64,000 nucleotides of DNA from Octopus bimaculoides. Its lineage: Eukaryota. Under the pieces are notes generated by a model. It saw only the letters and a list, made by a program, of their open reading frames with translations, was not told the DNA's origin and searched no databases. The stretch lies in assembly GCF_001194135.2 (NCBI RefSeq), contig NC_069008.1:8867163-8931162 (forward strand), in the 5' to 3' direction. Positions 1 to 64,000 of the stretch are shown here, piece by piece. Position 1 is the first letter of the stretch. Each line of letters starts with the position of its first letter. The translations under genes were made by a program, and so were the position numbers.

Positions 1-82
1 GGGTCTGGGATGGCAAACGGAAGGGCCGCCTGAGACAGCACACACTCTAGCTACACTAGTGGCTGGATGTCTTGTGTGATGC

Positions 83-168
83 AGTTCTTCGTCACCTGAC
101 TTCACAGACTTTAGTTCTTCGTTGCCCAGGTTCACATCGATTGTAGTTCTTCATTGCCTAACTTCACA
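83..168. repeat. Degenerate ~30-32 bp tandem repeat, 3 copies
   Basis: AGTTCTTC(N)nTTCACA units start at 83, 113 and 145. Confidence 0.6.
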
Positions 169-599
169 CCTCCTGGTCAACTGACCAATGTTCACTCATC
201 AGTTTATAAGTCCACCTCACAGTAAAAGCATGCCAAAAGTTAATAAGGAAAATGTGCATCATGTTTTAAATCAGTCACACAATCAATGGACATTATTCCT
301 CATTAGAATTAAGTATAGATCCTTTATTTATTTTCTTTTGTAGAACTAGAACAGTATTGAGTAGAATCATTTTAAATTATATTTATCAGATTAGTTCTTC
401 TATTTGCTACAGATGATTGCCTACCAAACTGTGATAATATTATGCAGCTGTCACAGTAACTAGAATTTTATTTCCTCCTTCATAACACTATTTTGTTTTT
501 CCACACATTCACTTGTGCAGGATTGCAAAAGCACACCCAAGGAGAACATGTTCCAAAGGCCAGAAACATGTTAAACTTGCAATAAATACATCTGAAGTA

Positions 600-722
600 A
601 AAGCTTTTCATGGACCCTTAGAATACTAACATGATCTCCAATTTACTACTTTGCTTGTGTGGACCCTCAAAACACATAGACGGACCTCCAGGGGTCATAT
701 GTACCCCAGTTGAGAACGACTG
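600..722. mobile_element. Possible hAT-type terminus (single end only)
   Basis: Reverse complement of 709-722 reads CAGTCGTTCTCAAC, resembling the hAT/Charlie-type end CAGTGGTTCTCAAC. No partner end found. Confidence 0.35.
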
Positions 723-899
723 CTATGGAATAACTGTAGCAAGTGATTAAGAAAGCCATATGGAGCTCTAATACAGAAACTAAACAAGGAACGTCACAAA
801 ACCAACAACCTAAATGGAAGAAAATAACTCCAAAAATTTGAGAAAATTTGGTATATTTTATGCCAAGGTATATAATGTTGCAATTAGAGGAAAAAGTGG

Positions 900-1030
900 A
901 GCGACAACGTATAAAATCACGTTAAAAATATATAAAAGGATATTTGTCATAATCTATTAAACCTTCTGATCACATAATTAAATGAAATTGGAAGATTAGT
1001 ATGGGTGCCTAACACTTTTGCGTAAGTATG
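900..1030. mobile_element. Possible Tc1-like terminal inverted repeat remnant
   Basis: Reverse complement of 1001-1030 reads CATACTTACGCAAAAGTGTTAGGCACCCAT and is flanked by TA (1031-1032). No partner end found. Confidence 0.35.
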
Positions 1031-1500
1031 TATTTATGTATGAATAAGCCGACAATAATCTCTTCTTACTCAATCTGCGAGAAATAGCAGCCAAAACTCG
1101 CTATGTATGAACCAACAAAGACTTTCACATGACAGCCAAACAGGGTGGAAACAGTAACCAAATTTCCCTTAATGCACGCCCTACTTGACTTATGTATGTA
1201 TGTATAAGCCAATGAGAGATGTCTGGACTGTAGCAAGAGCTGTTAGAAACAACAGCCAAATCTCTTTCATATGACACATACTGTAATATGTATATATGCA
1301 CCTATGAGCTAATGGGTGAAGCTTCTATACGGTAGCTAGACTTCATAGAAACAGAAAGCTCTCTCGAATCACACCCTCCTGACTGATGTATGTATGTATA
1401 TATGTATGCATGAGCCAATAAGAAAGACATCTACGTAGTAACAAGAGCTGTTGGAAATAACAGCCAGATTTCCCTCAAATCTAACTCTACCGTCTTGAGA
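1030..1500 (+). repeat. Degenerate tandem array of a repeat with core AACAGCCAAAT(C/T)TCCCTCAAAT; second array at ~60420-60780
   Basis: The core recurs at about 1085, 1130, 1250 and 1460, separated by GTATGTATG tracts. The same core recurs several times at 60490-60770. Confidence 0.6.
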
Positions 1501-4276
1501 ACAAGGAAATGATATATTGGACACTGTAGTTGGATATAATAATTAAGACCACTTGTTTTACTTATATTTATACACAATTTCATCAATTCAAAGACATAAT
1601 GGTCGCGGCTGATGTACCTTTGATCACAACTAGTTATTTTAGCGTTGGAATTGGTACCTTGTTTTATTGGCCCCTGAAGGATGAAACACTATATCAATCT
1701 TGGCGGGATTTCAATACAGAACCTAAAGGCATTTTGTTCGACGCTTTAACGATCAAATGATTTTGCTAAATTCCACTGCTGTTTTTAACTGTAATTATTA
1801 ACAATTAAAAAGCGATTAGCAAAGTTTCAAGTATGGTATTCAATAATTAATGAACAATAAATGACATCCGGCGTCATTTATTGTACATATTAATGTATTG
1901 AATACCATGGCCGTAGTCTAATGACTGACACAAGTAAAAGGAGATACACACACACACTCATGCCAATACACATAAATACATACACAACATCCAGGACATC
2001 TTATAAAGATGGGACACGTTTTAATTGTTGTGTATTATACATACACTTTCCTCATCCTTATGAAACATCCTATCTATATATATATATCGATGTGTTCATA
2101 ACGGCTAAAGCAGAAGATTTAAATTTCATACATACATAATACAAAATACTGGAGCCAGAATGATGTTTTAGTTATCTCTTCAAATCATCGAAGAAGAGTC
2201 AAGGAGGGAATGAAAGAAAGAAGCAACAGGCAATGGAGTGACAGTGCAGCAATATGCAGTGCGGTGCAATGTAGTATATCAGCAGTAAGTGATATTGGAG
2301 ACGAAGAGATGTTATCACAACTTTTGGTGCCGAAGTTGCTGTTATCAATGAAGGAAAGAAAGAAAAAAGTACCGGAAGTTAAAGGGAGTGAACTCAGTGT
2401 GTCAATGTTAGAACTTCAATGAATTTGGGACGTTTTGTAATTGTTCTGCAACAAGTTCTTTAGATTGATACTATTTAACTTCTCTGAACAGTCCTAATTC
2501 AGCAGACGATATAATCAGAGATGTCCCAACTATTTCAATATCAGTTACTATATTGTGCAATGTGGACTCGTCTTTTATCTTTTATTATCATCATCATTGA
2601 ACGTCCACTTTCCATGCTAGCATGGGTTGGACAGTTTGACAGACAACTGGTAAGCCAGGAGGCTGCACCAGGTTCCGATCTGATCTATGGCTGGATGCCC
2701 TTCCTAATGCCAACCACTCCAAGAGTGTAGTGAGTGCTTTTTACCTGCCACCAGCACGGGTGCCATTGATCTGACACCGGCATCAGCAATGATATGATCT
2801 CACTCGGTTTGACAGATCTATACAAGCACATTAAATCACCAAAGGTCTTGGTCATCTATCACTGCCTCCATTAGACTCAACACTCGAACGGTGCGTTTTC
2901 TTTTCAGCAATTAGAATGTGGCCATGCTGGGGCACTGCCTTGAATTTTTAGTTGAATGACTTTTTTTTATTCTTAAACCTAGTACTTATTCTATCAATCT
3001 CTTTTGTCAAACAACTAAGTTAAAGGAACATAAACACACCAACACCAGTTGTCAAGCATTAGTGGGGAACAAACACATAGATACACACATGCGCGCATAT
3101 ATACGAAAATAAGAAAATAGAGAAAATTAAATTAATAATTATTTATTAATTACAAAATTGGACATCATGGAAAAATTAGGGTGAATATATATTCTTTTAT
3201 TCTTTTACTTATTTCAATCATTTGACTGTGGCCATACAGGAGCACTGCCCTTAGTCAAACAAATCAACCCCGGGACTTATTCTTTGTAAGTCTAGTACTT
3301 ATTCTATCAGAATCTCTTGATGAACTGCTAAGTTACGGGGGACATAAACACACCAACATCGGTTGTCAAGCAATGGTGGGGGGGACAAACACAAATATAT
3401 TATACATATATATATATATATACGACAGGATTCTTTCAGTTTCCGTCTACCTGATCCACTCACAAGGCTTTAGGCAGCATGAGACTACAGTAGAAGACAC
3501 TTGCCCAAGGTGCCATGCAGTGGGACTGAACCCGGAACCATGAGAGTACTCTTGCCCTCTTCCACTCTCCCTCTGTCTCTTGTTCTCTCCTTCTGACTGG
3601 GTAACCATGTATCTCCTTTACAGCAACACACCTGTTTCTGTCCTCATTCCTTCTCTCTCTCTCTCTCTCTTTGACTGGGTAACCATGTACCTCCCCTACA
3701 TCACGACACCTGTTTCTGTCTCTTTGTCACACTCTAACCTTTCATTATTCGGCACAAGGTCACCTCCTCCAATGCCCTCTCCCCTCTCAAAGGATCTTTG
3801 TCTTGCAAGTTACTGAGTGACCCTGCCAGTGCTAGTGCCCTCGTCTTGATTGTTGCTTTCACTATGTTTTGGCTGTTGCACACTCCGACCTTCTTTAGGT
3901 GTCTTGTGCTGAAATCGGTTGTTGTATTGGAATTTCAAACCTAACCCTTTATTTGGTCCACATTTATTTGATCTCTGCATTTTCTGACATAACATTTTTT
4001 GGATCATAACATTTTTCATTAATGTTTTACGTAGTGTTTTTGGTACGGAAAGACTTTCAAACTTCGTATACTTATCTATTTTGTGTTATAGAACAGAAAA
4101 ATATTTTTGTATTCAAATTTATTTCATGTAAAAAATTGTCTTATTTCGATAATTTCAACCAATCACTGACAAGTATTCAGTTGTTTACATTTACTCCTTT
4201 GGCTGATTAAGCGATGTAAAGCGTATTTAATCTCCATACCTTCGTTTTATTTGCTTTTTTCATTTTAAATTTGCTT

Positions 4277-4326
4277 TAACCCTAACCCTAACCCTAACCC
4301 TAACCCTAGGGTTAGGGTTAGGGTTA
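4277..4326. repeat. Interstitial telomere-type repeat, head-to-head: (TAACCC)5-TA-(GGGTTA)3
   Basis: Read directly; perfect 38-bp palindrome at 4289-4326. Confidence 0.9.
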
Positions 4327-5738
4327 ATTGTTTCAGAATCGTTTGTTTATGTAGTCGGCACTTAATATATATCGGCTGAATGGACGTCAATGATTGGTTG
4401 AAATTACAGAAATACGACAACTTTAACATGGACTAACTTATGGATTTCTTTTTTTTTAAGAAGACTAAGAGAAAAAGATGTTTTATATGACACATTCTAC
4501 CAGTGTTCCAAGTTTCAAAGTGTTTCGTTAATGAAAAATGTGGCCCCCGTTTTAAAAAAGATCCCATTTTTTTATTCAGAGAGTGCAATGAGAACAGTAA
4601 AGTTACCGTCTCAAGTCATGTTGACTCATAAGGGTCAGTTTCTCGGTTTCCACGGCATATAAATTCCCCACCTGGACAGAACGCCAGTCCCTCGCAGAAT
4701 TACTCATTTTTGCCCGCTGAGTGTACATGAGCAATGTGAAATGAAGTGTTTTGCTCAAGAACACAATGCATCACCTGATCAAGGAATCAAAACCCCAATT
4801 TTATGATCATGAATCCAACACCCTAACCACTAAGTCATGTACCTCCATGAATGAGAATAGTGCACCCCTGTAGATCAAATAAAGAGTTAAGAAGGCTAGA
4901 GTATACAACAACTGAAATGCAGTGAAAGCAACAATCAAGATGAGGACACCAGTGCAGCTAATGGAAATTGTGAGTATGGCATTGCTGGTGCCATACTCGT
5001 AAGAGACAAACTGTAGATGGGGATTCTTACTGCAGACTAGTTATCAAATAAGTGGCAAAACAGGGACTTCTGGTTTGGTGGCAAACAAGACTCAAGATTA
5101 AATGGCAGATCATGCTCTCTTTCACATTGTAGATGATTAACACAGAATAAACAACACTTCCTGTTTGTGGTTATTTTTATATATAGCTTAACAAAATCTG
5201 TAAGTGTACATAAATTAGGGTACAGATTCTACATGAGTAAATATGCTGTACCAGTGGAGAGCCTATTTTGTTTTTTTAATAATAAGCCGTGGGCGAGGGT
5301 ATTTCACAAATACTGGGGTTAGGAGACTGATACTCATTAGTTTGAGGACCATAGCTTTTGAGGAGGATTTTTAATAGCCAAAAATTTGAGAGTGAAGGCG
5401 TGATGCTACAACTGACAAATGTAGTTCAAAGTTCAAAGCAACACTCGACATTTTGTCTGTATAATAATCAGTATATATTACAAGCCATGGCTGAGGTCAC
5501 AAAGCAATGCTTTGTGGTAAGATAAAGTTTTTCTTGATATCTTTTATCTTTTTACTTGTTTCAGTCATTGGATTGTGGCCATGCTGGGGCATTCATTTGA
5601 TCAAATCAACCCCAGTACTTAGCTTTAAATCTGGTAATTATTCTATCCCTTTTGCTGAACTACTAAATTACAAGGATGTAAACAAACCAACACTGGTTGT
5701 GAAGCAGTGTAATGGGGACAAAAACAAACACACCCATA

Positions 5739-6975
5739 TCAGGTCGAGTAAAAAGTAAGCAACGTTTTGAACCATGAAGAATTTGTACCGGGTTTTTGCT
5801 GAGTTTTGAAATTTTTCTAAACATTTTTTTGCAATTCTATGATAATACAGGCACAGACATGCCCAAATACATTAATAAATTAACATTGATGTTTTTTTCA
5901 CCATTACTACAATCATTTGAGCAATTTTGCTATTCAACTTCAAAAAAGGATGGAAAGCAGATGAAACTGCTCGCAATATCAACGAAACATTTGGTGAGGA
6001 AATAACCAGTGAGTGGTCAACTCAAAGATGGTTTAAACGATTTCACAGTGAGCATTGTGGACACCATATCTGTCATCGATAATGGTCAATTAAAGACCGT
6101 CATTGAGAAAGATCCACAAAAAAACCATTGGAGAACTGCGAAAAGAACTTCAAGTTAGCCAGAAAACTACCTGCAATCATTTGCATGCGATCGAAAAATC
6201 AAAAAAGCTCAACAAATAGGTACCACACAATTTGAATGAAAATCAGAAAATGCACAGATATGAAATTTGCTTGTTGCTTCTTCTCCATAACCAGACTGAT
6301 CCATTTCTCGACCGTATTATAACTTGCGATGAAAAGTAGATTCTGTACAATAATAAAAAAATGTTCTTTGCAGTGGTTGGACCAAAATGAAGCACTGAAA
6401 ACCTTTCTTAAACCCAAGTTCTTCAAAAAGAAGCTTATAGTGACTGTTTGGTGGTGTACTGTTTGACTCATCTGCTACAGCTTCTTATAACCCAGAAAAA
6501 CCATTATAGCAGAAACATATTGCCATGAAATTGTCAAAATGAACAAAAAACTGCTACTCCTCCATCCCAGACTGGTCAACAGAAGAGGGCCAATAATTCT
6601 TCATGACAATGCTCGACCACACGTTTCACTAATGAAGCTCCAGAAGTTGAGGGAACTTGGCTACGAAGTTCTTCCCCACCCAGCTTATCCCTCAGGCTTT
6701 TCTCCTATCGACTACCACTTTTCCAAGCACCTTCATGGTTTCCTGCAAGAGAAGGAGTTCAAAAATCAAACCAATGCTGAAAGTGCATTCAAAGAGTTCA
6801 TCAGCTCCAGAACTCCAGATTTTTATGTTACCAGAATAAACAAACTTGTAACTCGTTGGCAAAAATGTGTTGATTGTAATGGTATTTACTTTGATGAATA
6901 AAATTTCTGCATTGTTAAAATATATTATGATGGATTTCTTATTTCAAAATGTTGCTTTCTTTTTACTCAGCCTGA
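5739..6975 (+). mobile_element. Full-length decayed mariner (DD34D) transposon, ~1237 bp
   Basis: Imperfect ~30-bp TIRs (TCAGGTCGAGTAAAAAGTAAGCAACG / TGTTGCTTTCTTTTTACTCAGCCTGA) flanked by TA at 5737-5738 and 6976-6977. Transposase motifs *VPHNL (WVPHxL), TCDEK, HDNARPH and SPIDYH, with exactly 34 residues between the last two Asp. Stops and frameshifts present. Confidence 0.93.
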
Positions 6976-6981
6976 TACATA

Positions 6982-7981
6982 TGTAGCGTACACTCAAGTG
7001 AAATTCCTCTCCTTTCTATTATATATACATACATACGAGTGAAGTAGATAACAGCCAGCCTTTTGCCACATTTTGGACCCCATTGTGTCCACTACTCTGA
7101 TTGGTTGGTATTGGCGCAATTTGTCTCTTGCTCTAGCACGCGCCAATATGCAACCCAACCAATCGCAGCCTTCAAATAAGGTCACATGTGACACCCTTTT
7201 TTCTCCTCAGCTTTGAACCTATAACTCCTTATAAAAACCAAGCTTCTCCTCGTCTCGATGTCTTTTCGGTTCCATACCTTTTAAAGTCTAGCCTCTGACC
7301 ACACAAGACACCGCCAGTTTCAGTGACAACACAACAGCAGCCACGTTATTCGGTGACCTCCATCTCCATCGCCACCATTCTTCCTAATGTCAACATCTCT
7401 CTACGTACACAACTCAACAAGCAACTCACCCGGGTTACAACACTGCACTGTTCATGAATTATTTCACCATGGATCAACAGTGAATATACAACCTGCGAGA
7501 ACTCCTGTACCAAGTAACCCAGGCAGCAGCATCACAGCCACAACTTCATGTGCGACATGTATTGCAACTGGCTCTGCATCATCGGCACAACTTCTTATAA
7601 AACTATCGTGTACAATTGACTACAAACTGGTATTTATCATTCTTGTGTCTATGAACTTACTCCTCACTTTGATGGCTATAGACTCTTTCACTGTCTCTTC
7701 TTCATCGCCATCCTTGTATGTTCTTAACGTGCATACATTTATGCCTACATACGCACACATACATCTTATTCTTATGACGGCCTGTCTATTATTCTGTATA
7801 TATGACGCACACACAATCACACATGTTAACATATCAATAAATCTTCTCTTAAAGATTCTGCCCAGTTGTGTCTCTTATTTCCCTCTGGCACATATATGCA
7901 TTGTTCTATTTATATTTATTGTATCGACGTGTGATGTACTAAGGAGCCATTCTTGTCACCTCGCTTCACACGGACGTCACA
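6982..7981 (+). mobile_element. LTR-like element A (~1 kb) followed by a PBS-like motif
   Basis: Begins TGTAG and ends GTCACA. CCAAT and E-box-like motifs at 7159-7191, TATA-like at ~7230, AATAAA at 7836. Followed by AATCGGTGACC. Homologous to element B. Confidence 0.55.
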
Positions 7982-8104
7982 AATCGGTGACCTGTTCCAG
8001 TTCCTTGAAACTACAAAAACAATTATAATGGGAGAAGGAGATACTCCACAGGTATCATAAATCTTCCATTCCATTATACATAAATATATACAAATGTATG
8101 TATG

Positions 8105-9166
8105 TGTAAGGGACGACCGTGCAAACTCAAAAAAAGGAGAAATGGTGACGAATGGACAAACAGAGGACTCCTTTTATTTAAACGTGTCACACGGTCGAAC
8201 ATACAAATATATATCAAAGATGATATACATGATATGTTATGCGACGATAACATATGTGACCAGTAATGAAAGACTACAACCGTATTAGATGAATAACAGA
8301 GATATTTATTATAGCGTTAAAGATGTATGTCTGTGTGAGAGTGTGAATGCGACATATAATAACATAATCAAAGACAGGCCGTGATACAAAGAAAAGTGTG
8401 TATGTGAGTGATACATGTGTGTGTATGTGTATTATTACAGCAGATAGAAAGAGAGTCAGTAAATGACACGTGAGCANNNNNNNNNNNNNNNNNNNNNNNN
8501 NNNNNNNNNNNNNNNNNNNNNNNNNNNNNNNNNNNNNNNNNNNNNNNNNNNNNNNNNNNNNNNNNNNNNNNNNNNNNNNNNNNNNNNNNNNNNNNNNNNN
8601 NNNNNNNNNNNNNNNNNNNNNNNNNNNNNNNNNNNNNNNNNNNNNNNNNNNNNNNNNNNNNNNNNNNNNNNNNNNNNNNNNNNNNNNNNNNNNNNNNNNN
8701 NNNNNNNNNNNNNNATAGTAAGTCGTGTTGACGCTGGTGGTGTAGAGGCTGCTTGGTAGTAGTCGTAGAAACGTGTTGCTGATGTGGCGACGGCGGTGGT
8801 CATCGTGGCTGGACGAAGCTGCTGAAGTGGTCGCTGGCTGCTGCTGCTGTCGTGTGGTACACGGAACAGTCTCTGAGAGAAACTGGACCGAGACAAATTT
8901 GTGGGGTATGAGTTGATCTATATATAGCGTTAAGAGGGCTCCAAATGCCTTCAGAATTTTACTCTATCACGTGACCTTATTAAGGGCCGTGATTGGTCAG
9001 TTTGCGTTCTGGCGGGAAAGGTTCGAAGAAGTTGCCGATTAGAATAATAATCAGTCACGTGATGACAAGGAATGGGTTTTCTACTACGCTCGCATTTATT
9101 TATATTTAAATGAGAAGAATGGCGATAGCAGTTTTGTATCTAATGGCGGTAGGTAGTTTCACTACA
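8105..9166 (-). mobile_element. Solo LTR-like element B (contains an N gap)
   Basis: The minus strand begins TGTAG and ends CTTACA. Flanked by TATG on both sides (8101-8104, 9167-9170). Shares CCAATC..GCC..AATAAGGTCAC.TG, ACGGCCTGTCT and AATAAAT blocks with element A. Confidence 0.6.
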
Positions 9167-9196
9167 TATGTATGTATGTATGTATGTACATACGTA

Positions 9197-11120
9197 CTAG
9201 CAGAAATACCTGGCATTGCCCAGGTTAAAGAGAATAATAAAATTTAAAAACACCGTCTAGATTAAGCATAGACGTTAAGTAAAATATGAAAAGAAAGTTT
9301 TCAACTCATATATATATATATAAAGTAAATGCACGTAATTCAAAAACACGTTTTGTGTAGCTTATTTCGTAACCAAAAAACAGTTACAGGTTATAAACAA
9401 CGAAAGATCGATTTTGGTGATTCATTTGATAGAGGTAGTAGAGAGCCAATCCGATGATAAATCTGACCTTGGATCTTGAAAGTTTACATGGATCCTGGCT
9501 CAGTTAAATCTCTTGTGGCTCCAAATGATGTCATCTGTAGTACAGTGTTGTATTGTCTAATTTTGCTTTGGAAGTGCTTGGAATTTTGGTCAGTTGATGA
9601 CAACAATTTCTTCAATGGGTCTGGAGGTTGGGGGATTGCAGGGAGTTTAATCTGTCCATTACTGCAGCACAATGTAGGTGTCTCTCCAGGCCACTTCCTT
9701 GCTTTACAATGTATGAACTCACGTGTCATTGTACCCATGGAAACTCTAGTGTCATCTGCATAATGAACTGCTGGATCATATTTGAAAGCTGCTTCATAGA
9801 AGTTGCTTCTCTGAGCTGTTGCAACTGCTCTTCGTTCTGCAGGGGAGATCCTATTCTTTGTCAGCCATGCATACCTCTGTTCATCACTTTGAGATGTTCT
9901 GGCTTTTGTAGCGCACAGTCTGTTTGTTTCTTGGTATGCTTCACTTTCTGCAGCTCTCTCTCTTTCCTTGGACAGAGACATTCTTTTGGCTGACCTTGAC
10001 TTTGTAGACAAACTTGACACTTTCCTTCTAGGCATGGTTATATATGTATACAGAAATACACAGGTGTAGAAGATAGTAAACAATGAGAATAACTAGGTAA
10101 CAGAAATTACATTTCTTAATACGACAGGCAGAAAGTAAATAAGAAATTTTTACAGAAAATAAAGAATTGTACAGGTTGAAACGAAATTTGTTACTTAGTG
10201 AACCAAAGAGCCAGTATCAAAGGAACCAGAGAAAAGCCATTAACAACAGAAAAACACAAAACCATTGCAAAAGTAAATAAGAAATTTTTAGGGAAATTAA
10301 CTAAGTGTACGGATTTAAGTGAAATTTTTGAAGTTACTTCTGTCAGTAAATAATGATCTTACTTTTATCAGTGATTCTATCAACAGCAAAAAAACACAAA
10401 ACATTGCAAAAGTAAATAAGAAATTTGTGGGCAAATTTAACGAAGTGTACAGGTTGAAGTGAAATTTATGAAGTTACTTCTGTCAGTAAATTATGCATGA
10501 AATTATTTTCTTCAGTAATTATGAACTTCTTTTTGTCAGTAATTTGTTGTTGTTGTTTGTAAATAATGATTGAAAACTTATAGTGAAAACAATAGTGATT
10601 GAACTTAAATGAAAACAATAGCATCTGAAAAATGTAAGTGAGAACAATAGAGAGTGAGTGAGATATAGAGAGAGGGGAGAGAGCAAGCTAGCTAGTTAAA
10701 TAAATAAGATAGATATAGATGAATAGATAAGATATAGACAGACAGATAGAGAGATAGAGATAGAGAGAGATATAGATAGCAAGATATAGATGTCACTGAC
10801 ATCAGAAAACCGGAAGTAAATATTTTTTTAAACTTTCAAAGTTGTGAATCTAATATAAAAAGCAATATTTTTCAAGACCAATGAATGTAAGGGAGACAAA
10901 CAATTTCTGAAAGTTACTTCGCAAAGAGTTACCTCCTTTCTCCACGTAACCCAGGAATGGGTATTTTCTGCCCCCAGGGAGCCCGTTACTCATTATGTGA
11001 AAAATTGTAAGAGTCTAAAACCATCCCTGGAACATAATTAATGTATGTTCCCAGTTTGGAGAAAATCAGTTGAAAAATACGGCCATTATAATCTTTTACA
11101 CACAGGATTTATATTATAGA
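9197..11120 (-). mobile_element. Internally deleted Helitron with both termini and a Rep N-terminal ORF (9484-10083)
   Basis: Minus-strand 5' end A|TCTATAATATAAA (11120). 3' end hairpin ACCTGG-GCAATG-CCAGGT then CTAG|T (9197). ORF motifs HCKARKWPGET..LCCSNGQIKLP and IRQYN..LQMTSFG are typical of the Helitron RepHel N-terminus. Confidence 0.85.
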
Positions 11121-11123
11121 TAT

Positions 11124-11157
<34 letters not shown>

Positions 11158-11594
11158 GCATACACATACACACAAATGTGTATGAATGAGGACAGCTGCA
11201 TAAAGAAGTGCCAATCTCTAATTGTGCAGGGAACTTGTGGAAGGAGTAGACTCAGGAAAACATGGAACAAAGTTGTGAGAGAGATTTCCAGATGTTGGGC
11301 CATGCTGAGGAGATCACAAGGGACCAAGACTTCTGGCAATTTGGACATGTCAAGCTAAGTAAAATTGTGGTCATCCATGTATGTACTTTACACCTATTCT
11401 TCCACTCCCTCTCTCATCCAGAAGGTTCTTGTCTTGCGAGCTTGCAGATACTAGTACCATGTAAAAAGCCCCCATTTCAGTCCCACATAAAAAGCATTCG
11501 TGCCAGTGTCACATGGAGAGCACCTGGACCAGTGCGGCATAAAAACATCTGTGTTGGTGCCACGTAAAAAGCACTAGTGTCAGTGCTGCATATT

Positions 11595-11635
<41 letters not shown>

Positions 11636-11867
11636 TCCCCCCAGTATCACATTTAAAGCACCCATGCTGGTGCCATGTATAAAAAATCCATACCAGTGCC
11701 ACGTAAAATGCACCGAGTACACTCTGTAAAGTGGTTGGTGCTAGGGATGGCATCTAGCCTTAGAAACTGTGCCAAAATGAACAATTGGAGCCTGGTGTAG
11801 CTCTCTGGTTGGCCAGTTTTTGTTAAACTGTCCAATCCATGCTAGAATGGAGAACGGACATTAAATA

Positions 11868-11899
<32 letters not shown>

Positions 11900-11900
<1 letters not shown>

Positions 11901-12310
11901 GTAAAAAACATCTACTCAAAATTCACATCAGAGGATAATTCAGAATTCTCCATGAAGGACAGTGGCAATTATAGATGTGGAATACATAGCAACAACATCT
12001 GTTTCAAATATTTAGACACTGCCTCTCATATAAAATTTAAAACTGGATTCTCCTTATGCAGATATGAACTGCAAGTCACAGAATCTCATATACTGCATAA
12101 CTTGCCCCAATTGCAAAGAGAATTATATTGGTGAAACCAAAGTGCAAGAATCCACAGACAACACATTAGACAAAAAGAATTATGCGAGATTCTACTGAGT
12201 AAGCATCTGGAAATATGTAGAAACAGCAGATTCAAAATCTTTTTCTTCTACAAGTGCTCAAGAAGACAATGGAACTACACTTTATAAAAAAATTCTTACC
12301 TAAACTAAAC
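11900..12310 (+). mobile_element. Decayed Penelope-like element 3' part (GIY-YIG endonuclease remnant)
   Basis: From 12061 the frame reads DMNCKSQNLIYCITCPNCKENYIGET. After frameshifts it continues RIHRQHIR..LSKHLEIC, FKIFFFYK and FIKKFLPKLN. Confidence 0.75.
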
Positions 12311-14179
12311 ATATGAAAAAGAAAACAATATATTTATGAATACATGAGAAATCTTTATTAAAAAAAAAATTAGTATCCCAAATGAACCAAATCAAATTAC
12401 CACTAGATATTATTATTAATGATGTTCTCATTACTGTTACTAAAATAACTGGAAACATTCACTTAAGTAACACACACACATATGATAAAATATACACACG
12501 TTTAAAAACCTGCAAAATGACTTTTTGACCTGTCACCAATTTCAACCATCTCAGAAAAAAACCTTTCTTTCTTTTTCTTTCTCTAACTAAGCCTCTAAAA
12601 ATTCCTCACACACATATTCATGCACACACATGCATATTGATTCAAAATAACAAAGAACATCCTCTTCCCAACTCCAGATTTTTTTTAAGTACCTCACATA
12701 TATACAAAAGGTATGAATTCTCTATACATATATCATTCGTGATGAATCTCCCAAAAGAGAATGGAAGTGCTAAATAAATAATTTTTATCCAAAATCCTGG
12801 TTACCCCCTATTTCTTGATAGACACACACACACATATACACAACAAGCTTCTTTCAGTTTCTGTCTCTTAAATCCACTCACAAGGCTTAAACCTGGAAAC
12901 TATGTAGTTGGGACAAAAATTTCTCATTATGATTTCTTGCTGTTGAGAGAGAGAGAGAGAGACATGACTTGCATATCCTCACTGGCTAACCCTTATGAAG
13001 TCACTACACATGGAAGCAGTACACATTTGGCAGGTTGTATCTATGTTGTAAATGGATGATATATGTTTGGAAAAGCTAGGAAAGAATGAAGAAGACCAGA
13101 GTTATCTGCATTACGAGTGGATGATGTTAGATGTGTTCTCTCTTTTCTTTTACTCTCTTTTACTTGTTTCAGTCATTTGACTGCGGCCATGCTGGAGCAC
13201 CGCCTTTAGTCGAGCAAATCAACCCCGGGACTTATTCTTTGTAAGCCTAGTACTTATTCTATCGGTCTCTTTTGCCGAACTGCTAAGTGACGGGGACATA
13301 GACACACCAGCATCGGTTGTTAAGCAATGCTAGGGGGACAAACACAAACACACACATATATATATATGACAGGCTTCTTTCAGTCTCCATCTACCAAATC
13401 CACTCACAAGGCTTTGGTCGGTCCGAGGCTATAGTTGAAGACACTTACCCAAGATGCCACGCAGTGGGACTAAACCCGGAACCATGTGGTTGGTATTCCC
13501 AATTCACTTTGGTTTCATTTGATAATTCTAAATCAGACATGAGCAACCTTTACAGAGACAATTTTCCGTTTAGGCAACTCATTCAAAAATTCCTCTGGGC
13601 CATATGTGGCCCATGGCTGTTCTAAATATTAACTAAAACACCAGATGCTTCATTTTTGTATTTGGTTAGCAAGATTCTTTATGTGAATTCATGAGTTGAA
13701 ACAAATTTTGCTGTGCTTTGGGCAAGCCATTATGCCAATATCAACTGATGCATGTGTAATTAATATTGGTGTAATGACTTTTCCAAGACACAAGAAAACA
13801 ACAAATATTCTAAACAGGAAATGCAAATTAATTTTCAAATGTCTGCACATGAATAATATTAATTTTTTTTTTTAACACTTGCCTACCATAACAATCACCA
13901 GTTCCTCCTCATGCTATATTCTTAATATAGTATGGTAGCCACCAGTGACTTCCAATGGGGACGCTGCTTCTCTTAGGACCCTCAGATTACTGTGATTTAA
14001 GCTACCTTATTTAAATTTTAGGAAACATACAGAACACAGATATCAGAAGGGTGCAAGTCACTGTATTCTCCACCAATGGTGTACTGTCCTACAAAAAATA
14101 ACTTTGTGAAAAAGAAGTCATTAAGGCTTATCTATATCTATAAAAGAGATCTATACCTATAAAAGAGAGTTTGTGTGTG

Positions 14180-15805
14180 TGTGTGTGTGTGTGTCTGTTC
14201 ACCCTTCTCTCAAACTTGAACCTGGCTTCTCGTTTCAGGGTGTGCTTGTAGCAGCTCGCCCTGTCTCTCAGTATGGCAGGTTCTCCTTTCAAGAAGTACT
14301 CCACCGTCCATCTTTCGCCATCAAACTCAGCACAGAAGTCCTCATCTTCAACTGCAACTATGGAAAACTCTCTCACTACCAGTAATTTGTCACTCCTACA
14401 GCCTTCTTCTTCCGCTTCATGCACATGGCATGCAGCACACCGGTCACCAAACTTTACTCCTGCCCTGCCAGCCATCACACCACCCGATCGTGAGATCACA
14501 TCCATTCTGACCACTATGTTGATGCTATCCACCACCTCATCAACTACAATCACCTGCAGCCTCAACACAGACCCCTGTACTTCCATTTCCATATTGCTGA
14601 TTCCCATACCTTTGATTTCCCAGCCATCTCCTGCCCCAAGCCTGGTGTTTCCTCTCCAGCTCTCAACCATTCTTGCAGTCATCAGGCTTGTTGTGTAACC
14701 CATAGCTACGAGGGTTCATGCTTCCCTTGCCCCAACCATAAGCCTCACTACAGGCAATGGAGGGAACTAGCAGCGCAGTAGTTCCCTTCTGCTCATTTCC
14801 CAGCTTGGAGTTATTCGCTGTGTGCCAAAGGTGGCCGCATCAGTAACACACCCCCATTGGCTTGGTTCCTTGCATTCCCTGACCATGTGCGGACCTTGAT
14901 ATCTGAAGCATAGTCCCTTGGCTATTTGCTGTCATTGTTTGCCGCCTACTTCTTCATCCTGCTTATATTCACCGTCACTGTTGCCACTATGTCACGTGTG
15001 TCACTTTGCAACAACACCTGTGATTGATTGATCACTTTTCCTGCTGACATCATTTCAATATCTGGCATCTGCTGCAAGCGTAGAGATATGGTTGGAGAAG
15101 CGGTCACAAAAGCCAGCTTTACCATCCACTTCGTTGCTGCTCCACCAACTTTCTAATCTCATTCTTGTAGTCGTCTACTCACTCGCTGGTCCATCTCACT
15201 CTTCCAAGCTTGCTGTAGGCTTTAAAGGCCCCCTCTGTGTACGCGTCCTTTAGCCACTCTTCAATTTTCTCTTGGTCCACTTCTTTCATCTCCAAGTAGA
15301 GATTCAGCACACTGCCTTCTAGGTACAACAGCATAATGCTAGCCACGTCTTCTATTCCCTGCAGCTTCGTCATGAGTCTCAACTTCTTTATCCTGGCCAC
15401 CACATCGCCTTCCTCAGTGAACGGTTTCAACACATCACTACCGATTCTGATTTTTGTGGTCATTGTAAAAAATTGAGGAAGAATAAGAACAAAAGAAAAA
15501 ATTTTTAAATCTACTTCTTGGACGTACCCCAACAGCTGAAATAGCTTGTGGTTTAAGGGCACGAAAATAGAGTTACTGTTATCTCGACTTGCAATTCAAG
15601 TACTACTGGCAGAGCATTCAGTTGTTATCACGTGTTGACTCAGCTCAACCGTTAACAACCTAAAAAGAGGGAGACTTTCGTTGTCGCTCGCCGACGTGAC
15701 GTCATCTTGACCTTTCCAGTCTTGCACCGTCTCTGCCTCTGTCTTCCGGTCAATTACCCTTCCACCACAGTGAGCACACACGCATACATACTGATACACA
15801 TCACA
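14180..15805 (-). mobile_element. Gypsy-like LTR retrotransposon remnant (candidate 5' LTR, gag, protease; no RT seen)
   Basis: gag-like ORF from ATG 15463, degenerate Zn knuckle CFRYQGPHMVREC (14872-14910), degenerate aspartyl-protease site TLVAMGYTT. Candidate LTR starts TG at 15805. Truncated at a (GT)n tract. Confidence 0.7.
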
Positions 15806-16329
15806 ATTTCTTTCGAAATTTCAATTTTCATTTTCTAGATATGTGACGTAGATCAGTATGTATGCGTAAGAGCCCACCAAATTTTCTTTTCCAAATTAAA
15901 TTCCGATATAACCGTAATCTACACATTCTGAAAGTTATAGAAAATTTCATTAAAAAATTACCGGTTTTTCCCAAAGTTATGGGTAAAGAAAGCCGTCTCA
16001 TGTGACTTTTCCGAAACTCCTCACCCCACCCTCGGAAAATTTTTTCCCCAAAACTTCCGATATGATCAGAAGCTGCACCATCTGAAGCATATTTGTAGAA
16101 AATTTCATCTAAACATATCCGTTTTTTGAAAGTTATGAGGGAACAATTTCGGGAGGGGACACATCTGCAGGAATACCACTCGACCCTATATGTCCAGGCA
16201 TGGGTAATCTATTACCCTAGAAGTGGACCACATGATACATGGATCATCGTTAGGCGGGCCACACAGTTAAACAAAAATTTCAATGCCATTCACCAAGTCT
16301 TGCGGGCCACATGTTGCCTATAACAATTA

Positions 16330-16539
16330 TATATATATATATATATTGAGAAATCAACACACCTTAAGTTTCGTCCCTTGGCGGACCGAATTACTTCGAC
16401 AATGTTTCCGTTTCGTGTTTTAACTTCACCCAGCGGTGATTGAGGGAACAGCGCCGCTGTCATTCGGTGGCGCAAATTACAACGCAGTGGGAACCCGATT
16501 TGAATTTAGGATTGTGTGTGTGTTTATATTTATATATAC

Positions 16540-16580
<41 letters not shown>

Positions 16581-16772
16581 TACATTCGTGTGTGTGTATA
16601 TATACATATATATAAAAAAATATATATGTGTATCGTCGTCGAGTTTAAAGAACGTTGTAATTATTCTTGTAAATTTAAATTTAAATAGATATTAGTGTGT
16701 CATATATATACATATATAATATATATATAGATATATATATAAACATACCTACTTGTATATAGACAGATTATA

Positions 16773-16816
<44 letters not shown>

Positions 16817-16970
16817 AATTAATCTTCTTTATATATATTTATACTTGTATATACACACATATTTACACGCACATAATACATGTATGTATATATTTGATAG
16901 TGGTGTGTTTAGGTATAGATTTCAAGTGGAGACGAACGAAAGAAGGTACCAAGAAAGCTGTTGAGGTGAG
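16330..16970. promoter_or_regulatory. Candidate promoter / first-exon region of ANAPC7 (CpG-enriched, non-repeat patch)
   Basis: Local cluster of CpG dinucleotides in non-repeat sequence at 16370-16500. Possible + strand donor GAG|GTGAGA at 16965/16966. An AG acceptor lies 20 nt before the ANAPC7 ATG (20917), suggesting an upstream non-coding exon. Confidence 0.35.
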
Positions 16971-16989
16971 AAACCTGTCTAATTTTGAT

Positions 16990-17030
<41 letters not shown>

Positions 17031-17477
17031 GCACATAGACATAGCTATTTATATTCATATACGCTCACACAAACACGTACACGAGCAACTCCATTTAAAT
17101 GATGTAATAACGGTTTCCTTTATTAACCGAGGGTCACAAATCTTTATGGCTATAGTATAATGATGGCCTGCATGGACCCAGGATCGCACACATGCCCCAG
17201 AAGCTATTGTAATTGCCTGTAACCTAGTGCGAAATATACATAGAATAACATAACGGTCGCTTGCATTGAGTTTGGGCCACAAACGTATGGGAACGGTATA
17301 ATGATTGACTGTTCCAGAACCACATAAACGTGCAGATGTGTAATCTATTTAACCGATGCTGGCGTATACCTGCTTTACAAATCACTGTTTCTTCTCGGAT
17401 AGAACCCAAAATCATTCACCTGGATGGGATTTGGACTTAAATCGCAAATATTCTAGTAACTTTCATGGTAGGACCTT

Positions 17478-18130
17478 ACATCATCATCATCATCATCATT
17501 TTACATCGGGTTTACTATGCTTGCATGGATTTGGATAAGTCCTCTCCAACACCGTCTCTAGCCACTTGTGATTTGAAAAAGTTATCTCCTTTGAAAGTTT
17601 CAGCCTCTTGAGATCAGTTTCCGTCTCTTCGCACGTTCTTCTTGGTCATTTTCTTCCGCTTGTTGTTGTTTAGCACATCTTTTCCCAGTCGTAGTTCTCC
17701 ATATGCATTTCAAGTCTGGATTCCTCTTAATACAGAGTTTACACCCAGTCCATTCGTGCTGCTTTCCATAAAACTAACTACATTTCTTTCCAGCCTTTGT
17801 ACATCTTGCATATTCAGTGCCCGTGTTTTGTTACCATGTAATTTCGCATTTCATACACAAACATGTTATGCTCTTCCCTTCACTCTCAGAGAATCCTTTA
17901 CTTCTCAGAAAAGGTGATAATAACACCCTGTTCTTATCGTGGCCACTGTTTTCACTATACCCATCTTTGCAGCTGCTTAGCTCACCTAAGTAAAAGAAGC
18001 TATCAATTACGATAGATCTTTCTGGGCATTTCACTGGTGCTTTTACTGATAACTGTTCCTGTGCTGCATTCAAAATCCTCCTTCTGTTATACTGTCTTTA
18101 ATTCCACTATATCTCTTGCATACCTGTAGT
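17478..18130 (-). mobile_element. RTE-clade LINE 3' fragment
   Basis: Minus-strand translation includes VIDSFFYLG; the element ends in a (GAT)n tail at ~17478-17497. Confidence 0.6.
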
Positions 18131-18410
18131 TTACATTTCTTACACTTATATTACTAGCAGTACTTGGAGAAATTCCACAGGTATTTTCAGCTTGTTGCAA
18201 TTTTTGTTTAGAATCAACAATTCTGCAAAGTACTTACTGTATTTTGTACACTGGGACTAGCATAGTCATAACGTATTCTTTTCTGTAACATAGAAATAAA
18301 CATAGTTGTACTATGGTAGAATACTATATATATATATTTTTATAAAACAAAATTTTATAAAATATATAGTATCTGTTAACAGTCTTAGCAAAAACCTCAC
18401 AGGTGAGTTT

Positions 18411-18441
<31 letters not shown>

Positions 18442-18513
18442 NNNNNNNNNNGAAGATACTTTATTGCATATAAAGTATCTTCAATGCATCGATTTTGAGC
18501 TCTATCCTTTAAG

Positions 18514-18562
<49 letters not shown>

Positions 18563-19695
18563 AAGGACTCCGTTCAGTCATGAATGACCATGGGATTGCA
18601 CCTAGAAAATTTCCCTCTGAGGCACAAGTCCAGGTGAAGTTGTTTAATGAAGACCAGCAGTCGCCTATGGCTCCCTTCTTAGCCAAGGGAACGGTAAAGG
18701 CCTAGACAGCTTGGTATCAGTGGCATCATGACTCATTTCCACAGTTGAGTGAACTGGAGCAACATGAAATGAAGTGCTTTGTTCAATAGCACAACACATA
18801 ACCCAAACTCGTTACCTCATAATTATGAATCCAATGCTCTAACCACTCAGCCATGCACCTTCACAGAGTGCCAGTTCTTCATATATATATATTGGGCCGG
18901 ATATGACCAGTTTAAATGCTTAAGGGTTAAACATATAAATGTCATAATCTCACCTGATATATACTTCTATCCATTTATGCTTGTACCTACTCAATTGATA
19001 AACTGCTCACAGCCAATCTTGATTATGCAGCTGTAATATCTTTGCTTTTAGTTGCAGTTGAACTTTTAGGCTTCAAGTCAGCCTCAAGCACTAATTGTAT
19101 GTACATCATCATCATTTAACATTCGTTCTCCATGCTGGCATGGGTTGGACGATTTGACAGGAGTTGACTAACTAAAGAGCTGCTAAGGCTCCATTTGTAT
19201 GTATTGACATGGTTTCTATGGTGGGATGCCCTTCTGAATGCCAACCACTTTACAGAATGTACTGGGGGGCTTTTTATGTGGTAGCAGCATAGGCACATTT
19301 ACATGGCACCATCATGGGTGCTTTTACATAGCACTGGCACAGGCATTTTTCCATGGCACCAGTGCCCATGAGCCCGCGAGACTAGAATCTACGTCTGAGA
19401 GAGGGATGTAGAGGATATGCCTGTATGCATGGACAGCAACAATTTTACTTAGATTGGCATGTCTTCTGAAGTACAGCAAGGTATCAGAAGTCTCAGTCCC
19501 TTGTCATCTCCCCTGTGAGGCCCAACATCTGAAGGTCCATTCTCACCACTTCATCCCACATTCTTTTGGGTCTACCCCTTCCATACATTCTCTCCACATT
19601 TAGAGATTGGCACTTCATATTTCTTTATCTCATCAAAAGTGATATTGCTGGAATTATACACACACACACATATGTATACATATGTATACATATAC

Positions 19696-19728
<33 letters not shown>

Positions 19729-20937
19729 TATACCCATGCCATTGACACGTGAAAGGCACCTGTGCCAGTGACGTGTAAAAGGCATGCTCTGATGGAGTAA
19801 CCATGTATCTCCTCTACTGTAAGACATGTTTCTGTTTCTCTGTCACACTCTAACCTTTCATCACTTGGCACAAGGTCACTGCTTCTCAAAGGAGCTTTGT
19901 CTTATAAGTTACTTAGTGTTCTGCCAGTGCTGGTGCCATGTAAAAAGCATCCAGTCCACACTAAAGTGGTTGGCATTTGGAAGGGCATCCAGCTGTAAAA
20001 ACCAAGCCCAAACTAATCTAGCTTGTGCTGGTGCCAAGCAAAAAGTATTTCATCAATTTTGCGGAATGGTTGGTGTTAGGAAGGGCATCCTGAATTAAAG
20101 ACCATGCCAAAACAGACAGCAAAGTTTGGNNNNNNNNNNNNNNNNNNNNNNNNNNNNNNNNNNNNNNNNNNNNNNNNNNNNNNNNNNNNNNNNNNNNNNN
20201 NNNNNNNNNNNNNNNNNNNNNNNNNNNNNNNNNNNNNNNNNNNNNNNNNNNNNNNNNNNNNNNNNNNNNNNNNNNNNNNNNNNNNNNNNNNNNNNNNNNN
20301 NNTAACAGTTAAAAATTCAAATCTTAAAAGAACTCAAAAAATTTGGGAAATTACAAGTTTTACATTTTAACTGAATTTAAAATAATAACCATATTTGTAG
20401 AGTTCCAATAAATACCATAGTTTTGAACTGCAGGCCCAATTAGCTCTCTGCAAGAGCTAGCTAAAAAGTCCGCATGGAGTGCGGCTTTTATGTTACACTT
20501 TTACTTGTTTCAGTCATTTGACTGTGGCCATGCTGGAGCACCGCCTTTAGTCGAGCAAATCGACCCAGGACTTATTCTTTGTAAGCCTAGTACTTATTCT
20601 ATCGGTCTCTTTTGCCAAACCGCTAAGTTATGGAGACGTAAACACACCACCATTAGTTGTCAAGCAATGTTGGGGGGACAAACACAGACACACAAACATA
20701 TACACACACATACATATATATATTCATATATATGACGGGCTTCTTTCAGTTTCTGTCTACCAAATCCACGCAGTGGGACTGAACCTGGAACCATGTGGTT
20801 CGTAAGCAAGCTACTTACCACACAGCCACTCCTATGCCTAGTGTATATATGTATATATATATATATGTATGTATTATTTATATATATATATATAATGTCT
20901 GAATGCATCTGTTGCAGGTTGTATCAAACCAATCAAA

Positions 20938-21003
20938 ATGAGCCTGTTTGAGAATGTGAAGCGGCTCTATGACTGTGAGCTCTACAGTGATTTGAAACAG
21001 CTG
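20938..21003 (+). CDS. ANAPC7: ANAPC7 coding exon 1 (MSLFENVKRLYDCELYSDLKQL)
   Basis: ATG 20938, donor GTAAGT 21004. The 22 aa align with the human N-terminus MNVIDHVRDMAAAGLHSNVRLL (recalled). Confidence 0.88.
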
Positions 21004-24000
21004 GTAAGTAATACTGCCTTTTGTCAATGTTTTTTCTTTAAACGCCTGTAAATCCCATCGCAGTAGATCTGCAATCAAAGACTATTTGGTCATATTGTTT
21101 TCCAGAGAGTATATTCATCATCGTGTTTACATCTGATTTTCCATTCTCACATGTGTGTTGGATGGAATTTGTTGAGGTGGATTTTCTATGGACAGATAGC
21201 CTTTCTGTTAGCAACCCTTGTCTGTTGACCAAACGTTTTCATAGAAGACTGGATACAAAGGACACTGCTTGTATAACAGTGTCACTCATTTACAGCTATT
21301 ACACATCATCAAGGAAAGGAGACAGTAATACAACATACTCAGATTATAGAATGAGCTTTCGGTTCCCATCTAACAAATCCACTCAGAAGGCTTTGTTCAA
21401 CAAGGGGTTATAGTAGGAGACACCACAGATACCACACAATGGGACTAAACCCAAAACCTTGTGGTTGGGAAGCAAGCTTCTTGACCACACCTCTGCCTGT
21501 GTTGTTATTATTATTAAGGCAGCAAGTTGGCAGGATCATTAGCACACTGGACGAAATGCTTAGCTGTATTTCAGCCATCATCATGTCCTGAGTTCAGATT
21601 CCACCGAGGTCAACTTTGCCTGTCATCCTTTCGAGATCGATAAATTAAGTACCAGTCGCATACTGGGGTCAATCTAATTGACTGGTTCTCTCCCCCAAAA
21701 TTTCAGGGCTTGTTCCTATAGTAGAAAGGATTATTATTATTAAGGCAGTGGGCTAACGGAAATGTTAGTACGCTGGGCAGTGTTTCGTCTGTCTGCATGT
21801 TCTAAGTTCAAATTCCACCACGATCAACTTTGCCTTTCATCCTTTCGGGGTCAATGAAATAAACACCAGTTAAACATATTCTTTTGCCAAACTGCTACTT
21901 TATGGGAACATAAATAAACCAATACTGGTTCTGAAGCATTAATGGGGGACAAACAAATATACACACACACACACACAAATATATATATAAAATAATAAAC
22001 AGAAAACACAAATTCCTCACCTGTTTTTCCCCCTCCTATTATTAGGTCATATTCCACGCACTAGCCTCTCCTGTACTATACTGGACACTAGAGTGGATTG
22101 TGGAATTCACTACTGAGCTTGGTTGTGGTTGCATGTTGCCTATTGCTGTGCGTCCATTTTCTGATATACATTTATCTATCTGATGGGAGACAAACACAAA
22201 ACACATATACACGCACACATGTATAAAATAATAAGCAGAAAACATGAATTCCACACCTGTTTTCTTTTTTTATTTTTAGTTTTTTTTTTCTTGTCTCCTC
22301 TAGTCTTCTTGAGTATAACAACACTTCCAGATATGTTGGTCTTTTGTCATCTCCTTCATAAGGCTCAATGTTTTGAGATTGGCCTTCAATAGTTCATCCC
22401 ATGTCATCCTAGGCCTACACCTACAAGTTCCATCCACTTTGTGATCAGCACTTCTTTATGCAACTCTGCTCATCCATGCACATCACAGGACTAAGCCAGT
22501 ACAGTCTTCTTTCTTGTACACTGCATCTAATTCCCCTTCTGCTTCTTTGTATATCTGTTTATCTAAATGTGTATTATATATCTGTTTTATTTAAATATGT
22601 CTCTATATCTGTTTATCTAAATAAATATTTATACATCTGTTATCTAAACATGTATCTACATATCCGTTTTCATCCAGCTTTCTTTCATATGCCTGTTATC
22701 TGCCTGTTTCCGTTCATCTGTCATCTATCTACACATTAATTTCTTCTTTTCAGGCTTGTTTAGTGTTAACCATGTCTGATCAGAACTCAGACCTCCTGAC
22801 ATTAGCCCAAAAATACCAGTGCACTGTCTACTACGCACATTCCCTCTACCAACTGCGAGAGTTTCGGAAAGCTGAGGTAAAAACTTGATCTGATCTTATT
22901 TAAATTTTTGTGTGGTTGAACTCATCTCTGATAGGGATGGTGTTAGTCTTGTTATAAGCTACTTTGTTGGCATCTCTAACTTTTTTGTGATCCCTCATCC
23001 CCTGCCCCAGTTTTGTTTCCTCATACCATTTTTAATAATAAAACATTGCAGGAATACATCTTTTACTTGTTTCAGTCATTGGACTGCAACCATGCTGGGG
23101 CACCACCTTGAAAGGTTTTAGTCTAACAAATCAATCCCAGTACTTAGATTTTATTTTTAACCCTGGTGCTTATTCTGTCAGTCACTTATGCCAAACCACT
23201 AAGTTACAGGGATGTAAACAAACCAGCACTGATTGTTAAGTGGTAGTAAGGAACAAACACAAACACACTCAGAACATCCACATTTAATTAGAGATAAATG
23301 TTACCTCTCTTTCTCTCTCTCTAGGTTCCTCACAGGCAAAGAACACAGGTACAAGATTTTCTGGGCTGGGAACACTGACGGGGTCAGAGGCATGGGTATA
23401 CTTTTTGCAGAGAAATGGGTTGATAAGGTAATCGAGGTAGTCAGAGTATGTGACAGAATACTTAAGATTAGATAAGTGCTTCATCATGGGTTAGCAACCA
23501 TTATCTCGGCCTATGCCCCTCAAACAGGGCTACCTGATGGACAGAAAGACCGATTTTATGACACCCTCTTGCAGACTACCTCGTTGACGAATGACAGGGA
23601 CCTTCTCTTTGTGGCTGGTAACTTCAATGGGCATGTTGGACAACGTACAGGGGGCTTTCATGGCATACATGGAGGCTACAGTTTTGGCTCTCGCAATGAG
23701 GAGGGAACCAGGCGGCTAGAGTTCTGCAATGCAAATCATCTTATGGTTTGCAATACTAACTTCAGGAAGCCTGCCAGTCACCTAGTCACCTACTATTCTG
23801 GCTGACACACTAGCCAAATTGACTACATCCTTGCCAGAAAAAGGGAAAGATGGCGGCTTATAAATGGTGGGTNNNNNNNNNNNNNNNNNNNNNNNNNNNN
23901 NNNNNNNNNNNNNNNNNNNNNNNNNNNNNNNNNNNNNNNAAAAAGCAGTATGGGCATTAATATTTGCTAACATTCCCTGTTAACAAAACCCTCCTCTAGC

Positions 24001-25509
24001 TCTACACTTCAAAGACATTTGGAATAAAGAAAAGAAACCCTTACTTGATAAACATGTGAGGGTTAGCAACAGGAAGGGTATCTGGCTGTAAAAAAAACAA
24101 TGCCTTAAATGACTTGCTCATCTGTTCGATTCCAGCATGGAAAAACGGGTGTAAAAAGAAAGACATATCCCCAGTGTTTGGAAAGCAAAGGGTTGTTGCT
24201 GATTAAATTAACTCCAGTATTGTAGTAATATTTATTTTATCCAAGCATGTGGCTCAGTGGTTAGGGTATTTGGCTCACAATCACAACGTCGAGAGTTTGA
24301 TTCCTTGAGCAAGACACTTTATTTTACATTACTTCAGTCCACTCAACTGGCAAAAACGAGTAGTACCTGTATTTCAAAGGGCCATCCTTGTCATATTCTG
24401 TATCACACTGAATTTCCTTGAAAACTACATTAAGGTTACATATCTGTGGAGTGCTCAGCCACTTGCATGTTAATTTCACGAACAAGCTGTTCAGTTGATC
24501 AGATCAACTGGAACCCTCATCGTCGAAAAAGACTGCCAGTTCAATATTTATTTTATCAGCGCAAAAGAAATGTAAAGTTAAGATAATTCCTTCAAATGTG
24601 GACTTGGTATACATATACTGTCCTTCAACTGATTATATGAAAGATAGTTGCTTAATGATTCAATAAACAAACACACGTTGTAAAGATGTATCTATCTACA
24701 GTGGCACTTTTATCTCTGGTGCATGTGTTCCAGACATTTGTTAAATCTCACTCACTTGTCTTCTCTCTCTCTCTCTCTCTCTCTCTCTTTCAGAGTTTGT
24801 ACAGAAAAGCGCTCCTTCTCAAAAAAGTCATAAACAAGACAAAAGGCAAGAACATTTCACATGTTGTAAGTACACACACTCCATCATTTTACCAGCAACT
24901 TTTCTCTGTTTGCATGGACCATACAGAATTCAGTGAGACATTTCATATATATCATCATCATCATCATCATCGTTTAACGTCCGCTTTCCATGCTAGCATG
25001 GGTTGGACAATTTGACTGAGGACTGGTGAACCAGATGGCTACACCAGGCTCCACTCTGATTTGGCAGAGTTTCTACATATATATATATATATATATATAT
25101 ATCTGTGTGTGTGTGTATATATATATATTTCAATTATTGGCTAAACTGGCAACATGACCATCCCCAAATACAACAATATATATATATATATATATGGATT
25201 CTGAGTTTCTGTCTTCTATATTATTAATACTATAGGCATAGAGTTGTGGCTGTGTGGTAAGATGTTTGTTTTCCAACCACATGGTTATTTATTTATGTAT
25301 GTGTGTGTGTGTATATATACTCTTTTACTCGTTTTAGTCATTTGACTGCGGCCATGCTGGAGCACCGCCTTTAGTCGAGCAAATTGACCCCAGTTCTTAT
25401 TCTATTGGTCTCTTTTCCAAACCGCTAGGTTACGGGGACGTAAACACACCACCATCAGTTATCAAGTGATTTTGCAGGGACAAACACAGACACACAAACA
25501 TATACACAC

Positions 25510-25574
<65 letters not shown>

Positions 25575-27174
25575 TATATACGACGGGCTTCTTTCAGTTT
25601 CCGTCTACCAAATCCGCTCACAAGGCTTTGGTCAGCCCGAGGCTATAGTAGAAGACACTTGCCCAAGGTGCCACTAAGTGGGAATGAACCCGGAACTGTG
25701 TGATTGGTAAATAAGCTACTGTCCACGCAGCCACTCCTGCGCCTATATATATATATATATATATATATAGTGTATATGTGTCTATATCTCATTTGTCTTG
25801 ACATCACGTGATAGTTGTAAATAACTGTCATACAAGTGAAGTGCTTCATTTCCAGTATTCTGCAAGAGCACATCTGGCCAAGGGGAAATATAACCATAGT
25901 TCGAAACTCATGAGGGTTGGGAACAGGGGCATCCAGCCATAGAAAATCTGCCTCAAATGAACTTCAACTGACCCATGCAGTCACGAAAAAGTTAAGATGG
26001 TGATAATGAATTTGTCAAAATCTTGAAATTGTATTAATTGAAAACACTAAAGGTGGACATCAACTTGAGTATATCCAAATTCCACTGCTTTCTTCATTCA
26101 TTCCTGATATTCCAATGTGGGGAATACTCACATATACATACACACATACATACACTTATATATATATGGATACACATATATATATATATAGATACATATA
26201 TATATATATATATATAGATACATACATACATACACTTACATGTATATATATATGGATATACATATATATATAGATACATACATACATATATANNNNNNNN
26301 NNNNNNNNNNNNNNNNNNNNNNNNNNNNNNNNNNNNNNNNNNNNNNNNNNNNNNNNNNNNNNNNNNNNNNNNNNNNNNNNNNNNNNNNNNNNNNNNNNNN
26401 NNNNNNNNNNNNNNNNNNNNNNNNNNNNNNNNNNNNNNNNNNNNNNNNNNNNNNNNNNNNNNNNNNNNNNNNNNNNNNNNNNNNNNNNNNNNNNNNNNNN
26501 NNNNNNNNNNNNNNNNNNNNNNNNNNNNNNNNNNNNNNNNNNNNNNNNNNNNNNNNNNNNNNNNNNNNNNNNNNNNNNNNNNNNNNNNNNNNNNNNNNNN
26601 NNNNNNNNNNNNNNNNNNNNNNNNNNNNNNNNNNNNNNNNNNNNNNNNNNNNNNNNNNNNNNNNNNNNNNNNNNNNNNNNNNNNNNNNNNNNNNNNNNNN
26701 NNNNNNNNNNNNNNNNNNNNNNNNNNNNNNNNNNNNNNNNNNNNNNNNNNNNNNNNNNNNNNNNNNNNNNNNNNNNNNNNNNNNNNNNNNNNNNNNNNNN
26801 NNNNNNNNNNNNNNACTTTATTTAAAAGCAGCAGAAATATAACAAAAAAAAACGTTACTCTGAGTTTCACGTTCCCGTTCATCGGACAGTTTTGTTAGAA
26901 ATGGAGAAAGGATAACAATGCAATCGAAAGTAATATAAAATTTAAAACACATGGATTCGTTTGATTGGTTGCTTCAAATAACGGTCATGGATTGGTCGTT
27001 TCAATTAACGGTCATAGATGCGTAATGCACAGACCAAATAAATTTAATACAGATTCATCCTATTAAAAAAAATATCGAAGAAAACCTTAAATAGAAACAT
27101 GGGCTCAAAATACATATTGTAAATAATTAATTATATTCGAATTAATGGATTAAAATCAAATCAATAAAATAAAG

Positions 27175-27207
<33 letters not shown>

Positions 27208-28783
27208 ATAAAATTAAAACTTATGCCTATTTTGTTATGTGGAAAACATATTCAGACCTGCAATCTGCACACATCACTAAATATCCTATGCATCTTCCTG
27301 CTGGTCATTACCTTTGTTTTTCTTATGTGTTTGTTTCTATCCTTTTCTAGGAAATCACCTCAGAAGTTGAGGTTAAGTACAAGATCCACCTGTGTCACTG
27401 CCAGTTAAAACAGTACAAAGAAGCTATCAATGTGGTAAGTATAAGCTGGTTTTTGTCAGCTTACTTGTTGTTTACCCCTCATCACACATAGGAACAAAGT
27501 TATTCCAGCTGTGAAGGGGCCTGTCTTTTATTGACACATAACATTGCATAACAAAATTTTAAGATTTTTGTGTCTTTGGTCAGTAAGTGTTATTTCCTGT
27601 TTGCTTTTATATAGAAATCAAAGGAAATGACCACTTTTGCTTTTGTCACCTGAAACTGACCTATCTTCCATAGATTTCAGACACTCAGCACTGAGTTGCT
27701 GAAGCAGAAATATCATTATAGCAAATATTCTGCTCAATGCCACAGATTTGCTTGTCAGTTGTTTGACCTTAACCACTTGAGTATGTCTCTTAGTGGCTGG
27801 CAATATTTGTATCTCTGATGATGAGCAGGAGTAGTGGGGGAGCATGATAGACATGTGTTGAGAGGGATTCTTTAGAGTTTGAATAAATGTAACAAAAGCA
27901 AAAGTTTGAAGGAAATATTAGCCATTTTTCATACTTTCTATGAGTAAGCAAATAACAGACAAAAATAGTGTTACACTGTGTAATGTATCTAGGACTGCTT
28001 CATCTAATGTTCTTTCTTGTTGTCATTTAGTCTCATGCTGGTTTTCATCCAACAGACCTACAAACAAAGCTGTCCCAGGTGTGACCATCCCTTCTTTTGT
28101 TTAGGTATGCTGTGTCTAGGACTACATTATCTAATGTATATTTTGTTGTTGTTGTTGTAAATCCCCATGCTGGTCCTGATCCAACAGACTTATAAACAAA
28201 TATGTCCCAGCTGTAACCATAGCTTTTGTTTAGGCATTGGGTACCTAGGACTATATCATCTAATATGTCCTTTATTATTATGAAGCTCCATGGTAATCCT
28301 GATTCAGCGGAATAGTGTATCTATGATGAACATTATCCAATGTTTACTTTTTTTCTTCTTTTTTTTGAGACAGTTGCTCTGTTGTTGTTGTTTAAGGGAG
28401 ATTTAGCTGCTGTTCCTAGGAGGCTGAGTGACAACAAAGAAGCATCGTCATTGGCCCTTGTCGTTGTTTAGTAATTCCCAGTCCAGCAAACCTAAGATTA
28501 AAGATGTTTCAGCTGTGACCATTTTGTTTTTTTTATCAAAATTTATCGGAACATTGTGTGTGTATACATAGATTCTTTTATTCATTTACTTGTTTCAGTC
28601 ATTTGACTGTGGCCATGCTAGAGCACCACCTTGAAGGGCTTTAAGTCAAACAAATCAACCTCAGGACTTATATGTTAAACCTATTGGTCTCTTTTGCTGA
28701 ACCACTAAGTTATGGAGATGTAAATTCACCAGCACCAGTTGTAAAGCGGTGATGGTGGTGGACAAAGACAGATATATACATGC

Positions 28784-28818
<35 letters not shown>

Positions 28819-28828
28819 NNNNNNNNNN

Positions 28829-28883
<55 letters not shown>

Positions 28884-28964
28884 GTATGACAGGCTTCTTT
28901 CACTTTCTGTCTACCATGTCCACCAGCACCGGCTGTCAAGTGGTGATGGTGGGGACACACACAC

Positions 28965-29026
<62 letters not shown>

Positions 29027-30312
29027 CGGACTTCTTTCAGTTTCCATTTACCAAATCCACTCTCAAAGCTTTGGTTGGCTTAAGGCTATAATAGAAGGCT
29101 CTTACCCAAGATACCATGCAGTGGGACTGNNNNNNNNNNATATATATATATATATATATACACATATATACATTTAAACACAAGAGGTGACCCTTAACAA
29201 GCAGCCTTATATGCTAGAAGGAGCAGTCAAAACGTCCAAAACCACATCTAAGAGCAATTTCAAAGGGAATCCTCATCATCATCATCGTTTAACGTCCGCT
29301 TTCCATGCTACCATGGGTTGGACGATTTAACTGAGGACTGGTGAAACCAGATGGCTACACCAAGCTCCAATCTGATTTGGCAGAATTTCTACAGCTGGAT
29401 GCCCTTCCTAACGCCAACCACTCTGAGAGTGTAGTGGGTGCTTTTACGTGCCACCCACACATAATTTCGGAAGTTAATTTAGCATTTTTTCATTTGCTGC
29501 CAACTGAAACCGCACTTGCGTGGTGAATTTGAAAAATTATAATATATAATGATGAGACGTGGTATTCTGTTTCTAAATTATATGTTAGTGTTTTGGCATA
29601 GCCACTGATGAGAACTTCGCCTAGCAAATTATTTGGGGTATGCAGCTATCTAGGACTGCATTATCTGATGTTGTTTCTTGTTGTCATTTAGCCTCATGCT
29701 GGTTTTCATCCAACAGACCTACAGTTTTTGAAACAGAGATGTTTAAAGAAAAAAGCTTCTGGAGTTGATTCGTTCATCTTAAATCTTTCAAGGTGGTAAC
29801 CCTGCATTACTGAAGACTAATGACTGAAACAAGTAAAAAAAAATAAAAGATGTATATATGTGTGTGTGTAGAAGCACATGGTCTAGTAGCTAGGGTGTTA
29901 CATTCGTGATTGTAAGATTGTGGTTTCAATACCTAGACTAGGTGATGCACTGTGTGGTTGAGCAAAATACTTCATTTGATGTTGCTTCAATCCATTCAGC
30001 TGGTAAAAAGGATTAATCCTGTGGCAGACCAGTGTCCCATCCATAACCTATGAGTCGGGAAGGACCTTTGACCCCGTTGATATATGTATACACACACTTA
30101 TGTACATGCATATCATCACCATTTAACATCCGTTTTCCATGTTGGCATGTGTTGGAAGGGTTTGATAGAAGCCAGAGGACTGTGTCAAGTTGCTATGTCT
30201 GTTTTAGCATGGTTTCTATAACTTCTTAACACCAGCCACTTCACACACACACACACACACATATCTATGTGTGTGTGTATATATATATATATGCACACAC
30301 ATAACATATGTA

Positions 30313-30374
<62 letters not shown>

Positions 30375-31092
30375 TATATATATACATGCCATTTGTTTTC
30401 CATCATTCTCAGCTGGAAGGTGTCATAGCAAAGAAGAGAAATGCCAAAATCAACCTGGCCCTCGCCCACCTCTACAAACAGTCCAATATGGACCGTCCTG
30501 CTATAACCTGTTTCAAAGAAGTCATCAGGTTTGTATATTCCTCTTTTTTCCTTTTTTTTCATTTACCATTAACAGCACTACTACTACTAGTTCTACTTGC
30601 CTAAATGTCCCTTTTCCATGCTAGCATGGGTTGGATGGTTTGACCAGAGAGCTGCACCAGGTTCCAGTCTGATTTGGCATGGTTTCTATGGCTGGATGCC
30701 TTTCCTAATGCCAACCACTTCACAGCGTGCTGAGCGCTTTTACATGTCACCAACACTGGACTCTTACGGGCCAATCCTCTTCAGCAGGGGTTGGCCTTAA
30801 CAACTCTGCTGTTGAGTACAGCAAGGTGCCAGGTATCTTGGTCCTTTGTCATCCGTCTGAAAGGGTCAGCATCCTGAGGTCATCCCATGTCTTCCTAGGT
30901 CTCCTTCTTCCCTAAGTTTCCTTCACTTTGAGAGATCAGCACTTCTTTATGCAGACATCGGCATCTATCCACTTATATAGCTGTAGAAACTATGCCAAAA
31001 CAGACAAGGAGCCTGAACAGCCCTTCAGCTGGTCAGCTCCTGTCAGACCGTCCAACCCATGCCAGCATGGAAAACAGATGTTAAATGAAGAT

Positions 31093-31164
<72 letters not shown>

Positions 31165-34100
31165 AAAATGGATATAATAACAATGGGAAACTCGTTGTTT
31201 TCACTGGTATGTCTTTAATTAGCTTCTTCCTCCTTGTTATCTATTTAATTAAAGACATACCAGGTTTCCCATTGTTATTATATCCATTTTCTTCTCCTAT
31301 ATAACCTAAACTCTGGTTTTCCAACCAAACCACCTGCTAGTGTACAACCTTACAAAAGACTGTAACTACCCAGCCAGGAGCGACTCTGGATTTAATTATC
31401 CCTTAGAGGTATTAAACCCCTCTAACTGATACCTACACTATATATATCAGACAAATGAAAGAAGGGCACTCAGCACATTTATTGGGAGTTACATGTATGG
31501 ATCAAAACAGTTTGATTCAAACTCCTTGGTACTCTGAGTTTCAACTGTGTTGCTAGTCTTTAGCCATTTTCTATGTTGATTCATATATATAATCTTTGTT
31601 GTCTTTTTTTTTTTTTAAGGGAATGTCCCCTTGCAGTTGAAGCCCTTATGGGTCTCTTATCATTGGGTGTGAAGTGTGCAGAGGTGATTGGACTAGTTCT
31701 CAGCAGCTTACCCCATGGAGCAAACTACGATTGGTATGTATACATTTTGGGATCTTATTGTGTGAGTCTTTGTTTCTGCTTGAGTTATGCACATTTATGT
31801 TTGTTGTTTGTGTGTGTATGAGCTTATATGTCTACATACAGGCTTGTGTGTTTGTATGTATGAATGTATTTATGTATTGAAGGCACATGGCTTAGTGGTT
31901 AGGGTATTCAGCTCATGATCATAAAGTTGTGAGTTCAATTCTCTGCAACATGTTGTGTCCTTGGGCAAGACACTTTATTTCACATTGCACCGATCTACTC
32001 AGCTGGCAAAAATGAGTAGTACCTGTATTTCAAAGAGCCAGCCTTGTGGCATTCTGTGTCACATTGAATCTCCTTCAGAATTACATTAAAGGTACAAGTG
32101 TCTGTGGAATACTCAGCCACTTGCACATTAATTTCACAAGCAGGCTATTCTGTTGATCAGATCAACTGGAACCCTCATTGATGTGACTGATGGAGTGCCA
32201 GTTGTTGTGTATGTATGTGTGTATGCAGGTACATGTGTATGTGATCGTGTGTGTATGTTAGGGAGTGCATGTGTATGTGTAGGCATGTACATGTGTGTGT
32301 ACTTAGGGAGCACAGTGTAAATGTACATGTGTATCTATATGTAAGAATGTGTCCCTTTGTGTATGAGCAGGTGTGTGTGTGTCTGCACATGGGTATATAT
32401 GTGTGTATGTGTCTGTGAGCATGTGTATGCATGTTTGTAGCTATGTGTATATATGGGTATGTGTGTCTGTGTGTGTATTCTATTACAGAGGCATCATGGG
32501 TAGACAGATCCATTTAAATGGCCTCCCAGGCTTCACAAAGATATACTCACACTCTAAGACATTCCACATGTGACCATCTTGCCTTGAATTCAAACATAAT
32601 ATATCCAATGTATCTTTCCCTTTTCTAAAACAGCAGGTGCAATTTGATTTGATGATGATTTCACTGTTATTTCTAACAAATCAACAAACAATTCAAATAG
32701 CCATACACAGCCATTTCATTACAAACAACCGCTTTTATTTACATTGTTTTTCTAAGTCCTTTGGCTTTTGATAAGTCTATCCACTCAAGAAGCTGACATT
32801 ATTAATTCTTTCTGATTTTCTCTTTTGATCCCCCCCCCCCTGCTTTCACAGATTCCCATAACTCTCTGTCACCATCAAATTTCATTATTACAAATTTGAA
32901 TTGGAAGCTTGAGTCATAGTAAATCTTTCATTAGTTGATTACATAACCGTGGATGCCACCCTTGTGGATGTATTGCAGTTACTCTCTTGATAGAGTTTAG
33001 TGACCGTAACCATTGATCTTCTAGGATTCCTTCACTCAGCATCAATGTAAGAAGCACCATTGGCTCAGTTGAGCTCTTCCACTACCTCTTCATGATCCAC
33101 CATGCTGCAGTCCCTTGACTTTGCCGTACGCCTGGTAGGGTGGCTGAATAGGTGCTATGCCTTGCCAAAGGGCAGCCTGTAATTATGCACGGCACGGTTG
33201 TCACCCTGTGAGGTATTTTCAGATACCTGCATTCCCCAAATTTTCACTTAAGGTCAAAAACTTTGAGGGGAGGGCAAAGCCAATTACATCAAGCCCTGCA
33301 ATCAACTGATATCTAGAAGGAGGAAAGACAAACCCAACCATGGCAAGATTTGAACTCAGAATGTAAGGAACCAAAGGAAATTCTGCTAAGCATTTTTCCA
33401 GCTGGCCACTTGCTGATTTTACTACCATATTTTCTGGCAAACAAGTTGACATAATATGTAGTGTAAACATTCAAGCATTGTCATTATCTTTCCAAATCCT
33501 GTTGCATTTCACATGGAATTTTTGATCTCCTAAAGTCATTTTGGTGTATAAGTTGACCTACCTTTTGGGTGGGAGCTGTAAATTTTAGTCTAAAAATTTT
33601 CATTTGTATGCCAGAAACACGATATTCTACTCAAGAAATCAGTCAAGAAAGACATGCAAAACATAAGTGAAATACTATATATCCTTTGATTTGTATGCTG
33701 GAAAATATAGTGTTCTATACAGAAAAACTAATCAAGAAAGACATGAAACATAGGTGAAATACTGTACTTTTCTGACGTACAGGGAGATGTAATATACAGT
33801 GTAAACATGGTATAAACATTCAAATATCATCACTGTCTTTCCAAATTAGCCATTTTTCATACTTTCTAGGGGTAAGCAAATAAGAAATAACAGTTGCTAC
33901 CCAAGGACAAAAATGGTGTTACACAATGTAGTATCTAATATATATGCTGGTGCCACATGAAAAGCACCCATGCTTGTGCCACATGAAAAGTATTCTTGCT
34001 GGTGCCATGTAAAAAGCACCCAGTATACTCTGTAGCAGCCTTTGAAAATTTTGAACACAGCTGACAGACACCCAGAGCCTACAAAGAGCCTGGGGTGTCC

Positions 34101-37100
34101 ATAAAGGGAGCTAGAGATTCATTTACTGGTTGATTAATACCCTAGAAACACAACTAGTCAACTTATCAACACAGTTTGTTGACTAATGACTGACAGATTG
34201 TTAGCCTATGGTTTATCAACCTGGCTTGTTGACTAGTGACATTTCAACACCACCTTTTGACTAATAACCAATTTATCAACTATGCTTGTTGACTTATGAC
34301 TGGCATACAAACATAGTTGGTTGATCAATGACTGATCAACTAATCTTGCTGACCTGTCAATATAATTACTGTATTTGATGGCTTGTAATACACTGTTTTT
34401 CAAAAAAAAAAAATTCTCTATGTGAAGTTGCTAATATTTTTCTCAATACTTACTTTTTCCTGAATATTCACTGTTGAAATTGGGGGTACATCTAATACAC
34501 CCATGCATCTTTTATGCTACTGGATATAATTGTTAGCCACTAAATATGCTGTCAGCACATTTGATTAACTGAAACTGCTATGAATTAACCAGTAGCCTAT
34601 GTGAACATTTATTGCTCCAATATTAGCTGTATGTATCTGTTACAGGTTAACAATGTGGATCAAGGCCCATGCTCTGGTGGTTGCACAGGAGTACACAAGT
34701 GCCATCTCAACATTTAAGGCCCTAGACTGCAAGGTAAGTCAACTTTGATGTATGTGGTTTGATGAAACAACCTGTTAGATTTGTCTTTTGTTCCTTCTCC
34801 TCTTCCTTTCTCTCTTACCTTGCTTTCTGTCCAGTAATATAAATATACATACATACATGCATACTTACATTAATATTCTTTTCTACTCTAGAAAATTATG
34901 AGATTATTATGAAAGAAAACTAAAATGAATGTAATGGTGAATGTGTATTTTAAATGGCTATCATTTCTCTGCCAGTGTGCAGTTGTTCATTAATCATGAT
35001 ATTAATTGACATTTTATCAATTAACATATTTTTCATATTCCTTTGTTCTTTAATTATCTAGCCTTACCTGAAAAATAATGTCCGACTTCTTTTCTCCTTG
35101 GGCGAGGCCCACTTCCTCAACGGTGACTACACACAAGCTATGCAACTCTTCCAAAAGGTAATATACTTTGATCCTCTTTACAACTCTTTTATCTCTATGA
35201 CTTGTTTTCAGTCATTGGACTGTGGCCATGCTGGGGCATCACCTTGTATTTTTGTTGACTGAATTGAACCAAGTACTTATCTTGTTTTTTAAGTCTGGTG
35301 TTTATTCTGTCAGTCTCTTTGTCGAACTGCTAAGTTACAGGGATGTGTAAACACGCCAACACCAAATGTCAAGCAGTGGTGGGTGACACACACAAAGACA
35401 CACACACACATATGTATATAATGGGTTTCTTTCAGTTTCATTCTACCAAATCCACTCTAGACTTTGACCTGCCCTGTGGCAGCCATGCTTGTGCCTGTAT
35501 CTTTTGCTTGTTTCAGCCATCAGACTGTGGCCATACTGGGGCACCACCTTGAAGAATTTTTAGTCAAATCAATTGACCCCAATATTTATTTATTTTGTTT
35601 TTAAGCCTGGTACTTATCCTATCAATCTGTTTTGCTGGACTGCTAAGTTATGGGAATGTAACTACACCAATACTGGTTGTCAAACAGTGGTGGGGACAAA
35701 CACAGACTCAAAGACACATACACACACACACATATATATGATGGGCTTCTTTTCAGTTTCCATCAACCAAATCCACTCACAATACTTTGGTCAGCCTAAG
35801 TTAACTTTTTATTTCTCTATTTTTGTTTTGTTTATTTTTTTCCAATGCTTTATCTATTTATTCATTACCTTTTCGGGTCATTAAAACAAGTGCCTGTTTT
35901 ATATTGATGCCAAATGATACATTGAACAGAAATGGTGTGTGGAGGATATAACAAGTATCAATGCAGTATAGAAGAGGGAGTCAGTATAGGAAGTTGTTGT
36001 TTAGTCCCCTATCAATCCCTTTCTGTTCAAAAGAATTACACATATTTAACCCTTTCCTTACCACATTTCTGTTGAAATGCACTGCCTTTGTTCAAGTTTT
36101 AATTCTGGAAATCCCTCTCATACTTGCCCTCTCTACAGTATCATCCTTACTGTCCTGTCACTCCCTCCCCAGCTTTCTTCTTTCCAACTCCTGTATTATT
36201 GCTCATCTGTATCCATTTAGGATGATCTAGTGGGAAATGGGGGATGTCCATACCAGTGCATGCGTCGGATAGTTATGAGGAGGAAGACTGGGGGCTGCTC
36301 TTTGTTGGAAACGTGATGTTACGATCTAATGTTCTCAATAGATGGTTCTCGGGATCCTGCTATCATTTCTACTCCTAAGAGGGGCTGGCACAGGACCACC
36401 AGCAATGGAGAGCACTGGTGGATGTGGTTGGCTCTATGCATGAAGACATCTCTAACTATCAGAGGAAGGTTAACAGAGAAAATAGTTTTTGTGTGTGACA
36501 GATGTGTAGGTACAGTAAACACTAGGGATGTACAGAAAATAGACTTCATTAAATGTTCAGGGGAATATTTAGAAGTTGTAGATAGCTTCCATTACCTAGG
36601 TTCCTAAGTCAGAAGAGGAGGAGGACGCTCTGAGGTCATTGCTGCTAGAATAAGATGCTTAAGTTGGAATGAGCCCAACCCCATCAAGCAGGAGCATGAA
36701 ATGCACCTATCCCTTTATCCACCATTCAACAGCATTCATCCCTGTCCAATCTTTACAGTTGTTACCAATCTTCCCTCACTCATTCCCCCATCTTGCACTC
36801 CCTCAAATGCTCTTGCACCAACTACTCACTCTCCTGGTTCCTCTGACCCCACTTCTACCCACCTTGGATCTTGAGAGACCCATCCTCTCTTCTAACTGTG
36901 AGTAGCCATGTAGCTGCACTGCCTCCTCCTCCTCTCATACATTAACCCTTCATGTATAAAGTCATCCCACCTGCAAGCTGCATGGTGATCTCATTAGCAC
37001 TGGTGATGAAAAAGCACCCAGTATGCTCTGTAAAGTATATATTAGCACCAGAACAGATGATTTACTAATTTCTTCATAATATTTCTAAATTGATTGAAAA

Positions 37101-40100
37101 AAAATAGTGTTTTTCAACAGAAATATGGTACAAAAATGGTTTAAGTCAACCTTGGTTTGATCTTGTTTGCTTGTTTCATCATCATCATTTTATCATCAGT
37201 ATTTCGTATCTGTTTTCCATGCCGGCACAGGTTGGGTGGATTGGCAGGAACTGGCTAGGCCAAGGGGGGCACCAGGTTCCATAGTGTGTTCTGGCGTGGT
37301 TTCTCTGGCTGGGTGCCCTTCCTAACGCCAACCTCTTTACAGAGTGTACCATGTCCTTTTTACATGGCACCAGTGCTTTTTACGCAGTACCAACACCTTT
37401 GCTTTTTACGTAGCATTAGCACCCACACCAATGTGTTTTACATGGCACCTTGGTTTTAGGATCTCAATTCTGTTGTGATGGATGGGTCTTCTCAAGTACA
37501 GCAATGCACCACATATCTCGGTCCTGTCATCTCCTTTGTAAAGCTCACCATTTTGTGATCAGCCTTCATACTTCATCCCGTGTCTTCCTGGGTCTCCCCC
37601 TTCTACAACATCCCTCCACTTTAAGTGATCGACAATTTATGCAACTGTCCCCATCCATATGCATCATGTGGCCAAACCAGCACAGCCTTTTCACTTGTAC
37701 ACTGCATTTAATCCTTCTTATGCCTAACTTCTCTCTCCATACACCAGTGCTCTGTCACACATTCGCACCAACATTGCACATCCATCAGAGCATACGACCC
37801 TCATTCCTCTCCAGCCTTTGCATACCTTCCACATTCAGGGCCCATATCTCACTACCATGCAACATTGCAATGCTAATATCTTCTCTGAGTAAGCAATCTC
37901 ACTGATATATATATTTTTAACTAATTTACACCGATTGTTGATGTTTTCTTTGCTTCTTACAGGCTCACCTTACTGACCGTCTCAACGTGAAAAACATGGA
38001 CACTTTGGCCTACCTTTACCTGAAAGAGAAAAAGATGACAGAACTGGAAAGGTGGGTGCTGTACAGGTGTTGAAAAGGCATCAGTTTTTTTGGTTTATTC
38101 TTTTACTGATCTCAGACACTTCTTCTCTTCTTGTTATTTATTTCAGTTAGGGAATTAATTTATTGATCTTTATTGTTTAACAATGTTTTCAACACACACA
38201 GGCACACAACACACTGGTTCATGCCAGTAAATATAAGCGAGGCATGGCTGTGTGGTAAGAAACTTGCTTCTTAACCAAATGGCTCCAGGTTCAGTCCCAC
38301 TGCATGGTGCCTTGTGCAAGTATCTTCTATAGTAGCAGGTTGACAAGAGCCTTGTGAATGGATTTGGTAAGACAGAAACTGAAGAAACCCATTGTGTATA
38401 TAAATGTGTGTCTGTGTTTGTTTCCCACCACTGCTTGACAACCAGTGTTGGTTTGTTCATGTCCCTGTAACTTGACAGTTCAGTACAAAGTGACCTATAT
38501 AATAAGTACCAGACTTAATGAAAAAAAAATACATGCTGGGGTCGATCTGTTCAGCTGAAACCCTTCAAGGCAAGGCCCCAGCATGGCCACAGTCCAATGA
38601 CTGTAATAGGTAGAAGATAAAAGATTTACACGCACATGTGCTTATAACCAACTCAGTGGCATAGCTAGAGTGTATGCTACCTGAGGCAACCCTTGGTGAA
38701 CCCCAAAAAAGTACTGCAACTAATAAAAGCATCGCCCAGGATCAACTGCTCCCTGCTGATACCCCTCCCTACCTGCTATGCTATTGACATAAACGAACAC
38801 AAACACATGCGTAAAATACTACGGCTGCATTTGCAGTGATGGGTGACATATCAACCTATACTATGCTTTTGCTAATGGTTTTATGTCCCCATGTAGTCAG
38901 AAGCAGGCATTGATATTTTCCCAGCCTTCCCACCATGACCCTCCCCCCAAGCTGAACATCAAGGTGTAATGGCAAGTGGTGGGAATGGGACTTGTGAGTA
39001 TATTTGGTAGACGGTGTCATGTTAAAAGCAGCCAGTACACACTGTTAAGTGGTTGGCATTAGGAAGGGCATCCACCCATAGAAACCAAGCCAAACCAGAC
39101 TGGAACCTGGTGCAGCCTGCCAACTCTGAACAAATTGTCCAACCCATGCCAGTATGGTACATGAAAACTGAAAGAAGCCTATTGTGTGTGTATCATCATC
39201 ATCCGGTGTTTTAAATCCGGGTTTTGTCCCCATTAATGGGGGTGGCCGGATCTACCTTAATGTCATAGCAACTGAGGTAGGCAGATACAGCCCACCCCAA
39301 CCTTTGGGCTGGCTGGTGCCCATTCTCCTTTGCTATCATGAGGCTTTTTTGGAGCTGGATTTTCTGCAGGGAGCATGCCCTTGTTTACCCCCAACCTCAG
39401 TTTCTATATGTATGTATGCTTTTTCTTTTATTCTCTTACTTGTTTCAGTCTGGAGCACCGCCTTTAGTTGAACAAATCAACCCCACGACTTATTCTTTGT
39501 AAGCCTAATACTTATTCTATTGGTCTCTTTTGCCAAACCGCTAAGTTACGGGGACATAAACGCACCAACATTGGTTGTCAAGCGATGAATATACACGTTG
39601 GGCTTCTTCCAATTTTCCGTCTAGCAAATCCACTCATAAGGCTTTGCTCGGCCCAAGGCTATAGTAGAAGACACTTGCCCAAGGTGCCACGCAGTGAGGC
39701 TGAACCTGGAACCATGTGTTTGGGAAGCAATAAATAAATAAATAACAATAGATGGATAATGTGTCAATTCACTACAGCTGTCTCCAACGAATTTTCAATT
39801 GATTAATGGAGAGATTACATTATTCATTTCCTCTTGGAACATTAATATACTCAGTCAGGTACAGTGAATTGTATACATAACCTAAATATTTTTCCGCCCG
39901 TACTTCGGTACCTGCGTATGTGTTCCTCTATATATGTATGTATATATCTATATATGTGTGTCTTTGTGTCTGTGTTTGTCTCCCACCACCACTTGACAAC
40001 TGGTATTGGTGTGTTTATGTCCCCCGTAACTCAGCAGTTCAGCAAAAGAGACTGATAGAATGAGAACCAGGTTTATAAAAAATAAGTTCTGGGATCAATT

Positions 40101-43100
40101 TGTTTGAGTAAAATGTCTTCAAGATGGTGCTCCAGCATGGCCACAGTCAAATGACTGAAACAAATAAAATATAAAAGATACACGGGACATAGTATTAACA
40201 AAAATAATGAATGCAAGTGTACATGGTATACAGTACTTATATTGGAGTTTAAACCAGGGCTGATAATGATGCAATTCTCCTGAGACAGGATCATTATCAT
40301 CCCCTCTTGGGCAACCAAAGAACTGTTTTTCTTATGGCTTATTTGACTGAGTTGTGTTATTTTGTCCCTTTGCAGTTTAGCAAACCATGTGATGGATGGC
40401 AACGAACACATCCCTGAGCCATGGGTAGTCATTGGCTACTACTGTATGGCCAACAGGAAGGTGGTAAAGGCTGTGCCGAAGGCAGTTTACTTTGCTCAGA
40501 AGGTAAGACTTCTTACAAGGATGAGATGGAGAGAGTTATGTCTACTTTAGGATTGCTGTGCCTTAACTCTTTGGATACCAGCCCATCTGAGATTATCCCT
40601 GATTCTATGATACAAACTTTGTCTTTTAAAGTCATTTAAATTAAAACTTTCCAGAAAAATTACATGTTGATTTATGTTCCAAATACCAGCAAAATTAATG
40701 ATGACAAATTTATTTTACTAAATTCTTCGTTATTTTCGAAACTAATTGAAACAAACTGTATTTTAACAGAAATTTGGTAACAAAAGGGTTGGCCTTAAGG
40801 ACTTTGAGAACTTGCGAATTGCAGTACCGTAGTCATTAGTTGGAGGTGCTGTATTGAGTTTTTAGTTGCTATACTCTATCCATGTGGAGGCGCAATGGCC
40901 CAGTGGACTCGCGGTCATAGGATCGCGGTTTCGATTCCCAGACCGGGCATTGTCAGTGTTCATTGAGCGAAAACACCTAAAGCTCTAAGTGGCTCCGGCA
41001 GGGGATGGTGGCGAACTCTGCTGTACTCTTTCACCACAACTTTCTCTCACTCTTACTTCCTGTTTCTATTGTGCCTGTAATTCAAAGGGTCAGCCTTGTC
41101 ACACTGAATATCCCCGAGAACTACGTTAAGGGTACACGTGTCTGTGGAGTGCTCAGCCACTTGCACGTTAATTTCACGAGCAGGCTGTTCCGTTGNNNNN
41201 NNNNNNNNNNNNNNNNNNNNNNNNNNNNNNNNNNNNNNNNNNNNNNNNNNNNNNNNNNNNNNNNNNNNNNNNNNNNNNNNNNNNNNNNNNNNNNNNNNNN
41301 NNNNNNNNNNNNNNNNNNNNNNNNNNNNNNNNNNNNNNNNNNNNNNNNNNNNNNNNNNNNNNNNNNNNNNNNNNNNNNNNNNNNNNNNNNNNNNNNNNNN
41401 NNNNNNNNNNNNNNNNNNNNNNNNNNNNNNNNNNNNNNNNNNNNNNNNNNNNNNNNNNNNNNNNNNNNNNNNNNNNNNNNNNNNNNNNNNNNNNNNNNNN
41501 NNNNNNNNNNNNNNNNNNNNNNNNNNNNNNNNNNNNNNNNNNNNNNNNNNNNNNNNNNNNNNNNNNNNNNNNNNNNNNNNNNNNNNNNNNNNNNNNNNNN
41601 NNNNNNNNNNNNNNNNNTGTTATTGTTGTTGCTAAGTCAGCAAGCTGACCAAATCATTAGCATTGCCAGACGAAATGCTGAGCAGCTTTTTGTCTGTCTT
41701 TACGTTCTGAGTTCAAATTCCACCAGTGTTGACTTTGCCTTTCATCTTTTTGGGGTTGCTGAAGTAAGCACCACTTGAGCACTGGAGTCGAGATAACCAA
41801 CTTACTCCGCTCCCCTGAAACTACTCTCCTCATACCAGAAATTCAACCCATTATTGTTAAGGTGGCAAGCTGACAGAATCATTAGCATGCTGGGCAAAAT
41901 GCTTCATCATATTTCATCCATATTTATGTTTTGAGTTCAAATTCCACCAGGGTTGACTTTGCCTTTCATCCTTTTTGGGTCAATGAAATAAGTGCCAGTT
42001 GAGCATTGGGGGGTCACCCTGAAATTTCTGGCCTTGTGCCAAAAGTTGAAGCTATTATTATAATTATTATTATTAGTATAATTATTTTTATTATTATTAT
42101 TGTTGTTGTTGCTGATTTTGATATTTTATGTTTATCATCTAGGCATACACTATTGATAACCGAAACATTGAAGCTTTGCTCTTAAAGGGTTTTGCATTGC
42201 TTGAGCTAAAGAAGATGCAAGATGCTGCATCACATTTTAGGGAAGCCATCACGCTGGCCCCATACAGATTTGAAGCGCACAAAGGTAAATTTCAGTCTTC
42301 TCTTTTTCATGAAAGGTCAAGCTGTGTGTGTGTGTGTAAGTTAGTATGTATATGGCTGTTTTTATATACACCTTGATCAGACCTAATTCATATCAAGTGT
42401 ATGTGTGTGTGTGTATAAATATATGTATATATAGGCATAATAAGAAGCTTGCTTCCCAACAACATGATTCTGTGAAACTTAGGCAAGTGTCTTCTACTAT
42501 TATAGCCTTAGGCCAATGAAAACCTTGTGAGTTGATTTGGTAGACGGAAACTGAAAGAAGCCCATCATATATCTATGATTGTGTGTCTGTGTTTGTCCCC
42601 CCCACCCCACCGTCGCTTGACAACCGATACTAGTGTGTTTACATCCCCGTAACTTAGCAGTTCAGCAAAAGAAACCAAAAGAGTAAGTACTAGGCTTACA
42701 AAGAATAAGTCGTAGGGTCGATTTCTTTGACATGGTCATAGTCAGATGGCTGAAACACATAACAGAATATGTGCATGACTAGCATAAAGAAATTTGCTTT
42801 CAGTGTAATCCCACTGTAGAGCATCTGGGACAAGTGTCTTCCACTAAAACCTCTGGTATTTTTATATATGTATGTATGTGTGTATATATATATATATATT
42901 TATATATACATGTTTTATTAGTTTCAGCTCAAAGCTGTGGCCATGCTGGGGCATTGCCTTTTTGCTACACTGTTATTATTGAGAGCCTCCTCTGATATGT
43001 GGTGTTCGGTGAATAAGGGAATTTGATGTCGCTACCCTCATTTGCACCTCCTGCCGTAAGGTAGGTTCATCTGGGACTCTCAACAGGAAAAGGTCCAATT

Positions 43101-46100
43101 TTGATTTGAAAACACCTACACTCACTTTGTTTAGGTCCCTTTAGCTCTTTGGGAGAATATTAAAAAGCTGTGGGACCCTGAAACCCAGGCTGTTGCCGTA
43201 ACTGGTCCTGAAGCGCAATGGCATTGCTGGAATCTTTCCCACTGTGCAGTGATGACCCATTCTGGCCTTTGCATAGCTTTCAATGCCAAAATTTACCACA
43301 GTCCCTTCCAGGATCTTCCAGATGTATATTACTGCATACCTCTCCCGCCTTCGCTCCAAGGAGTAGAGTCTTAGCTGTTTCAGCCTTTCCCAGTAGTTGA
43401 GCTGTTGCAATGAGACGATCTTCTTTGTGAAGCTTTGTTGGATTGCTTCAAGGTCTGCTATTAATTTTTGCACTGTGGGGTGACCATAGCTGGGAGCAGA
43501 AGTCCGGGCAGCTGAGGACGAATGTCTTTCAGAGGACTGTCATGGTTTCCTTATCTCTGGTTCTGAATGTTCTTAGGATCCATCCAGCCAGTCGTCTGCA
43601 CTCTGTCGCCATCCTGGCAATGTGCACTTGGAAAGAGGTATCATCACTCATGTCAATACCCAGGTCCTGCACTGATTTAGGCTCTGGGATTTAAATTCCC
43701 TGTGGATCAGTGTACCCTGTAAGTTTCATATTCAGTTTTGGACGCTGGTAGCACAGGGCTTGGAATTTTTCAGCATTAAACTGCATATTATTATCCTCAG
43801 CCCATCTGTAAATTGAGTCCAACTCCTGCTGCAGGTGTGCAACATCGCTGGGGTTCTGTATTTTCTGCGAGACTTTTGTATCATCTGCATAGCTAGCAAG
43901 GGTGACTATCCAGGCAGTTGAGGGCATATCTGAGAGGGCCACTATGAAAAGCAGTGGTTCCAAGACAATGCCCTGTGGAACTGTTTTCTTTGCGGTGGCT
44001 CTATTGGCCACTACTGCCTGACTTCTATCTTTCAGAAAGTCATGTAACCACTCTCCAAGTTTTCCAGCTATGCCAAGATCACACAGTTTGTGGTATATCA
44101 TACCATGATCCACTTTATCAAAAGCTTTTGCAAAGTGATGGTATATTACGTCCACATTTGAGTTGTTGAGTAACTGCCTCGACACCCAGTCATAATGTTG
44201 TAAGAGCTGGGTCAGGCAGCTCCTACCTGGTCGAAAGCCATGCGGGTATCACTCAGCAAATCGTTTTCTTCAAGGAATGCAATTAGCTTCCCTCTGACTA
44301 TTCATTCTATGACTTTGCTGATGTGTGAAGTCAGAGAAATAAGCCTATAATTTTTGGCATCTGCTCTGCTTCCTCCTTTATGGATTGGGCATATTATTCC
44401 CTCCTTTGGTTTGCTTGGCAGCATACCATTTGCCAGAAAACTCTGGAAGAGAATCTGTAGTGATTTTGCCAGAGCATGCTTACACAATTTGAGGAGGATT
44501 GCTGGGAAACCATCAGGGCCAGCAGTTGAGTTTGCATCCACCTCATCTGTGGCTAATATTATATCATCTTCGCTAATGTAGGACCTTGTTTGGCCCTGCC
44601 GGGATTTGAAACTAAATCCACTCACCTGTTGCTTGCAAAGACAGCAGGAAATTTCTTTGTCCTATCAAGAGTGATTGATGTCTTTCCACTTGATCCGTGA
44701 CCTCGCTGAGGTGGATGTCAACAGAGAAAATATTGACTTCTATAAAGTGGAAAAAACATAAATGGAAGGAAAAAAGTTCATAAATATTTTGATGTAAACG
44801 TGAATAGCTGTTACATGGTAGCAAGGCATGCTAGAAATAGCAGCCAAATCTTTCTTTTCTGGGAAAAGGAGCCGTTTAGGCGTGATTTTGATGTCACATT
44901 CATTGAAAGCATGCAAAATAACCTGGAAAAGAAAAATAGACCCATGAAACAAAACTCCTTTGGTGAGAAACTTCAAGGTCCCCACCACCTCTCCCACCTT
45001 TCTTTTCCGGAAAAAAGTGGCTTTCGGCGGGTTTGAAAGTCAGATACATTGAGTGCGCTCAAAAAAACTGTGGAAAAAAATATTTACCGAAAGAATAAGA
45101 TCTTGTACCAATTATACCTGTATTTTGATTAATTCAAATTAATGTACCTCATCTTGAAAAGTGGCAAAATCTTTGTCGGTTGCCATCTGGGATAATTTTA
45201 GCAACAAATCAAACAGGTAAGATGTATCACGAATTTCAATTTTTTTTGTTCATCCATAATGTTATTGCTTTTACACCTGTTAGTTAAATTTATCTGCCCA
45301 TAAAAGTCATACTCAGCAAGATCAACTAAAATTACATAACTATAAACCAGTGGTATATAAAGCACTCACTGACAAAATTTCAAATTTGTATGTAAAAAAT
45401 TTACAAAGTTACAAGCAAATATTGTGGACACCCCTCTTGAACCTGAATAATTCAAAATAATGTGAACAAATAAGCATTACATTTGACAGGTTGACATGAA
45501 CACAAAGATGTTTTTAAGTGTTTTTTTTTTCTTTCTTACACACTTACATAACACAGACTTGCTCAGTTGGAACTACACATGTGTTACTTTGACATCATCA
45601 TTTCATAAAATTTGTTTATGAGGAGAAAAATATTGGAAAATATCAACAGATGTGTGAGTTAGAAAGGAACAAAGAGGGAAGTTTCGGGATGTATTAGAAA
45701 CAACAGCCAGAGCTCCCTTAAATCACACATTTTCCTCTGAAATTATTATCATTTCTTTATTAAACTGAAAATGTTTCTCTAGTGGGGTTTAAGTGCATAA
45801 TGGGAAAGAAATGGCCAAANNNNNNNNNNAATCCCCATGAGAACGGAGAAATTCCAACTTATGTGGGCCATCTGATCCAAAACTCTGTTTTCCAGAAACT
45901 CCTCTTCCCCCGCCCCCTTTCAAACATTTTGCTTACAGATGTCTTTGTAATCATAATCTATCACCGTTTGAAAGGTATTTATATAAAATTTCATTCAAAA
46001 TACTTATCTTCCAGAAAGTTACGAGGGGTAAATGTCAGGACCTGTGAATTTTCTGAAACACCTTTCCTCAACCCCTTGGAAAGGTTTTTCCAACAAATCT

Positions 46101-48626
46101 TTACATACACTCAATCTACAGGATATAAGCAATTATTTGGTGACAGTTTTGTTAAAAAGTATCCATTTTTCTGGAAGTTATGAGGCAACAAGGTTGGTGG
46201 GGTATTAAACTGTAGTTATGCCTTTTTTCAATAAAAGTTAATGTTAACTTCCATTACATTTTCAAAGAATTAACAGATTAACAAAGTTAACTTTTTGATT
46301 AATAGTGCCTAACTCTGTATGTGTGTGTGTGTGTGTGTATATATATACATACACACACACTCACAGGCACAGGCATAGCTATGTGGTAAAAAGTTTGCTT
46401 CCCAACCACTTGGTTCCAAGTTTAGTCTCACTGCATGGCACCTTGGGCATGTGTCTTCTATAGCCTTGGGCCAACCAAAGCCTTGTTAGTGAATTTGGTA
46501 GATGGAAACTGAAAGAAGCCCATAGTATATATGTGTGTGTTTGTGTTTCTCCCCCTCCACTGCTTGACAACCAGTGTTTGTGTGTTTAGATCCCTGATAC
46601 TTAGCTCTTCAGCAAAAGAGATCAAGAAAATAAGTATCAAGCTGATAAAAAAAAAAGTACTGGGGTTGATTCATTCAAGGCAGTGCCCCAGCATGGTTGG
46701 AACAAGTAGAAGCAACAAAATGTGATATATTATATATGTATGTGTAACTTATCTTTCAGGTTTAATTGACTGTTATATGGCCAGCCACCGACCCAGAGAG
46801 GCGATCAATTTAGCTGGGAAAGCAGTGAGACAGTTGGGTAACAATGCAAGATCTTTGACAGTAAGTCAACACACTTTGTTTTCTTTTGACTAAACTGAAG
46901 GTATTGGGATTATTTTAATTATCACAGTGATGGAAGGGATCTTTCTTTTAATTTTGTATTTACATCTAATCTATTTATAAAATAGATTTACATCTAATCA
47001 TTTATAAAAGCCACATGTTTGGTTGCGCAATAAGAAGTTTGATTCCCAACCATATGGTTCCAGGTTCAGTCCTACTGTGTGGCATCTTGGACAAGTGTCT
47101 TCTACTACAACCTCCTGCTGACCAAAGCCATTAAGTAATTGGTACTTGTTTATACAGCTATCCTCATCCATATCTATCACGTATCCATGCCAGCACAGTC
47201 TTTTTTCTTATACACTACATCTGATTCCTCTTATGCCCAGGCTTTCTCTCATCACATTTCTACTAGGCTGTTCATGCACACTTTCATTGCACATCAAACA
47301 GAGCATTCTCGCATTATTTCTTTCCAGTCTTTTCAAGTCCTTTGTATTCAGGGCTCATGTCTCACTACTCTACAGTATCACAGTTCTTGCCAGCAGTGAT
47401 AGTAGGTCCCGGACTTTTTTGTAACCCATTCTTACTCTGGCTGCTATACTTCCAGAGCAACCATCTCCTAGGTAGCAAAATCTACCGACTGCTAGCAAGC
47501 CATCCTATCGTTTCATAGTACAATACTGCTCCAGTGTATTTATCACATACAAAACTTATCTTCTCTGCTAGTCTGCCTGTGATTCCATTACATGTTTTGT
47601 ATGTTCATAGCTTGCGTTAGATACAGTATATGGAGTCTATATTCACTCCTTTACATATCGTGCAAGGGTATTTCCCTAAAAGTACTAAAACAGGGTTCTG
47701 TTTTCTTTCCTATTTACTAAAACTTACATCATTGCTAAGTTTACTTTAACATCTCTCAATTCCAGGTTTAGCTTCCATGCCCAGAATTTCATATATTCAA
47801 TTTGTTAGAAATATAATTAAAAATATAGTAGAAATACTTAAAATCTGAGCTGGGCTCTATGGCTATTTCTGTGTGCATAGAGTTACCATTGGCTGGTTTG
47901 CAAATGAAATAATATCAAAATTTCAGACATTATCATCATTATTTTAGAATTTGCTTTTCCATGCTGGTATGGGTTGGGTGGAACAGTTTGATATAGTACT
48001 TTATAGCCAGATGGTAGTCCCTTTAGTTACAGCTTATAATAAGCTGGCGTAGCTGTGTGGTAAGAAGTTTACTTCCCAAGCCTTTTGTTTTAGGTTCAGT
48101 CCCACTGGATGGCACCTTGGGCAAATGTCTTCTACTAGAGTCTTCATTATCATCACCATTGTTTGACAATAGCTGGTCAGGTAGAAGCCTGCACCCTGCT
48201 TCTGTGCCCTGGGCCAACCAAAGCCTTGTGAGTATATTTGGTAGATGGAAACCAAAAGAAGCCTATTGTACACGCACACTATATATATATATATATAAAA
48301 AGTGTTTGTATGTGTGTGTGCATATGTTCCTTATGCATTCCAAAACCAAGGTGCCCAATCTGACATATAGGGTTTCAAAAGATTCAGTACTATTTCGGCT
48401 ACCAGCTAATCTTTATTTTCATTGACATATTTGCATTACAAAAATTTAAAATTTAAAATTATAATCTTTTCCATAAGTCAACTATTGTAAACATTTTATA
48501 TGACAACGATGATGACGATGTCACATTTTCTATATGAGTGTGTACTTTAAAAGACATCCATCATCACAACACACACCTTCACTCACTCACTGTATTTCTC
48601 TGTCTCTCTTTCTCTCTTTCGCATAT

Positions 48627-48657
<31 letters not shown>

Positions 48658-51600
48658 CCATTTCATACACACGTACATACATCTTTCACTCTCTGCTCTC
48701 CTCTTTTCGCTTTCTCTTTTCTTTCAATTTCTGCTCTCTTCAAAGCATAAAGAAATAAATTTTTTTGGTATGACCGAGAGAAATGTGCAGAACAGAAAAC
48801 GGCAGAGACAAGAGAGACGAAACAAGTTTTTATAGGAGAAGTTGCAAGATGGATAGCGGGTGAGAGACAGACGCTGATGTTTCATGCCCTATGTATGTTC
48901 CATAGTTGAAAGTGATAAAAGCTGACACAAAGAGAGCGGGAGAGAAGGGGAGAAGGGGACGCTGAGAACCCCAGAACTGAGGTCGTGTTGTACAAATTTT
49001 CAGGTTATTTTCACTTTTGTCCCATGTTTCACGTATGCATAGAATTAGGCATTATCTCTCTCTTTCAATTTCTGATTATAATGTATGGAGACCTCATGCT
49101 GTCAGCAAGTCACATCTTCTACTAATTAATTGGGATTAAGAAAGGTATGCAAAAATAACTTCCTTTGGTGCACACACACACACACACACAGTTACTCCCC
49201 CCATTTCTTTCCTCACTTTACTCACATTCCTATGTTTTCCATACAGGACATTTGCATTTCGCCCCAAAGCAGGTAGCTGATGGGTGGCCAAGGTGGGGGA
49301 AGGGGCATTCAGTATTTCTTTCAGAAAAATTAAACTTTCAAAAACGAATTATATTTCCCACGTTCGTAATCTCTATTTTTCCACGTGGATAACAAACAGA
49401 ATTCGATAAACAGTTAAAAGTTAGGAAACTTCAGTGGGGAGGGGCAAATTATAATTTTGAAAATGTGATTTCTTGGCAAAATCATTATTAACACCTTTGG
49501 TGGAACTGAAGGACAATTTTTAATTTTTAACTTTTTCCGGAAATTTTCTTTTCAATCCACATGGAAAAATACAGAGATTGAGAATATGAAGGGAAAAAAA
49601 CAAATTCTAATTTAAAATATTTTATGAAAATCTCCAAAATTGATCCACACCCCATCCTATTGTCTAAAAGTGAAAAGGAACAACTGTTTTGTCCATTTCT
49701 GCATGTATAGATTTATAGAGAAAGAGCAAAAGGACCACGGCATGTGAAGCCCTCACTATAAAACTCAATATGCTAAAAATAACAGCTAAATGCCTGGAGA
49801 ATTTTTGTGTTTGTGTGCACGTGCGTGCAACAATTTCTACAGCTTATCCGAATGAACAAAGAAAGAAGTACACAAAATATATTTGATATACCTGTCGTAT
49901 ACATCAGTGTTGTTTTTTTTGCTTTAAAGGTAAATGTTTCTAATAGAAGCAATTATTTTGCTGTCAATTCACTGGATTAATCCCAACTAAATACACGTTG
50001 AGTCATTGGCTCAGCACCTATATTTGTGTTCTTTATTCCAAAATAATAAAAACTTTAAAATACTTCCAAAATGGGACTTAATCCATGTGTATCCCACATG
50101 CGTATATGTGCATGTGTGTGTGTGGGGGTGGGGTGTACAAGAAAAACATTTACGGAAATGAACTTGCACCTTGTTACACCTCTGAATTTCTTTTTAATTG
50201 TAATAATGAAACAAGGGGTTTAGTCCTTACTGCCAAAATTAATTTCCCTTGCATTTTCTCTCTTTTTCAATATTCAATTAAAAGAGAAAATATGTTGTTA
50301 CTAACAATGTTAAAACTTTTTTAACTTGATTGAACTTGTCATTGAATCAAGATTTTAATTTCGTTTGATACACACTTTGCTATCATTTATATGGAGAATT
50401 GCAAGCATGGCATATAAAGACAAGTTATTTTAATAGAAATTTTATGACTACATTTCCGTAAATGTTTTTTTGTGCACTCCCACCCCGCACACATGCACAT
50501 ATACACATGTGGATACACATGGATTAAGTCCCATTTTAGAAGTATGTTTTTATTNNNNNNNNNNNNNNNNNNNNNNNNNNNNNNNNNNNNNNNNNNNNNN
50601 NNNNNNNNNNNNNNNNNNNNNNNNNNNNNNNNNNNNNNNNNNNNNNNNNNNNNNNNNNNNNNNNNNNNNNNNNNNNNNNNNNNNNNNNNNNNNNNNNNNN
50701 NNNNNNNNNNNNNNNNNNNNNNNNNNNNNNNNNNNNNNNNNNNNNNNNNNNNNNNNNNNNNNNNNNNNNNNNNNNNNNNNNNNNNNNNNNNNNNNNNNNN
50801 NNNNNNNNNNNNNNNNNNNNNNNNNNNNNNNNNNNNNNNNNNNNNNNNNNNNNNNNNNNNNNNNNNNNNNNNNNNNNNNNNNNNNNNNNNNNNNNNNNNN
50901 NNNNNNNNNNNNNNNNNNNNNNNNNNNNNNNNNNNNNNNNNNNNNNNNNNNNNNNNNNNNNNNNNNNNNNNNNNNNNNNNNNNNNNNNNNNNNNNNNNNN
51001 NNNNNNNNNNNNNNNNNNNNNNNNNNNNNNNNNNNNNNNNNNNNNNNNNNNNNNNNNNNNNNNNNNNNNNNNNNNNNNNNNNNNNNNNNNNNNAGGATGG
51101 GGATAAAAATTTTGAAAGCATGGCTTTTTGCATATTTGGAATCTCTATCATTGAAAACATAAGATTCTGGTCTAAAAAGGGAAAAAAACAAGAGCGAGAT
51201 GAGCGTGGCCGTTGCCAGTACCGCCTGACTGGCCTTCGTGCGGGTGACACGTAAAAGCACCCACTACACTCTCTGAGTGATTGGCGTTAGGAAGGGCATC
51301 CAGCTGTAGAAACTCTGCCAAATCAGATTGGAGCCTGGTGTAGCCATCTGGTTTCACCAGTCCTCAGTCAAATCGTCCAACCCATGCTAGCATGGAAAGC
51401 GGACGTTAAACGACGACGATGATGACGTTTAGGGTGGGGATATCCAACATACAAAAAGACACAAACTGGCCACAGCAAAGTTCAGTCGTAGTAGACAACA
51501 GATGGATTGTCCCATATACTCCTCTATTGCTACGAGTTTTCAAGGTATACATTAACTGGGAATTTTGCAGTTCTGTTCACTCCATCAAGTATGTATGCAA

Positions 51601-54301
51601 ATAGATAAACAAAGGCTCCGATATGGCTGTCTTTGGCCTTTCAGATGCTGATAGGGCCAATGAGGTAGACCAGTATCTAATGGACTGTTATGTAAGCAGT
51701 AATGAAGCCGCTTGGAGACTCCTTCATTTCCCCATTCATGACCGATATCTCACAGTTGTCCACCTCACTGTTCATTTAAAAAATGGCCAAAGAGTTTATT
51801 TTGATCCATTGAATTCCAAAAGAGTTAGGACAAATATATGCACCACAGGCAACGATTCTCACAGCATTCTTTGACCTGTGTGGATGTGATGCATTTGCCG
51901 TGACCATCTTCTACCCAGACATACCAAAGTATTACACCTGGAATAACCATATTAAGAAGTGGAAGAGGAGAAAGCTTGGTGTAACCGTCAAATGGCAGCC
52001 ACACATAAAAAAAAGTAATGCTCCAGGTCGAGTTTATACAGTCCACCCTAAAAACTTTGAATGCTACTGTCTCCGGATGCTCCTCCACAAAGTTGCTGGA
52101 CCAACGTCATTCAAAGACCTTAAAATGATAAACTCCTTGATTTGCGAAGCATTTCAATGAGCCTGCCAACTCAGAGGTCTTCTTAAAGATGATGGTCACT
52201 GGAGTTTAGCTCTTTCTGATGCAGAAGCCACATGCACAGCTTAACAACTAAGAAGATTCTTCGCCATCATGTTATACCATTGTGATTTACCGAATCCACT
52301 ACAACTTTGGGAAAACTACAATGACAGCTTATCTGATGACATCCTTCATGAAGCTTGATGGTTGCATGGGCCAAGTGTCTCCTACTCAGATGTTATATAC
52401 ACCAAATCATTATTGCATTTAGAAGACATGCTTAATTCCATTGGGGCCAAAAGCTTAACCAACTATGGCATTCCAACACCTTCAGCTAAATATCACGGCC
52501 TTTCAAGAGAAGTCATTCGAGAAAGAGCATACAACTTGGATGCCCTGAAAAAGCAACTTGATGAAAGTGAACCATTATTGCAAGCTGAGCAAAGGTCTGT
52601 TTACAATGAAATAGTAGTGTCTACCTTGCAAAGAGAAGGACATCTTTTCTTCATTGATGCACCAGGAGGAAAGGGGAAAACATTTCTAATTAACCTACTT
52701 CTGGCAAAAATAAGGCAGATGGGAAATATAGCGATTGCAGTCACATCATCAGGGATAACAGCAACTTTGTTAATAGGTGGACGAACAGCTCACTCAACGT
52801 TCAAATTACCTTTCAATTTGACTTCAATGGATGCCCAAATATGCAGTATTTCAAAATGATCACTGACAGTGGAAGTTATGCTAACAAACTACACTTATTG
52901 TCTGGGATGAATGCACAGTGGCATACTGTGGTGCACTAGAAGCCCTAGATAGGTCACTGAGAGACATTAGAAACAATACTGCCATTATGGGGTGCTTAAC
53001 TGTTGTCCTTGCAGGGGATTTCCATCAAATATTACCAGTCATACCACAGGGTACGTGAGCTGATGAGATCTATGAATGTCTGAAGTCTTCACTTCTGTGG
53101 AGGTTTGTTCATCAGCTTTCATTAAGCAATAATATGCAAGCTCATCTCTACAACAACCCTTTAGCTGAGGAATTCTCTCATCACCTTTGAATAACACCCT
53201 GCTGCAGCATGGACTGCAATGTGGGCACATGGTGTCTACATTGGCTGAGCTTAAAGAAAAGGTATTCCCCACATTGCAAGACAACTTCAAAAACAGCATG
53301 GTTTGCAGAGAGGGCTATTTTAGCACTTCAGAAAGAAAGCGTTGATAAAGTAAACCATGAACTCCTCCACATTCTAACTGGAGATGTTTCAACATTTGTC
53401 TCCATTGCTACTGATAACGAACATGCCGCTGTGGAGAATCCAGTTGAATTTCTCAACTCTCTACAACCCACAGGACTGCCACCACATACGTTGTTCCTAA
53501 AGAAAGGTGCATCTATCATGCACTTGAGGAATTTGGAACCATCATGACTTTGCAATGGTACAAGATTGATTATAACTACAATGACAAGTCATGTCCTAGA
53601 AGCAACCATTATTGCTGGTTGCCATGAAGGAGAGATTGCATACATTCCATGCATGCCCCTTATTCCCTCAAATATGCCATTTCATTTCAAGCGCCTCCAG
53701 TTTCCAGTGCAATTGTGCTTTGCTATGATGATCAACAAAGTTCAGGGTCAAACTTTAAAAATGGTGGGCCTCAATTTACATCTACGCTGCTTTTTTTCAT
53801 GGACAACTGTATGTCGCATGCTCTTGAGTTAGCAATGCAGATGACTTGTATATTTATTCTACCAACACTGGGCTTACACAAAACATAGTTTACCCAGAAG
53901 CATTGTCGGTTTCACTTAACATATGCTGAAGTATGCAGTCTGCCCAAACATTACAGATTTGGTGCTTTTCACAATGAAGCAGCTTTCTTTCCATGTACCT
54001 TACTTTCTGCAATACAAATACCTCTACGTCCTCATATGTCATCCAATTCTTTAAATCCGTAAGTCTAGGTCATTTTGGGGGCAATTTTAAGATTTTATTC
54101 TAATCTAAGCTGCTATTCTACATGTTTTTGGTGACAACAATTTCAGCATTGTTCATCACAAAATGACTGAAAAACATGTTTATAAAAAAAGAGTTGTTTG
54201 CTTCACGCACCTCGTGTGCCAATTCTACCCATAAAAAAGAAACAAATAATACAATGTGGCTATAGGTTATAACACCAGGGCAACGCCAGGATGCATTGCT
54301 A

Positions 54302-54373
<72 letters not shown>

Positions 54374-57300
54374 ATGTGTTTGTGTGGAGGCATGTGATTT
54401 AGTGGATAAGGAGTTGGATTCATGATCATAAGATTGTGGTTTCAATTCCTGGACCAGGCAATGCATTCTGTTCTTGAGCAAAACATTTCATTTCATATTT
54501 CCCCAGTCCATTCCACTGGCAAGAATGAGTAATGATGGACTAGCATCCCATCCAGGGGGAGAATAAATACACCATGGAAACCAGGAAACCCACCTTTTTA
54601 ATGTATGGCTCAGGAAGGATCTTTATCCTTTTACATATATACACATACATACTCCTACATGTATGTAAGTGTGTATATGTTTGTCCCCCATGTCTTGACA
54701 TTGCATGGTAGTTGTAGAGGAGTGTTTCTGTCATATACAAGCAGTGTCATTCATTTCCAGTATCCCGCAAAAAAACCATGCCTGGCAATTGGAGAAAATA
54801 TTACCTAACTTGGAAGCAGGTGACGGTTGGCAACAGAAGTGCATCTGGTGGTAGAAAATCTGCCTCAGCAAGCCCCATCCAACCCATGGAAAAGAAGATG
54901 TTAAAATGGTGATAGCATGCAAAGAGATGAAAATATAACATGTTCTGCACGTGACAACTGAACAGATGAATGTGTGACACATTTGCTAAAATTTCTTTTT
55001 CAGTTACTAATCATCTTTTGCAAAACTGTTGACTAAACATATTTAGATGTTTGCGAATATTTTGGCTTATTGTCATACTGCTAACCTTCACTTTCTCTGT
55101 TCTAGCTTTCTGTCCCTATACAAACTGAAAGACTCTCTTTCCTTTTCTCTCTCTCTCTCACCTGCAATATGCTGTGTGGGTTATGTTTATGTCCCACTTT
55201 AAACTCTATGTATAAATATATTTCATTCTCTCCCTATCAGCTCTATGCCTCTGTACTGTCTGAAGAACCTACAACAGCAATAAAGGTAAGTCTTTCTCTC
55301 TCTCTCTCCATATATATATGCTGGAAATTAATACTTTTGTATTGAAATATTTTTCATTGATATATATATATATATACATACATATATATGTGTGTGTGAA
55401 AGTGCATGGCCTATGGTTGGGGTGTTGAACTCACAATCATTACCTCATAGTTTCGATTCCTAGGCTGGCATTACATTGTGTTCTTGAGCAAAACACCTCA
55501 TTTCACATTAATCCTGTACACTCAGCTATAAATGATTGATGGATTAGCAATGGTGGCATCATTTGAAAGTTGCAACAATGCAAGAAAGCACATTGTGGAC
55601 CTGCAGTGTATAACACCATCTGACAGCCTGGTCGATAGTGATACAGTGATATATACATCTCAGTGATTGCCAAGCGAACTTCTTAACCACAGGCTTAACC
55701 AGTACAATGTTGGCATTAGGAAGGGCATTCAGTTGTAGAAACCATGCCAAAACAGATGACTGAAACCTGGTGCGGCTTTCCAGCATGGAAAATGGACTTT
55801 AAAGGATGATGATGAGATTTATGATTTTGTCTAGACTCCTAAACCCATTGCAGTAGTTAATTAACAACTATACAGAAAACAGACTCAATTGTGAAAGTCT
55901 ACATGGACCTTTAAACATAACTAGTAGTCATTTATGTATATATATATATATGTATATGTGCCAGTGATATGTAAGTGGCACCTGTGCTGGTAGCATGTAA
56001 AAGGGTATCTAGTACACTTTGTAAATGGTTGGTATTAGGAAGGGCATCCAGCCATAGAAACCAAGCCAAGACAGACAACTGGAGCCCAGTGCAGCTCTCT
56101 GGTTTACCATCTTTAGTCAAACCATCTAACCCATCCCAGCAGGAAAAACAGACATTAAATGATAATGATGATATATAGCTTTCTACAGTTCTATATTTAA
56201 GAGATGAGGAATTATTTACATTATTTACATTTGACGGATATTTATCTTCATCTTGTTTGTTGTTAACACAACGTTTCGGCTGATATACCCTCCAGCCTTC
56301 GTCAGGTGTCTTGGGGAAATTTCGAACCTGGGTTCTCATTCCTAACGATGTTACTATTATTATATTGTTATTATTATTATTCCTATTATTAATCAGGTCG
56401 CTGCCGTGAATCGAACTCGGAACCTTGGGGTTAGTAGCCCGCGCTCTTAACCACTACGCCATATGCCCGTGGGCAATTATGGGGTGAATTTTAAGGCTTA
56501 TAANNNNNNNNNNNNNNNNNNNNNNNNNNNNNNNNNNNNNNNNNNNNNNNNNNNNNNNNNNNNNNNNNNNNNNNNNNNNNNNNNNNNNNNNNNNNNNNNN
56601 NNNNNNNNNNNNNNNNNNNNNNNNNNNNNNNNNNNNNNNNNNNNNNNNNNNNNNNNNNNNNNNNNNNNNNNNNNNNNNNNNNNNNNNNNNNNNNNNNNNN
56701 NNNNNNNNNNNNNNNNNNNNNNNNNNNNNNNNNNNNNNNNNNNNNNNNNNNNNNNNNNNNNNNNNNNNNNNNNNNNNNNNNNNNNNNNNNNNNNNNNNNN
56801 NNNNNNNNNNNNNNNNNNNNNNNNNNNNNNNNNNNNNNNNNNNNNNNNNNNNNNNNNNNNNNNNNNNNNNNNNNNNNNNNNNNNNNNNNNNNNNNNNNNN
56901 NNNNNNNNNNNNNNNNNNNNNNNNNNNNNNNNNNNNNNNNNNNNNNNNNNNNNNNNNNNNNNNNNNNNNNNNNNNNNNNNNNNNNNNNNNNNNNNNNNNN
57001 NNNNNNNNNNNNNNNNNNNNNNNNNNNNNNNNNNNNNNNNNNNNNNNNNNNNNNNNNNNNNNNNNNNNNNNNNNNNNNNNNNNNNNNNNNNNNCACTACT
57101 TATAAACATTGCTCGATGTTTTAGGCACTGAGCAATTCCTCTCTTTACACTGTATGGATGGTGGGAATTGAAGTTAAGGTATCGTCCAGTGAAGGTTGGC
57201 TTGCGATATACGGATGTCCTGAATCCATACTCGGTGCGTGTTAATAATACGTCCAGGAATGCCAGCTAATTGTTCTGTTCCTTTTCCAGAACAATCAGCT

Positions 57301-60300
57301 GGCATTCCTGGACGTATTAATAACACGCACCGAGTATGGATTCAGGACATCCGTATATCGCAAGCCAACCTTCACTGGACGATACCTTAACTTCAATTCC
57401 CACCATCCATACAGTGTAAAGAGAGGAATTGCTCAGTGCCTAAAACATCGAGCAAATAATAGAAGTAGCGATCGTGATACCCACCACAAAGAAATGATCA
57501 AGCTCAGTAAGAATCTATTAAGAAACAACTACCCCAAGAACATACTATCTACTCCAATTATGAAGAAAACAGAGGATGAAACCAAAAAACTGTCTACAGT
57601 CTGTCTACCCTATGTGAAAGGCCTCTCCGAAAAGATACAAAAGATATGCGGCCCATATGACATCAGGGCAGTATTCAAGAGCAATACAACACTTCGCAAA
57701 TATCTCCTTCGGGTAAAACCACCAACAGAAGAGAATATGACCAAAAACTGCGTGTACTCCATCCCATGCAGCTGTGGTAGATTATACAAAGGCGAAACAT
57801 GTCGCCCCCTCAAAATAAGGGTAGAAGAACATCACAANNNNNNNNNNNNNNNNNNNNNNNNNNNNNNNNNNNNNNNNNNNNNNNNNNNNNNNNNNNNNNN
57901 NNNNNNNNNNNNNNNNNNNNNNNNNNNNNNNNNNNNNNNNNNNNNNNNNNNNNNNNNNNNNNNNNNNNNNNNNNNNNNNNNNNNNNNNNNNNNNNNNNNN
58001 NNNNNNNNNNNNNNNNNNNNNNNNNNNNNNNNNNNNNNNNNNNNNNNNNNNNNNNNNNNNNNNNNNNNNNNNNNNNNNNNNNNNNNNNNNNNNNNNNNNN
58101 NNNNNNNNNNNNNNNNNNNNNNNNNNNNNNNNNNNNNNNNNNNNNNNNNNNNNNNNNNNNNNNNNNNNNNNNNNNNNNNNNNNNNNNNNNNNNNNNNNNN
58201 NNNNNNNNNNNNNNNNNNNNNNNNNNNNNNNNNNNNNAATAATAGATTTATAAGCCTTAAAATTCACCCCATAATTGCCCACGGGCATATGGCGTAGTGG
58301 TTAAGAGCGCGGGCTACTAACCCCAAGGTTCCGAGTTCGATTCACGGCAGCGACCTGATTAATAATAGGAATAATAATAATAATAGTAACATCGTTAGGA
58401 ATGAGAACCCAGGTTCGAAATTTCCCCAAGACACCTGACGAAGGCTGGAGGGTATATCAGCCGAAACGTTGTGTTAACAACAAACAAGATGAGGATAAAT
58501 ATCCGTCAAATGTAGATAATGTATATAGCTTTCTGTCTGTATGTCTATAACCACCTATCTGTCATTGTTTCTATTCCTATCACTCTCTGACTATATGTGT
58601 GTGTGTGTATACACACACATAGACTGACTGACATGCAAACACATACATATATGTATATAATCTATGTCCACCACTTTTCCCAGGCCAAACAATATGTCGA
58701 GAAAGCAATGAAACTGGACAGTTCATATTTGGAGGCTGTGTATGTGATGACTGTGATACTGGGCAAGGAACAGCAGTACGACAAGGCTATTGAACTGTGA
58801 GTAACCACTCCCCTATTGAGTAAACTCTGGTTTTCAGTTTTATTTTCCTGTCTGTATTGCCAAGCCGATTATTATTTTTTCTAGCAGGACCCATGAATAT
58901 TTCACAGAATTAATTGTAAACCTATTGTGTTATTCCTGAAAACTTTATCCAAAAAGCCTGAAAATGTAGCCTGTGTTGTGCCGGTATCAAAAGATAGTTG
59001 CTCATCTGTTATTCATTGAAAAGTGAAGGAAATTGGAATACAATGATTACTTAATGCACCTTATATATATATACTTTATATACTTTATGCACAATTTTAT
59101 AGACTTAATACACAGCATTCATAAAATAAATATTCATTCTTATTTTTCCATTTTCCCCATAAGCAGAAAAAATTACATTTTAAAATTTACATGGTCACAA
59201 TTTCATATCTAGAAAACGAAAATTTTATAGTAAAAACAATTATTTTATTTGTAAAATGTATGGTCACAATTTCGCAAGGGTAAAACTTTAATGCAACATG
59301 GCATACTCTGAAAACCACATTGTTGGTTACTTAAGCCAAGGTAATGGGTCAAACCAATGCACATTTCGATGTGCATACACCTTTCAATACAATGCTTCTT
59401 TGCAGATTATGTTCTTTGTGTAAGTTCTCCCTCTTCTTTTCCCTTGTTTGTCAGTGTTGATAACTTTACCTCTCACCTCAGATAATTTGCAAGTCCTTGA
59501 GAATGCAATATATAGCTGACCATGGCCGAGTACAGGTTCGGGCAAGAACAGCTCCAATTCGTTAAATGTCCACCCTTGTGATTTATTGATAGTCATTGCA
59601 TATGACAGGCAAACGGGAAACTGGTTTCCTTCTAAAGTGAATGGCAAGTTTGGGATGCACATGTTTCAAGTGATAGGTGATATAAAAAGACTTAGTTCAG
59701 TTAAAACAAAAATTACTTTTCACTAAGCACTCACTATCGCCACTTCCACCACCACCACCACCATCATCTCTCTCTCTCTACCTTTCTTTAATCTCACCAT
59801 CACAACATCACCCCTCTGCTAAAATTATATTCCTAACTCTTCTCTATATCATTACCTTCAACTATTTTAACCACGCAATAAATATTACATTCCCCCTAAC
59901 ATGTCGTTGGATGCTTCTCTCTCCCACTTGTTCTTTCTCTCTCTTTCTGCCTCACTCTTCTCCTTATCCTCTTTTTCTCTCTCCTTTTTCTTTCTCTTGT
60001 TCTCTCTTTCCCTTCAACTAATCATATGAAAGTGTTACAATCACATTCCTTCTACCTCACGTCATGGATGCTTCTCTCACCCTCTTTTTCTCTCTCTCAC
60101 TTTTCTTTAATCATGTGAAAGCGTTTCTGATGGGCTAAAGTAACATGACAAGCAGAATTATTATAAGATTAGAATTGTCATTACTGTTTTTTTCTTATTA
60201 GGGCAGTTGAGACAGGATATGTAAAATGTCAAATAAAATACCATTTAAGTCCTTCAAATCCACTAGCATAGCTAGAGTGTGTGTCGGCCAGGGCAGCCCT

Positions 60301-61133
60301 TCCGTTTACAACTCCTGGAACCCACAAAAAGCCTACAGCAGACCCAAAAGTGCTGCCCAGGGCAGACCTCCCCCCCACCCCCCTAGTTACACTAGTGCTC
60401 AAATCACATCTAAATGTCTTATGTATGTATATATGTATAAGCCAGTGAGGGAGATTGCTGCATGGTGGCTAGATCTGATATAAACTGCTGCCAAATTTCC
60501 CTCAAATGTTTATATGGATCAAAGAAGGAAACCTCTGCATGGTAACTAGGCCTAATAGAAACAGAAGTCGAATCTCCCTCAAATCACATATTACAGTGTT
60601 ATGTATATATGTATGTATGTGCCAATGAAGGAGACCTCTGCATAATAAAAACAGCAGCCAAATCTCCCTCAAATCCTACCCTACTGTCTGGTGTAGATAT
60701 GTATGTATGAATCAATGAGGAAGACATATTGTTAGGCTTGTTACAAATAGCCAATAAATATCCCTTAAATCAGATCATTCTGGCTTTAAAAAAACAATGT
60801 TGGACAATTGTGTATTTTGGGTTGTCTGCTTATAGAAGAAGATAAGGGGATCACAATTGAAGTGCTTTTGATCATAGGTTTGTTCAACTAGGGGTGACTT
60901 GGGGTTAAACAATAGCAACAAGACATCTTATTCTATGCTACCATAGCATAATATATCTTATCTCACCCTACCATGACATACACCAATCAATGTTTTCATT
61001 GTCAAACTCCCAACAGACTTCGCAAGACCCTGGTCCACCACAACACCTGCCATCTCCATCAAATGCTCGGGGACTTCCTGTCACAGACCAACGAAGCACT
61101 GGAGGCTGTCAATCACTACAGTATAGCCCTCAG
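20938..61133 (+). CDS. ANAPC7: Anaphase-promoting complex subunit 7 gene (multi-exon; 15 coding exons traced, 3' end not found in window)
   Basis: 15 exons with GT-AG boundaries and compatible phases splice to 497 codons + 2 nt without a stop. The product is colinear with human APC7 as I recall it (e.g. QKYQ, SEVEVKYK, ECPLAVEALMGLLSLGVK, EPWVV, EALLLKG, HFREAITLAP, HQMLGDFL, YSIAL). Confidence 0.96.
21518..21880 (+). mobile_element. SINE family B, two tandem copies (possible Nin-domain type)
   Basis: Core GAGTTCAAATTCC..GAGGTCAACTTTGCCTTTCATCCTTTCGGGGTC occurs twice. Confidence 0.65.
22754..22876 (+). CDS. ANAPC7: ANAPC7 coding exon 2 (ACLVLTMSDQNSDLLTLAQKYQCTVYYAHSLYQLREFRKAE)
   Basis: ttttcag acceptor, GTAAAA donor, 123 nt, phase 0/0. 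Confidence 0.95.
23322..23872 (+). mobile_element. RTE-clade LINE apurinic-endonuclease fragment (pseudogenised)
   Basis: Motifs GMGILF, IISAYAPQ, AGNFNGHVG, RNEEG, NTNFRK and SQIDYIL, with in-frame stops; runs into an N gap. Confidence 0.85.
24794..24865 (+). CDS. ANAPC7: ANAPC7 coding exon 3 (SLYRKALLLKKVINKTKGKNISHV)
   Basis: (CT)n-tttcag acceptor, GTAAGT donor, 72 nt. Confidence 0.9.
25321..25744 (-). mobile_element. SINE family A, near full-length copy (tRNA-like head, central microsatellite, CR1-like tail)
   Basis: Family head AGGCATGGCTGTGTGG..GGTTCAGTCCC and tail CCAGCATGGCC(A/G)CAGTCAAATGACTGAAAC. Other copies at approximately 2900-3090, 3200-3540, 5585-5737, 13148-13494, 20500-20840, 23060-23270, 28570-29130, 35200-35800, 39420-39730, 39950-40180, 48040-48270 and 62060-62130. 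Confidence 0.85.
26845..26894 (-). ncRNA. Hammerhead-like fold with variant core CCGAUGA
   Basis: Minus strand: ACTGT / CCGATGA / ACG-GGAA-CGT / GAAAC-TCAGA-GTA / ACGTT. Confidence 0.5.
27351..27434 (+). CDS. ANAPC7: ANAPC7 coding exon 4 (EITSEVEVKYKIHLCHCQLKQYKEAINV)
   Basis: ttttctag acceptor, GTAAGT donor, 84 nt. Confidence 0.95.
27985..28330. repeat. Degenerate ~128-bp tandem repeat (about 3 copies); single copy at ~29640-29720
   Basis: CTAGGACT..ATCTAAT anchors at 27989, 28116 and 28245. Confidence 0.7.
30413..30528 (+). CDS. ANAPC7: ANAPC7 coding exon 5 (LEGVIAKKRNAKINLALAHLYKQSNMDRPAITCFKEVI-R)
   Basis: ttctcag acceptor, GTTTGT donor, 116 nt, ends phase 2. Confidence 0.95.
31163..31292. 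repeat. Fold-back inverted repeat (29+18 bp arms)
   Basis: 31163-31191 pairs with 31264-31292; 31204-31221 pairs with 31246-31263. Confidence 0.9.
31620..31733 (+). CDS. ANAPC7: ANAPC7 coding exon 6 (ECPLAVEALMGLLSLGVKCAEVIGLVLSSLPHGANYD-W)
   Basis: polyT-aag acceptor, GTATGT donor, 114 nt, phase 2/2. Confidence 0.96.
34646..34733 (+). CDS. ANAPC7: ANAPC7 coding exon 7 (LTMWIKAHALVVAQEYTSAISTFKALDCK)
   Basis: ttacag acceptor, GTAAGT donor, 88 nt, phase 2/0. Confidence 0.94.
35062..35157 (+). CDS. ANAPC7: ANAPC7 coding exon 8 (PYLKNNVRLLFSLGEAHFLNGDYTQAMQLFQK)
   Basis: tatctag acceptor, GTAATA donor, 96 nt. Confidence 0.93.
36220..36660 (+). mobile_element. RTE-clade LINE fragments
   Basis: FVCDRC..LEVVDSFHYLGS*..EVIAARIR, typical of the post-RT region. 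Confidence 0.7.
37963..38051 (+). CDS. ANAPC7: ANAPC7 coding exon 9 (AHLTDRLNVKNMDTLAYLYLKEKKMTELE-S)
   Basis: cttacag acceptor, GTGGGT donor, 89 nt, ends phase 2. Confidence 0.93.
38240..38623 (+). mobile_element. SINE family A copy
   Basis: Complete head-to-tail match to the family A pattern. Confidence 0.8.
40376..40502 (+). CDS. ANAPC7: ANAPC7 coding exon 10 (LANHVMDGNEHIPEPWVVIGYYCMANRKVVKAVPKAVYFAQK)
   Basis: tttgcag acceptor, GTAAGA donor, 127 nt, phase 2/0; EPWVV motif. Confidence 0.95.
40866..41195 (+). mobile_element. SINE family C (tRNA-like head); related copies with a different head at 24245-24540 and 31882-32205
   Basis: Shared body GTACCTGTATTTCAAAGGG..CTGTGGAGTGCTCAGCCACTTGCACGTTAATTTCACGAGCAGGCTGTTCCGTTG. 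Confidence 0.7.
41635..42050 (+). mobile_element. SINE family B, two tandem copies
   Basis: Same core at ~41708-41760 and ~41930-41990. Confidence 0.65.
42143..42284 (+). CDS. ANAPC7: ANAPC7 coding exon 11 (AYTIDNRNIEALLLKGFALLELKKMQDAASHFREAITLAPYRFEAHK-G)
   Basis: catctag acceptor, GTAAAT donor, 142 nt, ends phase 1; TPR pattern. Confidence 0.96.
42433..42765 (+). mobile_element. SINE family A copy
   Basis: Matches family A. Confidence 0.8.
42913..44625 (-). mobile_element. 5'-truncated CR1-clade LINE (RT, C-terminus, 3' UTR), frameshifted
   Basis: GPDGFP, PIHKGG..NYRLISLTS, FAKAFDKVDH, VPQG..PLLF, YADDTK and LYSLERRRERY..WKILEG motifs across ORFs 44302-44625, 43691-44185 and 43141-43473. 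Confidence 0.92.
46373..46720 (+). mobile_element. SINE family A copy ending ~40 bp before ANAPC7 exon 12
   Basis: Matches family A. Confidence 0.8.
46760..46860 (+). CDS. ANAPC7: ANAPC7 coding exon 12 (LIDCYMASHRPREAINLAGKAVRQLGNNARSLT)
   Basis: ctttcag acceptor, GTAAGT donor, 101 nt, phase 1/0. Confidence 0.95.
51236..51424 (+). mobile_element. RTE-related 3' repeat (family D) with (GAT)n tail; many copies
   Basis: Tail AACCCATGCTAGCATGGAAAGCGGACGTTAAACGA(TGA)n. Other copies at approximately 2590-2880, 11690-11890, 19105-19560, 24955-25075, 29276-29456, 30600-31090, 37180-37900, 39030-39160, 55975-56170 and 61180-61500. Confidence 0.75.
51419..54302 (+). mobile_element. Helitron 3' half: Rep C-terminus and PIF1-like helicase (decayed), with 3' terminus
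   Basis: VDNRWIVPY..SIKYVCK, DAPGGKGKTF (Walker A), GGRTAHSTFKLP, LAGDFHQILPV, GLPPHTL and RLQFPVQLCFAMMINKVQGQT. Ends with imperfect hairpin CCAGGGCAACGCCAGG then CTAG|T (54299-54303). Confidence 0.92.
55241..55285 (+). CDS. ANAPC7: ANAPC7 coding exon 13 (LYASVLSEEPTTAIK)
   Basis: ctatcag acceptor, GTAAGT donor, 45 nt; aligns with human LLATVCLEDPVTQEK (recalled). Confidence 0.9.
56265..56310 (-). ncRNA. Mirror copy of the minimal hammerhead ribozyme
   Basis: Reverse complement of 58430-58475. Confidence 0.75.
58283..58355 (+). other. tRNA-derived Pol III head (A and B boxes) inside the PLE 3' region; mirror copy ~56397-56468 (-)
   Basis: A box TGGCGTAGTGG (58290-58300), B box GAGTTCGATTC (58333-58343). 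No acceptor stem could be folded, so it is not a functional tRNA. Confidence 0.75.
58430..58475 (+). ncRNA. Minimal type I hammerhead ribozyme in PLE pseudo-LTR
   Basis: GACAC / CTGACGA / A / GGCTG-loop-CAGCC / GAAAC / GTT / GTGTT. Stem I pairs GACAC with GTGTT; stem III is the palindrome AACGTT. Confidence 0.75.
58684..58796 (+). CDS. ANAPC7: ANAPC7 coding exon 14 (AKQYVEKAMKLDSSYLEAVYVMTVILGKEQQYDKAIE-L)
   Basis: ttttcccag acceptor, GTGAGT donor, 113 nt, ends phase 2. Confidence 0.95.
58881..59670 (-). mobile_element. Helitron 3' fragment (PIF1 C-terminus)
   Basis: QFPVCLSYAMTINKSQG..HGQLYIAFSR (59384-59662). Candidate CTAG end at 58881-58884, preceded by a decayed hairpin. Confidence 0.8.
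61017..61133 (+). CDS. ANAPC7: ANAPC7 coding exon 15 (LRKTLVHHNTCHLHQMLGDFLSQTNEALEAVNHYSIAL-)
   Basis: caacag acceptor, GTAAAC donor, 117 nt, phase 2/2; aligns with human LRNALANQSDCVLHRILGDFL...YSIAL (recalled). Confidence 0.94.
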
Positions 61134-61605
61134 GTAAACTGAATTTTGCTTTTCATTTTGTTTATTTTTGTGTATATATCACATCATCATATAATGTCTG
61201 TCTTCCATGCTGGTATGGGTTGGACAGTTTGACGGGAGCTGGCCAGGCAGAGGACTGCATCAAGCTCCACTGTCTGTATTGGTATGCCCTTCCTAACACC
61301 AGCTGCCTTACGGAATGGATTTATATAGCTTGTGACATCTGTGCTGCTGACACATGAAAGACACCCAGTACACTCTATGGAGTGGTTGGCATTAGGAAGA
61401 ACATCTAGCTATAAGCGAAATCAGAATGGAACCTGGTGTCAGCTCTGGTCAAACCATCCAACCCATGCCAGCATGAAAACAGCCATTAAAGGATGGTGAT
61501 ATATAGGCACTGTTGCTTAGTTAAGAAACTTACTTTGCAATCTTATGGTTTTAGGTTCAGTCTCACTGCATTGCACTTTGGGCAACTGTCTTCTAAAGCC
61601 ATTGG

Positions 61606-62020
61606 TTGACCAATGTCTGGAAGATCCTGGAAGGGATTGTACGAAATTTTGGCAATGAAAGCTACACAAATGCCAGAATGGGTCACCGCTGCACAGTGCC
61701 AAAGATCCCAACAATACCATCGCGTTTCAGGACCAGTTACTACAACAGTCTCAGTTTTAAGGGCCCACAGCTTTTTACTGTTCTCCCAAAGAGCCTGAGG
61801 GACCTACACAAAGTGGATGTAGGTGTTTTCAAAACAAAACTGGATCTCTTCCTGTCAAGAGTCCTAGGTGAACCCACCTCATGTCAGGAGGCACAAATGA
61901 GAGCAGCGCCATCAAACTCCCTTATTCACCAAATGCTACAGATCAGAAAAGGCTCTCAAAAAAAGTGTAGCAAAACAGCGGTGCCACAGCATTGAGCCCT
62001 GAAACCTAGGTCCTTAACTA
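61606..62020 (+). mobile_element. CR1-clade LINE 3' fragment, same family as the 43-kb copy
   Basis: WKILEGIVRNFG..NSLSFKGPQLF..LPKSL is colinear with ORF 43141-43473. Confidence 0.85.
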
Positions 62021-62027
62021 TCACGTA

Positions 62028-62062
<35 letters not shown>

Positions 62063-62147
62063 TCTTCTACTTGTTTCAGTCATTTGGCTGCAGCCATGCT
62101 GGACCACCACTTTTAGTCGAACAAATCAACCCCACATATACACATAC

Positions 62148-62186
<39 letters not shown>

Positions 62187-62354
62187 TATATATATATATA
62201 TATATATAAATGTATGTATGCATGTATATGTGTATATATATGTATGTATATATAAGTATATATACAGATTTATATATATATACCGGAGTAAGCACATAAA
62301 ATGTGCAACAAGGTGGAAAAAAAAGTACTCAAATACCAGAGGTAGAGTAATATG

Positions 62355-62441
62355 CTTTATTTAAAAGCAACAGAAATATAACAAAAGACTGTTACTCAGA
62401 GTAACAGTCTTTTGTTATATTTCTGCTGCTTTTAAATAAAG
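62355..62441. repeat. Near-perfect palindrome (43-bp arms, 1-nt centre, 1 mismatch)
   Basis: Read directly; the arm sequence matches the repeat at 26815-26860. Confidence 0.9.
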
Positions 62442-63032
62442 TATATATATATATAAGAATTTAAGGATTGGAGAAAACGCATGTTATAATTGCATACTTT
62501 ATTCCTACATATGTTTCAAAGGATTACAACCTGTGTGATCCATAGGGATCTTTGATATTAAAATTGTAACCTTCTCATCAGGGAAAGCATGGGAATCATC
62601 TTAAACGTAAGACATTATGACCGNNNNNNNNNNNNNNNNNNNNNNNNNNNNNNNNNNNNNNNNNNNNNNNNNNNNNNNNNNNNNNNNNNNNNNNNNNNNN
62701 NNNNNNNNNNNNNNNNNNNNNNNNNNNNNNNNNNNNNNNNNNNNNNNNNNNNNNNNNNNNNNNNNNNNNNNNNNNNNNNNNNNNNNNNNNNNNNNNNNNN
62801 NNNNNNNNNNNNNNNNNNNNNNNNNNNNNNNNNNNNNNNNNNNNNNNNNNNNNNNNNNNNNNNNNNNNNNNNNNNNNNNNNNNNNNNNNNNNNNNNNNNN
62901 NNNNNNNNNNNNNNNNNNNNNNNNNTATATATATATATATATTAAATTCAAATTACGATGAATGTAAACAAACAAACGAAGTTTACTTTAGAAGCATTGA
63001 GATGTCTTAGAAAGTTAAAGAAGTGATTTTAA

Positions 63033-63182
63033 ATTCTCAAACGCAGGATAATGCTAATAATATAGCCTGAACAGGATAAACTACCCCCATTTTGCAGAAA
63101 AAAGTGTTGGCGGCTGGCTGCAAAATAGGGGTACCTTATCCTGTTCAGGCTATATTATTAGCATTATCCTGCGTTTGAGAAT
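63033..63182. repeat. Inverted repeat with perfect 47-bp arms and an imperfect inner stem
   Basis: 63033-63079 pairs with 63136-63182; inner ACCCCCATTTTGCAG / CTGCAAAATAGGGGT. Confidence 0.9.
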
Positions 63183-63212
63183 GTATATATATACTTATGT
63201 ATATATAGATTT

Positions 63213-63572
63213 ATATAAATTAGTGTATGTTTTTATACACAAAAAAGGTGACCTTTCACAGGACACCTTACATGCTGGAAAGGGCAACACTGAAGATACA
63301 TGTGTTCCAACTGTATACATTAGAATTTTTCAAATCCACTGTGCAAGCACAGCTACAATCGGCATCAAATAATAAGAAGAATTAAAACTGCATACCAAAG
63401 GTCTTCAAAATTATGAAAATAATAAGGGTTGAAAATTTAGAGAAATATTCTATCAGTGGCCAGCATGCATAATAAAGTCAATAGAAACATATTTTTCATA
63501 TAAATTAGTGTTTGTTTTTATACACAAAAGTGGTGACCTTTAACAGCATACCTTACATGCTGGAAAGGGCAA
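63213..63572 (+). repeat. Imperfect ~75-bp direct duplication (63213-63287 and 63498-63572)
   Basis: ATATAAATTAGTG..GGTGACCTTT..CCTTACATGCTGGAAAGGGCAA occurs twice. Confidence 0.75.
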
Positions 63573-64000
63573 TTAAGCCCAAACCACAAATAAGAATAAT
63601 TTGAAAGGGAATGAAAAATAAAAACATTTCAATAGTTACCTTCATACTCAAGTTTCTGTATCAATGTGCAAATAAAATAATTTGCTATCCGTGCTTCTTC
63701 AGTAAGGGCACTAAAATTAATATATATATAGAAATATATATACATATNNNNNNNNNNAGATTGAGATGAATTAGGTACTTGAGGCACCAGAATTTAGTAT
63801 GGTATTATTCATACAATTTCAAAATAAGGTGATTAAAATCAAAATAAGCAACAAGGATATCCAGAGGTAATGCAGTACGATCGTTTCAACGATGGCAAAA
63901 ATTTTAATATTATTCTCATTTCCTCTGCCAAATTGGACAAAAAGGTTTTCATGAAATATTATATGATACTTATAATGCATAAGTAGTGTCGATATTTTAT

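What the first reader, a model, noticed from the sequence alone, without database searches (positions are those of the whole stretch)
56172..58534. A ~2.3-kb palindromic Penelope insertion with a 13-bp target-site duplication inside an essential-gene intron
Seen: the two halves are inverted copies that meet at a short loop near 57275-57290. TATATAGCTTTCT flanks both ends (56172-56184 and 58522-58534). The arms differ by several substitutions and by (AAT)n length, and the left arm has a ~32-bp extra tail. The TSD and arm differences argue for a real insertion rather than an assembly fold-back. Known: PLE insertions often have inverted 5' segments, and coleoids show very extensive ADAR editing. 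Inference: ANAPC7 pre-mRNA could form a >1-kb dsRNA stem just upstream of exon 14, a potential ADAR or Dicer substrate.
Basis: partly seen in the sequence, partly recalled or inferred. Interest (0 to 1): 0.7.

Follow-up and report, generated by a model that had tools for sequence, protein, structure and literature searches.

The report
Head-to-head Penelope retrotransposon insertion in intron
This is a real but ordinary insertion of a very abundant Penelope-like retrotransposon, laid down as two inverted partial copies in an intron of the octopus-type ANAPC7 gene. It shows the known signatures of this element class, so it matters mainly as a likely source of long double-stranded intron RNA.

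Summary
The 13-mer TATATAGCTTTCT occurs only twice in the window, exactly at the two borders. Between them lie two inverted partial copies of one element that meet at 57287/57288.

The element is an endonuclease-bearing Penelope-like element (PLE):
- It encodes a reverse transcriptase followed by GIY-YIG.
- It carries a PLE-type minimal hammerhead-like motif in the 3' region.
- It has a 34-nt "tail" on one end only.

It belongs to a family with thousands of copies in this genome. All 14 other head-to-head dimers I examined have one tailed and one tail-less end. Of the 13 checked for a target-site duplication, 10 have a perfect 12-14 bp repeat around the whole dimer. The structure is therefore a single-event product of the published PLE kind, not an assembly fold-back.

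Caveats:
- 990 of the 2337 bases are gap Ns. Intact copies predict about 2.13 kb, and only 474 bp of arm pairing is readable.
- The exact junction rests on one internal contig.

The host gene is an APC7 orthologue, and the insertion ends 162 nt before a 3' splice site. The exon number is unverified, and APC7 is not known to be essential. A stem of about 1 kb in the pre-mRNA is plausible, and ADAR hyper-editing is likely by analogy, but neither was tested here. Novelty and interest are low.

The parts
56172..56184 (.). Left copy of the 13-bp target-site duplication, TATATAGCTTTCT
   Evidence: only two occurrences in the window, both at the borders; 0.02 expected by chance.
56185..56218 (-). 34-nt PLE 'tail': the extra 3'-terminal extension, present on this arm only
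   Evidence: present in canonical copies (ends at U3 positions 313-319) and absent from the right arm. Matches the published 30-40 bp one-sided tail (PMC8557442, PMC11167929).
56185..57288 (-). Left arm: a 5'-truncated PLE copy on the minus strand, with tailed 3' end. It covers unit positions about 1548-2633 of a roughly 2.63-kb element and includes the gap 56504-57093.
   Evidence: The expected missing length of 586 nt agrees with the 590 N written.
56265..56310 (-). Minimal hammerhead-like motif of the left arm. It is antisense in the host transcript.
   Evidence: exact reverse complement of 58430-58475.
57278..57288 (-). Inner end of the left arm. It was read as a 'loop' but is templated element sequence; 57287-57288 (CA) is a 2-nt microhomology shared with the right arm.
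   Evidence: other copies match query positions 1-67 or 66-121, and the full junction is unique to this locus..
57287..58521 (+). Right arm: a 5'-truncated PLE copy on the plus strand, with tail-less 3' end. It covers unit positions about 1559-2599 and includes the gap 57838-58237.
   Evidence: About 207-228 nt are expected at the gap, against 400 N written.
57287..57837 (+). Open reading-frame fragment covering the C-terminal part of the reverse transcriptase, a linker and the start of the GIY-YIG endonuclease (..VYSIPCSCGRLYKGETCRPLKIRVEEHH)
   Evidence: 42% identity, E 8e-43, to P0058 residues 372-557, whose Pfam GIY-YIG domain is 527-598.
58430..58475 (+). PLE-type minimal hammerhead-like motif: GACAC / CUGACGA / A / GGCUG..CAGCC / GAAA / CGU / U / GUGUU
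   Evidence: Read directly. It has the extra base between positions 9 and 10.1, the G10.1-C11.1 pair, the palindromic ACGU and a 5-bp helix I, as described in PMC4209133. Rfam models do not detect it. Cleavage was not tested.
58522..58534 (.). Right copy of the 13-bp target-site duplication
55241..55285 (+). Upstream ANAPC7 exon (LYASVLSEEPTTAIK), with AG and GTAAGT splice signals
58684..58796 (+). Downstream ANAPC7 exon (AKQYVEKAMKLD...). Its 3' splice site lies 162 nt after the insertion.

Best explanation
One retrotransposition event of an endonuclease-bearing Penelope-like element produced a head-to-head dimer in the ANAPC7 intron at 55286-58683.

Proposed steps:
1. The element's GIY-YIG nuclease cut both target strands 13 bp apart, which gives the duplication.
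2. Each freed 3' end primed reverse transcription of element RNA. One started at the extreme 3' start site (left arm, with the 34-nt tail). The other started at the internal start site 34 nt upstream (right arm, tail-less).
3. Both cDNAs stopped after about 1.05 kb, at unit positions 11 nt apart.
4. Their 3' ends were joined through a 2-nt CA/TG microhomology and filled in.

What is shown:
- the duplication;
- the two kinds of end;
- the microhomology junction;
- the same architecture recurring across the family.

What is inferred: the order of events and the enzymology. These are taken from in-vitro work on a lizard PLE.

Consequence: because both arms lie in one intron, the pre-mRNA can fold into a near-perfect stem of about 1 kb. 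That is the kind of substrate ADAR hyper-edits. The coding sequence and the splice signals are untouched.
For: Border and identity:
- The border 13-mer is unique to the two borders.
- A near-full copy has an 855-aa frame with RVT_1.
- Homologues at 42-46% identity carry Pfam GIY-YIG C-terminal to RVT_1, and the window fragment aligns across it.
- A minimal hammerhead-like motif has the four published PLE-specific traits (PMC4209133).

Family size: 2073 and 2852 first-look candidates for two query segments.

Family-wide architecture:
- All 14 other head-to-head dimers have one end at U3 313-319 and the other at 286-293, with no intermediate ends.
- 10 of the 13 checked for a duplication have a perfect 12-14 bp direct repeat around the whole dimer.
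- About 16 of 39 copies chosen only for their coding part have an inverted partner at the 5' end.
- Most junctions overlap by 1-8 nt.

This locus:
- The junction is unique in the genome.
- Outside the 15-nt cluster beside the gap, the arms differ at 4 of 441 sites. The closest other sampled copy differs by 1.4% or more in the outer part and 2.2% or more in the inner part.

Literature:
- An inverted 5'-truncated copy and a one-sided 30-40 bp tail are typical of PLEs (PMC8557442).
- A purified PLE protein cleaves and extends both strands and starts at two adjacent internal sites that bracket the tail (PMC11167929).

Folding: the central 377 nt folds at -333 kcal/mol, z = -47.
Against: - 42% of the interval is unread. 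The inner junction lies on one 744-nt contig of a high-copy repeat placed between two gaps, so its placement cannot be verified without reads.
- The near-symmetry of the arms (11-nt offset) is not predicted by two independent cDNAs. Most other dimers are asymmetric, and I found no sharp truncation hot spot at this position.
- No empty allele or other species could be examined.
- Pfam and PDB searches do not detect GIY-YIG directly in this family's own sequence.
- No RNA data were available for the double-stranded RNA consequence.
Confidence: 0.85

Rival explanations
1. Snap-back origin. A single cDNA primed at one nick folded back on its own 3' end (CA pairing with TG, leaving a 9-nt loop). 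It then copied itself, giving a near-perfect palindrome in one step.
For: - The arms end only 11 nt apart, with a 2-nt overlap and no filler.
- The arms are about 99% alike outside one cluster.
- A few other copies show near-symmetric turn-backs, for example L048 with an 18-nt offset.
Against: - A self-copy would reproduce the 34-nt tail on the second arm. Instead the right arm ends at the family's standard tail-less site.
- Every dimer examined has one end of each kind, including strongly asymmetric ones that a snap-back cannot make.
Confidence: 0.1
2. Assembly artefact. The central contig (57094-57837) is a chimeric fold-back or belongs to another copy, and was scaffolded here by mistake.
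For: - It is a short-read scaffold with gaps on both sides of the contig.
- The family has thousands of copies.
- Five mismatches cluster at the contig end, 57102-57108.
- PLE structures are known to upset short-read assemblies (PMC8557442).
Against: - The two outer contigs each join unique flank to an element 3' end in opposite orientation, with the same 13-mer. The head-to-head arrangement therefore does not depend on the central contig.
- The left gap length fits the expected arm (590 against 586).
- The same architecture is seen in ungapped loci: L023, L030, L031.
- This rival could change only the arm lengths and the junction.
Confidence: 0.07
3. Two independent insertions of the same family, in opposite orientation, into the same site.
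For: The family is very abundant, and the site sits at the end of a SINE-like repeat with a microsatellite tail.
Against: - There is one duplication around the whole unit and none at the inner junction.
- The 5'-truncated ends are joined directly by microhomology.
- The one-tail rule holds in all dimers.
Confidence: 0.02

Closest known systems
Canonical EN+ Penelope-like elements (Penelope/Poseidon, Neptune, Nematis), as described by Craig et al. 2021 (PMC8557442)
   Same: - Reverse transcriptase followed by C-terminal GIY-YIG.
- Frequent 5' truncation.
- An inverted 5'-truncated copy next to the main copy.
- A 30-40 bp tail at one end only.
- A hammerhead motif in the terminal repeat region.
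- A target-site duplication.
   Different: Nothing essential. Here both arms are long and nearly equal (about 1.05 kb each). In most sampled dimers of the family the tail-less arm is short (about 40-400 bp). The clade within PLEs was not determined.
PAc (Poseidon of Anolis carolinensis) in-vitro system, PMC11167929
   Same: Two adjacent start sites for reverse transcription define the tail, and both target strands are cleaved and extended. This matches the two end types 34 nt apart and the outward-facing 3' ends seen here.
   Different: That work is biochemical and in a lizard element. Here only genomic footprints are seen. The strict rule of one tailed and one tail-less end per dimer is my observation on 15 loci. 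It is not a published rule that I could check.
L1 twin priming (inversion with 5' truncation); recalled from memory, no paper was read for it here
   Same: The second target strand primes a second cDNA, and the two are joined by microhomology. This gives an inverted segment inside one duplication.
   Different: In L1 the inverted and direct parts are different, non-overlapping stretches of one RNA, and the element ends in poly(A). Here both arms carry the same 3' terminal sequence, so the product is a true hairpin-forming repeat. There is no poly(A).
Intronic inverted repeat pairs as ADAR hyper-editing substrates (inverted Alus; lizard Penelope), PMC5625713
   Same: Two inverted copies in one pre-mRNA give long, nearly perfect double-stranded RNA. 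Octopus shows an exceptionally high hyper-editing signal, and lizard Penelope is massively edited.
   Different: Editing of this particular locus has not been examined.

Membership tests
Penelope-like element (EN+) | Reverse transcriptase domain | tested here: met
   RVT_1 at residues 435-624 of the 855-aa frame of family copy L041, E 1.2e-10, above the curated cut-off. The window arms keep only the part downstream of it. Placement in the PLE/telomerase-like clade by phylogeny was not done.
Penelope-like element (EN+) | GIY-YIG endonuclease fused C-terminal to the reverse transcriptase | tested here: met
   The test is indirect. Pfam and PDB do not score this family's own sequence. Homologues P0058 and P0061 (42-46% identity) score GIY-YIG above the cut-off, C-terminal to RVT_1. 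The window's VYSIPCSCGRLYKGETCRPLKIRVEEH aligns to that domain.
Penelope-like element (EN+) | Complex inverted or tandem terminal repeats (pseudo-LTRs), with an inverted 5'-truncated copy adjacent | tested here: met
   Seen in the window, in 14 other loci and in about 16 of 39 unselected copies. L041 has both an inverted and a direct partial terminal copy upstream of the body.
Penelope-like element (EN+) | [quoted passage not shown] | tested here: met
   The 34-nt tail is at 56185-56218 only. Ends across the family are bimodal (286-293 or 313-319), and all 15 dimers have one of each.
Penelope-like element (EN+) | Hammerhead ribozyme motif in the terminal repeat | tested here: inconclusive
   The sequence at 58430-58475 fits the published minimal PLE hammerhead traits (PMC4209133). 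However, no Rfam hammerhead model matches it. Paralogous copies give no covariation, and cleavage cannot be tested here.
Penelope-like element (EN+) | Target-site duplication flanking the whole unit | tested here: met
   13 bp here. Perfect 12-14 bp repeats in 10 of 13 other dimers.
L1-type twin-priming inversion | Inverted and direct segments are different parts of one RNA; poly(A) at the 3' end | tested here: not met
   Both arms carry the same 3' terminal 285 nt, and there is no poly(A).
DNA transposon or foldback element with terminal inverted repeats | Arms are non-coding terminal repeats recognised by a transposase | tested here: not met
   The arms are the reverse-transcriptase/endonuclease coding region and 3' untranslated region of a retroelement. 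Solo 5'-truncated copies are common.
tRNA-derived SINE | A defined 5' end at a tRNA-like head, recognised as a tRNA | tested here: not met
   The tRNA-like stretch (58283-58355) is not called by ARAGORN or Rfam. Short copies have variable 5' ends upstream of it, as 5'-truncated PLE copies would.

The most novel reading that the evidence does not exclude
This PLE family's way of integrating produces hairpin-forming inverted dimers on a large scale: about 40% of sampled copies, in a family with thousands of copies. It could therefore be a major source of the exceptionally high load of long double-stranded RNA and of hyper-editing reported for Octopus bimaculoides. The ANAPC7 hairpin is the longest stem among the roughly 25 dimers I could resolve. 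It would then be heavily edited or diced, and might influence use of the exon 162 nt downstream.
Probability: 0.2. Interest if true: 0.45.

Novelty: already known. Interest (0 to 1): 0.15.

Why it matters
As a single locus it matters little. It is one copy of a very abundant retrotransposon, in an intron, leaving the exons and splice signals intact.

Its use is as a clean worked example:
- The 13-bp duplication, the one-sided 34-nt tail and the microhomology junction fit the two-strand, two-start-site model proposed from in-vitro work on a lizard PLE.
- The family gives many further examples in one genome.

If the RNA consequence holds, elements of this kind would help explain why the octopus transcriptome is so rich in long double-stranded RNA and hyper-editing.

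Tried and rejected
- Rfam scans of the region and of a near-full copy gave only spurious microRNA-like hits, caused by the hairpin itself. No hammerhead model matched.
- ARAGORN found no tRNA.
- Pfam and PDB searches of this family's own endonuclease part found nothing. The domain was reached only through homologues.
- I tested whether the terminal 319-nt unit is an independent SINE. It is not: the 5' ends are variable.
- I tested whether unit position about 1548-1559 is a truncation hot spot that would explain the symmetric arms. Three of about 60 sampled ends fall there (L003, L047, L039), but the ends are otherwise spread broadly. The test is not convincing either way.
- A search for an empty-site haplotig in the same assembly found none. 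The left flank is a high-copy SINE-like repeat.
- The homology of the left flank to the flank of L005 turned out to be that same SINE-like repeat, not part of the element.
- Exon numbering of ANAPC7 was not attempted beyond five exons.
Full report
**What is in the sequence**

The interval 56172-58534 has three readable blocks separated by two N runs: 56504-57093 (590 N) and 57838-58237 (400 N). The window holds 14 N runs of irregular length. This is what a scaffolded short-read assembly looks like, so these are estimated gaps.

The inverted repeats are real:
- 57096-57277 pairs with 57287-57468 (182 nt, 96%).
- 56213-56363 pairs with 58377-58527 (98%).
- 56363-56503 pairs with 58248-58388 (99%).

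The 13-mer TATATAGCTTTCT sits at 56172-56184 and 58522-58534 and nowhere else in the window. Shuffles give 0.02 matches.

- 2 substitutions in 274 nt of the outer part.
- 7 substitutions in 182 nt of the inner part, five of them clustered at 57102-57108 beside the gap.
- An 11-nt (AAT)n indel.
- A 34-nt extension on the left arm only (56185-56218).

**Gap test**

The window is G000:C28:8867163-8931162, in a 2.34-Gb genome. Other copies of the element without gaps show that the blocks on either side of each gap are colinear, in the same orientation, with one continuous element.

I used a near-full copy (L041) as a ruler, with a unit of 2599 nt plus the 34-nt tail:
- The left arm spans unit positions 1548-2633.
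- The right arm spans unit positions 1559-2599.
- The left gap should hide 586 nt (590 N written).
- The right gap should hide about 207-228 nt (400 N written).

The insertion is therefore about 2.13 kb. Continuity across the gaps is inferred, not read.

**What the element is**

The plus strand of the right arm is open from 57287 to the gap and ends in ..VYSIPCSCGRLYKGETCRPLKIRVEEHH.

- L041 has an 855-aa frame with Pfam RVT_1.
- Pfam and PDB do not score the endonuclease part of this family directly.
- A database search found 2629 relatives. Several, at 42-46% identity, carry Pfam GIY-YIG above the cut-off, C-terminal to RVT_1. The window fragment aligns across that domain (E 8e-43).

Reverse transcriptase followed by GIY-YIG is the architecture of endonuclease-bearing Penelope-like elements (PMC8557442).

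In the 3' untranslated part, at 58430-58475 (and in reverse complement at 56265-56310), the sequence reads GACAC-CUGACGA-A-GGCUG..CAGCC-GAAA-CGU-U-GUGUU. This shows:
- the hammerhead core;
- the extra base between positions 9 and 10.1;
- the G10.1-C11.1 pair;
- a palindromic ACGU in place of helix III;
- a 5-bp helix I.

These are the traits published for metazoan PLE minimal hammerheads, which are thought to act as dimers (PMC4209133). The motif is nearly invariant in 55 copies. Rfam's hammerhead models do not detect it, and I could not test cleavage, so I call it hammerhead-like.

A tRNA-like stretch (58283-58355) is not recognised by ARAGORN or Rfam. Short copies have variable 5' ends, so the terminal unit is the element's own 3' end and not a SINE.

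**The family-wide pattern**

The family is very abundant: 2073 and 2852 first-look candidates for two query segments.

- The 3' ends of copies fall into two classes only: U3 positions 286-293 (tail-less) or 313-319 (tailed).
- I found 14 further loci with head-to-head copies. Every one has one tailed and one tail-less outer end, as the window does.
- In 10 of the 13 checked, a perfect 12-14 bp direct repeat flanks the whole dimer. One more has an imperfect 13-mer, one an 8-mer, and one lies in a microsatellite.
- Among 39 copies chosen only because they contain the coding segment, about 16 have an inverted partner at the 5' end. Most junctions overlap by 1-8 nt, without filler.
- Three of the dimers lie in loci with no gaps at all (L023, L030, L031).

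This matches the published description of PLE insertions: an inverted 5'-truncated copy next to the main copy, and a 30-40 bp tail at one end only. The same paper warns that such structures trouble short-read assemblies (PMC8557442).

**The junction**

The 9 nt between the arms are not filler. All other copies match either up to 57288 (left arm) or from 57287 (right arm). The full junction occurs only here. The arms therefore overlap by CA, and their inner ends lie 11 nt apart in element coordinates.

**How it most likely arose**

A purified lizard PLE protein cleaves and extends both target strands. It starts reverse transcription at two adjacent internal sites that bracket the tail (PMC11167929). 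The footprints here fit that model:
1. Staggered nicks 13 bp apart.
2. One cDNA started at the outer site (tailed left arm) and one at the inner site (tail-less right arm).
3. The two 3' ends were joined by microhomology.

The footprints are shown. The order of events and the enzymology are inferred.

The near-equal arm lengths are not explained by this model.
- A snap-back of a single cDNA would explain them. But it predicts a tail on both arms and cannot make the asymmetric dimers, which obey the same one-tail rule.
- I found no convincing truncation hot spot at this position.

Outside the cluster beside the gap, the arms differ at 4 of 441 sites. That is less than their difference from any other sampled copy, and it fits one event with one RNA source.

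**Artefact?**

The head-to-head arrangement does not depend on the central contig. Each outer contig joins unique flank to an element 3' end in opposite orientation, with the same 13-mer. Only the arm lengths and the exact junction depend on the central 744-nt contig, and its placement needs long reads to confirm. No empty-site haplotig exists in the assembly.

**Host gene**

Five plus-strand exons with good splice signals were spliced in silico..-42286, 46760-46860, 55241-55285, 58684-58796 and one ending at 61134. The product aligns without gaps to human APC7 residues 373-536, E 2.4e-41.

- The insertion lies in the intron 55286-58683.
- It ends 162 nt before the 3' splice site.
- I did not verify the exon number.
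- APC7 is not clearly essential. A fly null strain is viable, and human cells proliferate without it (PMC6289045).

**Consequence**

- The central 377 nt alone folds into a near-perfect hairpin (-333 kcal/mol, z = -47).
- With continuous arms the stem would be about 1.04 kb, the longest among the roughly 25 dimers I could resolve.
- Octopus bimaculoides has an exceptionally strong hyper-editing signal and an exceptionally high potential for long double-stranded RNA. Penelope is the massively edited element in lizard (PMC5625713).

Editing of this intron is therefore likely, but it was not examined here. Nothing suggests an effect on the protein.

**Verdict**

The thing itself is a typical product of a known element class in a repeat-rich genome. 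Novelty: already known. Interest: low.

Noticed in passing
window 55994-56171 (a second copy at about 55702-55780): This is a high-copy SINE-like repeat ending in an (ATGAT)n-like tail, with more than 1300 first-look matches in the genome. The PLE target site starts right at its 3' end. Another PLE dimer (L005) lies about 55 nt downstream of a copy of the same repeat. This may reflect the microsatellite insertion bias reported for PLEs, or it may be chance.
   Followed up: partly
window 52359-53547 (+), possibly on to about 53900; also 59384-59665 (-): Broken reading frames here match the PIF1-like helicase and the Pif1 2B domain (E 3e-24 and 5e-10). This is probably a decayed Helitron-type element in the preceding ANAPC7 intron. 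A similar-looking fragment on the minus strand, downstream of the exon, gave no Pfam hit.
   Followed up: partly
family loci L005, L006, L008, L003 and the window (57838): Assembly gaps in many copies of this element start at nearly the same element position (unit about 2083-2118) and end at about 2294-2384. This stretch seems to break the short-read assembly systematically. The reason was not examined.
   Followed up: no
window 58283-58355 (+) and 56396-56468 (-): The element's 3' untranslated region contains a tRNA-like stretch with A-box-like and B-box-like sequences (TGGCGTAGTGG, GAGTTCGATTC). ARAGORN and Rfam do not call it. Its origin and role are unknown.
   Followed up: partly
L041 (G000:C9:26716663-26723700), minus strand: This is a near-full-length copy. 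From 5' to 3' it has an 86-nt inverted tailed 3' piece, a 150-nt direct tailed 3' piece, a body of about 2.3 kb with an 855-aa open frame, and a tail-less 3' end. Inverted and direct pseudo-LTRs therefore co-occur in one unit.
   Followed up: partly
window 57102-57108: Five of the seven inner-arm mismatches are packed into 7 nt at the very end of the contig, beside the left gap. This could be a contig-end assembly error rather than real divergence.
   Followed up: no
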